Assembly: GCA_964016885.1 (NCBI GenBank)
Contig: OZ024742.1
Coordinates: forward strand, 232,934,001-232,998,000
Reading direction: 5' to 3'
DNA: 64,000 nt
From: Eledone cirrhosa
Lineage: Eukaryota
This document shows positions 1 to 64,000 of the stretch, one piece after another. Below the pieces are notes generated by a model. That model saw nothing but the letters and a program-made list of their open reading frames with translations. It was not told where the DNA came from and did no database searches. A program made the position numbers and the translations under genes. How positions within the stretch are numbered: position 1 is the stretch's first letter; each line of letters begins with the position of its first letter.

Positions 1-2090
1 CATCCTCCATCCCCACAAGCCGACACCTGCAGCACTTGCAGCACCACGAACAGAGGAAGAGGGGCCGGAACAGTTCGGGGTGCGGCTGCTTCCACCACCA
101 CACCTGCGTTGGCTTGACGCGTCGAGCTTCCAGTGCGCTCGCAGCGTGGAGATGCAGAAACTATCGCTTCCTCTTGTCTGTCCAGCCACGGCCGTCTGGC
201 ACACCACCAGATGAGACAGCGAGCTTGCCTGACGCCCAAGCCTCGCTGGTCAACATCGCTCGGCTCAGGCGGCTCCGGAAATCCCACTCAGGATCCCGAG
301 AGCGGCCCGGGTGCCGGTAGCCGATTACCTCGCTTCCTCGATTGAGAGCGCTCTGGACTCCAATCGTGCCAGCGACTGGGAGTGACTCTTTTATTTCGCC
401 CCACTGGCCCTCGGCCTCTCCAGCTCTGGCGCTGACCGAGGCGGTCGGTCGACAGCAGCCTCCGTCAAGGCCAATGTTTCGTCCTTTGGGCAGGCGCCCA
501 TTCCAAGCGTACCTAGGGACGCCACACGCCCCACCCTCGGGTACTCCCACTCCTTCACCCCTGAGGCCAGCGCCAAGCGTTTGCGTGACCGCGTAAATGC
601 CAAATTAATCATGGGTGATGTCTCGGCCGTAGTCAGAGTGGTTGCCTCAGAGGACACTGTCCTCCAACCCACCGAGGAGGTCCTGGCTGCCCTACGACTC
701 AAGCATCCTGAGCCACCCGCTGATCTCAGACCCATACGCCCACCCGACCCCAACTTGCTCCTTGTGGCTTCCGACGCAGACATCATGTCCGCCATCAAGT
801 CCTTCCCAGCCAGCAGCAGCGGAGGTGCTGATGGTCTCCAACCTGGCCACCTGAAGGAGTTGCTATCCCCACTCTCCGCTGAGACCGGGCGCCGCCTTCT
901 GAGTGCAATTGTGGCACTCACCAATAGGCTTATCCATGGCGCCCTGGACCCTCACGCCCGTAGCCTCTTTTTTGCGGCTAGCCTCACCGTTCTCAGGAAG
1001 AAAGAGGATTGCATACGCTCCATCGCTGTGGGCAATGTCTTCCGGAGGCTGGCTGCCAAGGTGGTCTGCAGGTCCATAACACCCAAACTGGGTGAGGAGT
1101 TCAGTCCGGTGCAACTGGTGTGGGCGTGTCCGGTGGGTGTGAGGGGGCCGCACATGCAACCAGGCAGTTCTTCAACAGCTGCCCACCGGAATCGGCATCC
1201 AGAGACTCCAGGCACCTCATTGTCAAGGAATGCTTTTACCTGCTTACACCGGGACCATCTGCTCGATGCCTTCCTCAGCCGAGCCCCCTCTGCCTACCCG
1301 CTGGCCTACCTGTCGTATGGAGCCCCGAGCATGCTCCTTGCTGCTGATACGGTCATTTCTTTGGCCACTGGGGTCCAACAGGGCGACCCTTTGGGCCCCC
1401 TCCTGTTTGCCCTTGGTATAGACCACATCGCCCGGAGTATCACGGCTCCTCTCAACGTTTGGTATCTGGATGATGCCACGTTGGGCGGGTCCGTACAGAC
1501 TGTCTGCCATGACCTACAATCGGTGGTTCCTGCCCTGGCGGGAATCGGCCTCCAGGTCAACTCGGCCTAGTCGGAGGTGGTGAATGTTAGCCACGATGCT
1601 GAGAGCTTTGCAGCCTCCGTCTCGGACGTGCGGTCCATTCTTCACCAGGTACAGGTGACCCCCAAAGAGGATGTCCTCATCCTCGGGTCACCGATCCACC
1701 CGTCGGTCATCCGCTCCACCATCAACTCCAAGCTTCAACAACTCCAGACCCTCACGAGCCGACTGGGCTTGATCGACGGCCACCCAGCTCTCTTTCTGCT
1801 GAGGAACTGCTTCGCCATGCCGAAGCTCCTCTATACCCTTCGCAGTGCTCCGTGTTACACCCACGCATCTCTCCTCACTGACCTCGATACGTGTATCTGA
1901 GCAGCAGCCGAGGAATATGCAACGTAAGGTTTGACGACATTGGATGGCAACAGGCCACTTTACCGGTCAGGTATGGCGGCCTTGGCCTCCGGTCCCCGAT
2001 CTCACTGGCTTTGCCGGCGTTTCTTTCGTCGGTAACCTCATGCCGCGTCCTCGTCAGCAGGGTTCTCCAAAACACAATAGAACCCTCTGT
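1..2090 (+). mobile_element. CRE-clade non-LTR retrotransposon fragment (RT), disrupted
   Basis: GC-rich island. Motifs SGGADGLQP, IRSIAVGNVFRRLAAK, LGVGVSGGCEGAAHA (frameshift near 1120), GVQQGDPLGPLLF, WYLDD, QATLPVRYGGLG. Stop at 1568; 3' truncated. Confidence 0.85.
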
Positions 2091-2500
2091 GTTCAGAGAA
2101 CGACAATTCTCTGACATAATTGACAGTCATGTAGGTTTACTTATCACGTGGGTATATGGTTAGCACATGACTCATATGATTTAAAAATAAAACATATACA
2201 CGTGTAGATTTCACAGTTGTTAATGAAATTAAATGAAATGTTATACATCGTATTTACTAAACAGTTCAAGATCGGAAAGTATATTTAATGTTTATAATAT
2301 ATTAATATGTATAAACAATATTAATGAATAATAGTGAAACAAGACCAGATTGACTCTTAAGCCTGACACATTACCAATTAAAAGAATTTCCTATCAATTG
2401 AGTCAATGTGATGTTTCGGTATGCAAGAAATAACAACCAAATCTCTTTCAAACCACGTTCTAGCATTATAAAAACGAATACATTCGCTAATGTGATTTTA

Positions 2501-2698
2501 CGAGAGTGGGCTGAAAAGTTCATAGGCTGTCTATGAAGGAGAGATGCTTGAGCTGGGAAATCTTGCATGCATTAATTGCAACTCTTCTTATCAATAACTG
2601 CATTCTTTCTTTTCAGGGACTATGTTGAAAAAGAAATCTCATTTGGTCATTCCATGAGAGTATCTTGGACAGACTATGAACTTTTCAGCCAACTCTCG
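2501..2698. mobile_element. Tc1/mariner-type MITE
   Basis: About 30 bp TIRs CGAGAGTGGGCTGAAAAGTTCATAG / CTATGAACTTTTCAGCCAACTCTCG, flanked by TA on both sides. Confidence 0.85.
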
Positions 2699-2899
2699 TA
2701 GATTCACCTTTTAATCCTTAATCCTCTGCATCCAGTATCATCCACATACAAGTGACATATACCAGACACACTGCATCTGTGAACAACAATCTTTTTAGAC
2801 ACGACAAAGAAACATACTCATGCATCGCTCTAACTAGTTATAAACATCACAAAACTAAAACCTTCAAAGTATCATCCAAAAGAATGTCCTTTGGCTGAT

Positions 2900-3200
2900 T
2901 TTGATTGCCAAATGATCACTTACTATCATGCTGTAATTTCTAGCTAAAAGACGTACTTCTTTTGCTTTTCCTAATCTGACTACACCAATCTTCACTCTTC
3001 TGAATTAACTCGCTGCTTACCTTCTCTAACTAGGTCCACTCATCACCCCTACTGTGTTTCATTTCTTAGACTTCCCACGTCAAACACTACACTCACCCTT
3101 ACAGTCCAAAGACTAGAAGCTTCTGGAAGTGACCCTTCCCACTTCGCTAATGCAAACATTGACCTAAAAATATTCAATCAAAATATTAACAACAACAATT
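2900..3200 (+). mobile_element. Degenerate CR1/Jockey-like LINE 3' remnant
   Basis: Broken translation resembling HPYCV...PKTRSFWK.LP at the end of ORF2. Confidence 0.35.
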
Positions 3201-3699
3201 TCACCAGTCATAGATGTGAACCTACACAGGACATAAGCACTGTTGCTTTTCCTTTTCTGATTTTGTCCCAGCATTTATTCTGCGTTCACGCAGAGTTCGC
3301 ATTCATACATATTGATATAACTGAGATGTTGTTACGTCAGACAGCAGAAGTCTATCAGAAGTCTATCACCATTAGTTGGGTTCTAAAAGTCTTATTTTAA
3401 GGGCCACGAGGAGAGCAGTGATAAAAGGAATTTACCTTCTTCTAATTAACTTATTTGAAACAGATTTGGTAGCTATTTCTAGCAGATCAATTATCCATGT
3501 AGCATCTTTCTTGTCTCTTTCTGGTGTGTAGTGAATGTAAGCACACATACATCACAAAGCTAATTCGATAAAATATAAATGATTTGAAATAAAAATTATT
3601 TATTTTAAGAGATCTATAAAATGTGTGTAGCACATTCGAAAAAGAATGCGATGTTTGACTAGAAGAAAAATTACGTACTTGGTAATGTTTAGTTGCTGG

Positions 3700-4250
3700 T
3701 GGGGTTCAATTGCGAATCGCCTTCCAATCAGACCCTTTGTGCATCCACGCAGTCCAATGATCCGTCCACTGTTTGAAGCGTATCTGGAATGCCTCTTTCG
3801 GAATGACTCACAGCTCTGACATCGTAGTTCGCATGATGTCCCCTCGGCTTCTAAAGGAGAAGCCTTCCAATGGATTCTTCATTTTTGGGAACAACCGCAA
3901 GTCAGAAGGAGCTATGTCTGGAGAGTAGGAAACTTGGCGAACGAGTGAAATGCCTTTATTTGCCAAGAAATGTTGATATCAGTAGCAATGAATGCTTTGC
4001 GAGGCTCACAGACCCGGCATCTTGCAGCGAACGGAATCAAGAACTTCCCGATTGTATTATTTTGAACTGTCTCTCTGGTGCCTTTTCGTAATACACAACG
4101 CCTTGCTAGTCGAAGAAAACAGTCAGCACCACCTTGATATTGCTCCGTACCTTACATGCTTTATGGGCCTTGAAGTCGACAGTGATGACTAAACTTTGCT
4201 TTCTGGGTCATACTTACACGCTCATGTTTCATCACCAGTTATCACGCTGT
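3700..4250 (-). mobile_element. Degenerate mariner transposase, 3' part
   Basis: Minus-strand SYSPDIAPSDLRLFP (YSPDLAP motif) near 3890-3930. Confidence 0.75.
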
Positions 4251-4769
4251 TCAAGAATTCAAGATATTTGTTGGCAACAATGCTGTCGAAGTTGGTGGAT
4301 TCGAACAAATTTGGAATTATTATCCTTCGTTTGACTTTTGTCTACGTTTGGTACCAGGTCCGGATTTTTTTGTACGTTTTAGAGATTGTACTTTCTTTGC
4401 GAATTTGGCTTCATTGATATTGTAAAATCACCATTTAATGATTTACTCTTCATCAGTTATAACGGTTTTTACGTCGAGAAGCTATAAATTAAATATATTT
4501 GTTCGTCAGATCTTACTTGACATCAATAATTCTAAACGACTACTTTACAGTGTGGACTGGGGGTTGGGGTGGGGGTGGGGATTGAAGAGGTAGCTCTAGG
4601 TTAGGGCGTGAGTAAAGGGTGGAGTGTTATGATGTGAGAGGTATATGGAAGGGGGTAATGAATTTTGGTACATTTAAAATAAAGTCTTGGTACTATTGAG
4701 AACAAGTTACGGCAGCCCTCGTTGTCAATATCTAGCAGGTCCTGCACAACATGTAGACGAATTTGTTGT

Positions 4770-5338
4770 TCCCAAGAAAGCAACATAGGATCAAATTTCC
4801 TGCCACTCTGCGCATACCTAAACCCCCTTTAAAATTACATGTGCAGAATCTTTACTGATTCCAGCCTCGTCCGCAATTTCTCGACAACTACATTGCAGTT
4901 TGTTGACGGCTTCTCAGAACTCTAGTCACTCACCACAGATGTGCGTCCATCTTTGAACCTGTTCTACCATTCTTTTAATTGGGTAACACCCATTGCATTT
5001 TCACCAAGTTTCTATTGAATTTTATGAATTCTTTTCGCTTTTATATTTCCAAACCTCTGGTAAAACTTGATGCATGATCATTTCCCCCAACACATTCCGT
5101 CATCACAAGCAAAATAAAATTGCAATGAACAAGGAGTATGTCACGCCGGCTGCCTGACAGTAAAAAATGTATCATACGAGCTCGCTAAAGCCACGCATAC
5201 GCATGAATGTATGCAGCTCCAATCTGTACATGTTTGTCTCTCTAAGGACATTACTTCCTACATAAAAAAAACAACAAAACAAATAAACAAAATAAATAAA
5301 AACAACTAAAGTCGGGTAATTATTCAACAGAACTCGTA
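4770..5338 (-). mobile_element. Degenerate mariner 5' part with TIR
   Basis: Minus strand CIKF...GENAMGVTQLKEW.NRFKDGRTSV; TACGAG..CTG..GAA terminus at 5338. Confidence 0.65.
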
Positions 5339-5546
5339 TAATATGTTACTGGTTTTTTAATGATAATTCAATGTAACAAAGGAAAAAGGATGGTTATAGG
5401 AATAAGGTTTGTTTCATAATTGTGTTGTTTCAGTTTTAATTTCACTACTTCACACATAGGCAAATGTTTTTTTTTTACTATAGGGTCAGAGTGGAATGTG
5501 GTATTATGGAAACTGTACGGAAGCACCTCTTATGTCTCTCTCTCTC

Positions 5547-5626
<80 letters not shown>

Positions 5627-5630
<4 letters not shown>

Positions 5631-6192
5631 GAATGAAACGAAATTTCATTTCTCACTCTTAGTACGGCTGTTACTTAAATATAAGTATGTATACGTACAT
5701 ACATATATGTATACAGACGTACAGTAGTATGTATATATATACATACATGCACACATATATATATGCACGTATCGGTTTACCGAACACTTATGATAATGCT
5801 CGGTTTGCTTGTTTGTAAACAAACAAACAGCTCGAATTACGCCGTACAGTGTTTAGGCAACCACGTCACCTTTTTGTTCAAAACTGACACAGGAACGATG
5901 TACTAGTTTCAAGCTTATTAGCTATCGTCAGCATCGTATACCTTCCTACCAGATGGTTGAACGTCTGAAAGTATATACTTTCCTTATGCATATTAACGGC
6001 TGAGCAGCCTAATTTGCATATCGAGTGAGTTCAGTTGGCCGGGCACACCGAAAACGATAAATGGAATAGAATGAAACGAAATTTTATTTCTCACTCTTAG
6101 TACGGTACTTACTTAAATGTAAGTATGTATGTATGTATACGTACATACATATATGTATACAGACGTACAGTAGTATGTATATATATACATAC
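5627..6192 (-). mobile_element. Non-coding hammerhead-bearing module with 438 bp period (retrozyme/pLTR-like)
   Basis: About 120 bp direct repeat at 5627 and 6065 flanking a unique core that contains a hammerhead; abuts (TA)n. Confidence 0.7.
5896..5936 (-). ncRNA. Minimal type I hammerhead ribozyme
   Basis: cgaug CUGACGA uagcuaauaagcuu GAAAC UA GUA caucg; 5 bp stem I, palindromic stem III. Confidence 0.8.
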
Positions 6193-6212
6193 AAAAATAT
6201 TTAAAGAATATT

Positions 6213-6378
6213 AGTCCAGCCCCCTTTTTTGGAACACTTCAAAAGGCATGCTTGTTGGGAACAGCAAGAACCCTCCGATACGTCCTGAATATCTGAGGCT
6301 GCAGGTAGTGGCTTGATGTTCATTTGAACAAACTTTCCAGTTAAATAACATCGATGACTGAGACTCCAAGAATAATGT
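6213..6378 (+). mobile_element. R4/Dong-like LINE 3' end
   Basis: TLQKACLLGTARTLRYVLNI* then 3' UTR; related sequence at 33650-33735. Confidence 0.65.
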
Positions 6379-6825
6379 TTTCTTTATTAACCACAAAGGT
6401 TGACACAAAGTTTAACATTAAGGACAGCACAGGGTGGTACAAATTGGCGTTTCTGTGTGTAATATCAAATATATAAAACAAAAACAAAGGATGTAACAAA
6501 AAAAAAATGAAACAAAGGAAAATTCCCCAATAAGGGGACACACACACACCACCAGGGGTTACTCGTGGAGAAAGCCCATTAATACTAATAATAATAGGTT
6601 TAAATCGAAGTTGTACCGCAGTATAGCAGATACCAATCGAATTGTTTGAGGCAGTCACAAAGCACTCAATGGAGTGAAAAGTTAATAGATAAAAATGTAT
6701 TAACAAAAGTTCAGAGTAGACACAAAGTTAAGAAAGTGTGAGACCAAGAAAAGCGATGAAATGCATGTGGCCATAGTTATACCACAACAACGATAAATAG
6801 AAACACGTCGAAAACACATACACAC

Positions 6826-6937
<112 letters not shown>

Positions 6938-7084
6938 ATTAGAATACTGGAGCGTGTTGGAGTCAAACACCCTCTTCGTATTATAGAAATGACTGTAAAA
7001 GGTATAGCTCAATGCAGTTAAACAGAGCCAAAAAATTAAGAGAGTAAAACAAAGAATCCTTTAATACATCAAAAGTTTTTATTA

Positions 7085-7122
7085 GCCGACAATGTTTCGT
7101 CCTATTAAGGACTCATCAGAGC
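7085..7122 (-). ncRNA. Minimal type I hammerhead ribozyme
   Basis: gcu CUGAUGA GUCC uuaaua GGAC GAAAC auu GUC ggc. Confidence 0.88.
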
Positions 7123-7465
7123 AATCAAAACAACAAGAGGTAATATCGGCAGATACAAGCCAGAAACTCTGAAGAATATGGAGTGTACATACACTAATGT
7201 CTTACAAAAATATATGATAATAAAAATGAAAATAAAAATAAAAATAATAAAAATATATAATAAGAATAACTAAGGATGTAGATAACATTAAGAACCATAT
7301 TACAAATATAGTCCAAAGCAACTAACCTAAATCTAAACACATTTGGTTATATAGAGCAGGAATTATATATAACACAATATAATACATTATAATAATAATA
7401 TACTTTTACCAACATTAAAATTACAAATTAAAAATCAAAAGGTACAATATATACATGTATATATG

Positions 7466-7549
<84 letters not shown>

Positions 7550-9143
7550 ACAACACACACATCTATGTTCCACTACACAAAATTAAGCCCTATTAGAAGT
7601 TTGAATATTAAAAATAAGCATGATAAGAGTGAAAATAATACTAATACATCTACCCAATATACATGAGGCAATAATATGATATAATTACAAGAAACACATA
7701 TAACAAATAATAAACAACAAAATTATATAATTCAATATAATATAATAAAATAGATAATCCCCGGTTAATTTACAGAAACAATATAGATGTCACAATAAAA
7801 TACAATGATAATACGTTAACAATGTACTAACATTTACCATAAACAATATATACAAATCGATTCATACTGGGTTACAGAATAAATGAGGAAAAATAAATTA
7901 TATAATATATAATACTCAAAAAAACACTATAATGGTACAGGGAAAAATTATGATGTTACAGAAAAAATATACAGACATCTAACATGATATGTAAAGTCTA
8001 AATATCATAATGTTACATATAATGAACAGTAAGTAATAAGGATCAATATTACAATATTACAAAAATCCAGACATCTTACAGGATATATAAAGTTTAAATA
8101 TCATAATGTTACATATAATGAACAGTAAGTAATAAGGATCAATATTACAATACAATATAATATAATATATTATAAATTGGCATAAAATATATAAATACTT
8201 ATAATTACAAGGTTAGTAGACAGACATATGTGGATGAGTGAGCGAAACCAGACAGTGAATAGTAAATAGAATATAGAATAAAATAAATAAATACAATCAA
8301 CCGGAAATTACAAAACAAAAGCAAATATATACACACTTAGGCCTCGCGTGCATTTAAGAAATTAGGTAAACACTAAGGAAAACAATCTTTTTAATTGACT
8401 CCAAACCCTATTTGATAAATTAATATTAAAAATATCGAACCCGTCCAATAAGGTAGTATAATATTAGCTGTAGTTTAAGTCATTAAAGTATATAAACTTT
8501 AATGTATCGTTACAAATGTTTACAAAAAGGAATGAAAATTTTATACTATCATATACGCAACGATATCTAAAAAACTGACTTAAGTAGAATTAAGGTAGGC
8601 TAATGGGGACAGAATTGACGAAATATATGGAGGGTGCGATAATGGCTATATCCGACTTAGAAGGACAGATAAGTCTAACTGAGGGGTTACTAATAAAATC
8701 AACCTTATGGTCCTTAAGTGTGAATCTCGGTTCTCGAGGGTAATATGGCTGGGTATACTTATCGAGTCCGAGGTCAGAGACTATTCTAAGGCCCTCACTG
8801 TTGATGTGGTTCAAATTCTCAAGCGTAGTTTTTTTATAGTTTCTATATAACTCTTTATTATAACGTATTTATTATAACGTATTATCATTGTATTTTATTG
8901 TGACATCTATATTGTTTCTGTAAATTAACCGGGGATTATCTATTTTATTATATTATATTGAATTATATAATTTTGTTGTTTATTATTTGTTATATGTGTT
9001 TCTTGTAATTATATCATATTATTGCCTCATGTATATTGGGTAGATGTATTAGTATTATTTTCACTCTTATCATGCTTATTTTTAATATTCAAACTTCTAA
9101 TAGGGCTTAATTTTGTGTAGTGGAACATAGATGTGTGTGTTGT

Positions 9144-9184
<41 letters not shown>

Positions 9185-9528
9185 ACATATATACATGTAT
9201 ATATTGTACCTTTTGATTTTTAATTTGTAATTTTAATGTTGGTAAAAGTATATTATTATTATAATGTATTATATTGTGTTATATATAATTCCTGCTCTAT
9301 ATAACCAAATTTGTTTAGATTTAGGTTAGTTGCTTTGGACTATATTTGTAATATGGTTCTTAATGTTATCTACATCCTTAGTTATTCTTATTATATATTT
9401 TTATTATTTTTATTTTTATTTTCATTTTTATTATTATATATTTTTGTAAGACATTAGTGTATGTACACTCCATATTCTTCAGAGTTTCTGGCTTGTATCT
9501 GCCGATATTACCTCTTGTTGTTTTGATT

Positions 9529-9566
9529 GCCCTGATGAGTCCTTAATAGGACGAAACATTGTCGGC
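9529..9566 (+). ncRNA. Minimal type I hammerhead ribozyme
   Basis: gcc CUGAUGA GUCC uuaaua GGAC GAAAC auu GUC ggc; fully canonical core. Confidence 0.92.
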
Positions 9567-9635
9567 TAATAAAAACTTTTGATGTATTAAAGGATTTTTT
9601 GTTTTACTCTCTTAATATATATATATATATATTTA

Positions 9636-10440
9636 TCATCATCATCATCATCATCGTTTAACGTCTATCTTCCATGCTAACATGGGTCTGGACGGGAATT
9701 GTCCCACTTGAGGCAAGATTGGTTGTCTTGCTCAGGACTGTCTGGCGGGTTTTCTACGGCTGGATGCCCTTCCTAACACCAACCACGTTTACAGTGTGGA
9801 CTGGGAGGTTTTTACCGTGTTACCTACACGGCCACATTACAGCGTGGACTGTGTTTTTTTTTGTCGTGACAACTACACGACCTCATTTATTTAGGACTGG
9901 ATGTTGTGGTACCAACATAGCTTTACATCGAAAGGGGTGGTGTAGATGGCGGTGGGGGTAGAGGTAGTGGGACGGGTGTGTATTTTGGTTAAGAGGTGCC
10001 TACTGACTGTAAGTTTCGCTTTGTACTTAGCCAAGGCGGGTCTTCTGTATTACTACGTAGCGCCAAAGATCTCGGTCCAGTGACATTGTCTTGGAGAGGT
10101 GTAAGTGTGTGAGGTCGTATTTTATCAAGTCGTCCCAGGTTTTTCTGGGTCTGCCTACTCCGTAGCTACCGTCTATTTTGATCGCCCTGCACTTTTTTTT
10201 ATACAGCTGTCATCTTTCATGCGCATCACGTGACCATACCAACGTAGTTTTCTCTCGAGTAAACAACATCGGATCCCTCTTATTCCTAATTTCTCACCTA
10301 GTTCATTTATGCTTTGCCGTTCACGTATATTACTATTACAGATCCAACGAAGCATGCAAGCTTCGTTCCTTTTCAGTCTGCGTAGATCCTCTGCACACAA
10401 GGCCCATATCTCACTTCCATGTAAAATCGCTGTCAGAGTT
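9636..10440 (-). mobile_element. 5'-truncated RTE LINE (ORF end, 3' UTR, (GAT)n tail)
   Basis: LHGSEIWAL...[12 protein letters not shown]; near-identical to 46410-47200. Confidence 0.9.
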
Positions 10441-10567
10441 TTGTAACTTGCTTTTGAAGCATTGTTGAATAGGAACCACAAATTTAAATTTTGAAAACCG
10501 AACAATGTGTTAGAATGAACGTTAAATCGCCAAGATAATAAAAGAATCTTACCTTAGCAAATTTAAT

Positions 10568-10751
10568 TGTTTCTACTTTTGGCACAAGGCCAGTGCATTA
10601 CTGGTACTTTATTTTATCGACCCCGTAAGGATGAAAGGCAAAGTTAACCTCGGCGGAATGGCAAGGGCCGTAACTCTATGCGTCAAAGCATATAGTTACG
10701 GCCCTTGCCATTCTGAGTTCAAATCCCGCCGAGGTTAACTTTGCCTTTCAT
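10568..10751. mobile_element. Rearranged (foldback) SINE insertion with 16 bp TSD
   Basis: CCTTAGCAAATTTAAT at 10552 and 10752; internal SINE segment present in both orientations. Confidence 0.8.
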
Positions 10752-10769
10752 CCTTAGCAAATTTAATGG

Positions 10770-10809
10770 TCCCAAATGTTTTCGGGTTTAAAAACCCATT
10801 ATCAAGGGA
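10770..10809 (-). ncRNA. Hammerhead ribozyme, U3-A8 core variant
   Basis: uccc UUGAUAA u GGGUUU uu AAACCC GAAAA ca UUU ggga; lies 3' of the GIY-YIG ORF, where PLE hammerheads are expected. Confidence 0.65.
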
Positions 10810-11560
10810 GTAATCCTATGAGAGACTTAAACCCCAATGGAATGACTTGCATGTTTGGAGAGCAGATTTAAGTTAAATGAAAGGAAAGACGTTAACATTG
10901 CGAACGTGTGTGTTGTGAAATGTATGATATATGCATGTGTGCGTGAATGTAAGTGTGCTTAGTGGGATGTTTGTATGTGTGTGCATGAATGTAAGTTTAT
11001 GTAGTGAAAGGTGTGTGCGAATATTTATATAATAAAATGGGGAAAATATGTGTGCGATATATGTATGTATGTATGTGAGTCTATGTGTGTTTGCCTAGTG
11101 AGGACATAGATTTAATTTGAAAGAAAGAATGAAAATGGCCGCTGGGATGTTGGAATACAGGCTTTAAATTAGCCATTCTAGTGCACTTCTTTCCATTCGA
11201 TTATTGATCCTCGGTTTTAAATGCTTGATTAAGTGGGCTTCCTTAATTCTCAGCGTACGTATACTGCGTTCTGTAGCTAAGATTGGGGGGGGGGGGGTAA
11301 TGTTGTCCCGGTTTCCACATTTGATGATGTGTTTGCACAAGGAAGAGGAGTTGGTGTTAACATGCTCTTTAATACGGAGATGTAACGGTCGAATAGTGCT
11401 GCCTATGTATAATAGATTGCATTTGTGACATTCTGGCCTGTATACTACGTAGGTATGTAGGCCACAATGAGTGTTGCAGATAGGGCAATTGGCTAGGGTG
11501 CATCCGTTATCCTCGTTGGGAGGGGGGGGGGGCTTGTTGAGAGGCATCTTCGCAGAGAAG
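10770..11560 (-). mobile_element. Penelope-like element 3' end: Cys linker, GIY-YIG endonuclease, 3' UTR with hammerhead
   Basis: ORF 11164-11631: CTLANCPIC...VVYRPECHKCNLLYIGSTIRPLHLRIKEH...KEAHLIKHLKPRIN. Confidence 0.9.
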
Positions 11561-11884
11561 GTCAAGCAATTATAATTTATATAAATATAATAATTTTTTT
11601 CAATTTGCAGGGAAATTCGTATCTCTGGCATGTTTACATATTCATATTCTATAAATGCGTATATTTATATTCACATTGGCGAAGTTTCAGTTACCCATTC
11701 TGTGTATATATATATATATATATATAATTGTTTCTACTTTAGGCACAAGGCCAGCAATTATCCAGTGCATTACTGGTACTTTATTATAATAGTAGAACAC
11801 TGGTGGGTTATATCTGTAGTAGTAGAGCACTCAGTCCATGGGACGAGTTTGGTAGAAGTAGTTCCATAACAGTTAGTTCACCAT

Positions 11885-11927
11885 ACTGAGAACAAATGTT
11901 TCACCTTATTCGGATCCTCAGCTCAGT
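11885..11927 (-). ncRNA. Minimal type I hammerhead ribozyme
   Basis: acugag CUGAGGA uccgaauaaggu GAAAC auuu GUU cucagu; 6 bp stem I. Confidence 0.8.
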
Positions 11928-12204
11928 CTAAAATTAGACTACTTCTATTATATATATATATATATAGAGAGAGAAACACACAGATACATGCGGACACATA
12001 CATATACATGAATATATCCACATCCATCCTTGAGTTAATGGTGCCTCGATATAAATACCCCTCCGCCTCCGTGGTATTTTTTTCAGGGTTATAAGAGGGT
12101 TAGCTCTGTTTCTTGACCGCTGTATCACGTGATTGACTCCCCCTCCGCCTTTCGGGATTTTATCTCGCATCTTACAGGCGTGTTTTGAAACCCTTAATGA
12201 GGTA

Positions 12205-12294
12205 TCCTCTTGATAAGTCGGCAGACCTCACAAAAATTCTATATCTCTGTGATGTAGTGTTTTTGCATATGCCACGAAACTACGTAGTCGAGGA
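12205..12294 (+). ncRNA. Hammerhead ribozyme, U3-A8 variant with extended stem II
   Basis: uccuc UUGAUAA gucggca...ugccac GAAAC uacgua GUC gagga. Confidence 0.8.
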
Positions 12295-12364
12295 ATCTAG
12301 AAGCAGTTTAGGTATGATATATCTTATTACTAATTATATCTAATGTTTCTTCTCTCTTCATAAT

Positions 12365-12416
<52 letters not shown>

Positions 12417-12457
12417 CGAACCATAAGTCAATTGCATGAACTCATATTCCTTTATTT

Positions 12458-12513
12458 ACTGCTATATATATTTCGATGATAGCCATTGAATGGCTATGAC
12501 CTCATCAGGCAGT
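12458..12513 (-). ncRNA. Type I hammerhead ribozyme (AUA site)
   Basis: acugc CUGAUGA ggucauagccauucaauggcuaucauc GAAAU auau AUA gcagu. Confidence 0.82.
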
Positions 12514-13176
12514 TAGTCAGTTCTTAGATATGCCAGCTCTGTGTTTATAGTGTTGATGGTATCAGAGCCTTGGGACATATGAGCTTGTTAGGAATAATTT
12601 AATGTTGTCAGCAGGAATAGTCTTGATTCTCATTGGTCAGTTTGTAGATGGTAGTAGGTTGGTATTTGACCTCAAAGAGGCAGGTGGTGTTGTAAAGTTC
12701 AAACCGTCAGGCAAGATGACAATAGTTCCATATGACTGATTTTCACAAAAGGCATTCCTGATCAGATATATATTCAAATAAGGTTAATAGTATGAAATAG
12801 ATACTACAGGTCATTCTTAAATTGAGGAATTTATATGGAGTGGTGCTACTGAAAAATATGGTTGGAGTAGAAAATTTACCAATAAAAAGACTTATGTAGG
12901 TTGGCTTGCACTACACTCACACCCACCTCCACAGACATACACACACACACATCCACACATACAAAATGTGGGGTGGTAATACTTAATATAATGGTTAGAA
13001 TCCTAATTGAGCAGGGAGGCCGCACCTCACAGGTTTATAGCCCCACTGTGGGCCGATATACCCCTCATGATAGTGAGGGTTATATAGGCCCACCGTGGGG
13101 CTATAAGAAAAACAGAGAATTTTCAACTGAGCTCAAAGAAGAACAGAGAATTTTCAACTGAGCTCAAATACAAATA

Positions 13177-13615
13177 TATTACATAGAAAGAAGTGTGTTA
13201 CACAGAGAGATGTGTGTAAAGAATTATTACATGTGAGTTTAACCGTTACTGTATGGAAAACAACACCTACAGGTTAACAATTAAATAGAAAGAACCCTAA
13301 GTCAGAATCAAATCTCCGAAGTAGAGTTTTAAATTACCAACCTTATAACTATAAGCTTGCTGATACGAATCTATTTCGTTTCGCCACTGAAATGTGTAGT
13401 GTAAAAGTCCACAGGTTCCTCAGTCAGCAAGTGTGGAATTGCCCGCCACACATCTAGCCTAATGGAAAGAGAGAACGCAAATATACACGCTGCCCAGAGC
13501 AGGGCGAAAAAACGTGTTATTTGCATCAAATAACGGCTCTCGTGAATTGAGGAAAATGCTAGAGAGTAATCTTTACACACATCTCACTGTGTAACACACT
13601 TCGCTCTGTGTAATA
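13177..13615 (-). mobile_element. Non-coding hammerhead module with about 50 bp terminal inverted repeats
   Basis: 13177-13230 is inverted at about 13565-13615; ends in (TA)n. Confidence 0.65.
13356..13431 (-). ncRNA. Type I hammerhead ribozyme with long stems I and III
   Basis: cuugcuga CUGAGGA ...(34 nt)... GAAAC GAA auaga UUC GUA ucagcaag; 8 bp stem I. Confidence 0.82.
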
Positions 13616-13796
13616 TATATATATATATATATATACATATATATAAATAATAATAATAATAATAATAATAATATTTATACTTATATATATAATCTATATA
13701 TAAGGGTAATATTGTGTATTATCCAATTACCAGTCAGATAATTAGCTCAATGTAAAATATCAGATATATTACAGGAGCAGAAATACAACATATATG

Positions 13797-13839
<43 letters not shown>

Positions 13840-13840
<1 letters not shown>

Positions 13841-14561
13841 CGGCATCCGGTGGCTGATAAAATACTTTACGGATTACACCTTGACCGTGGAATCAACCAC
13901 CATCCTAGGATTTTACCAACCATTCCACCACATCTTCTTACGGAATCACCTTTATGACTCACCCACACACACAAACATTTTTTTTTCCCACACGCCACCT
14001 ACTTAAACACCACACACACACGTGCGTTCCACCACATATTTACACATTCAGCCTCCGGATTCCTCTCCCCCCACCCCTCTATCCACACACGCATACACAC
14101 TCCGACCTACACCCCACCCAACACACACCTCTTCCTGAACATGCAACCCCGTTCTTCCCCCAACCCTTGCTTTCACATACACACACACACGTACACCTAC
14201 ACACACACACCACCTTCAGCCCTCCCCGCTCGGACACCCCGTCTCTCTCTCCCCACTCCACCCGCCACCACCCCTACACGCCCCACACCCTTCCACCACC
14301 TGTTTTACCCCATTTTAATTTTAATTTGATCATGCTTTTATTTTTAATTTCATTTGCACCGTTTCCTCCCACCCACTTTTTGCTATATGTCTCTCCACCA
14401 CTCCCCTACACACCCTTTGAACTCTCTTCCCACACACTTTTCACCTGAAGAAGGGCTTATGCCCGAAACGTCGTTCCCCACCACCACCCCACTCTCAAGA
14501 GCGTGAAATTAATAAACATTCGTTGTACTGCCTCTTTGTCTTGTTCCTGTTCAAATTTTCC

Positions 14562-14565
<4 letters not shown>
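13840..14565 (+). mobile_element. Penelope-like 3' end (ORF tail, C/A-rich UTR, hammerhead, AATAAA)
   Basis: WLIKYF...RGIN-like tail, then CTGAAGAAGGGCTTATGCCCGAAACGTCG and AATAAA; bounded by (TA)n on both sides. Confidence 0.6.
14439..14508 (+). ncRNA. Hammerhead-like motif (stem I interrupted)
   Basis: uuucac CUGAAGA a GGGC uuau GCCC GAAAC guc GUU ... gugaaa. Confidence 0.65.
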
Positions 14566-14633
<68 letters not shown>

Positions 14634-14660
14634 TACATATATACATACATATATATATAC

Positions 14661-14745
<85 letters not shown>

Positions 14746-14984
14746 CAATATATAGAGAAACACACAGATACATGCGGACACATACATACACATGAATATA
14801 TCCACACATATCCCTGAGTTAGTGGTACCAACCTCAACCGATGTTGCTCTATGAATAACTGGGACAGAACTATCCCAATGGATTAGACTGATTCAGTATC
14901 AGAGCTATAAAGTACATTATGAAGAGAGAAGAAACATTAGATATAATTAGTAATAAGATATATCATACCTAGCTGTTTCTATAG

Positions 14985-15078
14985 TCCCCGACTACGTAGT
15001 TTCGTGGCATATTATGCAAAAACACTACATCATAGAGATATAGAGCCCTTGTGAGGTTCTGCCGACTTATCAAGGGGA
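14985..15078 (-). ncRNA. Hammerhead ribozyme, U3-A8 variant (paralogue of 12205-12294)
   Basis: ucccc UUGAUAA gucggca...ugccac GAAAC uacgua GUC gggga; compensatory stem I change relative to the paralogue. Confidence 0.8.
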
Positions 15079-15106
15079 TATCTAATGTTTCTTCTCTCTT
15101 CATAAT

Positions 15107-15172
<66 letters not shown>

Positions 15173-15334
15173 GGTTAAACAAGGTTCAATGAATAAATCA
15201 ATGAATAAAGTTTAACAATAGATTAGAAGCACTCCACAGTGAGGATTTCCGGAGTTATTAATATTAATTCAAAATATTCATGGCATGACTGAATTTTAAC
15301 CATCAACATAGTCAAGGTATGTCAAGCATCAACT

Positions 15335-15400
15335 TATTTTATCTGATGAGGACGTACTGCTGAAATAGCTCAGTACCTCTGAAATATGTATAATAAAATA
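15335..15400 (+). ncRNA. Type I hammerhead ribozyme (AUA site)
   Basis: uauuuuau CUGAUGA ggacguacug...caguaccucu GAAAU augu AUA auaaaaua. Confidence 0.8.
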
Positions 15401-15486
15401 TAATTGATCACATGAATGTCTATATTTGTTAATATTTTTAATTAATATATATTGGCCTCGGCCGGATGGCTGAAACAGGTAAAAGA

Positions 15487-15525
<39 letters not shown>

Positions 15526-15553
15526 ATCAAAAGATGGTTAAATGAGTTCCATG

Positions 15554-15624
15554 TATTTTATTATGCGCATTTCAAAAACAAATATCATCATGCAATAACA
15601 TTTGTGTTTTCATCAGATAAAATA
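15554..15624 (-). ncRNA. Type I hammerhead ribozyme (left palindrome arm)
   Basis: Reverse-complement copy of 15739-15809. Confidence 0.8.
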
Positions 15625-15738
15625 GGAGGACATGATATGAAGGTTAAAAAACACTTGTGGATAGTGCAGTTTTAAATCAACATTTCATTAAAACTGCACT
15701 ATCCACAAGTGTTTTTTAACCTTCATATCATGTCCTCC

Positions 15739-15809
15739 TATTTTATCTGATGAAAACACAAATGTTATTGCATGATGATATTTGTTTTTGAAATGCGCAT
15801 AATAAAATA
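15739..15809 (+). ncRNA. Type I hammerhead ribozyme (right palindrome arm)
   Basis: uauuuuau CUGAUGA aaacacaaauguuau...augauauuuguuuuu GAAAU gcgc AUA auaaaaua. Confidence 0.82.
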
Positions 15810-16375
15810 CATGGAACTCATTTAACCATCTTTTGATCTTATATATTATGTATACTCCAGTCCTACAAACTGTAGAGCGGGTGATGTATTGTTTCCTTGA
15901 GCAAGACACTTTATTTCACATTGCTTCAGTTTACTCAGCTGTAGAAATGAGATGATAGGACTGGGGTCCCTATCATTCCACTGCAAAGTGATCGTGTAGG
16001 TGCCACGGCAAAAAAAGACCCAGCCCACACTGTAAAGTGGACGTGTAGGCGCCACGGTAAAAAAGCACCCAGCTTTCACTGTAAATGAGGTTGGTGTTAG
16101 GAAGGGCATCCAGCTGTAGAAATCAAGCCAGAATCAGTTCCCGTCCCACCCTTGCAAGCAGGGAAAAGCGGACGTAAAAATGATGATGATGATGATGAAT
16201 ATATATATATATACATTATGTATGAGCGAGACTCAGTCTCCCGACCATTCCCGCATCAAATGGAACAAAACCGTCTAACCCATGCTAGCGTGGAAGATAG
16301 ACGTTAAACGACGATGACTATGATGGTATATACACATATATGTATCTCTCTCTCTATATATAAATATATATATAT

Positions 16376-16423
<48 letters not shown>

Positions 16424-16714
16424 ACATATATAGACACATACACATGCACACAATGTATAGCTTGTATTTTTACTCTCAACTTGAACAAACACTTCCTAGT
16501 CACTCTTGCCATCAGAAATGCAGTGAACCAGTGACTGGCCCATTGAAAACCTGTAACCAACAATTCTGGATTTCTATCACAAATATTGACAACTAAAAAA
16601 AATTATTTCACAATTTCCTTTTTTGGTGTCTTCTGCATTCTGTCAGCTGGCACTATGAGGCGATCTAACACCTGACCAGTGAGATGTTAAACATTTGTCG
16701 TTTACATTCAGTAC

Positions 16715-17140
16715 GTATGTGATGCGTATGAAGGATGATAGCTGCATAAAAAGGAGCAGAGCACTAAAAGTCGATGGAAGCCTTGGAGTGGGGAAACCCA
16801 AGAAGACCTGGGATGAGGTGATAAAAGCTGACCATGCCCAATTACACCTCTCAAAGGTGACGACACAGGATCGTGACCTCTGGCGTCACGCAGTAATACA
16901 GAAGACCTGACTTCCCACGGGAACAAGCCGAAGCTGAAACAAATAGACAATATCCCCCCACTGCAAATGAGGTTGGTGTTAGGAAGGGCATCCAGCTGTA
17001 GAAATCAAGCCAGAATCAGTTCCCGTATTAGCAAGACAAGGTCAGCCGACCGGACACTGCCCACAGCAGGACAACCCGTCTAACCCATGCTAGCGTGGAA
17101 GAATGTACGTAAAACGGTAATGATGATGATAATGATGATT
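16715..17140 (+). mobile_element. RTE LINE 3' fragment with (GAT)n tail
   Basis: [12 protein letters not shown]...GKPKKTWDEVIK...DRDLWRHAV. Confidence 0.85.
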
Positions 17141-17233
17141 CAGGTGACAAGACTGTAGTAAATTATATTACCACTTTTTGACAGTTGTGTTAGTGAAGCT
17201 TTGATTACAAATCTATATTTTGTGAACTGTTTA

Positions 17234-17798
17234 TCTTTATTATATATATACAAGCAAGGATGTGTGTGTGTCTGTGCATACTTAAGGCTTTTACAATTAC
17301 CAACTGAATTTGACCAAATTTTCTGTGCACGTTGCACAGGTCGCTAAGATTGTCACATCACAAACATTTTTCAAATCGACCCACGTTGAGCAATAAAAAA
17401 TCGATATCAAAATTATCGGTAGCAAAATTGATGTAAGGGAGATAACCAACTTTATTGACAATCTTTATAAAAAAGGGAGATAACCAACTTTTTAGAAATA
17501 TAAACATCACATTCATTTGAAGATAAAACACTAATATTATCGTTTGTTTCTTGTTTATTCTTTGTTGCACTTTCGTTGTCTTTAATCATTTGTATTTGTG
17601 TTTGTGTTCAGTGTTTTCCTTCATTATCAGCATAGTTTTATGTGTACAAAGATTGCACTAAATATTCGTTTGCATTAATTATTGAAGACTTCTGCTTATT
17701 TTGACAGGTTGGGGACAAAAAATGTTCTTCTTTTACTTCCTAGCTGTATATTCTTAGCATAATTTCAAACCCCGAGCAACGCCGGGTAAATTTGCTAG
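17234..17798 (+). mobile_element. Non-autonomous Helitron
   Basis: A|TC start, subterminal hairpin CCCGAGCAACGCCGGG, CTAG|T end (AT target). Confidence 0.75.
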
Positions 17799-19129
17799 TA
17801 ACTTATAAATATAACATTATTTTTGTGACTATTGTCATTTCTAGTGCAGTTTGATATATAACTGTTGTCATGTATGAGTAATGACCCATCCCAGAGTATT
17901 GTGTATATTACTCAGCTACTTTAGAATGTGACAATAAGCCAGTCTTTAATACAGGAAACAAGAGAGATTAATGAAAAAAAATATATATAATGCAGAAAAG
18001 TGAGAAAATAAATTTAAACATGAACAATTGAAATGAGATAAAATTTAAGTTAGCCTTCCATAATGAAGAAGAATGTCTTTGGAGTTGTTGATGAATGACA
18101 GACTGGTCTAAGATTAGTATAAAATAGTTCACTTTATAACCACATGGTTCAAGGTTGGTTCCCACTGCATGGCAACTTAGGCAAGAAGGTTCTATTATAG
18201 CCTTGGATTGACCTAACACCTTGTGAGTGAAATTTGGTAGATAGAAACATGTCACATATATATATCTATAAGGTTATTCATGACCAAAGAGGGTCTTTAC
18301 TTTTTTTTAATGTATATTATATCATATATTATATTTAAAAAAAAGTAAAGACACCCTTTAGTCACAAATAACCATGGTACTTACACCTAGAAAGTTCTTC
18401 TCCAAGGCACAAGCCTAGGCAAAGCTGTTTGTGGATGACCAGCAGTCACTCATGCATACCAGACTCCCTTCCCTATGCCATTGATGTTGTCCAAGAGAAA
18501 GGCAAAGGTCAATACAACTTGGCACCCGTGATGTTGCAACTCATGTAAACTAAACGACTAATTGTTTTGTTTTTTTAAATCAAGGGAGACAGCCTAGAAA
18601 AATTACCGATCTCCTACCCCACCCTATTATTTGGGACCCAAGAGTACAAAAAGAATCTATATTTCAAATTTGCTTGCTTGTTTGCAGCACCTTGCCCTTT
18701 AGTTAGTTAGAGAAAGGGAGAGATGGAGTGAGTGAAAAAGGAGAGGTGGAGTGAGAGAGGGAAGAGGAGGGGAAATATATATTGTTTGACTTGTGGCTGT
18801 TGAGGTTTCATTAAAAAGGTGGGGTGGAGGAATTTTAAGTACATAATTTTCAACCCACACTTGTTGAAAACAACATGCCATGTGGTATATTGCTTTTTTA
18901 TCACTCTATCTCTCTCTCTATCTTTCTATTCTCAAATACTCTTGAAACAAATTTTACAAAAACAAATTCATGTAATAAATATATTTATTTATTTATCTTA
19001 ATTATAAATTGGTCAAAGAAAAAGAAAGCAGTATTGAAAAGGACTATAAATGCCATAAATGAGAGGAAAAGCAAGGACTATTAGACAAAGGAAGAAAGAA
19101 AGGGGGTAGGGAGAAGGTGACAGACTTTA

Positions 19130-20200
19130 TACTTAGGTCAGAGCAGTATTTCAGCTGCTCCCCCACAGACAAGATACCAAATGCATTTTCCTGGACAATG
19201 ACTAGCGACACCCTCTGCAACAGCTACCTCACCTTGCGGGGCTCCTACCTCAGACGGGTTGCTATTGATCCAATTTTACGGAGGAGGTGAGCTGTCCAGG
19301 GTCCGAGGACACCAGAGGTCTTGAAGGCAGCCGGTGCAAAGAGGAAGCAGCTGGACAAGCCCTGGTATTGCTTGTCTTCCTGTCCTCTGCATTGCAGGGG
19401 TTTGTGGCCAAAATGACTAAATTGGAGGTGGAGAATGTGTCATATCATGTCATGTTCCAGATGAGGGATTTACCTCTGAAAGGGAAGAGAGTAATTCCAT
19501 TGCTGTCTCCATAGTTGAGGCCTGTTGGCTGTGATGGGAAGCCAGCTGTGTCGAGGCTTCTTCTCATTATGTCGTTGAAAGTGGCACGTCGGGAGAACTG
19601 GCCTGTGCTCTGGTGGTATGATAATGGGTGCAGGCAAAACTCATCGATGACAGCTGCACAACTGCGTTTATGTGGCTCATACACATGGAGGCTGAGGCAT
19701 TGGGCCACCCCTATGCAAGTGCACTTGTCATCAAGAAGGCTACTGGTTGATGAGGAGGGCACCAAATTGAGCCATGTGCTGCTGTTTGGCTGCGTGGTGG
19801 AATGGGTGCAGGTGAGGTGGTGTTGGCCCAAGCCAGACTCTATCTGCCTGAAGGTAGACCTGCATTGATGTCACCCCAGTTACATTGGATATTTGTATAC
19901 TGGGGGACGGAGAGGCCTTCGCTGCTTTAGTTGGCCAGCGCCTGTTCCAGTTCTTGGGCCGCATCAGGTTTTGCTGTCTTGCTGAGGACCTCGCTGGTGA
20001 GGGTGTGACTGGAGGAGATTGGGGACAGGTAGGCCGGCAGTGCCAGATCTGATGCGGATCAGAGGTCGAGGTCACCGAACTTCACAGGGAGTTTCGCCTG
20101 TTGCCAACCAGTGCTGTTGAAACTATCATTGCAGATGAGTCCCACACAGCATTGGATAGTGGCACCAAGTTCACCAAGGTGATCTGTGAGAGGGTAACAA
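19130..20200 (-). mobile_element. Degenerate, scrambled CRE-like element (REL endonuclease region)
   Basis: WLNLVPSSS...LLDD, FNDIMRRSLDTAGFPS, GITLFPFRGKSLIW, QRVSLVIVQENAF; GWQQAKLPV near 20100 matches the copy at 1940. Confidence 0.75.
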
Positions 20201-20777
20201 GGTACACCTTGCAATATGAACAATATTTGTTAATTTTAAATAATACTGAGTGGATATTTATTATATATTTTGAAGTGTTTAGAATAATATTTCTTTTACA
20301 TATATATTGTCTTTATAGCAGTAATATAGACAGACAGTCTATAACTATAAAAACTATGGATTCACAATAAAGACAGTTGCAAGCTGTTCGAGAAAGGATG
20401 TACAGTTATAGAGCATGGATGAGATGAGGCAGGAACAGCAAGCAGTAATAGAAAGAGAAAAAAGACGACACCAACAGAGAAGTGCAGAAATGAATGATGA
20501 ACAGAGGAATGTCGTTTTCGAGTAACCTAGACTAAGACAACAGGAGAGAAGAGATAATATGCAACATTTTTCATTCTATGGAATTATATATATACAAGAA
20601 AAGATTTTGAAAGAAAGTACCAATATGTATAAAAGCATAAAGAGAACAAACTTATTTAATAATTGATAAGATTGGCATACCAATTGAAACCAGTTGATAA
20701 ACCTCAAATTCGTTTAATGTAACAAACATAAAAATATTTATTTTTTAGGATTGAAGAAAAAAAAAAAGAATCTTTAA

Positions 20778-20998
20778 CCCTTTAGCATTTACATTACTCT
20801 ATATATACTATTATATTTTCATGGTAAAGGCTTTACCTCACAAAATTTATCTCACATAATATTGAATCTATGAGATTTTGATATTCGTTATTTTGAGAAC
20901 AATACCTTAACATCAGTATGAGCAGCCAGTTACAACCAATTTGAATAGAAAAAATGAGAGGATTCTGGCCGGATATGGCTGGTTTAAATGCTAAAGGG
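20778..20998. mobile_element. piggyBac-type MITE (second, truncated copy at about 25040-25260)
   Basis: TTAA|CCCTTTAGCATTTA ... TAAATGCTAAAGGG|TTAA. Confidence 0.85.
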
Positions 20999-21336
20999 TT
21001 AAATGTGTGTTTCTGTGTGTTTCCCACTTTTACTTTTAACCTATAAGCTTTGATATGTATGGAACTTTACAACTGTTTTAACTATATATATATATCATCA
21101 TCATCACCGTTTAACGTCCATTTATGTATATATATATATATATATTAGTAAAAGTAGGGATCTACTGTGAGCTCAGCAGTTTTAGCTAGTTACCTATTCT
21201 ATATATAAATATAAACTGCTGTAATAAAAATTACAGCAAGAGAAGAGATCAGATTTTTAATGAAATAATACATGTGAAACAAAACAATACAAAATATTAC
21301 ATCAGTAAGTAACATAATATAAAATAATGGAAATAG

Positions 21337-21543
21337 TCATTTTTTAGCTTTTGTCAAGCTAGGAGCTTTAAATGCTTTATGTACAGAAGGAGATGAGTGA
21401 CAGGCTAAAGGTGATAAACTGGATGCAGTGCCGTATGCAAGAAGTTTGGAGATTTTCAAATGTTGAGAAACTTTCTGAGCTTTCACAGAATCCTCTGAAG
21501 ATTGGAAAACATTCTCTTTAACTTGATATTTCTGTTCTATGCC
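21337..21543 (-). CDS. BRCA2: BRCA2 last coding exon with TR2-like motif ([36 protein letters not shown])
   Basis: Polypyrimidine plus cccag acceptor, TGA stop; SP and AFxxP motif; ATTAAA on minus strand at 21256-21261 is a possible polyA signal. Confidence 0.88.
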   Translation of the reverse strand, partial: GIEQKYQVKENVFQSSEDSVKAQKVSQHLKISKLLAYGTASSLSPLACHSSPSVHKAFKAPSLTKAKK

Positions 21544-24500
21544 CTGGGTGAGAGAGAAAAGAAAAAAAAATTCGAATATTGTTGCGAAAGAATAATAAAA
21601 AAAAAAATGCATAAATAATAAACTGGTATATTTGAACTAGTGTCTTGCTAATGTTTGCAGAATTTTGAATAAATCTTTTATTCATATCACATGGGTAGGG
21701 TGTTGTCCATTCCTGGAATATCGTAGAGTTAATTAGTTGTGATGTTGCATGTTCCTACTTAAACTAGAGTATATGTATATGTATAGAGGTGCTGTATAGA
21801 CATACAGAATTTCTTGAAGATTTTAAGCCTGGCAGAGCCCAGGCCTGAGTACAGCAGATTTCTTTCAGAGTAATGAGAGAGGAAGTGAGAAAGAGATATA
21901 GAGGAACAATCAAACCCAGTACTAGACTGGTACTTTTTTTTATATCGACCTTGAAAGGATGAAAGGCAAAGTTAACCTCGGTGGGATTTGAAATCAGAGC
22001 TGGAATGAATACCATAAAGCATTCTATCCGACGTTCTAACGACTCTGCCAATTCACTGCCTGTATATATATATATAAACTAATTCATTTCAGAAATTCAG
22101 ACAAAAAGTAGAGTTTGGAATTGTTTAAGCAGCATTAATTACATATAAAAAAGAAAACAGAAATATATAAAAAGAAAAAGAAAAGGGAACTATATCAATC
22201 ACTATCAAAAAAGACTGTCACATAATACTTGTGTAGGTTCTAACTTACATTTTGTGTTTTAATGTTAAGGAAGGAATGGTTTTCTGTAAGTTTCAACAAT
22301 GAGTATTCCAGTTGAAATTAATATGTTAAGTGGTTGAGTATTCCACAGGCATGTGGAATACTCAACCACTTAATGCACGACAAGGCTGGCCCTTTAAATT
22401 ACAGACCCAGTCCATCTGATAGGCTTCCAAACAGTTTCTGCCTACCCAGTTTCCTTCACAAGGCTTGGGCCAACCTGAAGCTATGGGAAATAACACTTAC
22501 CTAAGATGTCCTGCAGTAAAACCAAACCTGGGACCTTATGACTGCAAAGTGAACTTCTTAACCATTTAGCCATGGTGTGTCTGTCCACTTTGATGTTAAG
22601 GCATATGTAAGAAGTACAAACATTTTAAAGAGAAGGTAAATTATAAGCTAATAATAAAGAAAGCATTGTACCTGAAGATCTAAAGACAAGTTTTCTAATT
22701 CAAATTTCTTGTAAGCTGCAGAAAGAAAACCTTCTTTTACCTGGTAATATGAAAAAATATCATTATTTATTTTTTTTATTATGCAAACAAATATATTACA
22801 TATTTCAATGAGGATTTCTGTTTTATCATTCATTTAGCAGAACATTTAGAAGTTAAATTATTTTAGTAATTTATTTTTTTACTGATTTTATATGTTAAGC
22901 AAGGACAGTTTAATTTGAAAGTTTAATTTGCTTATATTGACTTCAAGTACATTGTCTGGTACTTATTGCACCTTCTTATCAAAAAAGAAAGACAAAGTTA
23001 AATGGGAGTAAAGCAATTGAATCAAATAGAACTAAATATTTTTATTCATGCATGATTCTACCATACCTCACCAATATATATACATTGGCCATTATCAAGG
23101 TAGAGCACTATCTTGATAACAGTCACTAGCCAGAAATAATTGTTGATAATTACCCTCTCCTGCTTCTGCTGGAATTAGCTAGATGGCGCTAGCCACCAAC
23201 TTCCAAAATTCAGAGCTAAAAGGCTTTCAAATGTTTATTTGTAAACATACCGTATAATCATTAAATATACAAAACACACACACATATTTATATATATATA
23301 CGCACACACCTATCATCATCATCATCATTGTTTTTTTATGTCTAGTTCTCCCTTTCAGCATGGGTTTAGTTGGAAATTTTGAGACATTTTACAGCTGGAT
23401 GCCAACCCTTTTGTTGCTTCTTATTTTTATGATGACAAAGGCAAACATTGTTTTAAATCTTGTTATACTGCAGTAACAGTCATTGATTCCTAACTGATAC
23501 AAGACCACAAATTTGGGCGAGAGAGTATAATTGATTAAATTGACCCCAGTATCTGACTGGTACTTTATTTTAACAATCCACAAAGGATGAAAGGCACAGT
23601 TGACTTAAATGTGATTTGAGCTCAGTACTCAAGGGTTGCAATTAAATACCACAAGGTATTTTGTGCAACACTCAATTCAGCCAGTCCACACAGTAATAAG
23701 AATTATTGAGAAGAAGACAAACCTTTAAATCTTTCAGTTGACTTATACACTCTTTCATATGATTAGATTGTGGATTTAGAGTGAAATCAGAGATCTCAGT
23801 GCTAGCATCAACAGTAACTGAATGTGGTCCATCATGTTTGCACTTTAATAGATTCATTGCAGCAAAAACAACTCCTTCTTGCAGTATACCATCTAGTGAA
23901 AATACCTAATATAAAAAATAAATAAATAATATACATTATTGTATTCTAGTCAATAATGTAAATAATTTACTTATTAACATTATCATTATTTTCAAAAGCA
24001 GTGTCTTTAGAAATATGGTAATGAAAGGGTTAAACATATAACAGAAAGAAGCGTATAGAGTATGTAGAAAATAAACATAATCATACAATAATTTTAAAAT
24101 ATATATACTGCTACTTTTGGGATGTCAAGCATAACATAATTTTTATTTAAAAAACTACTTCACTGTGTCTACTAAAATCTACTAGAACACTACAATATAC
24201 TATCATTCTTTAACACATTTAACTTGTTATAATATAAGGACATACTCTTCTGAGATGACAATAGTATTAAGTTTCTCATTAACAGCTCCAGATGGGTGGT
24301 TGTCTCACCACCACCACCACCAACAACAAGATTGTGATTATTATCATCTAATTATATCCTCTAAACCACAGATGTGTGTATTACCTGCTTATGTGTTGTA
24401 TGTGGTCCTAGATGTATGTATTACCTGCTTATGTGTTGTATGTGGTCCTAGATGTGTGTATTATCTGATTATGTGTTGTATGTGGTCCTAGATGTGTGTG

Positions 24501-27500
24501 CTACCCGCTTCTGTGTTTTTTTTATTTGTAATATTATTTATACAATAGGAAATAAAATAGATCTACATAGTGTTAACTCGTTACGGTTGAGTCAATAATT
24601 TCAGACATGAAATACATTGTTATCGGTGAAGGAAAGACAAGATTCTAACTGGCTGCGATTGAAGTGTCCTTGACCCAGTTGACTGTGGGTTTTTCCATTG
24701 TTAGGATCTCAATTGCCGGTTAATGTCTAAACACGCCTGCACACCTGCTCACAGCTGTGGTCAGACCATAGTTATGCTGTCTGCATGCTCATTCAAATGC
24801 ATTCACACTGGCTGTCTCAAAGACATACAAATATGGCTTATAAAACTTACCAAAGTAAAGAGCCTTCCAGTGCACTCCAAAGCTCCAAACGCTCCCTAAT
24901 GCCCCTTGCTCCCAAACGCCCCCCTGGATTTCCGAAACGCCCCTTGGGAGTGCATATGCCCCCCGTTGAGAACCTTTGCTCTAAATAGCAGAACTTGTTA
25001 AATACTTTCTCATTTGCTTTCTATAGTTTTATTTATTAACCCTTTAGCATTTACATTACTCTCTATATATACTATTGTATTTTCACAGTAAAGGCTTTAC
25101 CTCACATAATTATCTCACATAATATCGAATCTATGAGATTTTGATATTATTTATTTTAAGAACAATACCTTAACATCAGTATGAGTGGCTGGTTACAGCC
25201 AGTTTGAATAGAAAGAGGTGAGAGAATTCTGACCAGATACGGTTGGTTTAAATGCTAAAGAAGATGTATACTGCTAAACTGGTATCCTACCTTAATTACA
25301 AAAATAACTGTTGCCCATAGTAAATTACCTAAATGATAAATTGCTAGATCTGTTTAGAAGTTGATTTAACATTTACAGATTTCATGTCTTTCTTTTTCTT
25401 TGTTCATATATTCTTCAGACATGCCTTCCAGAGGATCCTATCAGAAGCAACCATCACCAAATGATCTGGCTGAATCCCCAAGCAGGAGCAACTAGTGGTC
25501 TACTTCTGAGTCTCCTGTTGGTCGGCTTCATGATTCTTTCCATAGACATTCTAACCACATGTCTGTAGTATCAGCACTGTAATCTCTCGATTTGGAGAAG
25601 GAACAGCTTTACCTGGGGAAACTCCCTGATCTTTCAGCTACACACCTTAACAAATAATTGTTTCTACTATAGGCACAAGACCAGCAATTACTCAGTACAT
25701 TACTGGTACTTTATTTTATCGACCCTGTAAGGATGAAAGGCAAAGTTAACCTCGGCAGGATTTGAGATCAGAATGGCAAGGGCCGTAACTCTATGCGTCA
25801 AAGCATGGCGTCTGACCCTCTACTGATATTGCCAATTCACCTATGTTACTTGAAAGTCCTTTGGAGGTACCCTATTTCAGCCAATTGTATTTGTGATCGT
25901 ATCCTTTTGGTCATTATCCAAGATTCCTGATCATAGGTAAGGGTATGCTTTCATGTCCTCCTTTCATCATATACAGTTCTTCTCTGCACATTTTGACATT
26001 TTATATTCACAAATCACTAATCTATTTTGTTGAGAAGAGGGAAGTTTTTAGATATGAACAAATTTGAAGTCAAATGGAATGTATGTTAGTTCAAATGAAA
26101 AAAAATAAGAGAAAAGTGTTTAGTGTGGGGTGTGGGAATTAGGTATAGAAATGATGAATGAAGAAACTATGTATATTTGGTGTAGAAGTAGAAATATATG
26201 GTAGTGTGTTTCTCAAATTTTCTATCAAATGTCATCATAATTTTGATGAGGTTTGCTTGGACAAAAAGAGAAAAACAAAGCTCACAAATTAAAAACAACT
26301 ATTGCATAAAATACACCCAATCATCATCATCTTTAATGTCCATCTTCCACACTAGAATGGGTTGGACAGTTTTGTCCCACTTGAGGTGAGATTGTGTCTC
26401 TCTCGTACAGAACTGTTTCTACCACTCATCTACTCCTAGTTTTCTAAGAGCCCACCAGATTTAGGAGCGGGGGATTCTGTCAAAGGCTTTCTCCAAGTCA
26501 ACAAGAGCTAAGAAGAGGGGTTTACTTTTAGCTAGTACTTCTCTTGTAGTTGCCGTACAAGGAAAAGAGCATCTGTGGTACTTTTACCTGGTACAATCTT
26601 AAACTGCTTTTCATCTAGATCAATTCAGTCTCTAATCATTCTATAAAGTGGTTGGTGATAGGAATGGCATCAAGTTGTAGAAACCAAGCCAAAAATAGAA
26701 TGTAAAAATGAGAATTGGACTGTGTAAACCACATTGCAGGCTACTTGTTTAGGAGGGCTGTAATGCCAAATAAGAGTTGATACAGGAATAGAGGAGACTC
26801 TTTAGTTTTCTTTGCATGGGACAACCTCTCTATAAAAATCATTCAGTAGATTCTGTAAAGTGGTTGGTGATAAAAAGGGCATCTAGCCACAGAAACATGT
26901 GAAAATGGAATGTATGAGCATGATGTGGATTATGGAAGTTGCATCTCAGTTTATTTATCTTGGAAGGCACATCACAGGCTACCTGTCTAGAAGAGTAGTA
27001 ATACTAAATCAAAACTGGTACAAAGCAAAAGCAACTCTTTAGTCTTCCTTGTATGAGACAACTTCACTAATGTCAGGGTCATGATAAAACACACATGTAG
27101 CGGTTGTCTCCCTTGTTTGGATTAACATCTAGACGGGAAGTAGAACCCTTTCTGTAACTTCCGGTCAGAACCCTATAAAACTAACAACTTTAAGTTCTCA
27201 CTCTCTCATTGCCCTTTCGGCACCAGGCCAAGAGCCTCTCATTTGCCTTCCGGCACCTGGCTTTCGCCAGGCGTCTTCTGCCAGCCGCGTTTGCCTGGCA
27301 ATCAAAACGGTAACTACTAACTTTGCTTCATTCTATCATCTATTACTTTGACATGTCAACTATACTATCTACCATTGTTAATTAAATATTATCTACACAC
27401 AAACCATGTCTCGTTTTGTTACATTCATACAACCCAGTACTCTCGCTATACACAAAACAAAGTTGGATAGTTTTCAGTTGCTGTGTGTGTAAAATCATCC

Positions 27501-30500
27501 AACTGAAGCCAGCATGCAAAAAAAAGAAATACATGTAAAATGATGAGGATGTTGATGGTGAAGATGGTGATGAATAAAAGAACATGAAAGATGAATAAAA
27601 TCACGTAAATTCTTACCTGCATATAACCCCAGAAACATATTGTGAAGATGTTCCCTTTGATATCAACTGCATGTAATTTTTCAAGTTTATGCTGGCTAGA
27701 AGTATTAACAACACTTTGAAATTAGAAGATAACCCTTGATAGCAGAGACAATGGACATTAAATAATGATGATGGTGATAGTAGTGACGGTGATGATGATG
27801 GCGCTAGTGATGATGAAGGTGACGGTGATAATAATGATGATAATACTGATGACAATGATGATGAAGATGATGATAATAATGATGAAGTAAGATGGATAAA
27901 AATAACTAGTATAATAATGATTTCTAGTATAGGTGCAAGACCAGTAATTTGGAGGGAGGGGAAAGTTGATTAAATCGACCCCAGTATGTTACTGGTGCTT
28001 TATTTTATTGAACACTTTACAGAGTGTTCTGGGTGTATCTTACTGGGACACTGACACTAGGGAGGTTGTCATGTTTTAAACAGAACTGAAAAGTCCTCTT
28101 GACTATGTTTGGCAGGTTTTCTATGGCTAGATCCCCTTCCTATCACCTACCCTTTAACAAGGTGTACTGCATGCATTTCTCATGGCACCAATGCTACTGA
28201 GTTCATAGGGCCATAATTGAAGAGTCAATCTTTTTTGGCATGGCTTCTACAGCTGGATGCTTTTCTTAACATTAATCACTTTACAGAGTGCACTGATGCA
28301 TTTTAATGTGGCACCAACACTAGGGAGGTTGTTGGGCATTGATTCAACTGAAGAGTCCACTCTAGTCTAAAGGGGGACAGGGTGAGAGATGATGAATTAT
28401 CTCATCAAATGTGTTTAGGGGGAAAGGATAGTTGTATGACAAGGGTGGAGGATCTACATGGGTGATGTAAGAGAGAGTAGGGGTAAGTACATATCATGGG
28501 TGTCATCATCAACATCATCACCGTTTTACATCCATTCTTCCACACTAGCATGGGTTAGATGAGTTGTTCTGTTGTGGGCAATGCCAGGTCAGGTGACTAT
28601 GTGTTGCTCACTGATTTTGGATGCTCTTCCTAACACCAACCTCATTTACAGTGAGTACTGGGTGCTTTTTTTACTGTGGCGCCTACACGACCAGGTAACA
28701 ATATGGACTGGGTGCTTTTTGTCGTGACACCTGCACAACCACTTTACAGTGGGAGGAGGATGGGGGCATACTGACTATATGCTTCAGCTTTGGCTTGTAC
28801 CCGTGGGAAGTCGGGTCTTCTGTATTACAGTGTAATGCCAGAGGTCTCGGTCATGTGTCATCGACTTTGAGAGGTGCAATTGGGCAAGATCAGCTTTTAT
28901 GACAAGTGTGGTAAAATTTGACAGCGTGGAGGTGATCTCGGATAGAATGAGGAGGGGCACAATGACGAGAATAGTTACTACAGAGCTGTCTGGTGTGGTG
29001 GGATTCAAGAGAATGATATAGGAGGGAAGTGTGGAAGTGATACTGGATAGAGCAGAGGTAGTGATGGTGAGAATAGTTCATTCATATTTTTATAATGGCA
29101 GGCAATTCCCGCAGTCCTTTTTTATCTCTCTTCTCTCTTGCAATTCCTTTTATAGCAATTTTTTCTCTCAGTTCATTTATGCTATGTGTTCATGTTGTGC
29201 AAAGAGGGATTGAACTCAGAATCACATGGTTGCAAAGCAAATTTCTTAACCACACAGCCATGTCTGTGCCTATAATGGTATATGTGATTATAAATGTTGT
29301 AACAGCAAAAGGAAATCTAGAATGCTATTGCTGCTGCTGTTACCACCTTACCACAGTGATAATTAATACATTCAGAGAGCAACATGAAACACATTGCTAT
29401 GCACTGGACTTAAACTTCTGACATTACATGCTACAAACTCTGTTATCAGCAATAGACTATTCATGTCAACAGTATTATTAAATGAACAGGTCACACTAGA
29501 TAGCAGATAAGGTTATTTCTAGGAAATAATTGATCAGATGTAGCATGCCAGGAATTCCATTTTTATCAGAAATTTTCTGCAAATTGTGCAGAAAATGTCT
29601 CTTAAGGTTCTTTCTTGGGAAGGCGGAAAAAAAAAAACCTTGCCTCATACCACATATACAAATCCTTTATTTGGATGATTTGAAAAATAATGGAAAAATT
29701 TGATAAAGAGATAAAATTAAAATAATAATCGGAGTAGGCAGACCCAGAAAAACCTGGGACGATTTGATAAATTCCGACCTCACACACTTACACCTCTCCA
29801 AGACAATGTCACTGGACTGAGATCTTTGGCGCTACACAGTAATACAGAAGACCCGCCTTGCCTATGTACAAAGCGAAACTTACAGTCAGTAGGCACCTCT
29901 TAACCAAACATACACCCCCATCCCACTACCCCTACTCCATGGCCACCAACACCACCCCTTTCTCTGTAAAGTTATGTCGGTACCACAACATCCAGTCCTA
30001 AATAAATGAGGTTGTGAAGGTGTCACGACAAAAAAAAACACAGTCCACGCTGTAATGTGGCAGTGTAGGTAACATGGTAAAAACCTCCCAGTCCACACTG
30101 TAAATGTGGTTGGTGTTAGGAAGGGCATCCAGCCGTAGAAAACCTGCCTGACAGTCCCATACGAGCAAGACAACCAATCTTGCCTCAAGTAGGACAATTC
30201 CCGTGTAAACCCATGCTAGCGTGGAAGATAGACGTTAAACGATGATGATGATGATGATGATGATGATTAACTTCAAAGGAAGAGAAGACACCAACCTATT
30301 TATAGACTGGTATTACAGACTCCATTAAAAATGAAAAACAAACAAAAAAAAAAAAGCAGCCAGGAACATCAAACAAGTTTCTTTGAACACCATTGCCCAC
30401 ACATTTGCAATAACACCCACGTCAACACTACCACCACCACTGCCACTACCACAGAAACATTTGAAAAAAAAAAAACAATTTTGAAAAACACGGCCACTGC

Positions 30501-33500
30501 CTTTGTGATAGCTGGAATAATAATAAATAATAGTAGTGATGGTAGTGATAATAATGGTTTCTACTTTAGGCACAAGGCCAGCAATTACCCAGTGCAATAG
30601 TGATAATAATGGTTTATTATATAGGCACAGTGAAGGCGCATGGCTTAGTGGTTAGAGCATTGGGCTTGCAATCGAAAGGTTGTGAGTTCAATTCTCGGAC
30701 TGGGTGATGTGTTGTTTCCTTGAGCAAGACACTTTATTTCACATTGCTCCAGTTTACTCAGCTGTAGAAATGAGTACCAGCCTGCCCGCCCAGCCAGTGG
30801 GATGGCGTTATCTTATGGCTAAAACAGCACGACGTGCTGTGACTAGCGGTGCCGAATGGCGCCCGACAGACTGGTCGGTCAAGGTAATCAAGGTGATATA
30901 GGCACAAGGCCAGCAATTTTGAGGGAGGGGGGAACGTCGATTCAACCGACCCCAGTGCGTGACTGGTACTTTATTTTATTGACCCCGCAAGGATGAAAGG
31001 CAAAGTTAACCTCGGCGGAATTTGAACTCAGATCATAAAGGGCCGTAAATCTATGTTGCAAAACATGGTGTTTGATGCTTTACCGATATTGCCAATCCAC
31101 CACCCCCTTTAATGGTAATAATGATAATAATAATCATCATCATCAGGTGACCTCGCCGAAATTGACTCAACAATTGATCTCCACATGAGTCTGTCGTTCA
31201 TTGCTGTTGCCAAGTCATGGATTTCAATATCAGAGTCTCTGGAGATGACACCAGGATAGGAGAGCTTGTGCCCCCTGTTATTAGTGACTGCTTGTAGTTT
31301 CCAAAGCACTAATGGGGACACAGCCTCATAGGTGGCATGATGACAGTGGCCAGAAAATCTTATTCTCCTTTTACGTACAATGGCAGATATGCATCGATGT
31401 AGGTGAGTGTAGATGCTATTAAGGCGCTTTTGTTGTTTGGATGAAAGCATCCATGTTTCACTTCGAAGTAACAATTCCATGGTTGAATTATTACTTGGAA
31501 GAGTCTGATTTTGGTGTGGTTGGAAAGATTTGTGCGCCAAACTCAATCTATCTTGTTGCAAGCTGACCAATAGAGCATAACCCACCTCACTCCTCTACTG
31601 ATGGACATCATCATCATCATTTTTATGTCCGTTTTTCCAGACTTGCATGGGTTGGACAGGTCCTTTTCAGCACAACATCTCTCCACTCACCACATTCCTT
31701 CATCATCTCCTCTGTACATAGCTTGCACAGCTCTCACAAGCCATTCTTCTACACCTAATTTCCTTAAAGACCATCAGATAATAGATTGAGGTATTCTGTC
31801 AAAGGCCTTCTCTAGATCAACGAAAGCTAAATATAGTGGCTCATTCTTGGCTAGGAACTTCTCTTGTAGTTGCCTCACTAAAAAGAAGGCACCTGTGGTA
31901 CTTTCCCCGGGTATGAAACCAAGCTGCATCTCATCTAATTTGACTCTTTCTCAAATTAGCTGTGCAATAACTCTTTCTGTCACTTTCATAACTTGGTCCA
32001 TTAGTTTTATTCCTCAAACGTTGCTCCTTTCTAGAGCATTGCTTTTGCCTTTGTAGCAATTTACAATTATACTGCTGTGCCTGTTATTGTGTATGACCCT
32101 CCTGTATTACCTGATTGACTATGCAGGTTACTAGTTCGACTCGGCTACTTCTCCCAATGCTTTTAAAATCTCAGCAACTATTCCTGATAGTCCTGCAGCT
32201 TTACCATTCTTCATCTCTTTGATTGCTTTGACTCTATAATTGTCAACTTCAATAGCTGGTCCTTCTGTTCGGTAAGATGGGAGTAGTCTCTCTTCTCTTC
32301 CCATTCATTCTCTACATTCATCAGTCTCTCATAGTAACATTTCCAGGCCTCTTTCATTTGAACATCAGTGGTGATAAGTGCACCAGTGTCATATCTAACA
32401 CTTTTCCCCAACAACATCCTGATTTACACTGACACACTGCTTTGCAACATGGAACACCTCACATCTCTGGTCCTCATGTCTTAAGACATTGGCAAACTTT
32501 CTTTTCTCAGCCTCTCTCCAAGTTGTGTATACATGTCGTCTAGCTTCTCTCTTAGCTTCCTGGTACTGGTCTCTGCTTCCCCCATTTTTCCAGTCTTTCC
32601 ACACCTGTCTCTTGGCTTTAATGGCTGTATCCACTGTGCTATTCCACCACCAGGTCACCCTCTGTCTGGCTGATGCTTTACTCCAACCACAAGTCTCATC
32701 AGTAGTTCGCAGAAAGTTGTCATGCAAGAATTCACAAATGTCTTCTATGTCATATGTATCTAGCTTGTCACCAAATGCATTCCGTAGGGCCTTTCTAAAT
32801 CTATATTTAACCAAAAGCTTCCAAACCCCCCATTTCCATATTTTCCTGCATATCTTGTTCCGTCTTGTGTCTTTTCTGACTAACCATCTTGTGTTGGGCA
32901 GCACATTCTTCCCCAGAGAAGGCTTTAGTATTTATTACAGTGCGATTATCTTGATTTACTAGTAAGAAATTAATTTGGCTTGTGTGTTCGCCTGATTGAT
33001 ATGAAATCAGATGGCTAGCCAGTTTCCTGAAGTATATGTTGTAAATGGTTAGTTTATTTGCATCATAAAATTCCAGGAGCCACATTCCCTCTTCATTTCT
33101 TGAGCCATAATCATAGCTGAACTCCACTGAATCTATTCTGGTACTGTCCAACATGTCTATTGAAGTTGCCTGCCAGGATGATGAGATCTCTTTCATTAGT
33201 AATTGAAGTTGTCTGCAACAGTTTCTTAGTCAAGGGGTCCTCGCACATGGCTACTCGAGCTACTGCACTACCAAGCACAGCACTAACATGATTACCATTA
33301 AGTAATAGCATGAAGAATTATAAGACAGAGTTAACATCCCAGGGAGAATCCTTGGGAGGAGTGAAAATCAAGAGAGGTATCTTCCAAGGAAATAGTTTGT
33401 CTTCTTCATTGTTTGTCCTTACCCTCATACTCTTGTCCCTCATATTGCAAAGAGTGAGGGCAGGATACAAACTGGAAAGAGGAGAGGTTACCATTACCCC

Positions 33501-36500
33501 CTCCTCTTCATGGACGACTTAAAATTCTTCAGGAAAAATGAGGAGTTGGATGTACTTGTTAATACTGTTTGTATTTTCAGCAATGATATGTAAGGAATTT
33601 GATAGTAATGTGTGGAGTTCTAGTGACAAGGAGGACCAAACTGAAGAGAAGCAAGGACCCTCCAATATGTCCTGAATATCTGAGGTTGTGGGTTATGGCT
33701 AGATGTTCATTTGGGCAAATCTTCCGGTTAAATAGCATCAAATATCTGAGATATCAAATTCGTAATAATAATGATTACAATCTACAAAACTTCTGACACC
33801 CAGAATGCAGACTTTGTGAAAAGAATGTGAAAAATGTAACACAATTTGGCAAGTGGATGTGAGAGTCTTGCGCAAAAAGAATATAAGCATTGCCATGATA
33901 AAGTCTGTTTGTACCTTCATTGGAGGGTATGTTGTAAATACCAATACAAAGTAATAGAGAATTGGTATGAGCATATGCCTTGTAAAGTAATTCAGGAGGA
34001 TGGGAAAGCAACCATATTCTGGAATTAAGATTTTCAGACTGATAGTATAATTGAGCATTGGCAACCGGACATCGTTGTAATGTTGTGGTGTAGCCCTTAT
34101 ACCTATTAACATGTTATTCATCATCATCATCATCATCATCATTTCATTTTACGTCCGCTTTTTCCCTGCTTGCAAGGGTGGGACGGGAACTGATTCTGGC
34201 TTGATTTCTACAGCTGGATCCCCTTCCTAACACCAATCTAATTTACAGTGAGTGCTGGGTGCTTTTTTGCCGTGACACCTCCATGACCACTTTGCAGTGG
34301 AATGATAGGGACCCCAGTCCCTATCATCTCATTTCTACAGCTGAGTAAACTGGAGCAATGTGAAATAAAGTGTCTTGCTCAAGGAAACAACACATCACCC
34401 GGTCTGAGAATTGAACTCACAACCTTTCGATTGCAAGGCCAATGCTCTAACCACTAAGCCATATATAATGCCATGTATAATGTATTTATGAACATTTTAC
34501 ATTTCATCAAATGTTTTTAAAGTAAGAGATCTTGTGTTTGTGGTCCTTTCAGAATTATACTGTGGTACAAATTAGATCATAGATTGAGTACTGCTTCACT
34601 AGATCAACATAGGGAATTCCCTCAGAAGTTCTAGTATATACTGTTGATAGCTGAGTGATCAGATGCATATAAGGTGGCTTGCCTAGAACCGTGACAAAAT
34701 ATCTACAGCACATTTGAACACAAAATAGTTCAATATCCTATTCAGTCAGCCATATTGCCCGGTTCTACAGTATCAAATCTATCCAAACAGGTTTGAAATA
34801 TCAAAAAGAGCAATTTACAATGTTGCAGTAGAAGAGATAAAATTCAACAATTCCTATCAAGTATAACACACATACACACACATTGAAGCAAAGACACATA
34901 CATACACATATAGACAAATGATATGAGTTTAAAAATAACAATAGCAGGAACAAAGATCTTAATCAAGAGATAAGTGTGGAAGAGTCTTTGGGTTGGGTCA
35001 ACTTCAGTATCCGTATCTTCCTTTAAAATTAAGAGTTTCCTTCCGATTCTTAATGCACACTTAATGTAAAACCTACTTATTACTACTCTATGTTGACGGA
35101 CACTCCATTATCTAGGATTGATTTGACTGTGGAAGAGGGAAATAGTGGTTTCATTGTTTTACTTAAATATATTATGGAGGCACATGGCTTAGTGGTTAGA
35201 GCATTGATCTTGCAATCGAAAGGTTGTGAGTTCAATTCTCAGACCGGGTGATGTGTTGTTTCCTTGAGCAAGACACTTTATTTCACATTGCTCCAGTTTA
35301 CTCAGCTGTAGAAATGAGATGATAGAGACCCCAGTCCCTATCATTCCACTGCAAAGTGGTCGTGGAGGTGCCACGGCAAAAAAGCACCCAGCACTCACTG
35401 TAAATGAGGTTGGTGTTAGGAAAGGCATCCAACAATAGAAAAGTTGCGACTCTTCAGCTGGGTCAAAGACATGACAACTTCTTTAGTGTTGGTGTCGCAA
35501 TAAAATGCACTTATAAAATAAATATGTTATTCTCATTAGCATATTAATTCAATGCAATTTTTCAGAAAACAAGGAAATGAAGTAGATAGTTTTCACCTAT
35601 CATCACTTGCCTGATTCTGTGTCTAACTTATCTAAAATATGTAGATAATAACTTTGCAGAGTAATTATAAATTCCTAAATTTTGGAGCTCTGTTACATCT
35701 TGGCAATTAGTAACATATTGGTATAGAGATATATTTAAAATTATGTGCAGAAGGAAACAAAATTAAAAACAATAAGTAATGAATTATATCTAGAGGCTAA
35801 TTGCCAAATTTACTTACATAATACTTGGTTATTTCAAATATTTAACTATGTTGTACCACCCCCAACATGATATAAAAATAAATAGCAAAAGATAACTTAC
35901 TTTACTGTGAGAGACTTTGTAATATTTAACACAATTCCAGCCATATCAACTTCCAAATAATTTTGTAGAGGGGGGCCATTTATTATATTTGTGGAGGTAT
36001 GTACCTATGTTAAGTAGAAAATAAGCATAATCTAATATTGGAATTTTATAACATCTTTACATGTCAGAAACCAACAAACTTTAATGCAAAAAGATAACAC
36101 AAAAAAAACCTTTTGAATTAGAAAAATAAAATAATACATGTAGAATGATAATTTTGATAATACTTCTTCATCACCCTTTTACTGTCCTCTTTTTCATGCT
36201 AGTATGAACTGGACATATTCTATGACTGAATTCCATTCCTAACACCAACAATTACTCGTTTTTAAGTAAGATACTTTATTCCACTGGTCTTTGCATATTG
36301 AACCACTGAGCTGGAGAACATAAACAAATGTGACTGGCTATTCAAACAATGTCCATCTGAAGCTATGACACACATGGAGACAAACACACACATTTACATC
36401 AATACATATATACAGTTACATACATGCACTGCAAACATGCATACAGTTACATACACTACAAACACATGAAGTTACATACTTATATGTATATGTGGGGCTG

Positions 36501-39500
36501 CCGCAAGATAGACGGGGGGTAGAGCTGCCGTGGGAGGGGGATTGCCGGAAGTTGGGGGACGCCTGACCGGAAGCAGGAGGATGGGGGCGACTCGATGAAC
36601 CAGGCGGTCAAGAGAAGCCTCTTAGCTATACGCCCTGCGAGGTGACGGACGTGTGAAGACAGATGCGAGTGGAAAGTACCCCCACGTGGACCAGAGAGAC
36701 GCAAGGTAAGTCCAAATGCCTCCGGCTACAGTATATAAGTGTGTGTATTGCACTGAACTGGTACTTTATTTTATCAACCCTAGAAGGATGAAAGGCAAAG
36801 CTGATCTTAGCAGGATTTGAACCCAGAACGAAGAAAGTTGGAACAAAATGCTGCAAAGCATTTTTATCGACATCCTCTCTACCACCCTTATATAATAATT
36901 AATAATTCTTTCTAATATTGGCACAAAGCTAGTAATTTAAAAGGAAGGGGAAAGTCAATTAAATAGACTCCAGTGCATTACTAGTATGTTGATCAACTAA
37001 AGATGAAAGCCAAAACTAACCTCGGAAAGGATTTGAACTCAGAATATAAAGTGATGTAACTATAGGCCACAAAGTAGGTTGTCTAATGTTCTACTGATAC
37101 TGCAAATCAACTATCTTTATAATAGTTAATATTTGTTTCTACTTTTGACACAAGGCCAGCAATTATCCCAGTACATTACTGGTGCTTTATTTTTCTACCC
37201 TCTAAGGATGAAAGGCAACGTTAACCTCGACAGGATTTGAACTCAGATTGTAAAGGGCCGTAACTCTATGCTGCAAAGCATCCGACCCTCTACTGATACT
37301 GCCAATCCACCAATGAAATCCAATAATGAAATGAAGAAATATCAGCAATTAAAGGTTTGAAGCATGGACATGCAGACAGGACATCTTCAACTGCAACACT
37401 ATCATTATCATTCCTGTAATACCCTCTAGATCAGGCATGTCAAACTGAGGGCCACACACAACTAATTGCGCATATTAAACACATTTTTTAAATTTTATAT
37501 TACAAAGATAAAACATGCTTGCGCTGTAAAGACCTTTGTGCAGGCCGTATGTTTGACATGCCTGCTCTAGATTTTACTGATTTGTTATATGAGTTATATG
37601 ACTTTACAACACTTTAACTGCTTACCCAGACCAAGGGCATGTCTCATGCCATTGCTAGCAGGCCAGAAGAGATGGTTCTGGTAGCTGATATTAGCTATGG
37701 ATGGCTGAATGATATCAAATGGTATCAGACAGGCCAATAAATCTCCAACAATGACAATACAGCATCTTTGGATTTGACATTCATCAATGCCACCTAACAG
37801 TCCATCTGGAAAATGGTTAGGCCATTTGAACCACAGAATTCTAAGAACCTTGATACCTATTCATTTCTAGTACCATAGCCATATTTTCCATGTAAACTGA
37901 AGTGGCCATCTCAGTGTTATTCAGCATGTCCATTACAGTAGCCAGCTGTGAACTCGGATTTGAACTCAGACAGCAGAGAACCAGAATGAATACTGCAAAG
38001 CCTTTTATCTGATGTTCTAACACGTCTGCCAATTCACCATACACACACATACATACATATCTTCATTTTTGTGCCTACTTTTCCATGCTGAGATGGGTTA
38101 GGCAGGCTCCTTCTATCTGAATAGTTTGGCACTTTTTCATCTTACATGTTCATACAAATACAGTCTTATATCAGCACACATGTGTGTTTAGATTGGCTTT
38201 ATTAGAGCATGCTTACCTCATTTCTTTCTGGCATGAGAGAGACGGAGAGAAAAGATATTTATTGTCAATACCCACAGGCTTTTCTCCTGAGAATATTTTT
38301 TTTTCGTTTTCATTATCATTATCTTGTATTGTTCACCTTATTAGGGCGGTGGATTGGCAGTATCGGTAGAGTCGGACGCCATGCTTTGCAGCATAAAGTT
38401 ACGTCCCTTTATGATCTGAGTTCAAATCCCGCTGAGGTTAACTTTGCCTTTCATCCTTACATGGTCGATAAAATAAAGTACCAGTCACGAACTGGGGTTG
38501 ATTTAATCAACTTTCCCCTCCCCCAAAATTGCTGGCCTTGTGCCTATATAAGAAACCATTGTTCACCTGTATTGTTTTTCCTTATTGACTTTTCATATGT
38601 ATAAACAAGCCTCATAAAAACGAAAATAAACAAGTTTTGAATATATTTATATAACTGTTTGAAATCTTACCTTCCTTGCAGAATATATTTTTGAAAGTAT
38701 CTTTTCATCAATCTTCAGACATTCAAAATGAGTTGATCGAGTCACTGACAAGTGGACAGTGGTAGCATTCAGAAATTGAAATCTGTAAATTGGCATGAAA
38801 AGCAACATTTTATTTTCTAAAGGATTTTGTATAACTGAGAAGAGCTTCTTTTTTAATTGATGCCAAAGAAATATATACAGATTGCTATACTGTTATTGTT
38901 CTTATTAAGTAACATGGGTCACCTCTGCTTATTCCTTGAAGTAACATGGAGGTCTAATAAATCAGTTATGTGTTGTCATCATCATCATCATCACCATCTT
39001 TTTTTACATCTGCTTCCCATGCTGACATGGGTTGGATGGATTATCACATTCCAAAAAAAAATGGGTACACTGGGTGCATTTTATCATGGCACCAACACTA
39101 GAGAGGTTGTCACCATGCTAGACTAGTCTGAAGAGTCCCTTTACAACCTGTATTGTATCATCATCATTTAATTGGTTGGAATTTTTACAGCTGGATGCCC
39201 TTCCTAACTCCAACCACGTTTACGGTGTGGAACTGGGTGGTAGGCGTTCCGTCCACTGTGTCGATGACACAACAGTCCACTCTGTAAAGTGGTCATGTAG
39301 GAGACGCGGTGAAAAGGCTCCCAGTCCACACTGTAAATGTTGTTGGTGTTAGGAAGAGCATCCAGCTGTAAAAAAACCTGCCAGAGACACTTCTGTGCGA
39401 GTGAGACATGGTTTCCCGACCATTCCCGCATCAAATGGAACAAAACCGTCCAACCCATGCTAGCGTGGAAGATGGATGTAAAACGATGATGATGATGATA

Positions 39501-42500
39501 TATGTTTTGGTATCAACTATAACTTCTCTGTTTTTAAATCTAATGTTCATGTCAGTTTGATTTCTCTCTCTCTCAGTACAAAGACAGATTTTCAGTGTTT
39601 TCTAATTATGAATAAACAAGAGGGCTTGCTTTGATAATGGGGAACGTAGTCTTGCTGTTTTAATAGAGAAGTTTTGACATTTACAAAAAGCTTGTCTTGT
39701 AGAATGTAATGTCTTTAAACCTAAGCTGACTCAATGACCTTGTAGTGGTTTATTGGCAGAAGGAGAAAAAGGTAACACTCATGAAATTTTTCAGGGCCCA
39801 CAAGATTGGTATGTGGAAGGTGGAGAAAAGAAAAGAAGAAACCACCACTGATGGTAAGCTGCAGTATGAAGCAGCACTTCATGATATACAGTCATCCTCA
39901 AACCAGACTATATACTTGAAACAAAAGAGGTAGTAATTAACAGGGAGACATATCATATCTACTTAATGTGGTGGTGTTAAACAGGGAGACATTATATCCC
40001 CCTCAGGTGGTGGTGTTAAACAGGGAGTCAGATTATATCTACTTAATGTGGTGGTGTTAAACAGGGAGTCAGATTATATCTACTTAATGTGGTGGTGTTA
40101 AACAGGGAGACAGATTATATCTACTTAATGTGGTGGTGTTAAATAGGGAGATAGATTATATCTACTTAATGTGGTGGTGTTAAATAGGGAGATAGATTAT
40201 ATCTACTTAATGTGGTGGTGTTAAACAGGGAGTCAGATTATATCTACTTAATGTGGTGGTGTTAAATAGGGAGATAGATTATATCTACCTCAGGTGGTGG
40301 TGTAAGCAGGGAGACATTAAGTCTACTAACCAAAAACAAGAACAGTTCACCAAGTTTCATTTACAAGACTTAGGGTGACCCAAGACTGGTAGAAGTTTCT
40401 CAAGGTGATACACAGTGGGCTCTTTAGAGTGGGTTTTGAACTCAGCATTGGAAGTTAATTACTGTATATGTAATTACTGAATGTGTAATTCACCATCATG
40501 TCAAGTTTCCTTGGACAACATTGATAATTATACTTTTCCACTTGTCCCTATCCAGCATAGCCTCCATGAGTTTGTTCCTTCTATGATTCGTGTCTTTACA
40601 AACCTGCTCCAGAAACTTGGCATGAGGCTGACCTCAATTCATAGTGGTAGATAAATCACAGAGCATTTTCGTGAATAGTATATTTTGGCTTCACTTTTGC
40701 TCATGTTGCTTTCCATAAAAACTATTTGCAATTTTTACTTGCGGTTGTGTTTAATTTATAAGAAAACATTTAACTAAAACGATCCCAATATAGCAATGTG
40801 TCCTTGCTCAATATGTAGAGAAGGAGTAGGCTACATCTATAAGATGTACACAATGTAAATCTTGGGTACACTAGAGATGTAGTGGGATAACAGGTAGACT
40901 AATATGAAAGGAAGACTTGGTATGTAAAAGATGCACAGAAGTAATTGAGAGGAAAAGCGTCAGTGATATAAACCTTTTCCAACCACAGGAAGGGTCTATA
41001 GAAGGGGTTGATAGCTTCTGATACCTAGGTGACCTAATTAGCAGCATTGGGAGGTGCGCTGAGAGCATAATAGCTAGAATAAGGATAGGATAGAAGAAGT
41101 TTAGAGAGCTACTCCCACTGTTGTCAACTAAAGGTTTCTGCCTATATACAAAAGGATGACTGCATCATGCCTGTGTGTGAAGTGTGATGCTGCACAGTAG
41201 TGAAACATGGGCAGTGACTGCAAACGACATGCAAAGGCTGAAGATAAATGGAGCAGAGTTTGGATGATCTGAGCAAGAAACTGGGTCCAGGAGGAATCCA
41301 AAGTGGTGTGCAAGAGAGAAGACTACATTAGTATGAACAAGTGATGTATATATGGATGATGATCACTGGATGAAGAAGTGCCAGGAAATCTCAGTGGAAG
41401 GAAGCCATAGTAAGGGAAGACCAAGAAAAACTTGGGCAGAGGTTGTGTCAGCTGATATCATATCACTGAGACTGACGGAGATGATGAAGGAATGTAGGCA
41501 AGTGGAGAGATGGTGTGCTGAAAAGGACTTGTCTAACCTATGCAGGTGTGGAAAAACGGACGTAAAAATGACGATGATGATGGTGATCTTAATGATGCTG
41601 AAGTCCATTCAATGGGTTTTCACAGTTTATGTTTATCCAGTTTTACTTACAAGGTTTGAGTCAACCTGAGGCTACTGTAAAACAAACATTTTAATTACTC
41701 CATCATGCTTATACATACATGCATATATACTCACAATCATATAAACACCAGTCTTTAAAAGAATAGAAATAAGGTCACAGAAATTCTGTCAAGTTATAAT
41801 CCACACTTACAAACACTAATATATAAACATGTATGTCAGGTGGTGACTTGGTAAAGTCATTAAATAGATCATTAAATACATTGGATAGAATGCTTTACAG
41901 TATTTGTTCTGGTTCTCTGCCAAGGTCAATAAAAAAATAGTACTAATCTAGTACTGGAGTTAATTCTTCCTCTTTATTTCTTTTTCACTTCCTCTTTCTC
42001 TGGAAGAAATCAGCTTAAAATGCTTAAGATAAACTGTATGTCACTATGGTGCCCCTATGACTACATCAAGCATTACAGGTTCATACATATATTATTAAAT
42101 GTTTCCAAAATTAGATATCCAGTCACAAACCCCAGTAAACATGATGATAACTGAACTCTTCCTCAACCACCAACACCATCATCCTCATCACCAACATAAT
42201 AGTATTTTATTACTCGACAATTTTTTTTTTTAAAGAATGTGGAAAATGTCAAATTGCAATGTTAGTAGAACATTCAAGATTTAAACTATTCTAATTCTTC
42301 ATCTTTTTCATGCTGTTATTGTTGTTTAGTGATATAAAAAAAAAAGGAAAATATTTTCAAATATAAAAATGTTGAGAGGGACGTTCAGATTCAAAATATG
42401 TGTCAGTTATATGTGATATGATATTATTATATGACATATGAGAAAATTGGGGCATGTAGGCATGTAATAACAGATTGGTGGTTGTTGCTACCACTCTCAT

Positions 42501-45500
42501 TTCATTTGTTTTATACATCATCATCATCATCATCCCTACCATTTAAGGTCCATTTTTCTATGCTAGCATGGGTTAGACGAGTTATACTGTTGTGAGACAA
42601 ACCAGATCAGATGAACATATCTTGCTCATACAGAACTGATTTTGGCTTTGGATGCCCTTCCTAATGCCAACCACATTTACAGTGTGGACTGAGTGCTTTT
42701 TGCTGTGATTCCTACACGACCACTTTACAGTGTGGACTGAGTGCTTTTTGCTGTGATTCCTACACGACCACTTTACAGTGTGGACTGAGTGCTTTTTGCC
42801 GTGATTCCTACACAACCACTTTACAGTGTGGACTGAGTGCTTTTTGCTGTGATTCCTACACGACCACTTTACAGTGTGGACTGGGTGCTTTTTGCCGTGA
42901 TTCCTACACGATCACTTTACAGTGTGGACTGGGTGCTTTTTGCTGTGATTCCTACATGACCACTTTACAGTGTGGACTGGGTGCTTTTTGCTGTGATTCC
43001 TACATGACCACATTACAGTGTGGACTGGGTGCTTTTTGCCGTGATTCCTACACGATCACTTTACAGTGTGGACTGGGTGCTTTTTGCTGTGATTCCTACA
43101 TGACCACTTTACAGTGTGGACTGAGTGCTTTTTGCCGTGATTCCTACACGACCACTTTAGAGTGTGGACTGAGTGCTTTTTGTCGTGATTCCTACACGAC
43201 CACTTTACAGTGTGGACTGGGTGCTTTTTGCCGTGATTCCTACACGACCACTTTACAGTGTGGACTGGGTGCTTTTTGCTGTGATACTTACACGACCACT
43301 TTAGAGTGTGTACTGGGTTCTTTTTGTTGTGACACCTACATGACCACATTACAGTGTGGACTGGGTGCTTTTTGTCGTGGCACCAAAGGTTTCTAATTTA
43401 TGCAATGGCCAGCACTCTAGGGAAAGGGGAAAATTGATTAAATCAACCCCAGTACTTGATTGATACTTTATTTTATTGATCTTGGAAGGATGAAAGGCAA
43501 AATTGACCAAAGCAGGATTTGAACTAAAAAAAAGAACCAAAACAAATACTGCTAAGCACTCTACAAGGACTGTCAACCCACCACCCTCAGTTGTTTTACA
43601 TAATAACAATACCCAGTTCATGATTTTGTTTCTATTTTCTAATTCTGGTTATTTCATCAATCTACAATGAGATGACTTCTTGTACAACAGCTATGAAACC
43701 TGAACATCAGTCATTGAAAAGAGACCCTATAAACATTTTGCAGCAGGAATTTAATAACCTAATCTTATTAAGAAGAACCAAATTGTAAGCAAACCAACCT
43801 ATACACTGATTTACACCCATTAAACTTCATATATATAACTAAGACTGAGCATGCCTCAACTAGAACATAAACAAAACTATGATATCCATGAACACAAGCA
43901 AATGCAAATTATAATCCTACATTCAACCCTACCGACAAATCCCTTTCAGCCTAACAACCAACCTACTCCGATTACTGGTATGTGTTTGATTGACATCACC
44001 AGGCTACAGCTGTTGTATTACACAGTTTTTATATTCCCCTGCATCAACTACAACTTAATTACATAAATGGCATAGTACTCACAAATAATCAGTCAATCCC
44101 CAGAAACTACCACTGATCCATACCCCCAACAAACCTGACCTGGTATAGAGACACACATGGAAGCAAACCTCAGGCTCATCTACCAGAACTTGAATTGACC
44201 CAACCAAGACCCTGCAATCACCCATTAATCCAATCCAAAACATATGTTTATTGAACTGATAAATTTGAAAAGAATGAATGAAGTGAAGCTATAAGCTCAG
44301 CAATATATAAGTGGAATTTTACTATTTGCTATGACTTTAATGGTGTTCTCACATATTTTACAGTCAAAATTGCATCATAACAGCTGTATTTTATTTTTAG
44401 AGCTAGAAAATATTTCAACTAAAACAGGTTCACATCCTATACAGAGTTCAAATACTCCATAAATTTCAATAATGTTTAGAAATTTGGACAGTGCTCACCA
44501 CAGCTAATATATGAGAAAAACAGTCTGTATGATTGGTTAGCATTCAAACTACAATTCTTTCCAACCATTCTCTATATACTGACAAGTTATATCCCCTCTC
44601 TGCCTAATTTACAGTTACTATAACACCACATCATCCATTGGCCTATCTTCTTTTACTCTTGTATTAAACTCTCTGCTGAACCTATTTTCCTAACAAATAG
44701 TTTTTACATAACCACCACCACGTTACTCTATAGGCAGGAGGAGAGTAACGTGGTGGTGGAACAGTAAGCTGGAGGAGTCAATTAAGGCCAAAAAGCAGGC
44801 TTGGAAAGTATGGCGGGATGGGGGAAGTAGAGAAGACTATCAAGTGGCCAGGAGGAAAGCTAGGAGACAAGTATACTTCGCAAGAAGGGAAGCAGAGGAA
44901 AGAAAGTTCAAGCATGTTCTACAACGCAAGGACCAAAAACGTGAGGTGTTCAGGATTTCTAGGCAATGTGTCAAGGAAAACCGTGATATTGTCGGGGAGA
45001 AGTGTGTCCTTAATGATGATGGCGTACTTGCCATTCACTGCCGCTGATAAGAAGGTAGCTTGGAAGTGTCACTACGAAAGGCTACTAAATGAGGAGAATA
45101 AATGGGAGAAGGATAGTCTCCCCCAGATCGATCCAATAGAGGGACCAGCAGTGTTAGTCGAAGGTAGTATAATAAGTAAGGCAATCAAAGATATGAAGAC
45201 GGGTAAGGCGGCTGCGCCTTCGGAAATAGTTGCTGAAATGCTGAAAGCTTCTGGAACGGTGGGACACACCATGGTCACCCGGATAGTAAACCAAGTCGTA
45301 CAGAATGGGGTTGTTCCGAAGGACTGGCGTAGCAGCATCATCATCATTAACTGCTACAAGGGTAAAGGAGATGCCCTCAATAGGGGAAACTATAGAGGCA
45401 TTAAATTAATTGACCAGGTCATGAAGGTCACAGAAAAAGTAATAGCGCAACTAATCAGAGAGCGAATTGATCTAGATGAAATGCAGTTCGGGTTTGTGTC

Positions 45501-48500
45501 AGGTAAAAGTACCACAGACGCTCTTTTCATTGTACGAAAACTACAGGAGAAGTACCTAGCTAAAAGTAAACCCCTATACTTAGCTTTTGTCGACTTGGAG
45601 AAAGCCTTTGACAGAGTCCCCCGTTCAATTATCTGGTGGGCTCTTAGAAAACTAGGTATTAACGAATGGCTTGTGAGAGCTATACAAGCCATGTATAAAG
45701 AAACAGTCAGCAAAGTTAGAATTAACAACGAATATAGTGAAGAGTTTAGCGTAAAAGTTGGTGTTCATCAGGGCTCCGTTCTTAGCCCCCTACTATTTAT
45801 TATTGCCCTTCAGGCTATAACAGTGGAGTTCAAGACCGGCTGCCCATGGGAACTCCTATATGCAGATGATCTAACGCTCATAGCTGAATCAATGGCTGAA
45901 CTAGAGAAGAAAATCCAAACATGGAAGCATGGCCTAGAATCAAAAGGCCTTAAAATTAACCTGTCTAAGACTAAAGTTCTAGTTTGTAGGAAGGAAAATA
46001 GGGCACCGGTCCCATCCGGGAAATAGCCATGCTCAGTGTGTAAGAAAGGAGTAGGTAGAAACTCCATTTTATGTCCCAAATGCAAAGTATGGGTGCATAA
46101 AAGATGTAGTGGGATCACAGGTAAGCTAACTAAGAACATAGATTTTATATGTGGCCGGTGCTCTGGTGCAATAAGTAGCAGCAAGTGCCCACAGAATACT
46201 AGCTCATTCCATTGCACAGATGGTTCTATAGAAATAGTGGACACCTTCCGTTACTTGGGTGACAAAATCAGCAGTGGTGGAGGGTGCTCTGAAAGTACAG
46301 TAGCTAGAGTCAGAACTGGATGGAAAAAGTTCAGAGAGCTTATACCACTATTAGCCGCTAAAGGGTTCTCTCTAAAAATGAAAGGCAGGCTGTATGATGC
46401 CTGCATACGAACAGCAATGTTACATGTCAGTGAGACCTGGGCATTGTGTGCAGAGGATATACGCAGACTGGAGAGGAACGAAGCTTGCATGCTCCGCTGG
46501 ATGTGTAATAGTAATATACGTGAACGGCAAAGCATAAACGAACTAAGGGAAAAATTAGAAATAAGAGGGATTAGATGTTGTTTACTCGAGAGAAGACTAT
46601 GTTGGTATGGTCACGTGATGCGCATGAAAGACGACAGCTGTATAAAAAAGTGCAGGGCAATAAAAATAGACGGTAGCCACAGAGTAGGCAGACCCAGAAA
46701 AACCTGGGACGACTTGATAAATTCTGACCTCACACACTTACACCTCTCCAAGACAATGTCAGTGGACTGAGATCTTTGGCGCTAGACAGTAATACAGAAG
46801 ACCCGCCTTACCTAAGTATAAAGTGAAACCTACTACAGTCAGTAGGCACCTCTAACAAAAATACACCCCCGTCCCACTACCCCCACCCCTTTTAATGTAA
46901 AGTTATGTTGGTACCACACCATCCAGTCCGAAACAAATGAGGTCGTGTAGGTGTCACGACAAAAAAACACACAGTCCACGCTGTAATGTGGCTGTGTAGG
47001 TAACACGGTAAAAACCTCCCAGTCCACACTGTAAACGTGGTTGGTGTTAGGAAGGGCATCCAGCCGTAGAAAACCGCCAGACAGTCCTATACGAGCAAGA
47101 CAACCATTCTTGCCTCAAGTGGGAAAACTCCCGTCCAAACCCATGCAAGCGTGGAAGATGGACGTTAAACGATGATGATGATGATGATGATGATGATGAT
47201 AACCAACATTATGTCAAAGTCTTACAATGCTTTATTGTGGAACAACTTTATGGGGTATAATTACTGAAGTTTTTATATCTCCCAATTGATATTCAATTTC
47301 TAACAATTCTTAGACAACAAGAATTTTATTATCTTTAGTGGTTTTTATGAAGATTGTTATTTTTCCAAAGGTTTAATCAAATGTTTTTGACACTTAAAAT
47401 GAAAACTATAAGTATTACTTTATATTCAAATTCATATTAATCTTTAAAGTAAATAAAATTCTGATGTATACTTATTTATATGTACCCAGTACATTGAAAA
47501 GTGGTTGGTAACAAGCCTAATAATTACTCATAAAAAATATATATAAAATAAAAAATCTCTTAAATTCTTGATATAGTGGGCTTGTGATGATATAATGTAG
47601 AAACTGATATCATTTTGCCAAGCCTACTAATACAAAATATATTAAAAAAAAAGAAATAGGTTGAGATTTTTGACTTACCGAGCCTGTGAAGGGATAATGT
47701 TGTAGATACGATATCTTGAGCCTTCTGCCAACATATTTATAAGATCTTCTGTTGGTTTCCATATGGTCAAAATTGTGTCTAAATATACAGTCATAACAGA
47801 TAATATATTTACTGATATGAAATGTTGCAACAATGCAGGATTAAGATTTCATAATGATGTGTATCTCATACAGGCAGTGGACTGGCAGAATCGTTAAAGT
47901 ATCCAACTATCAGACAAAATGCTTGCAGTATTTAGTTATAATATTTTGCATTCTGTCTTCAAATCTTGCTTTTCATCCTTCTGGCATTGATAAGATCAAA
48001 TGACATTAGCAAACATTAATCATGTCTGGTTCATGAATAACCAAACAAAATGCATCCAAGATGTGAATGGAATCTTAACGAAAGACCAGGACATTAGTTT
48101 AGTACAAAGGTTCTCAACGGGGGACGTTTTGGAGCAAGGGGGCATTGGGGGAGGGGGCGTTTGAAGCTTTGGGGGATGCTGTAAGACTATTTACTTAGGT
48201 AAATTTTATAAGTCATATTTGTACGTCTCTGAGACAGCCAGTATTTGAAAGAAGAAAATGAAGAAAATAGATAAAAGAAGCTTGTCAACGAATTCCTTAG
48301 GGAGATAAAAGAAAAACAAAAGAAATCAAAGAAAATGAAAATAAGGACAACTTTGACAACAGTTACAAGAACAACAGAAGCAATGGTGATGAAAGGTGTG
48401 GGTGTATACATATACATACATATGAACATACACACACATGCATACGTACATACATACACACACAGGCCTGCGTTAGTGTTTGATGAGGTTGAGAATCTGG

Positions 48501-50895
48501 TCAGCTTTCAGCCAGAGCTGTCGTATTTAATCTCCCTAGGAAATAAAATCTGGAGTCAAAATTCTTTCCTTACCAAAAAAAAAACATAAATCATGTCAAC
48601 ATCCTTACACACTTAAATATAAATGCATGTATATATACAAATGTATAAATGCATAGCTATATACATAGGTAAATGTATGTAGATTTATATATATATATAT
48701 TATACACACACATATATATAACACGGTAAAAACCTCCCAGCCCCACACTGTAAATGTGGTTGGTGTTAGGAAGGGCATCCAGCTGTAGAAAACCCGCCAG
48801 ACAGTCCACGCTGTAATGTGGCCGTGTAGGCAACACGGTAAAAACCTCCCAGCCCCACACTGTAAATGTGGTTGGTGTTAGGAAGGGCATCCAACTGTAG
48901 AAAACCCGCCAGACAGTCCTATGCGAGCAAGACAACCACTCTTGCCTCAAGTGGGAAAACCCCCGTCCAAACCCATGCAAGCGTGGAACACGGACGCTAA
49001 ACCTGATGATGATGATGATGATGATATATATTTTTTCTTTTTTCAGTCTGGTCTACCTCAATGTAATCTTGTAAAATCCATAGAGAGGTTCTGTGTTTCG
49101 CTGCATAAATTCTTTAGATACAGAGTCAGATATTAGGTATTAAATTAACAATAAAAATAAAAACAAAGTTATAAAGTAACTTAACTTTTTTCTTTTTATT
49201 TTCATTGTTAATTTGATAACACACACACACATATATACATATATATATATATATGCGCAGTGTGACAAGAAGCTTGCTTCCCAACCACATGTTTCTGGGT
49301 TCAGTCTCACTGCCTGGCCCGACCAAAGACCTGTGAGGATTTGATAGACCGAAACTAAAAGAAGCGCGTTGTATATGTATATATGTATATATATCTGTGT
49401 GTGTATTTGCGTTTGTGTTTGCCCTCCCACCAATGCTTGTTGGTTTGTTGACGTCCCCATAACTTACCAAGGTGATGCTCCAGCATGGACGTTGTCCAAA
49501 GACAGAAAAAAACTAAAGTATATATATATGTGTGTCTGTGTGTGTGTAGAAGAGGGGTCTCAAACTGAAGGACATAAAAGGGCCATTACGTCCTGGAGGA
49601 GAGACACAGTGGGCCAAACGTGGTGGTGGGTGATGATTTTCACCAGTTATAATCATTTCTACTATAGGCACAAGGCATAAAATTTAGAGTTTAGGGTCCC
49701 GTCTATTACATCGATCCCAGTTCACAACTGGTACTTAATTTATCGACCCCAAAAGGATGAAAGGCAAAGTTGAGAACGGCGGAATTTGAACTCGGAATGT
49801 AAAAACGGAAGAAATACAGCTAAACATTTCGCCAGATGTGCTAACGATTCCACCAGCTCACCGCCTTATTTTCACCAGTTATAATGGAATCTGAAATATT
49901 GGTTCTACCATGGGCCATAGAAAAGTAGTTCGCGGGCCGCAAGTTTGAACCCCCTGTTGGAGAGATAGATAGATAGATAGACGTGTACCAAACACACACA
50001 CACATTTCTTACTCTCTCTATATATATATGTATATATATATATATGTATATATATGTATATATATATATATATATGTATATATATGTATATATATATGTA
50101 TATATATATATGTATATATATATATATGTATATATATATATTATATATATGTACTCTCTCTATATATATATATATGATAGGAATTCACTTCGCCAAATTT
50201 CATTGCTTGCTGTGTACCCTCGATATACATGTATACGTAATGTACGGATTTCATTTCTCTCCCTCCACAAATCTTAATTCTAGCGTATTTTCAAAACAAT
50301 CCATATTTCGTATCAAGTCCAAATAGCCAATCTATCGCTAAAACAAACTACATTTTCTGTTTCTATTAATTGTTAAATACGAAAGTTTTTGGGCGTATTT
50401 AACAGAACAAATTTTGTATTTTTGTTAATCGCTTGTTAAATGCAAGGACCCCATTCAATCATTACCTTTTTGCATGTATACGTAATGTACGGATTTCATT
50501 TCTCTCCCTCCACAAATCTTAATTCTAGCGTATTTTCAAAACAATCCATATTTCGTATCAAGTCCAAATAGCCAATCTATCGCTAAAACAAACTACATTT
50601 TCTGTTTCTATTAATTGTTAAATACGAAAGTTTTTGGGCGTATTTAACAGAACAAATTTTGTATTTTTGTTAATCGCTTGTTAAATGCAAGGACCCCATT
50701 CAATCATTACCTTCTTGCTAGCTATTTTCAAACCTTAATTCCTAACGTATTTTCAAACCTCAATCCCTAATTCTAGCGTATCTTCAAAACAAAAAAAAAA
50801 CAAAATCCTTTCCTTCTTCCTTCTTCGAAGGCACGGGGCGGTCAAACGCCTAACACACACAGCCATCATGTGGCCACCCCCCCTCTCTCTCTCTC

Positions 50896-50941
<46 letters not shown>

Positions 50942-53900
50942 ATAGGAATTCACTTCGCCAAATTTCATTGCTTGCTGTGTACCCTCGATATACATGTATA
51001 CGTAATGTACGGATTTCATTTCTCTCCCTCCACAAATCTTAATTCTAGCGTATTTTCAAAACAATCCATATTTCGTATCAAGTCCAAATAGCCAATCTAT
51101 CGCTAAAACAAACTACATTTTCTGTTTCTATTAATTGTTAAATACCCAATATCCCTCCCTCCCACCCCCACGCACCACCATGGCTATTACGTGGACCAAT
51201 CATAAAACAGAGCCCCCACGCATCACCAGTATTATTACGCGGACCAATCAGAAACCAGAGGCCTATACTATCGCTTGCCTGGTTGCCTTTCGATATATGA
51301 TGGATGGATGGACTGCGGAATCCTGGAGAGTGGAGGTGAGAGAGAGAAAAATCTGGACGCTCAGCGACAATGCCAAAGATAAAGACAAATTCACCTCTTG
51401 GACGAGAATGCGAGCACTCCTCATTGTTTCGACCGCGGACGGCTAACATAACCCCATCGCCCCCCGCCCCCCACTCCCAAACGCAATCCAAAACTTCAGA
51501 GTTGGTACCATAAATGTAGGCACCCTAAAGGGTCGCGCTAACGAGGTTGTAGAAATGCTTGAACGTAAGGAGGTCGATGTTTGTTGTATTCAAGAGACCA
51601 GGTGGAGGGGTGGGTCTGCTAGGTTCATTGAGGGTAAAAAACGATGTTATAAGCTTTTCTGGGTGGGAAACGACGATGGGCTGGGTGGAGTAGGAATCAT
51701 GGTAGCAGAAAAGTGGGCAGATAAGATAATAGACGTAAATAGAGTGAACGACAGAATAATTAAAATACGACTTGTCCTCAATAGAACTACGGTGACAGTA
51801 ATATCTGCGTACGCACCCCAATCCGGACTGCCCGGCACTATAAAAGACAGATTCTATGAGACACTGATGCTAACTACCTCCCAAATATCCGACAGTGACT
51901 ATATAATTATCGCAGGCGACCTAAATGGTCACGTTGGACAACATTGTGACGGCTACGACGAAATCCATGGAGGCTATGGGTTTGGTACTAGAAATGAGGA
52001 AGGCTCCAGAATCCTGGAATTCTGTGATGCAAATAACCTAACTATCTGTAACACTAACTTCAAAAAACGTGACAATCACCTGATCACCTATAGATCCGGG
52101 GAACACACAAGCCAGGTAGATTATATCCTTACCAGAAGACGTGACAGAGTGTCTGTTGTAAACACTAAATCCCTCCCCCATGAAGAATGCACCTCCCAAC
52201 ATAGACTGATAATTAGCGACCTCATAGTCAGGACGAGACGTACTCGACAACAGAAGAGGACTATCCTCAGGAGGAAAATATGGAAGCTAAAGGACCCCAC
52301 AGCCAGGAATAAATTTCAAAGCATATTACTTGATGCTTTCGACAGTAAGGAAGAACATTTAGAGTCGGACAATATAGAGGGAGAGTGGGAATTTCATAAA
52401 AAGCATAAAAAGCATAAACGAACTAAGGAAAAAATTAGAGATAAGAGGGATCAGATGTTGTTTACTCGAGAGAAGGCTACGTTGGTATGGACACGTGATG
52501 CGCATGAAAGTCGATAGCTGTATAACAAAGTGCAGGGCAATAAAGATAGACGGTAGTCACGGAATAGGCAGACCTAGAAAAACCTGGGACGAGCTGATAA
52601 ACTCCGACATCACACACTTACACCTCTCCAAGACAATGTCACTGGACCGAGATCTTTGGCGGTACTCAGTAACAGAGAAGACCCGCCTTACCTAAATATA
52701 TAGTAAAACCTACTCCTGCCAGTAGGCATCTCTAACAAAATACACCCATGCAAGCGTGGAACACGGACGTTAAACGTTGATGATGATGATGATGATGACT
52801 TGAGGGCGGTTGACCGGGCTGGTAGCTGCTAAATGGTCAGCCGCCCTCATGTCTCTGATTTTCAGCACTATGGATTTTGTCTATTATATTTCTTTGTTAT
52901 ATTTCGAATACCTGATGATGTCACCGGATTCATACTGAACCCGGTCATTGAAATGATCATAGTATAATAAACCTGTAGTTAGAGTTGCCTCCCTTGTTAT
53001 GATGTCAAGTCAAAGATTGCCTTTGCTAAGGGATAGTTGGACTGCAGCCTCCGAACTGATAACATCTTCCTAGGGACCCCCCATCAAAGGGCCTAGGGAT
53101 GGACATGCATTCCGATCCTTTCTTACTGCTGTTTGCTAACATATAGCTCCAGGTATGAACTAACATTTATGCACACACCAATCCATCAATAAAACAATTG
53201 TTACATTGATAAGCTCTGTTGTTTTTACTCTGATACAAATGCATACACTACCAATAACTTCCAGTGAATTCAATGGAGTCATAACATATAAAAAATAGAA
53301 GATATTCCCATCGGACATTGACTAGCTATCCTTCTATACCTGATGAACATATCTTCTAAAGTGGTGACCTCCGACGATAAATCAAGAAAACGCAGCCTAT
53401 TTAATTTCGCCATTCGCTTTAATGGTAACATCGAATGACTTATTAAACTGTTGATTCGCGCAGACAAATAAAACGAACACATAGACACACATTGAACCTT
53501 TCGTTTGGACAAACTTTTTCTCACCTACGTGACGCTATTTCGGACAACAACAAAAAAAAAATTCCTCTAACAACATTCGACATGGAGTTTTTCTTCGACA
53601 CTGTCTACAACAAAAAATAGAAGTAATCTTTTTCTCAGCAGCAAACAAACAATAAAAGATTTTGCTCTTCACCTCACGTCGCGTTTTTTTTTCGGACAAA
53701 AGAATCCTCCCAGCAACTTTGGACATCTCCAACTAATCCATAAATTCTCTCCGAAACAAACAAACACCAAACTCAATTGTTTACATCGTTTAAACGTGTT
53801 TCACTCACTGGATATATCCTTCATTCTTCTCACAACGAACACTCAAAAAAGACTTGGACTCCTGTATTCTTATATTCAACATGTCAATTTTGATGAACAT

Positions 53901-56900
53901 CACAGCTCGCTTACTCATTCAACTTTTTCATCACTTTCACAAAAAAATTGAACTTTCGCCATATTTTTTATACAAAGTGAATAAAGCCTTTCCTTCTTTT
54001 TCATCATATTATCACGTTCACACATAAATTTTTCAAAATGGCTGCCAACCACCTGTTCCACTATCATTTTCGACAGACATCTCGTGACGTCACAAATGCT
54101 TACATTTTCAGGACGGCCATCTTTGCTTTAATTTCGTTCCGCCATTTTTTCTCGCGCAAAAGAAATATTTTTTTTTATTCAACTTGACTTTAACCTTGTT
54201 TTGGCATGTGTGTGGGAGCACACATCTCGACTCACTGAGATAACACACGCCATAGATGTTTCTTGCCAAGGATTCTCCAGCCTTAAGCTATATTCTCCTA
54301 TTTGCCGGTTTAAAAATATACCACGTAAATTTGTCGTTGAAAACTGCGCATTTATTCAGAATGCTTGTTTCGATGGTCACTGGCCTCTTGACTCATCCAG
54401 GTCAACGCGTTCTCAACATCGACCATCAACTTTGGCTGTTATTTCTAGCACTTTGCACAACTCATTTTTTTCTGGGAAACTTTTTACTGTGAATTGAAAC
54501 AACTTCAAAAAGGCTATCTCACCCGTGAGACAACATCAACAACAACAACAGCTTCATCCGTGGTCTACCAACAACTAAAACCAGCAGAACCGACTAGGGA
54601 ATTTATTTTTACAGTTCTCTTCCTTTGAGAAATTTCCCACCAGCCTTCGGAGGTTGGTAATTTTACGTTTGAACACAGAACAGAAAATAACTGCATACAT
54701 TCTCTCTGGAAATTCATTTTTCAACCCTGTTCTTCTGCCGCAATTTGTGCTTACATGCCTGTGAACTTTATTTTGAACATTTGAACTTTCTTTATAATTA
54801 TGTTCGATAATTATGTTTCTTTGCTCCTTTGACCTCTTCTTTTAAGTTGGTTACATTGTATCTTTGTGTGATGGATAGATAGATGTCCAGTTGTTCTCTG
54901 GCTAAGAGCGGTTGGCTACCTTGATATCTATCATTAATTTTTGCATGCTTATATTTTGCTGTTTGCTTTTGTTGCAAACATTATTTTCTTTTTATAACTT
55001 TCATACCTGGTTTTTCGTATAACTTGCTCGCCATCTCACTGCATGCATCGTCCGTTGTATGGATTTTTTTTTTGTAAAAATCTGGCGGGAGGTAATGTAG
55101 TGAGGGCCTAGGGATGAACATGCATTCCGATCCTTTCTTACTGCTGTTTGCTAACATATAGCTCCAGATATGAACTAACATTTATGCACACACCAATCCA
55201 TCAATAAAACAATTGTTACGTTGATAAGCTCTGTTGTTTTTACTCTGATACAAATGCATACACTACCAATTTACTTCCAGTGAATTCAATGGAGTCATAA
55301 CATATAAAAAATAGAAGATATTCCCGTCAGACATTGACTAGCTATCCTTCTATACCTGATGACCATATCCCCTAAAAACCTTTTAAGGAATTACACCAGT
55401 CCAGCCTCCTGTTATTTTATAATATATATATATATATATATACAAGTGGAAGCTTAGTAAAATCAAAGCTTTGGCTGTGGCCAAGCAAAGTCGACCTACA
55501 ATAAGGAATGAGTAGCAAAGCACCCAATAAGGATAGGTCCTTAGAGTAATAACATACGTTTAAATAGCTTTAAATAGTAACCATACAATACCAAAACAAC
55601 GAAAGAACTAATCAGGTTAAAACAGACCTGGACAGATCGGACGATATTCTGCAATACATCTGAAATCATCTATCCAACTTACGCAAGTTGGATAGATGAC
55701 CTTTGGTTTAGTACAAAACTACATTGAATAAAATGGTTACGTTACTAAAATATAAAAGAAACAAATCTTACTAGCAAGATGATGCTGATCCTGTTCACTG
55801 CAACCCACCAACCTCACTTTTAAAACAGCAACAACATTGCGTTTGGGGTTTTTCTGTAACATAATATATATGTAAATAAGGTTACAAAATAAAAATGAAC
55901 TTCATTAACTCTTAACATCCTGTACAGCATGAAACAGCTTTAGCAAGACATTCTTTGAAAGTACAAAGCAGCAATATGAGAACATTACATTGAAAAATTT
56001 AAGTCATTAGTTTACTGCAAATTTTCTCAATTATTCGTTCTTTAGTAAAAATACTATGAGCATTTGAATTAAAAAACCCATTTATAGACATTTTCTGCTA
56101 AATCATTACAGGATGTCAAGAGCTAACTGACAAATGAGAGCAATCATCATCATTGGAAATTTAACATCTATTTTTCCATGCTTGTATGGGTTGAACAGGC
56201 CATGTCTTGCGCATATGTTATGTTTTCACATGGCTTTCTATGGGTGGATGCCCATCCTAATGCCAACCACTTTACTGGGTGGAATGGGTGCTTTTTGTTG
56301 TGGCACAAGTACAACTACCTTACAAATGGACTAGGTGTTTTTTTTTTGTCATGGAACCAACACTCCCATTTTACAGGGTTGATGGAGTGCTTTTTGTCGT
56401 GACACCAGCATGACCACCATACAGGCTGGACTGGGTGCTTCTCTCAGGGCACCAGCATTGTTGCAAAATATATATATCATCATTTAACATTTACTTTCAT
56501 TACTAGAAGGGTTGGATGGGTCTTCATAATCAGTCTGTACTGAAGCGGAGCTACTGACCACCCAGGCAGGCCGGGAGTTCACATCTTGCTTACATATCTT
56601 CCACATTCTACTAAGTGCATTTTACCATGGCACCAGCACTAGAGAGGTTGTCATGTTTTTGACACAACTAAAGAGTCCTCCCAACCCTTTGTTTGGCAAG
56701 TTGTCTACAGCTGGATGTCCTTCCTGACACCAACCACTTTACAGAATGTACTAGGTTGTTTATTGTGTAGATCACCAACACCAGGGAGGTTGTCATGTCA
56801 TTGACACACTGAAGGGCCTTTGTTTGGCAAGCTTCGTATGGTTGGATGCTCTATTACCAACCACTTTAAAGTGTGTACTGGAAACGTTTATCTTGCAGAT

Positions 56901-59900
56901 CACCAACACTACAGAGTTTGTTGTGCCACTGACACAACTGATCGGTCCTTTCCACCCTTTTAGGCATGGGTTTTACAGTGGATTGCCCTCAATACTGTCA
57001 ATACATTACAGGGTGTACCGGGTGCATTTTTGTGGCACTGTCACTAGAGAGGTTGTTTGTTGTAATCCTAATTGAAAAGCCCTTTCTGCTCTGTGGGGTT
57101 TGGAGTGGGGTCGAGAGGAGGAGATAAGTAGGAAATTATGGATGCATGGCGAATGTGGTGATTTGACAGGGTGATGTGTAGGGGGAAGGAGTGACTAATA
57201 GTTTAAGGGAGAGGGGATGTAGTGGTGGGGGTATAGTGATGGAGATGGAGAAATAACTAAGGGATGTTAGTGGAGTAGGTGCATAAAAATAGAGAGAGAA
57301 TAGCTACTCGGGTGTAATGGTGAGGGTATCTAAGGGCTTTAGAGGGGGGAATAGCTAAGGAATGATACTGGATATACCTCATTTTCATCTGAAAGGGCTT
57401 TCTGCAATTCTTCCTCTATTTTCTGATTTCTTAAGTTTTGGACAGTTTGCTTGTACTCAGTTAACAGTGATCTTTGATCTTCTGTAAGATATTCCTAGGA
57501 AAAAAGAAAGAAAATAATTCAAATAAATAGAAACTGTTATTAAAAAATGAATTCAAATCTGAGTTCAAATCCCGCTGAGGTTAACTTTGCCTTTCATCCT
57601 TACGGGGTCGATAAAATAAAGTAACAGTAATGTACTGGGTAATTGCTGGCCTTGTGCCAAATGTAGAAACAATTATTAAGAAATGAATTTAACCATTAGG
57701 GTTTTAGTCCACACTATGGTCATGTGGTTAGAATGTCTCAGGAAAGAATCACTGGACAGATTTTATGGGCAAAACCAACTGACAGGAGACCCAGAGCAAG
57801 ATGATTGGGTAACATCTGTAGTGGAACTACGTTATACCTCGCAACAGCAACATTTCAGTTCTCGTGTTGCAGTGCCTGTTTGAGTCCAGGTGAATTAAGC
57901 TGCATGTGCTGATAGCATGTTTTGGTACCTCGACCAGGTGAAAAGAGATCTCGCAGAATAGTACGATGTTTGAAGAACATATACTACAGACAAAACAACA
58001 TGTTGGTGTGTGACAAAGAAATGTGTGTGCATATGCAGGCATGTAATATAGCAAAAGAAAATGTGTGCGTAAAGTCATATATACAATGATAGAAAAAAAA
58101 TGAATGTTCATATACAGTTTAAAAGAAATAGATGTTCAAACATTGCCTGTAAAAAAAAGGAAGAAATAATTGTTTTTTAACAAAAAGTTCAATTTTTCTT
58201 TTCTTTGGGATAAGAATATTATCGTTCTTACTAGGAAACTAGTAAAGTTGTTGTTGTTGCTGCTATCGAAGCGAAGTCACAGTAAATCTTCAGTAGAATC
58301 GAAGTTGAGCGTGGAAGAGTTTAGAGTCAGCAATATGCAAGTCACGTCTGACAGCATAGTGTGGTGAGAAAGGCTGTGAGTTCGAATCATGTCGGACGTT
58401 AGAAATATTGATGAAAAGGCTGCCTCTAAAATTTCCAGGCCATTTTGGCAGCAATGACTGAAACCAGTTCGGTGGATCAGTTGGCTTCATCTGCTGATAA
58501 AATCTTGGAGTACTCCAGCAATTCTACCACTACTACCCCATCACGACTTGCAACAAATTCTTCACCTTCGCCTGTCGCATCGGTTTCAGCTAGCGTCATC
58601 TCGACCAATGAAGCCACACCCAAGGCCATCCGTGACCTAACGAAGGAGGTACAACTTCTTCATTTACCCAGATCGCGATCTCCCCGATAACGGTTGTGGA
58701 ATCGCTCGACATCTTCACATCGTCGTTTCCAACCTTCACCATCGCAAGCATGCTGGTACCATAGCCGTTTCGGAGCCTCTGCTCATAAATGTATCCAGCC
58801 TTGTTCTTTTTCACACCTGGGAAACAAAGTAACGGAGAATTAAGCACGTCTTCTCTGCAATGCTCTACCGAAAGTCGTGCAGTTTTCATTACAGATTCAT
58901 TCTCGCATGCACGTTGCCTCATCAATACAGGTGTGTCTTGAGAGAGAAACCTCCTCTCTCACAGATATCACTACAAGCTATAAACCATTCAGCTATCCCT
59001 ACGTATGGAAATATCTCTCGCTCTTTGGACCTGGCTTTACGTAGAAATTTCTCATGGATTTTCACAATAATTGATTTGCCATATCCTATTCTGGGTGCCA
59101 ATTTTTTGCATCATTACAATCTTATGGTTGATATGCGGACACGTCGTTTATTGGACGCAACTACAAATCTTTCTGCGCCTGGACGTACTTCAGTAATCCA
59201 GTCTTCTACATCGCTACTTCGGAGGACCCGTATCATGCGCTTTTGCATTCCTTTCCGGAATTAACTAATCTGAACTTTGCGGTAGATACCCTTACTCACT
59301 CTATCACGCATTTTATTGAGACTAAGGGTGCTCCATTTTTTTCACGCCCATGTCGCCTTTCTCCAGAAAAATTGAAAGCGGCTAAGGCAGAGTTTAATCA
59401 TATGCTGCAGTTGGGTATCATTCGCCCTTCTTCCAGTCCGTGGGCCTCTGCACATGGTGCCGAAACGTTCGGGAGACTGGCGTCCCGCTGGAGATTTTCG
59501 GCGATTAAATTCGATCACCATGCCAGACCATTACCCAATTCCTCACGTCCAGGATTTCGCTTCTTCGATTCACGGATGTACTATCTTTTTGAAATTGGAC
59601 TTGATCAGAGCATATCATCAAATTCCCGTGAATCCTGTGGACATTCCTAAAACTGCTGTTACTACACCTTTCGGTGCATTCGAGTTTTTAACAATGCCTT
59701 TTGGATTACGCAAGGCTGCTTAGTAACTTCCAGCGATTTATGGACAAAGTCATCCGTGACCTTCAGGAACTCCCTCCGCCTACTTCCTTGCGACAGCTAT
59801 GGCAGTTCTTGGGCCTCCTCAATTATTATCGACGGTTTATCCCGCATTGCGCAGAACTCTTAGCTCCACTGTCTGACCTCCTGTGTAACAGAAAGAAGAA

Positions 59901-62900
59901 CGAACCAATCGCTTTGGGACCCATGCAACTCGAAGCATTCTCCAAAGCTAAACAGAATTTAGCAAACGCATCTCTGCTTGCACACCCTGTATCTGGTGCC
60001 CAGTTTTCGCTGGTTGTGGATGCATCAAGCACAGTGGTAAGTGCAGTATTGCAATAGCTTCAACCTCTTGTTTTCTATTCAAAGCAGCTAAAGCCCACTA
60101 TAGCACCTCCGGCCGTGAACTGTTAGCCATTTTCCTTGCTGTCAAACACTTTAGGCATTCACTGGAAGGCCGGCAATTTACGATCTATACTGACCATCGT
60201 CCACTTACGTTTGCACTTAGTTCCAATCCGGACAAATACTCACCTCAAGAAACTCGTCATTTGGACTTCATATCCCAGTTTACGAATGACATTCGTCATA
60301 TTTCTGGTGAACAAAATTCAGCGGCAGATGCCTTACCTCGCCTACCCAGCACCTGCGACTATTGACACACACACACACAGATAGCGAAGTCAATGTCGTA
60401 ATGCAGACAGCCAGACATACAGACAGATATTATAAGAGCGAAACAATACAGAGAAGTACGGAATACCTCGGCCTCGGGATGGTGTCTACATTTTGTGCTT
60501 TCGTGAAATGAATACGTTTGTTTATATTTTATTATTGTGTATGCAAAAATATCTGTACACGAATATATAATTATATATATATATATATATTAAAATAACA
60601 GATTAAAGTTTAAGCAAAGAATCGCTGCTTTCACCCTTAATGGGATCTTCTGAAACTAAAAAAAATCAATCTGTGAACTCAGAAGTAAATATTTCGAAAA
60701 ACGTTACACACTATATATATATATATACACACACAGTGTCATAATGCAGACAGCTAGACATACAGACAGATATTAAAAGGGCGCAATGTTATATCTATGT
60801 ATCTATATTTTAGATAGAAAGACTAAGAATTATAGAGAGAGATCACTAAATCCCCTAATGCGGTCCCTAGGGCATTGAAAATTCGAAATACTTTTTACTC
60901 AAAACACTCATTTTACTTAACCCAGTACTTGACTGGTACTTTATTTTATCGACCCCAAAAGGATAGTACACAAAGTTGATCTTGGTGGGATTTGAACTCA
61001 GAATGTAAAGAGACTGCCAGTTTTGTTATTAGTTATTCTATTTAGTGCAAATAATGTTATCATAAAATGAGCTCCAACTTCTCAGCTGTAAAAGCAAACA
61101 TATATTAGTTATAATTTAGCAATGCATATCTGCTAAACTAAATATCTAAATAATGATATAGACAATATAGGGATGGTCATTTATTGTTTTGAAAGAAACA
61201 AATAAAAGCTTACATGAATACTTTCAGGATGCAAAGAAGAAACTACAGCGTCATAAATATCTTTGCCATTGTCCAAAATAGCAATATCCTTATGAGTAAA
61301 TGCCTTTGGTCTTATATCACATCCTGAAAAATTGACAACACAAGAAATACACAAATCACCAACATCGAAACTGATTTCAAAAAGAGAACACCACCAACAC
61401 CATGATCATTTAATGTTCGTTTTATCTGCTAGCAAAGGTAAACTATAAACTATTGATGTAGAAATTACCAATGTAATCAAATAGGAAATACAGAGGCTAT
61501 TAATAAATTGTTTAATGCTATAATTAATCCTCATAGCAATAATTCTGTCTTCTTTAGATACTACTAGCAGAATGGCTCGGCGTTGCTCGGGATTTGCTCT
61601 AGGGTTCTTATATATTTTATATATATTTATCCTTATCGAGCCGCGTGAAATAAATATGTTTGTTTATATTTTGTTATTGTGTATGCAAAAATATCTGTAC
61701 ACGAATATATAATTATATATATATATGTATATATATTAAAATAACAGATTAAAGTTTAAGCCAAAAATCGCTGCTTTCACCCTTAACGGCATCTTCTGAA
61801 AGTAAAATAAAAAAATCAATCTGTGAACGCAGAAGTAAATATTTCGAAAAACGTTACACTATATATATATACACACACACAGCTACGTCATAATGTTGTA
61901 ATGCAGACAGCCAGGCATACAGACAGATATTATAAGGCCGCAACGTTATATCTATGTATCTAAAAAGAGAAAGACTAAGAGAGAGAGAGAGATCGCTAAA
62001 TCGCCTAATGTGGTCCTTAGGGCATTGAAAATTTGAAATATGTTTTGCTCAGAACACTCACAGGACCATAAGTATTACATGTGTAAAGTTTCAAAACAAT
62101 CGGTTAGGTGGTTCTCGAGTTTTAGTGATCGGACAGACAGACAGACATTCTCTGTTTTAGATATATAGACATAGTTGCAATATCATAGTTAAAACGCTTA
62201 ACAACTTTTTAAAACTTTTGATCACAATTCTAGTATCCCCTAATATTGCAATCTGGCTTTCTTGTCCACTTTAGCAATATTTGGTCTCCTATATATCATT
62301 GGATGTTAAAATCCTCCATTATTTTAATGTTTTTTAGGGCGGTGGATTGGCAGTATCGGTAGAGGGTCGGACGCCATGCTTTCCAGCATAGTTACGTCCC
62401 TTTACGATCTGAGTTCAAATCCCGCCGAGGTTGACTTTGCCTTTCATCCTTACGGGGTCAATAAAATAAAGTACCAGTAATGCACTGGGTAATTGCTGGC
62501 CTTGTGCCTAAAGTAGAAACAATTATTTTAATGTTTTTTAGGACACACACACACACTATTCCTCTGATCCTTTATAAGTTAAACTTATCACATAATTACT
62601 ATGTGAAAGAGTCATTTTAGCCATTTTAAATGGTCAGTTGCAGAGGAACTGTGTTAGTGACCAGGTCATCAACAATGTGATGAAGATTTTGAAATAAATG
62701 GCATATATAAAGTAAAGTTAACATTTTTTATGTGTTTTTAAATAAGATAAAATGACTTCTTCATGCAATAATTATTTTAGTTTCAACATACAGATTTGGA
62801 TTAAATCACTTGTCAGACAAGTACAATTCCAAAACCTCATAGAATTCTCAGCAAACAACTTGAACCATACTACTAGATTTAATCCTCATATTTTCTAACA

Positions 62901-63690
62901 TCTTAAGGCCAGAAAAATGAGTTTAAAGATGTTATAAAGTTATATGTTGCAATGGGGCAGTACTGGTGTCACAATAAAATGCTCCCAGTCAACCCTGTAA
63001 AATGGAAGTGCAGGTGCCACAACAAATGCTCCCAGTACATGTTGTAAAGTGGTCGGCATTAGGAAGAGTATCCAGCTGTAGAAATGATGCCAAAAACAGA
63101 GCGTATGAGCAAGACATAGTCACCTGATCAGTGTCACCCATCTAACCCATGCAAGCATGGAAAATAGATGTTAAACGATGATGATAATAATTGTTTCTAC
63201 TTTAGGCACAAGGCCAGCAATTACCCAGTACATTATTGGTACTTTATTTTATTGACCCCGTAAGGATGAAAGGCAAAGTTAACCTGGGCCGAATTTGAAC
63301 TCAGATCGTAAAGGGACGTTACTATGTTGGAAAGCATGTCCGACCCTCTACCGATACTGCCAATTCACCGATAATAATGATGAAAATAGAATGTTCGCTA
63401 TACAACTGTTAATTAAGTTTAAAAACAGATACACTGAGTAAATTCCATGGTAACCATAATTAGGAAATATATACTTTTATAATACAATGAAAATTATTGT
63501 GTAGTGCTCAGGTGCACATAGAAGAATGTACAAAGATACCTCTGGATCCAATCTCTGTATAGCTTTGCTGCACCTTGCTATAAACTCTCTCAAGTGTTTC
63601 TTGTTGAATTCTTTTGAATTGTTCTTCTACTTTATGCTCATTATGGCTCGACCGGAAAATAGCTCTTGAACCGGATATTTTTTCCATGTA
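21337..63690 (-). CDS. BRCA2: BRCA2 orthologue, 3' portion (12 exons; Tower-OB2-OB3-TR2); 5' part lies beyond the window end
   Basis: Manually spliced GT-AG exons total 1353 nt in one frame ending in TGA. Peptides [68 protein letters not shown] and [12 protein letters not shown] match in order, as I recall them, human BRCA2 [63 protein letters not shown], AASNL and [12 protein letters not shown]. Confidence 0.95.
21806..21844 (-). CDS. BRCA2: Possible small BRCA2 exon ([13 protein letters not shown])
   Basis: ctcag acceptor, gtatg donor, 39 nt and frame-preserving; no recognisable homology, so optional. Confidence 0.45.
22672..22740 (-). CDS. BRCA2: BRCA2 exon ([23 protein letters not shown])
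   Basis: accag acceptor, gtaca donor, 69 nt, phase 0 to 0; position fits the post-OB3 helix. Confidence 0.75.
23723..23905 (-). CDS. BRCA2: BRCA2 exon ([20 protein letters not shown]...[22 protein letters not shown])
   Basis: attag acceptor, gtttg donor, 183 nt, phase 0 to 0. Confidence 0.9.
24370..24510. repeat. 40 bp minisatellite, about 3.5 copies
   Basis: AGATGTGTGTATTACCTGCTTATGTGTTGTATGTGGTCCT unit. Confidence 0.9.
27096..27397 (+). mobile_element. Probable solo LTR
   Basis: TGTAG...CTACA termini, CACA 4 bp TSD, internal TATAAAA and ATTAAA near the 3' end. Confidence 0.6.
27617..27695 (-). CDS. BRCA2: BRCA2 exon ([26 protein letters not shown])
   Basis: cttctag acceptor, gtaag donor, 79 nt, phase 2 to 0; resembles human YLSDECYNLLAIKFW. 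Confidence 0.9.
29727..30268 (+). mobile_element. RTE LINE 3' fragment
   Basis: Near-identical to 46680-47200; (GAT)n tail. Confidence 0.9.
30632..30890 (+). mobile_element. tRNA-headed CORE-like SINE (related copies at 35176-35430 +, 34142-34461 -, 15877-16197 +)
   Basis: A box TGGCTTAGTGG, B box GAGTTCAATTC, then TCCTTGAGCAAGACACTTTA. Confidence 0.8.
31135..31500 (-). mobile_element. RTE/RTEX-like LINE 3' fragment of a second family
   Basis: SETWMLS...[11 protein letters not shown]...DRLMWRSIV, then (GAT) tail. Confidence 0.7.
31605..33220 (-). mobile_element. Degenerate RTE LINE (EN to RT, internally deleted)
   Basis: [33 protein letters not shown]; many frameshifts. Confidence 0.88.
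33295..34085 (+). mobile_element. Degenerate R4/Dong-like LINE (RT plus zinc knuckle/REL)
   Basis: [49 protein letters not shown]. Confidence 0.8.
35901..36004 (-). CDS. BRCA2: BRCA2 exon (OB3 start, [34 protein letters not shown])
   Basis: catag acceptor, gtaagt donor, 104 nt, phase 0 to 2; EVDxxGxV motif. Confidence 0.9.
36491..36730. mobile_element. GC-rich solo LTR, 240 bp
   Basis: TGTGG...CTACA termini with 5 bp TSD GTATA; sharp GC contrast. Confidence 0.75.
37432..37564. mobile_element. hAT-type MITE
   Basis: 14 bp TIR CAGGCATGTCAAAC; 8 bp TSD CTCTAGAT. Confidence 0.92.
38344..38557 (+). mobile_element. tRNA-derived SINE with Meta-like domain (many copies, e.g. near 21.9, 23.5, 25.7, 30.9, 36.9, 37.1, 43.4, 49.7, 57.6, 62.3, 63.2 kb)
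   Basis: TGGCAGTATCGG A box, GAGTTCAAATCC B box, TTTGCCTTTCATCCTT...GGTCGATAAA core; ATTGTTCACCT flanking duplication. Confidence 0.85.
38671..38782 (-). CDS. BRCA2: BRCA2 exon ([37 protein letters not shown])
   Basis: ttacag acceptor, gtaag donor, 112 nt, phase 2 to 0. Confidence 0.9.
39938..40320. repeat. About 41 bp minisatellite, 9-10 copies
   Basis: AACAGGGAGTCAGATTATATCTACTTAATGTGGTGGTGTTA unit. Confidence 0.92.
40810..41585 (+). mobile_element. Old degenerate RTE LINE 3' half
   Basis: [28 protein letters not shown]; tail GGACGTAAAAATGACGATG. Confidence 0.8.
42668..43385. repeat. 45 bp minisatellite, about 16 copies, within an RTE-type 3' tail
   Basis: CACTTTACAGTGTGGACTGGGTGCTTTTTGCCGTGATTCCTACACGAC-like unit; preceded by the reverse-strand tail at 42515-42670. 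Confidence 0.95.
44733..47200 (+). mobile_element. Young 5'-truncated RTE LINE (RT, PHD-like Cys cluster, 3' UTR, (GAT)n), antisense in BRCA2 intron
   Basis: [42 protein letters not shown]; frameshift near 45010-45040 and stop at 46024. Confidence 0.95.
47679..47778 (-). CDS. BRCA2: BRCA2 exon (OB2, [34 protein letters not shown])
   Basis: tttag acceptor, gtaagt donor, 100 nt, phase 1 to 2. Confidence 0.94.
49551..49957. mobile_element. hAT-like MITE remnant interrupted by a SINE (49654-49867, minus strand) with 18 bp TSD
   Basis: AGGGGTCTCAAACT ... AGTTTGAACCCCCTG ends; ATTTTCACCAGTTATAAT on both sides of the SINE. Confidence 0.65.
50174..51145. repeat. Complex tandem repeat, three near-identical partial units (period 245 bp for the first two)
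   Basis: CATGTATACGTAATGTACGGATTTCATTTCTCTCC... recurs near 50228, 50473 and 50993. Confidence 0.9.
51146..52797 (+). mobile_element. RTE LINE with 5' UTR and intact APE endonuclease, internally deleted to the 3' end
   Basis: [41 protein letters not shown]; jumps near 52400 to the ORF C-terminus and (GAT)n tail. Confidence 0.92.
52908..52965 (+). ncRNA. Type I hammerhead ribozyme (AUA site)
   Basis: auac CUGAUGA ugucaccggauucauacugaacccggucauu GAAAU gauc AUA guau, followed by AATAAA. Confidence 0.7.
53088..55376. mobile_element. Unclassified non-coding element bounded by about 273 bp direct repeats
   Basis: 53088-53360 nearly identical to 55103-55376; CpG-richer interior without a convincing ORF. 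Confidence 0.6.
53955..54160. promoter_or_regulatory. Promoter-like cluster: YY1-type motifs in both orientations around a CRE palindrome
   Basis: AAAATGGCTGCC at 54035, GTGACGTCAC at 54084, GGCCATCTTT at 54115, CCGCCATTTT at 54139. Confidence 0.5.
55772..55853 (-). CDS. BRCA2: BRCA2 exon ([27 protein letters not shown])
   Basis: ttacag acceptor, gtaag donor, 82 nt, phase 0 to 1; resembles human RDVTTVWKLRIV. Confidence 0.9.
57378..57494 (-). CDS. BRCA2: BRCA2 exon ([39 protein letters not shown])
   Basis: Polypyrimidine plus cctag acceptor, gtata donor, 117 nt, phase 0 to 0. Confidence 0.92.
58230..60360 (+). mobile_element. Degenerate Ty3/Gypsy LTR retrotransposon (gag, PR, RT, RNase H)
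   Basis: [87 protein letters not shown]. Confidence 0.92.
60370..60910 (-). mobile_element. Partial Helitron copy related to 61564-62169
   Basis: 60505-60910 aligns by eye with 61645-62060. Confidence 0.75.
61214..61323 (-). CDS. BRCA2: BRCA2 exon (three-helix bundle, [37 protein letters not shown])
   Basis: tttcag acceptor, gtaagc donor, 110 nt, phase 1 to 0. Confidence 0.92.
61564..62169 (-). mobile_element. Non-autonomous Helitron
   Basis: Minus strand TCTATATAT...(TGTC)n start, CCCGAGCAACGCCGAG hairpin, CTAG|T end. Confidence 0.8.
62337..62522 (+). mobile_element. Full-length young SINE with TSD
   Basis: TTTTAATGTTTTTTAG on both flanks; inverted family copy at 63191-63370. Confidence 0.88.
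63540..63690 (-). CDS. BRCA2: BRCA2 exon (Tower start, [50 protein letters not shown])
   Basis: tttcaag acceptor, gtatc donor, 151 nt, phase 0 to 1. Confidence 0.92.
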
Positions 63691-64000
63691 CTTGAAAAAA
63701 AAACCTTCAGCAGATTATATTTGCAATTTGAAGAACAATGTAAATAAATATACAGGTTGATTTATATGATACATGGTTTAGTATTTAGCATATAACTTTC
63801 CGTTTACTAATGATTTATCCTAGGTCTTATAGAGAGTGTGTCAGATAATATATGGCTACATATAATTTATCCTTGAATTCCCCTCTTCCATGTCAGCAAG
63901 GAAAGCTGAGCTCACTCCTAACTCCACAATGCTGCCAGATATCACTTTTTACCCTAAGGTCACCCCACCCCTCCCTCTAGTAATAGACAGCCCAAACTCT

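What the first reader, a model, noticed from the sequence alone, without database searches (positions are those of the whole stretch)
12205..15078. Paralogous hammerheads with U3-A8 core, long stem II and compensatory stem I change
Seen: both copies read UUGAUAA instead of CUGAUGA, i.e. C3-G8 replaced by U3-A8, which keeps the known tertiary Watson-Crick pair. Stem I is UCCUC/GAGGA in one copy and UCCCC/GGGGA in the other, a double compensatory substitution. Stem II carries a roughly 45 nt insert and stem III is the palindrome ACUACGUAGU. Inference: structure has been maintained by selection, and consensus-based searches would miss this family.
Basis: partly seen in the sequence, partly recalled or inferred. 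Interest (0 to 1): 0.8.

Follow-up and report, generated by a model that had tools for sequence, protein, structure and literature searches.

The report
Retroelement hammerhead ribozyme with long stem
Two copies of a repeated animal retroelement end carry a self-cutting hammerhead RNA motif whose swapped core pair is already known from Penelope-like retrotransposons, so it is a new variant (with an unusually long side hairpin) of a known kind rather than a new ribozyme.

Summary
Two type I hammerhead motifs (12205-12294 +, 14985-15078 -) have a U3-A8 core, 5-bp stem I, 10-nt palindromic stem III and a 59-63-nt stem II; 0 of 60 shuffled windows gave such a motif, and Rfam misses both. The core swap is not new: U3-A8, the same core heptamer, palindromic helix III and opposite-strand pairs are published for hammerheads of Penelope-like elements (PLEs; PMC4209133, PMC3088659), and this scan noted a similar motif on other DNA. 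Both copies lie in short head-to-head insertions flanked by (TA)n, with two alternative 3' ends about 165 nt apart and a 64-nt intron-like segment: PLE pseudo-LTR anatomy. Reads and contigs show a highly repeated family. No reverse transcriptase gene is linked, so PLE membership is inferred. Folding favours dimer, not monomer, cleavage; no cleavage was shown. The 'double' compensation is one base-pair swap (chance 0.03-0.14); support for selection is modest. What differs from published examples is the long stem II (at most 23 nt in 56 published representatives). New variant of a known kind; modest interest.

The parts
12205..12294 (+). Hammerhead copy 1 (type I; U3-A8 core; predicted cleavage after C17 at 12289)
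12210..12216 (+). Core 5' strand of copy 1, U3 at 12210 and A8 at 12215
12224..12269 (+). 46-nt stem II extension: 7x4 internal loop plus 14-bp hairpin (12231-12265); most variable part of the ribozyme in family reads
12279..12288 (+). 10-nt palindromic stem III (monomer hairpin +1.5 kcal/mol; self-duplex -12.9)
14985..15078 (-). Hammerhead copy 2 (opposite strand; C17 at 14990; stem I pair swapped to C-G; 50-nt extension)
11964..12045 (-). Locus 1 inverted arm: distal 3' end 'A' of the element, abutting (TA)n at 11949-11963; 89% identical to 14748-14829
   Evidence: joints and loose ends
12046..12204 (+). Locus 1 direct arm upstream of the ribozyme ('X'); repeated in organism A; no Pfam hit in the open frames tested
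12295..12369 (+). Tail 'T' from ribozyme to the proximal 3' end, followed by (TA)n 12369-12411; holds an intron-like donor at 12312
14911..14984 (-). Tail 'T' of copy 2 (70 of 74 aligned positions identical to copy 1)
14748..14910 (-). About 160-nt extension (Y plus A) beyond the proximal end, running to the distal 3' end at the (TA)-rich tract 14562-14747
   Evidence: A-Y junction seen as loose ends at 12045 in X1, X5, X6, X7
14905..14968 (-). 64-nt spliceosomal-intron-like segment (AG|GT donor, branch-like site, pyrimidine tract, AG acceptor); inferred, no spliced read seen
   Evidence: only hit in the window on both strands, 0 of 2000 shuffles; pattern written post hoc
15078..15111 (+). Locus 2 direct arm: last 34 nt of tail T, joined head-to-head to the inverted arm over a 3-nt microhomology, followed by (TA)n

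Best explanation
The two motifs are the hammerhead ribozyme of the pseudo-LTR (3' end) of one highly repeated Penelope-like retroelement family, or of its non-autonomous derivative, left in two short 5'-truncated, head-to-head insertions into (TA)n microsatellites. Shown from sequence: the fold, the U3-A8 pair, the shared layout (TA)n - inverted arm ending at the distal end A - junction - direct arm ending at the proximal end T - (TA)n, and high repetition. Inferred from known PLE biology: the element RNA is reverse-transcribed from two internal start sites (here about 165 nt apart) on both strands of a nicked AT-rich target, which gives the inverted arms; the ribozyme cleaves after C17 mainly as a dimer through the 10-nt palindromic stem III (tandem copies in one precursor) and/or with protein help, slowly; U3-A8 simply preserves the tertiary 3-8 pair; the long stem II is an appended, tolerated hairpin. 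These two genomic copies, being opposite-strand and truncated, are probably inert passengers.
For: Fold and chance control. U3-A8 minimal hammerheads in PLE pLTRs, opposite-strand pairs and small palindromic helix III are described in PMC4209133; 2 of its 56 representatives have U3-A8, one with the same core heptamer, and at least 4 have 10-nt palindromic stem III (supplement Fig. S3 text). Inverted 5'-truncated arm, a tail on one end only and (TA)n targets are PLE hallmarks (10.1101/2021.04.23.441226 passages); two internal RT start sites, nicking of both strands, AT-rich targets and a protein-assisted hammerhead were shown for a Poseidon PLE (PMC11167929). Both loci show this layout; other genomic copies join arm A to 12156, 12266 and 12326 and join T to A colinearly (joints). 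An intron-like segment follows the ribozyme, and pLTR introns are known in some PLEs (PMC6765202 passage). Monomer stem III pair probabilities are 0.05-0.09, whereas two molecules plus the palindrome duplex score -56.3/-63.9 versus -47.0/-54.6 kcal/mol for two MFE monomers (rough additive estimate). Six further small C3-G8 hammerhead motifs lie within 9.5-15.8 kb, 5 of them 30-90 nt upstream of (TA)n, and a GIY-YIG remnant at 11167-11505.
Against: No RT or GIY-YIG frame is linked to either copy (0 of 5 frames hit Pfam); the GIY-YIG remnant points away and is separated by other repeats. No whole genome was available, so no full-length partner was found. No cleavage or expression data. The 165-nt extension is far longer than the 30-40-bp tail reported for PLEs. 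[quoted passage not shown] The best run holds only 0.45 of the stretch's words, so the reads may be of another individual or species.
Confidence: 0.75

Rival explanations
1. The family's ribozyme is a decayed or catalytically negligible relic: the fold is inherited from an active ancestor, but the family spread without needing cleavage, and the apparent conservation reflects young copies.
For: Hammerhead mutants did not affect insertion by a purified Poseidon PLE in vitro and no reads ended at its cleavage site (PMC11167929). The predicted MFE misfolds the core and lies 1.1 kcal/mol below the hammerhead fold. Tail (3 of 74) and end A (2 of 78) are nearly as free of variant rows as the core (0 of 33). 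73 variant rows were hidden.
Against: A compensated 3-8 pair with an otherwise perfect core; 0 of 7 substitutions break pairs; a diverged copy type breaks similarity just outside the ribozyme (loose ends at 12196 in X7, 135 reads, and 12294 in X6/X7, 170/154 reads; may be one or few loci).
Confidence: 0.12
2. It is a non-LTR retrozyme-type element: a short non-coding unit that is cut to monomers, circularised and re-inserted, with the long stem II helping the rod-like circle.
For: Non-coding, low GC, about 400-nt insertions with a type I hammerhead; animal retrozymes are proposed to derive from PLE pLTRs (10.64898/2026.07.22.740005, first part read).
Against: Retrozymes are defined by tandem direct repeats, mostly with canonical loop-loop hammerheads (PMC7229834 passages); here the two copies are dispersed and inverted, no direct tandem of the unit exists in the window, and none of the 9 joints shown links the tail back to the ribozyme's upstream side on the same strand.
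Confidence: 0.08
3. The stem II extension is functional: its internal loop or hairpin replaces the usual loop I-loop II contact or binds the element's protein, making a monomer-active or protein-switched ribozyme.
For: The extension folds into the same 14-bp hairpin in both copies (-13.2, -14.0 kcal/mol); 5 of 7 listed variants at its paired sites keep pairing and one more (12238) closes a mismatch; the internal loop sits 6 bp from the core, about where loop II normally lies.
Against: 5 of 7 is near the 57% expected from random transitions; the majority allele at 12257 breaks a pair in this register; the 3' side of the internal loop is variable (12266, 12267, +3 nt); neighbouring C3-G8 families also have long stems II of 27-36 nt, so length looks tolerated rather than special.
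Confidence: 0.05

Closest known systems
U3-A8 minimal hammerheads of Cercyon PLE pLTRs in Schistosoma mansoni (Cervera and De la Pena 2014, PMC4209133; parts 1-2 of 4 of the text and parts 1-2 of 3 of the supplement read)
   Same: Type I; U3-A8 core (one representative has the identical heptamer); 4-5-bp stem I without a defined loop 1; G10.1-C11.1; mostly solitary truncated copies, some pairs on opposite strands.
   Different: Those lack helix III and have an extra unpaired base after A9 and a 4-8-bp helix II; here stem III is a 10-nt palindrome, there is no extra base, and stem II is 6 bp + internal loop + 14 bp.
PLE hammerheads with small palindromic helix III (Aedes aegypti, Drosophila, Saccoglossus representatives in PMC4209133 Fig. 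S3)
   Same: 10-nt palindromic stem III predicted to pair between two molecules; bulged base in helix II as in D. virilis; nearby intron as in D. virilis Penelope.
   Different: Those have C3-G8 and short stems II; in D. virilis the intron ends at the 5' side of helix I, here the intron-like segment starts about 22 nt 3' of the cleavage site.
Poseidon PLE of Anolis carolinensis (PMC11167929; parts 1-2 of 4 read)
   Same: Hammerhead upstream of two alternative 3' ends, AT-rich targets, an ATG inside stem II shortly before the cut site (12269 here, 21 nt before; 26 there).
   Different: It is autonomous with an ORF starting in the ribozyme; here no continuous frame follows, and the distance between the two ends is about 165 nt rather than 30-40.
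Metazoan non-LTR retrozymes (PMC7229834, passages; 10.64898/2026.07.22.740005, part 1 of 5)
   Same: Short, non-coding, type I hammerhead, repeated.
   Different: Not tandem here; no canonical loop I-loop II motif; inverted insertions into (TA)n.

Membership tests
Type I hammerhead ribozyme | Core with U4 G5 A6, A9, G12 A13 A14, A15.1-U16.1, H17 | tested here: met
   both copies
Type I hammerhead ribozyme | Watson-Crick pair between positions 3 and 8 | tested here: met
   U3-A8; accepted natural covariation, active in vitro per PMC3088659 section 8
Type I hammerhead ribozyme | Three helices, open end in stem I | tested here: met
   stem I 5 bp, stem II 6 bp with bulge, stem III 3 bp + 4-nt loop or 10-bp duplex; stem III weak in the monomer (P 0.05-0.09)
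Type I hammerhead ribozyme | Self-cleavage after position 17 | not testable with these tools
   no RNA holder listed; needs assay
Rfam Hammerhead_1 (RF00163) | Score at or above gathering threshold | tested here: not met
   no hit to either copy
Metazoan PLE min-HHR consensus (Cervera and De la Pena 2014) | [quoted passage not shown] | tested here: not met
   G10.1 follows A9 directly and a palindromic helix III is present; fits instead the paper's palindromic-helix-III variants
PLE hammerheads (broad) | G10.1-C11.1 pair, short helix I, palindromic 15.2-16.2 region | tested here: met
Penelope-like elements | ORF with telomerase-like RT and GIY-YIG endonuclease sharing this pLTR | tested here: inconclusive
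   none linked in these 365-405-nt truncated insertions; no genome to search
Penelope-like elements | Inverted 5'-truncated arm, tail on one end only | tested here: met
   both loci and other copies (joints); tail about 165 nt, longer than reported
Penelope-like elements | Partial-tandem pLTR arrangement | tested here: inconclusive
Penelope-like elements | Retained spliceosomal intron in the pLTR (some families) | tested here: inconclusive
   intron-like signals at 14968-14905, post hoc pattern, no spliced reads
Non-LTR retrozymes | Tandem direct repeats each with a hammerhead | tested here: not met
   window only; no such joint among the 9 shown

The most novel reading that the evidence does not exclude
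A very high-copy, non-autonomous PLE-derived family uses a U3-A8 hammerhead whose 46-50-nt stem II extension is a functional module (substitute tertiary contact or binding site for the partner RT), with an intron and two RT start sites about 165 nt apart downstream; its thousands of natural variants would be a ready covariation and activity library for asking what PLE hammerheads do in retrotransposition.
Probability: 0.1. Interest if true: 0.55.

Novelty: new variant of a known kind. Interest (0 to 1): 0.27.

Why it matters
The role of hammerheads in Penelope-like elements is still open (dispensable for insertion in vitro, yet conserved). A repeated family with a compensated core, a long stem II and a clear two-ended insertion signature adds a test case and shows that Rfam annotation misses such families. 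It does not change hammerhead chemistry: the U3-A8 swap and dimer-type stem III are published.

Tried and rejected
Whole-genome copy collection and R-scape-type covariation: no genome held. Metagenome scan with a 19-nt motif: 4 loci, all chance matches without hammerhead context (similarity limited to 20-24 nt). Viral contigs: 0 matches. Expression: no RNA holder listed; no evidence either way. Earlier notes by sequence and by place: none. Phased test of the stem I swap in other copies: neither T12208C nor A12291G is among the 40 rows shown, 73 rows hidden, so the copy-2 state is at best a minority form and covariation could not be tested. A-to-I editing as source of the three adjacent A/G differences: not supported, changes in X1 are balanced (A>G 12, T>C 11, C>T 13, G>A 7 places). 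Linked coding frame: six-frame reading and Pfam on 5 open frames gave nothing; each frame has a stop within about 40 nt after the putative acceptor. A weak candidate at 48484-48568 and an A-like match at 48405-48478 are low-complexity chance. The paper on PLE hammerheads cleaving as dimers (Lunse et al.) is not held; I rely on the review PMC6765202 (passages). Searches for prior description: hammerhead + octopus + ribozyme, 8 papers, 7 listed; U3-A8/C3-G8 terms, 2 papers; long/extended stem II terms, 5 papers, listings only; no listed title or abstract start describes this family, but most subscription papers and repeat libraries (Repbase, Dfam) were not searchable, so absence from print is not established.

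Full report
Observation. The sequence and alignment show two related type I hammerhead motifs: 12205-12294 on the + strand and 14985-15078 on the - strand. Every core position is canonical except that C3-G8 is U3-A8 (12210, 12215). Stem I is 5 bp, stem II opens with G10.1-C11.1 and has 6 bp with one bulge, then an asymmetric internal loop and a 14-bp hairpin (46 and 50 nt inserted), and stem III is a 10-nt palindrome before the GUC site (C17 = 12289 and 14990). A scanner for this architecture found these 2 motifs in the window and 0 in 60 shuffles (written after seeing the motif). Rfam hit neither copy but weakly hit a canonical neighbour at 9526-9570.

Variation between the two copies. There are 7 substitutions and 2 indels over 90 positions. 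Two substitutions swap one stem I pair (U-A to C-G); three A/G changes give G-U pairs and one turns G-U into G-C in the extension; one is in the terminal loop; both indels are in the internal loop. So no pair is broken, but the 'double compensatory' change is one event, with a chance of 0.026 if only stem I is counted and 0.14 over all 28 pairs. In copy 2 the 5' strand of stem I lies 2-3 nt from an inversion junction, so templating from the 3' strand during insertion cannot be excluded, though a single junction over a 3-nt microhomology is simpler.

Context. Both copies are parts of short insertions bounded by (TA)n. Locus 1 (11964-12369) reads: inverted end A, segment X, ribozyme, tail T, (TA)n. 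Locus 2 (14748-15111) reads: an inverted arm holding A, Y, T and the ribozyme, then the last 34 nt of T in direct orientation, (TA)n. The element's sense order is therefore X - ribozyme - T - y - a, with two alternative 3' ends 74 and 239 nt after the ribozyme. A 64-nt segment with donor, branch-like site, pyrimidine tract and acceptor spans the proximal end (14968-14905); it is the only match to my pattern in the window on both strands and occurred in 0 of 2000 shuffles, but the pattern was post hoc. No coding frame is linked. Within 9.5-15.8 kb lie six further small hammerhead motifs with C3-G8, with stems II of 13-36 nt, and a GIY-YIG remnant (PF01541, E 5.9e-5, above cut-off) that belongs to another insertion. 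The window is an AT-rich, microsatellite-rich animal genome with LINE remnants; it looks octopod to me from recalled repeat types, which no call tested.

Other copies. No genome was held. Of 8 runs listed (best share 0.45; none on record as RNA) I laid 4 on 11968-12368 at 80% likeness. In X1, 927 contigs were laid, with summed word depth 151,000-399,000 over the ribozyme ends versus 5.6-18.7 for the 8 long single pieces shown; this is no copy number but indicates a highly repeated family. Organism B (X5) has one 151-nt contig over 12204-12343 with 8 differences. Loose ends at 12045 match Y in all 4 runs, and joints link arm A to 12156, 12266 and 12326, so head-to-head insertions with variable junctions recur. 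Of the 40 variant rows shown (39 positions; 73 rows hidden), 0 fall in the 33 core, stem I and stem III positions, 1 in the other 11 stem II positions, 13 in the 46-nt extension, 20 in X (159), 3 in T (74) and 2 in A (78) (core versus extension p=0.0004, core versus all else p=0.03). So U3-A8 is the prevailing state, and the extension is the variable part; but T and A are about as quiet as the core. Of 14 rows inside the ribozyme, 6 are at unpaired sites, 5 keep a pair and 3 break one; 5 of 7 in the extension is close to the 57% expected for random transitions. X6 and X7 are RAD libraries of one study and sample few loci; their loose ends at 12196 and 12294 show a diverged copy type whose similarity stops at the ribozyme's borders.

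Mechanism. Shown: fold, layout, repetition. Inferred: as a monomer stem III is unstable (pair probabilities 0.05-0.09; the MFE misfolds the core), while the palindrome forms a -12.9 kcal/mol duplex, so two molecules in the double-hammerhead form are favoured by about 9 kcal/mol in a rough additive estimate. This matches the dimer model for PLE hammerheads (PMC4209133; PMC6765202). The two 3' ends and inverted arms match the two internal RT start sites and two-strand nicking of AT-rich DNA shown for a Poseidon PLE, whose hammerhead needed protein and was dispensable for insertion in vitro (PMC11167929). The two copies here face opposite ways and cannot dimerise in one transcript; they are most likely inert products.

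Comparison. U3-A8 was reported as a natural covariation in 2011 (PMC3088659) and in PLE pLTRs in 2014, with about 1,300 hits in S. mansoni and opposite-strand pairs. Of 56 representatives in that paper's Fig. S3 text, 2 have U3-A8 (one with this heptamer), at least 4 have 10-nt palindromic stem III, and the longest stem II is 23 nt by my reading. The motif works like a PLE dimer-type hammerhead; it does not meet the strict min-HHR consensus (no extra base after A9, helix III present) or the retrozyme definition, and PLE membership lacks the ORF test.

Verdict. Real feature, correctly seen, largely explained. New are the combination with a 59-63-nt stem II, the long two-ended tail and the intron-like segment in an apparently undescribed family (searches; limited library). 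New variant of a known kind; interest 0.27.

Noticed in passing
window 9529-9566 (+), 12458-12513 (-), 14440-14478 (+), 15338-15397 (+), 15554-15624 (-), 15739-15809 (+): Six more small hammerhead motifs with C3-G8 cores in 6.3 kb, of at least four different families, five of them 30-90 nt upstream of (TA)n; three families have palindromic stem III and 27-36-nt stems II. The one at 14440 has only a 2-bp stem I. A local pile-up of PLE-type ends in microsatellites.
   Followed up: partly
window 15517-15846: Perfect inverted repeat (159-nt arms, 12-nt spacer) carrying two identical hammerheads head-to-head: a very young inverted insertion, or an assembly artefact.
   Followed up: no
window 11164-11505 (-): GIY-YIG endonuclease remnant with upstream cysteines (Pfam PF01541 above cut-off), probably the C-terminus of another Penelope-like element.
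   Followed up: partly
window 12369-12411: The (TA)n after locus 1 is shared tail-to-tail with a different hammerhead-bearing element inserted from the other side (12412-12513).
   Followed up: no
window 13035-13106 and 13168-13222/13570-13624: A 72-nt imperfect palindrome and an inverted pair of 55-nt arms ending at (TA)n: probably another inverted-arm insertion.
   Followed up: no
window 581-1900 (+), 44818-46770 (+), 51555-52517 (+): Non-LTR retrotransposon remnants: an RT-like frame, an RT (PF00078, E 1.7e-32) and an apurinic endonuclease frame.
   Followed up: partly
window 30639-30702 (+): tRNA-like match just above the Rfam gathering score, likely a SINE head.
   Followed up: no
window 42956-43396 (+): Open frame made of a 17-codon tandem repeat; probably a minisatellite of SINE-tail type.
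   Followed up: no
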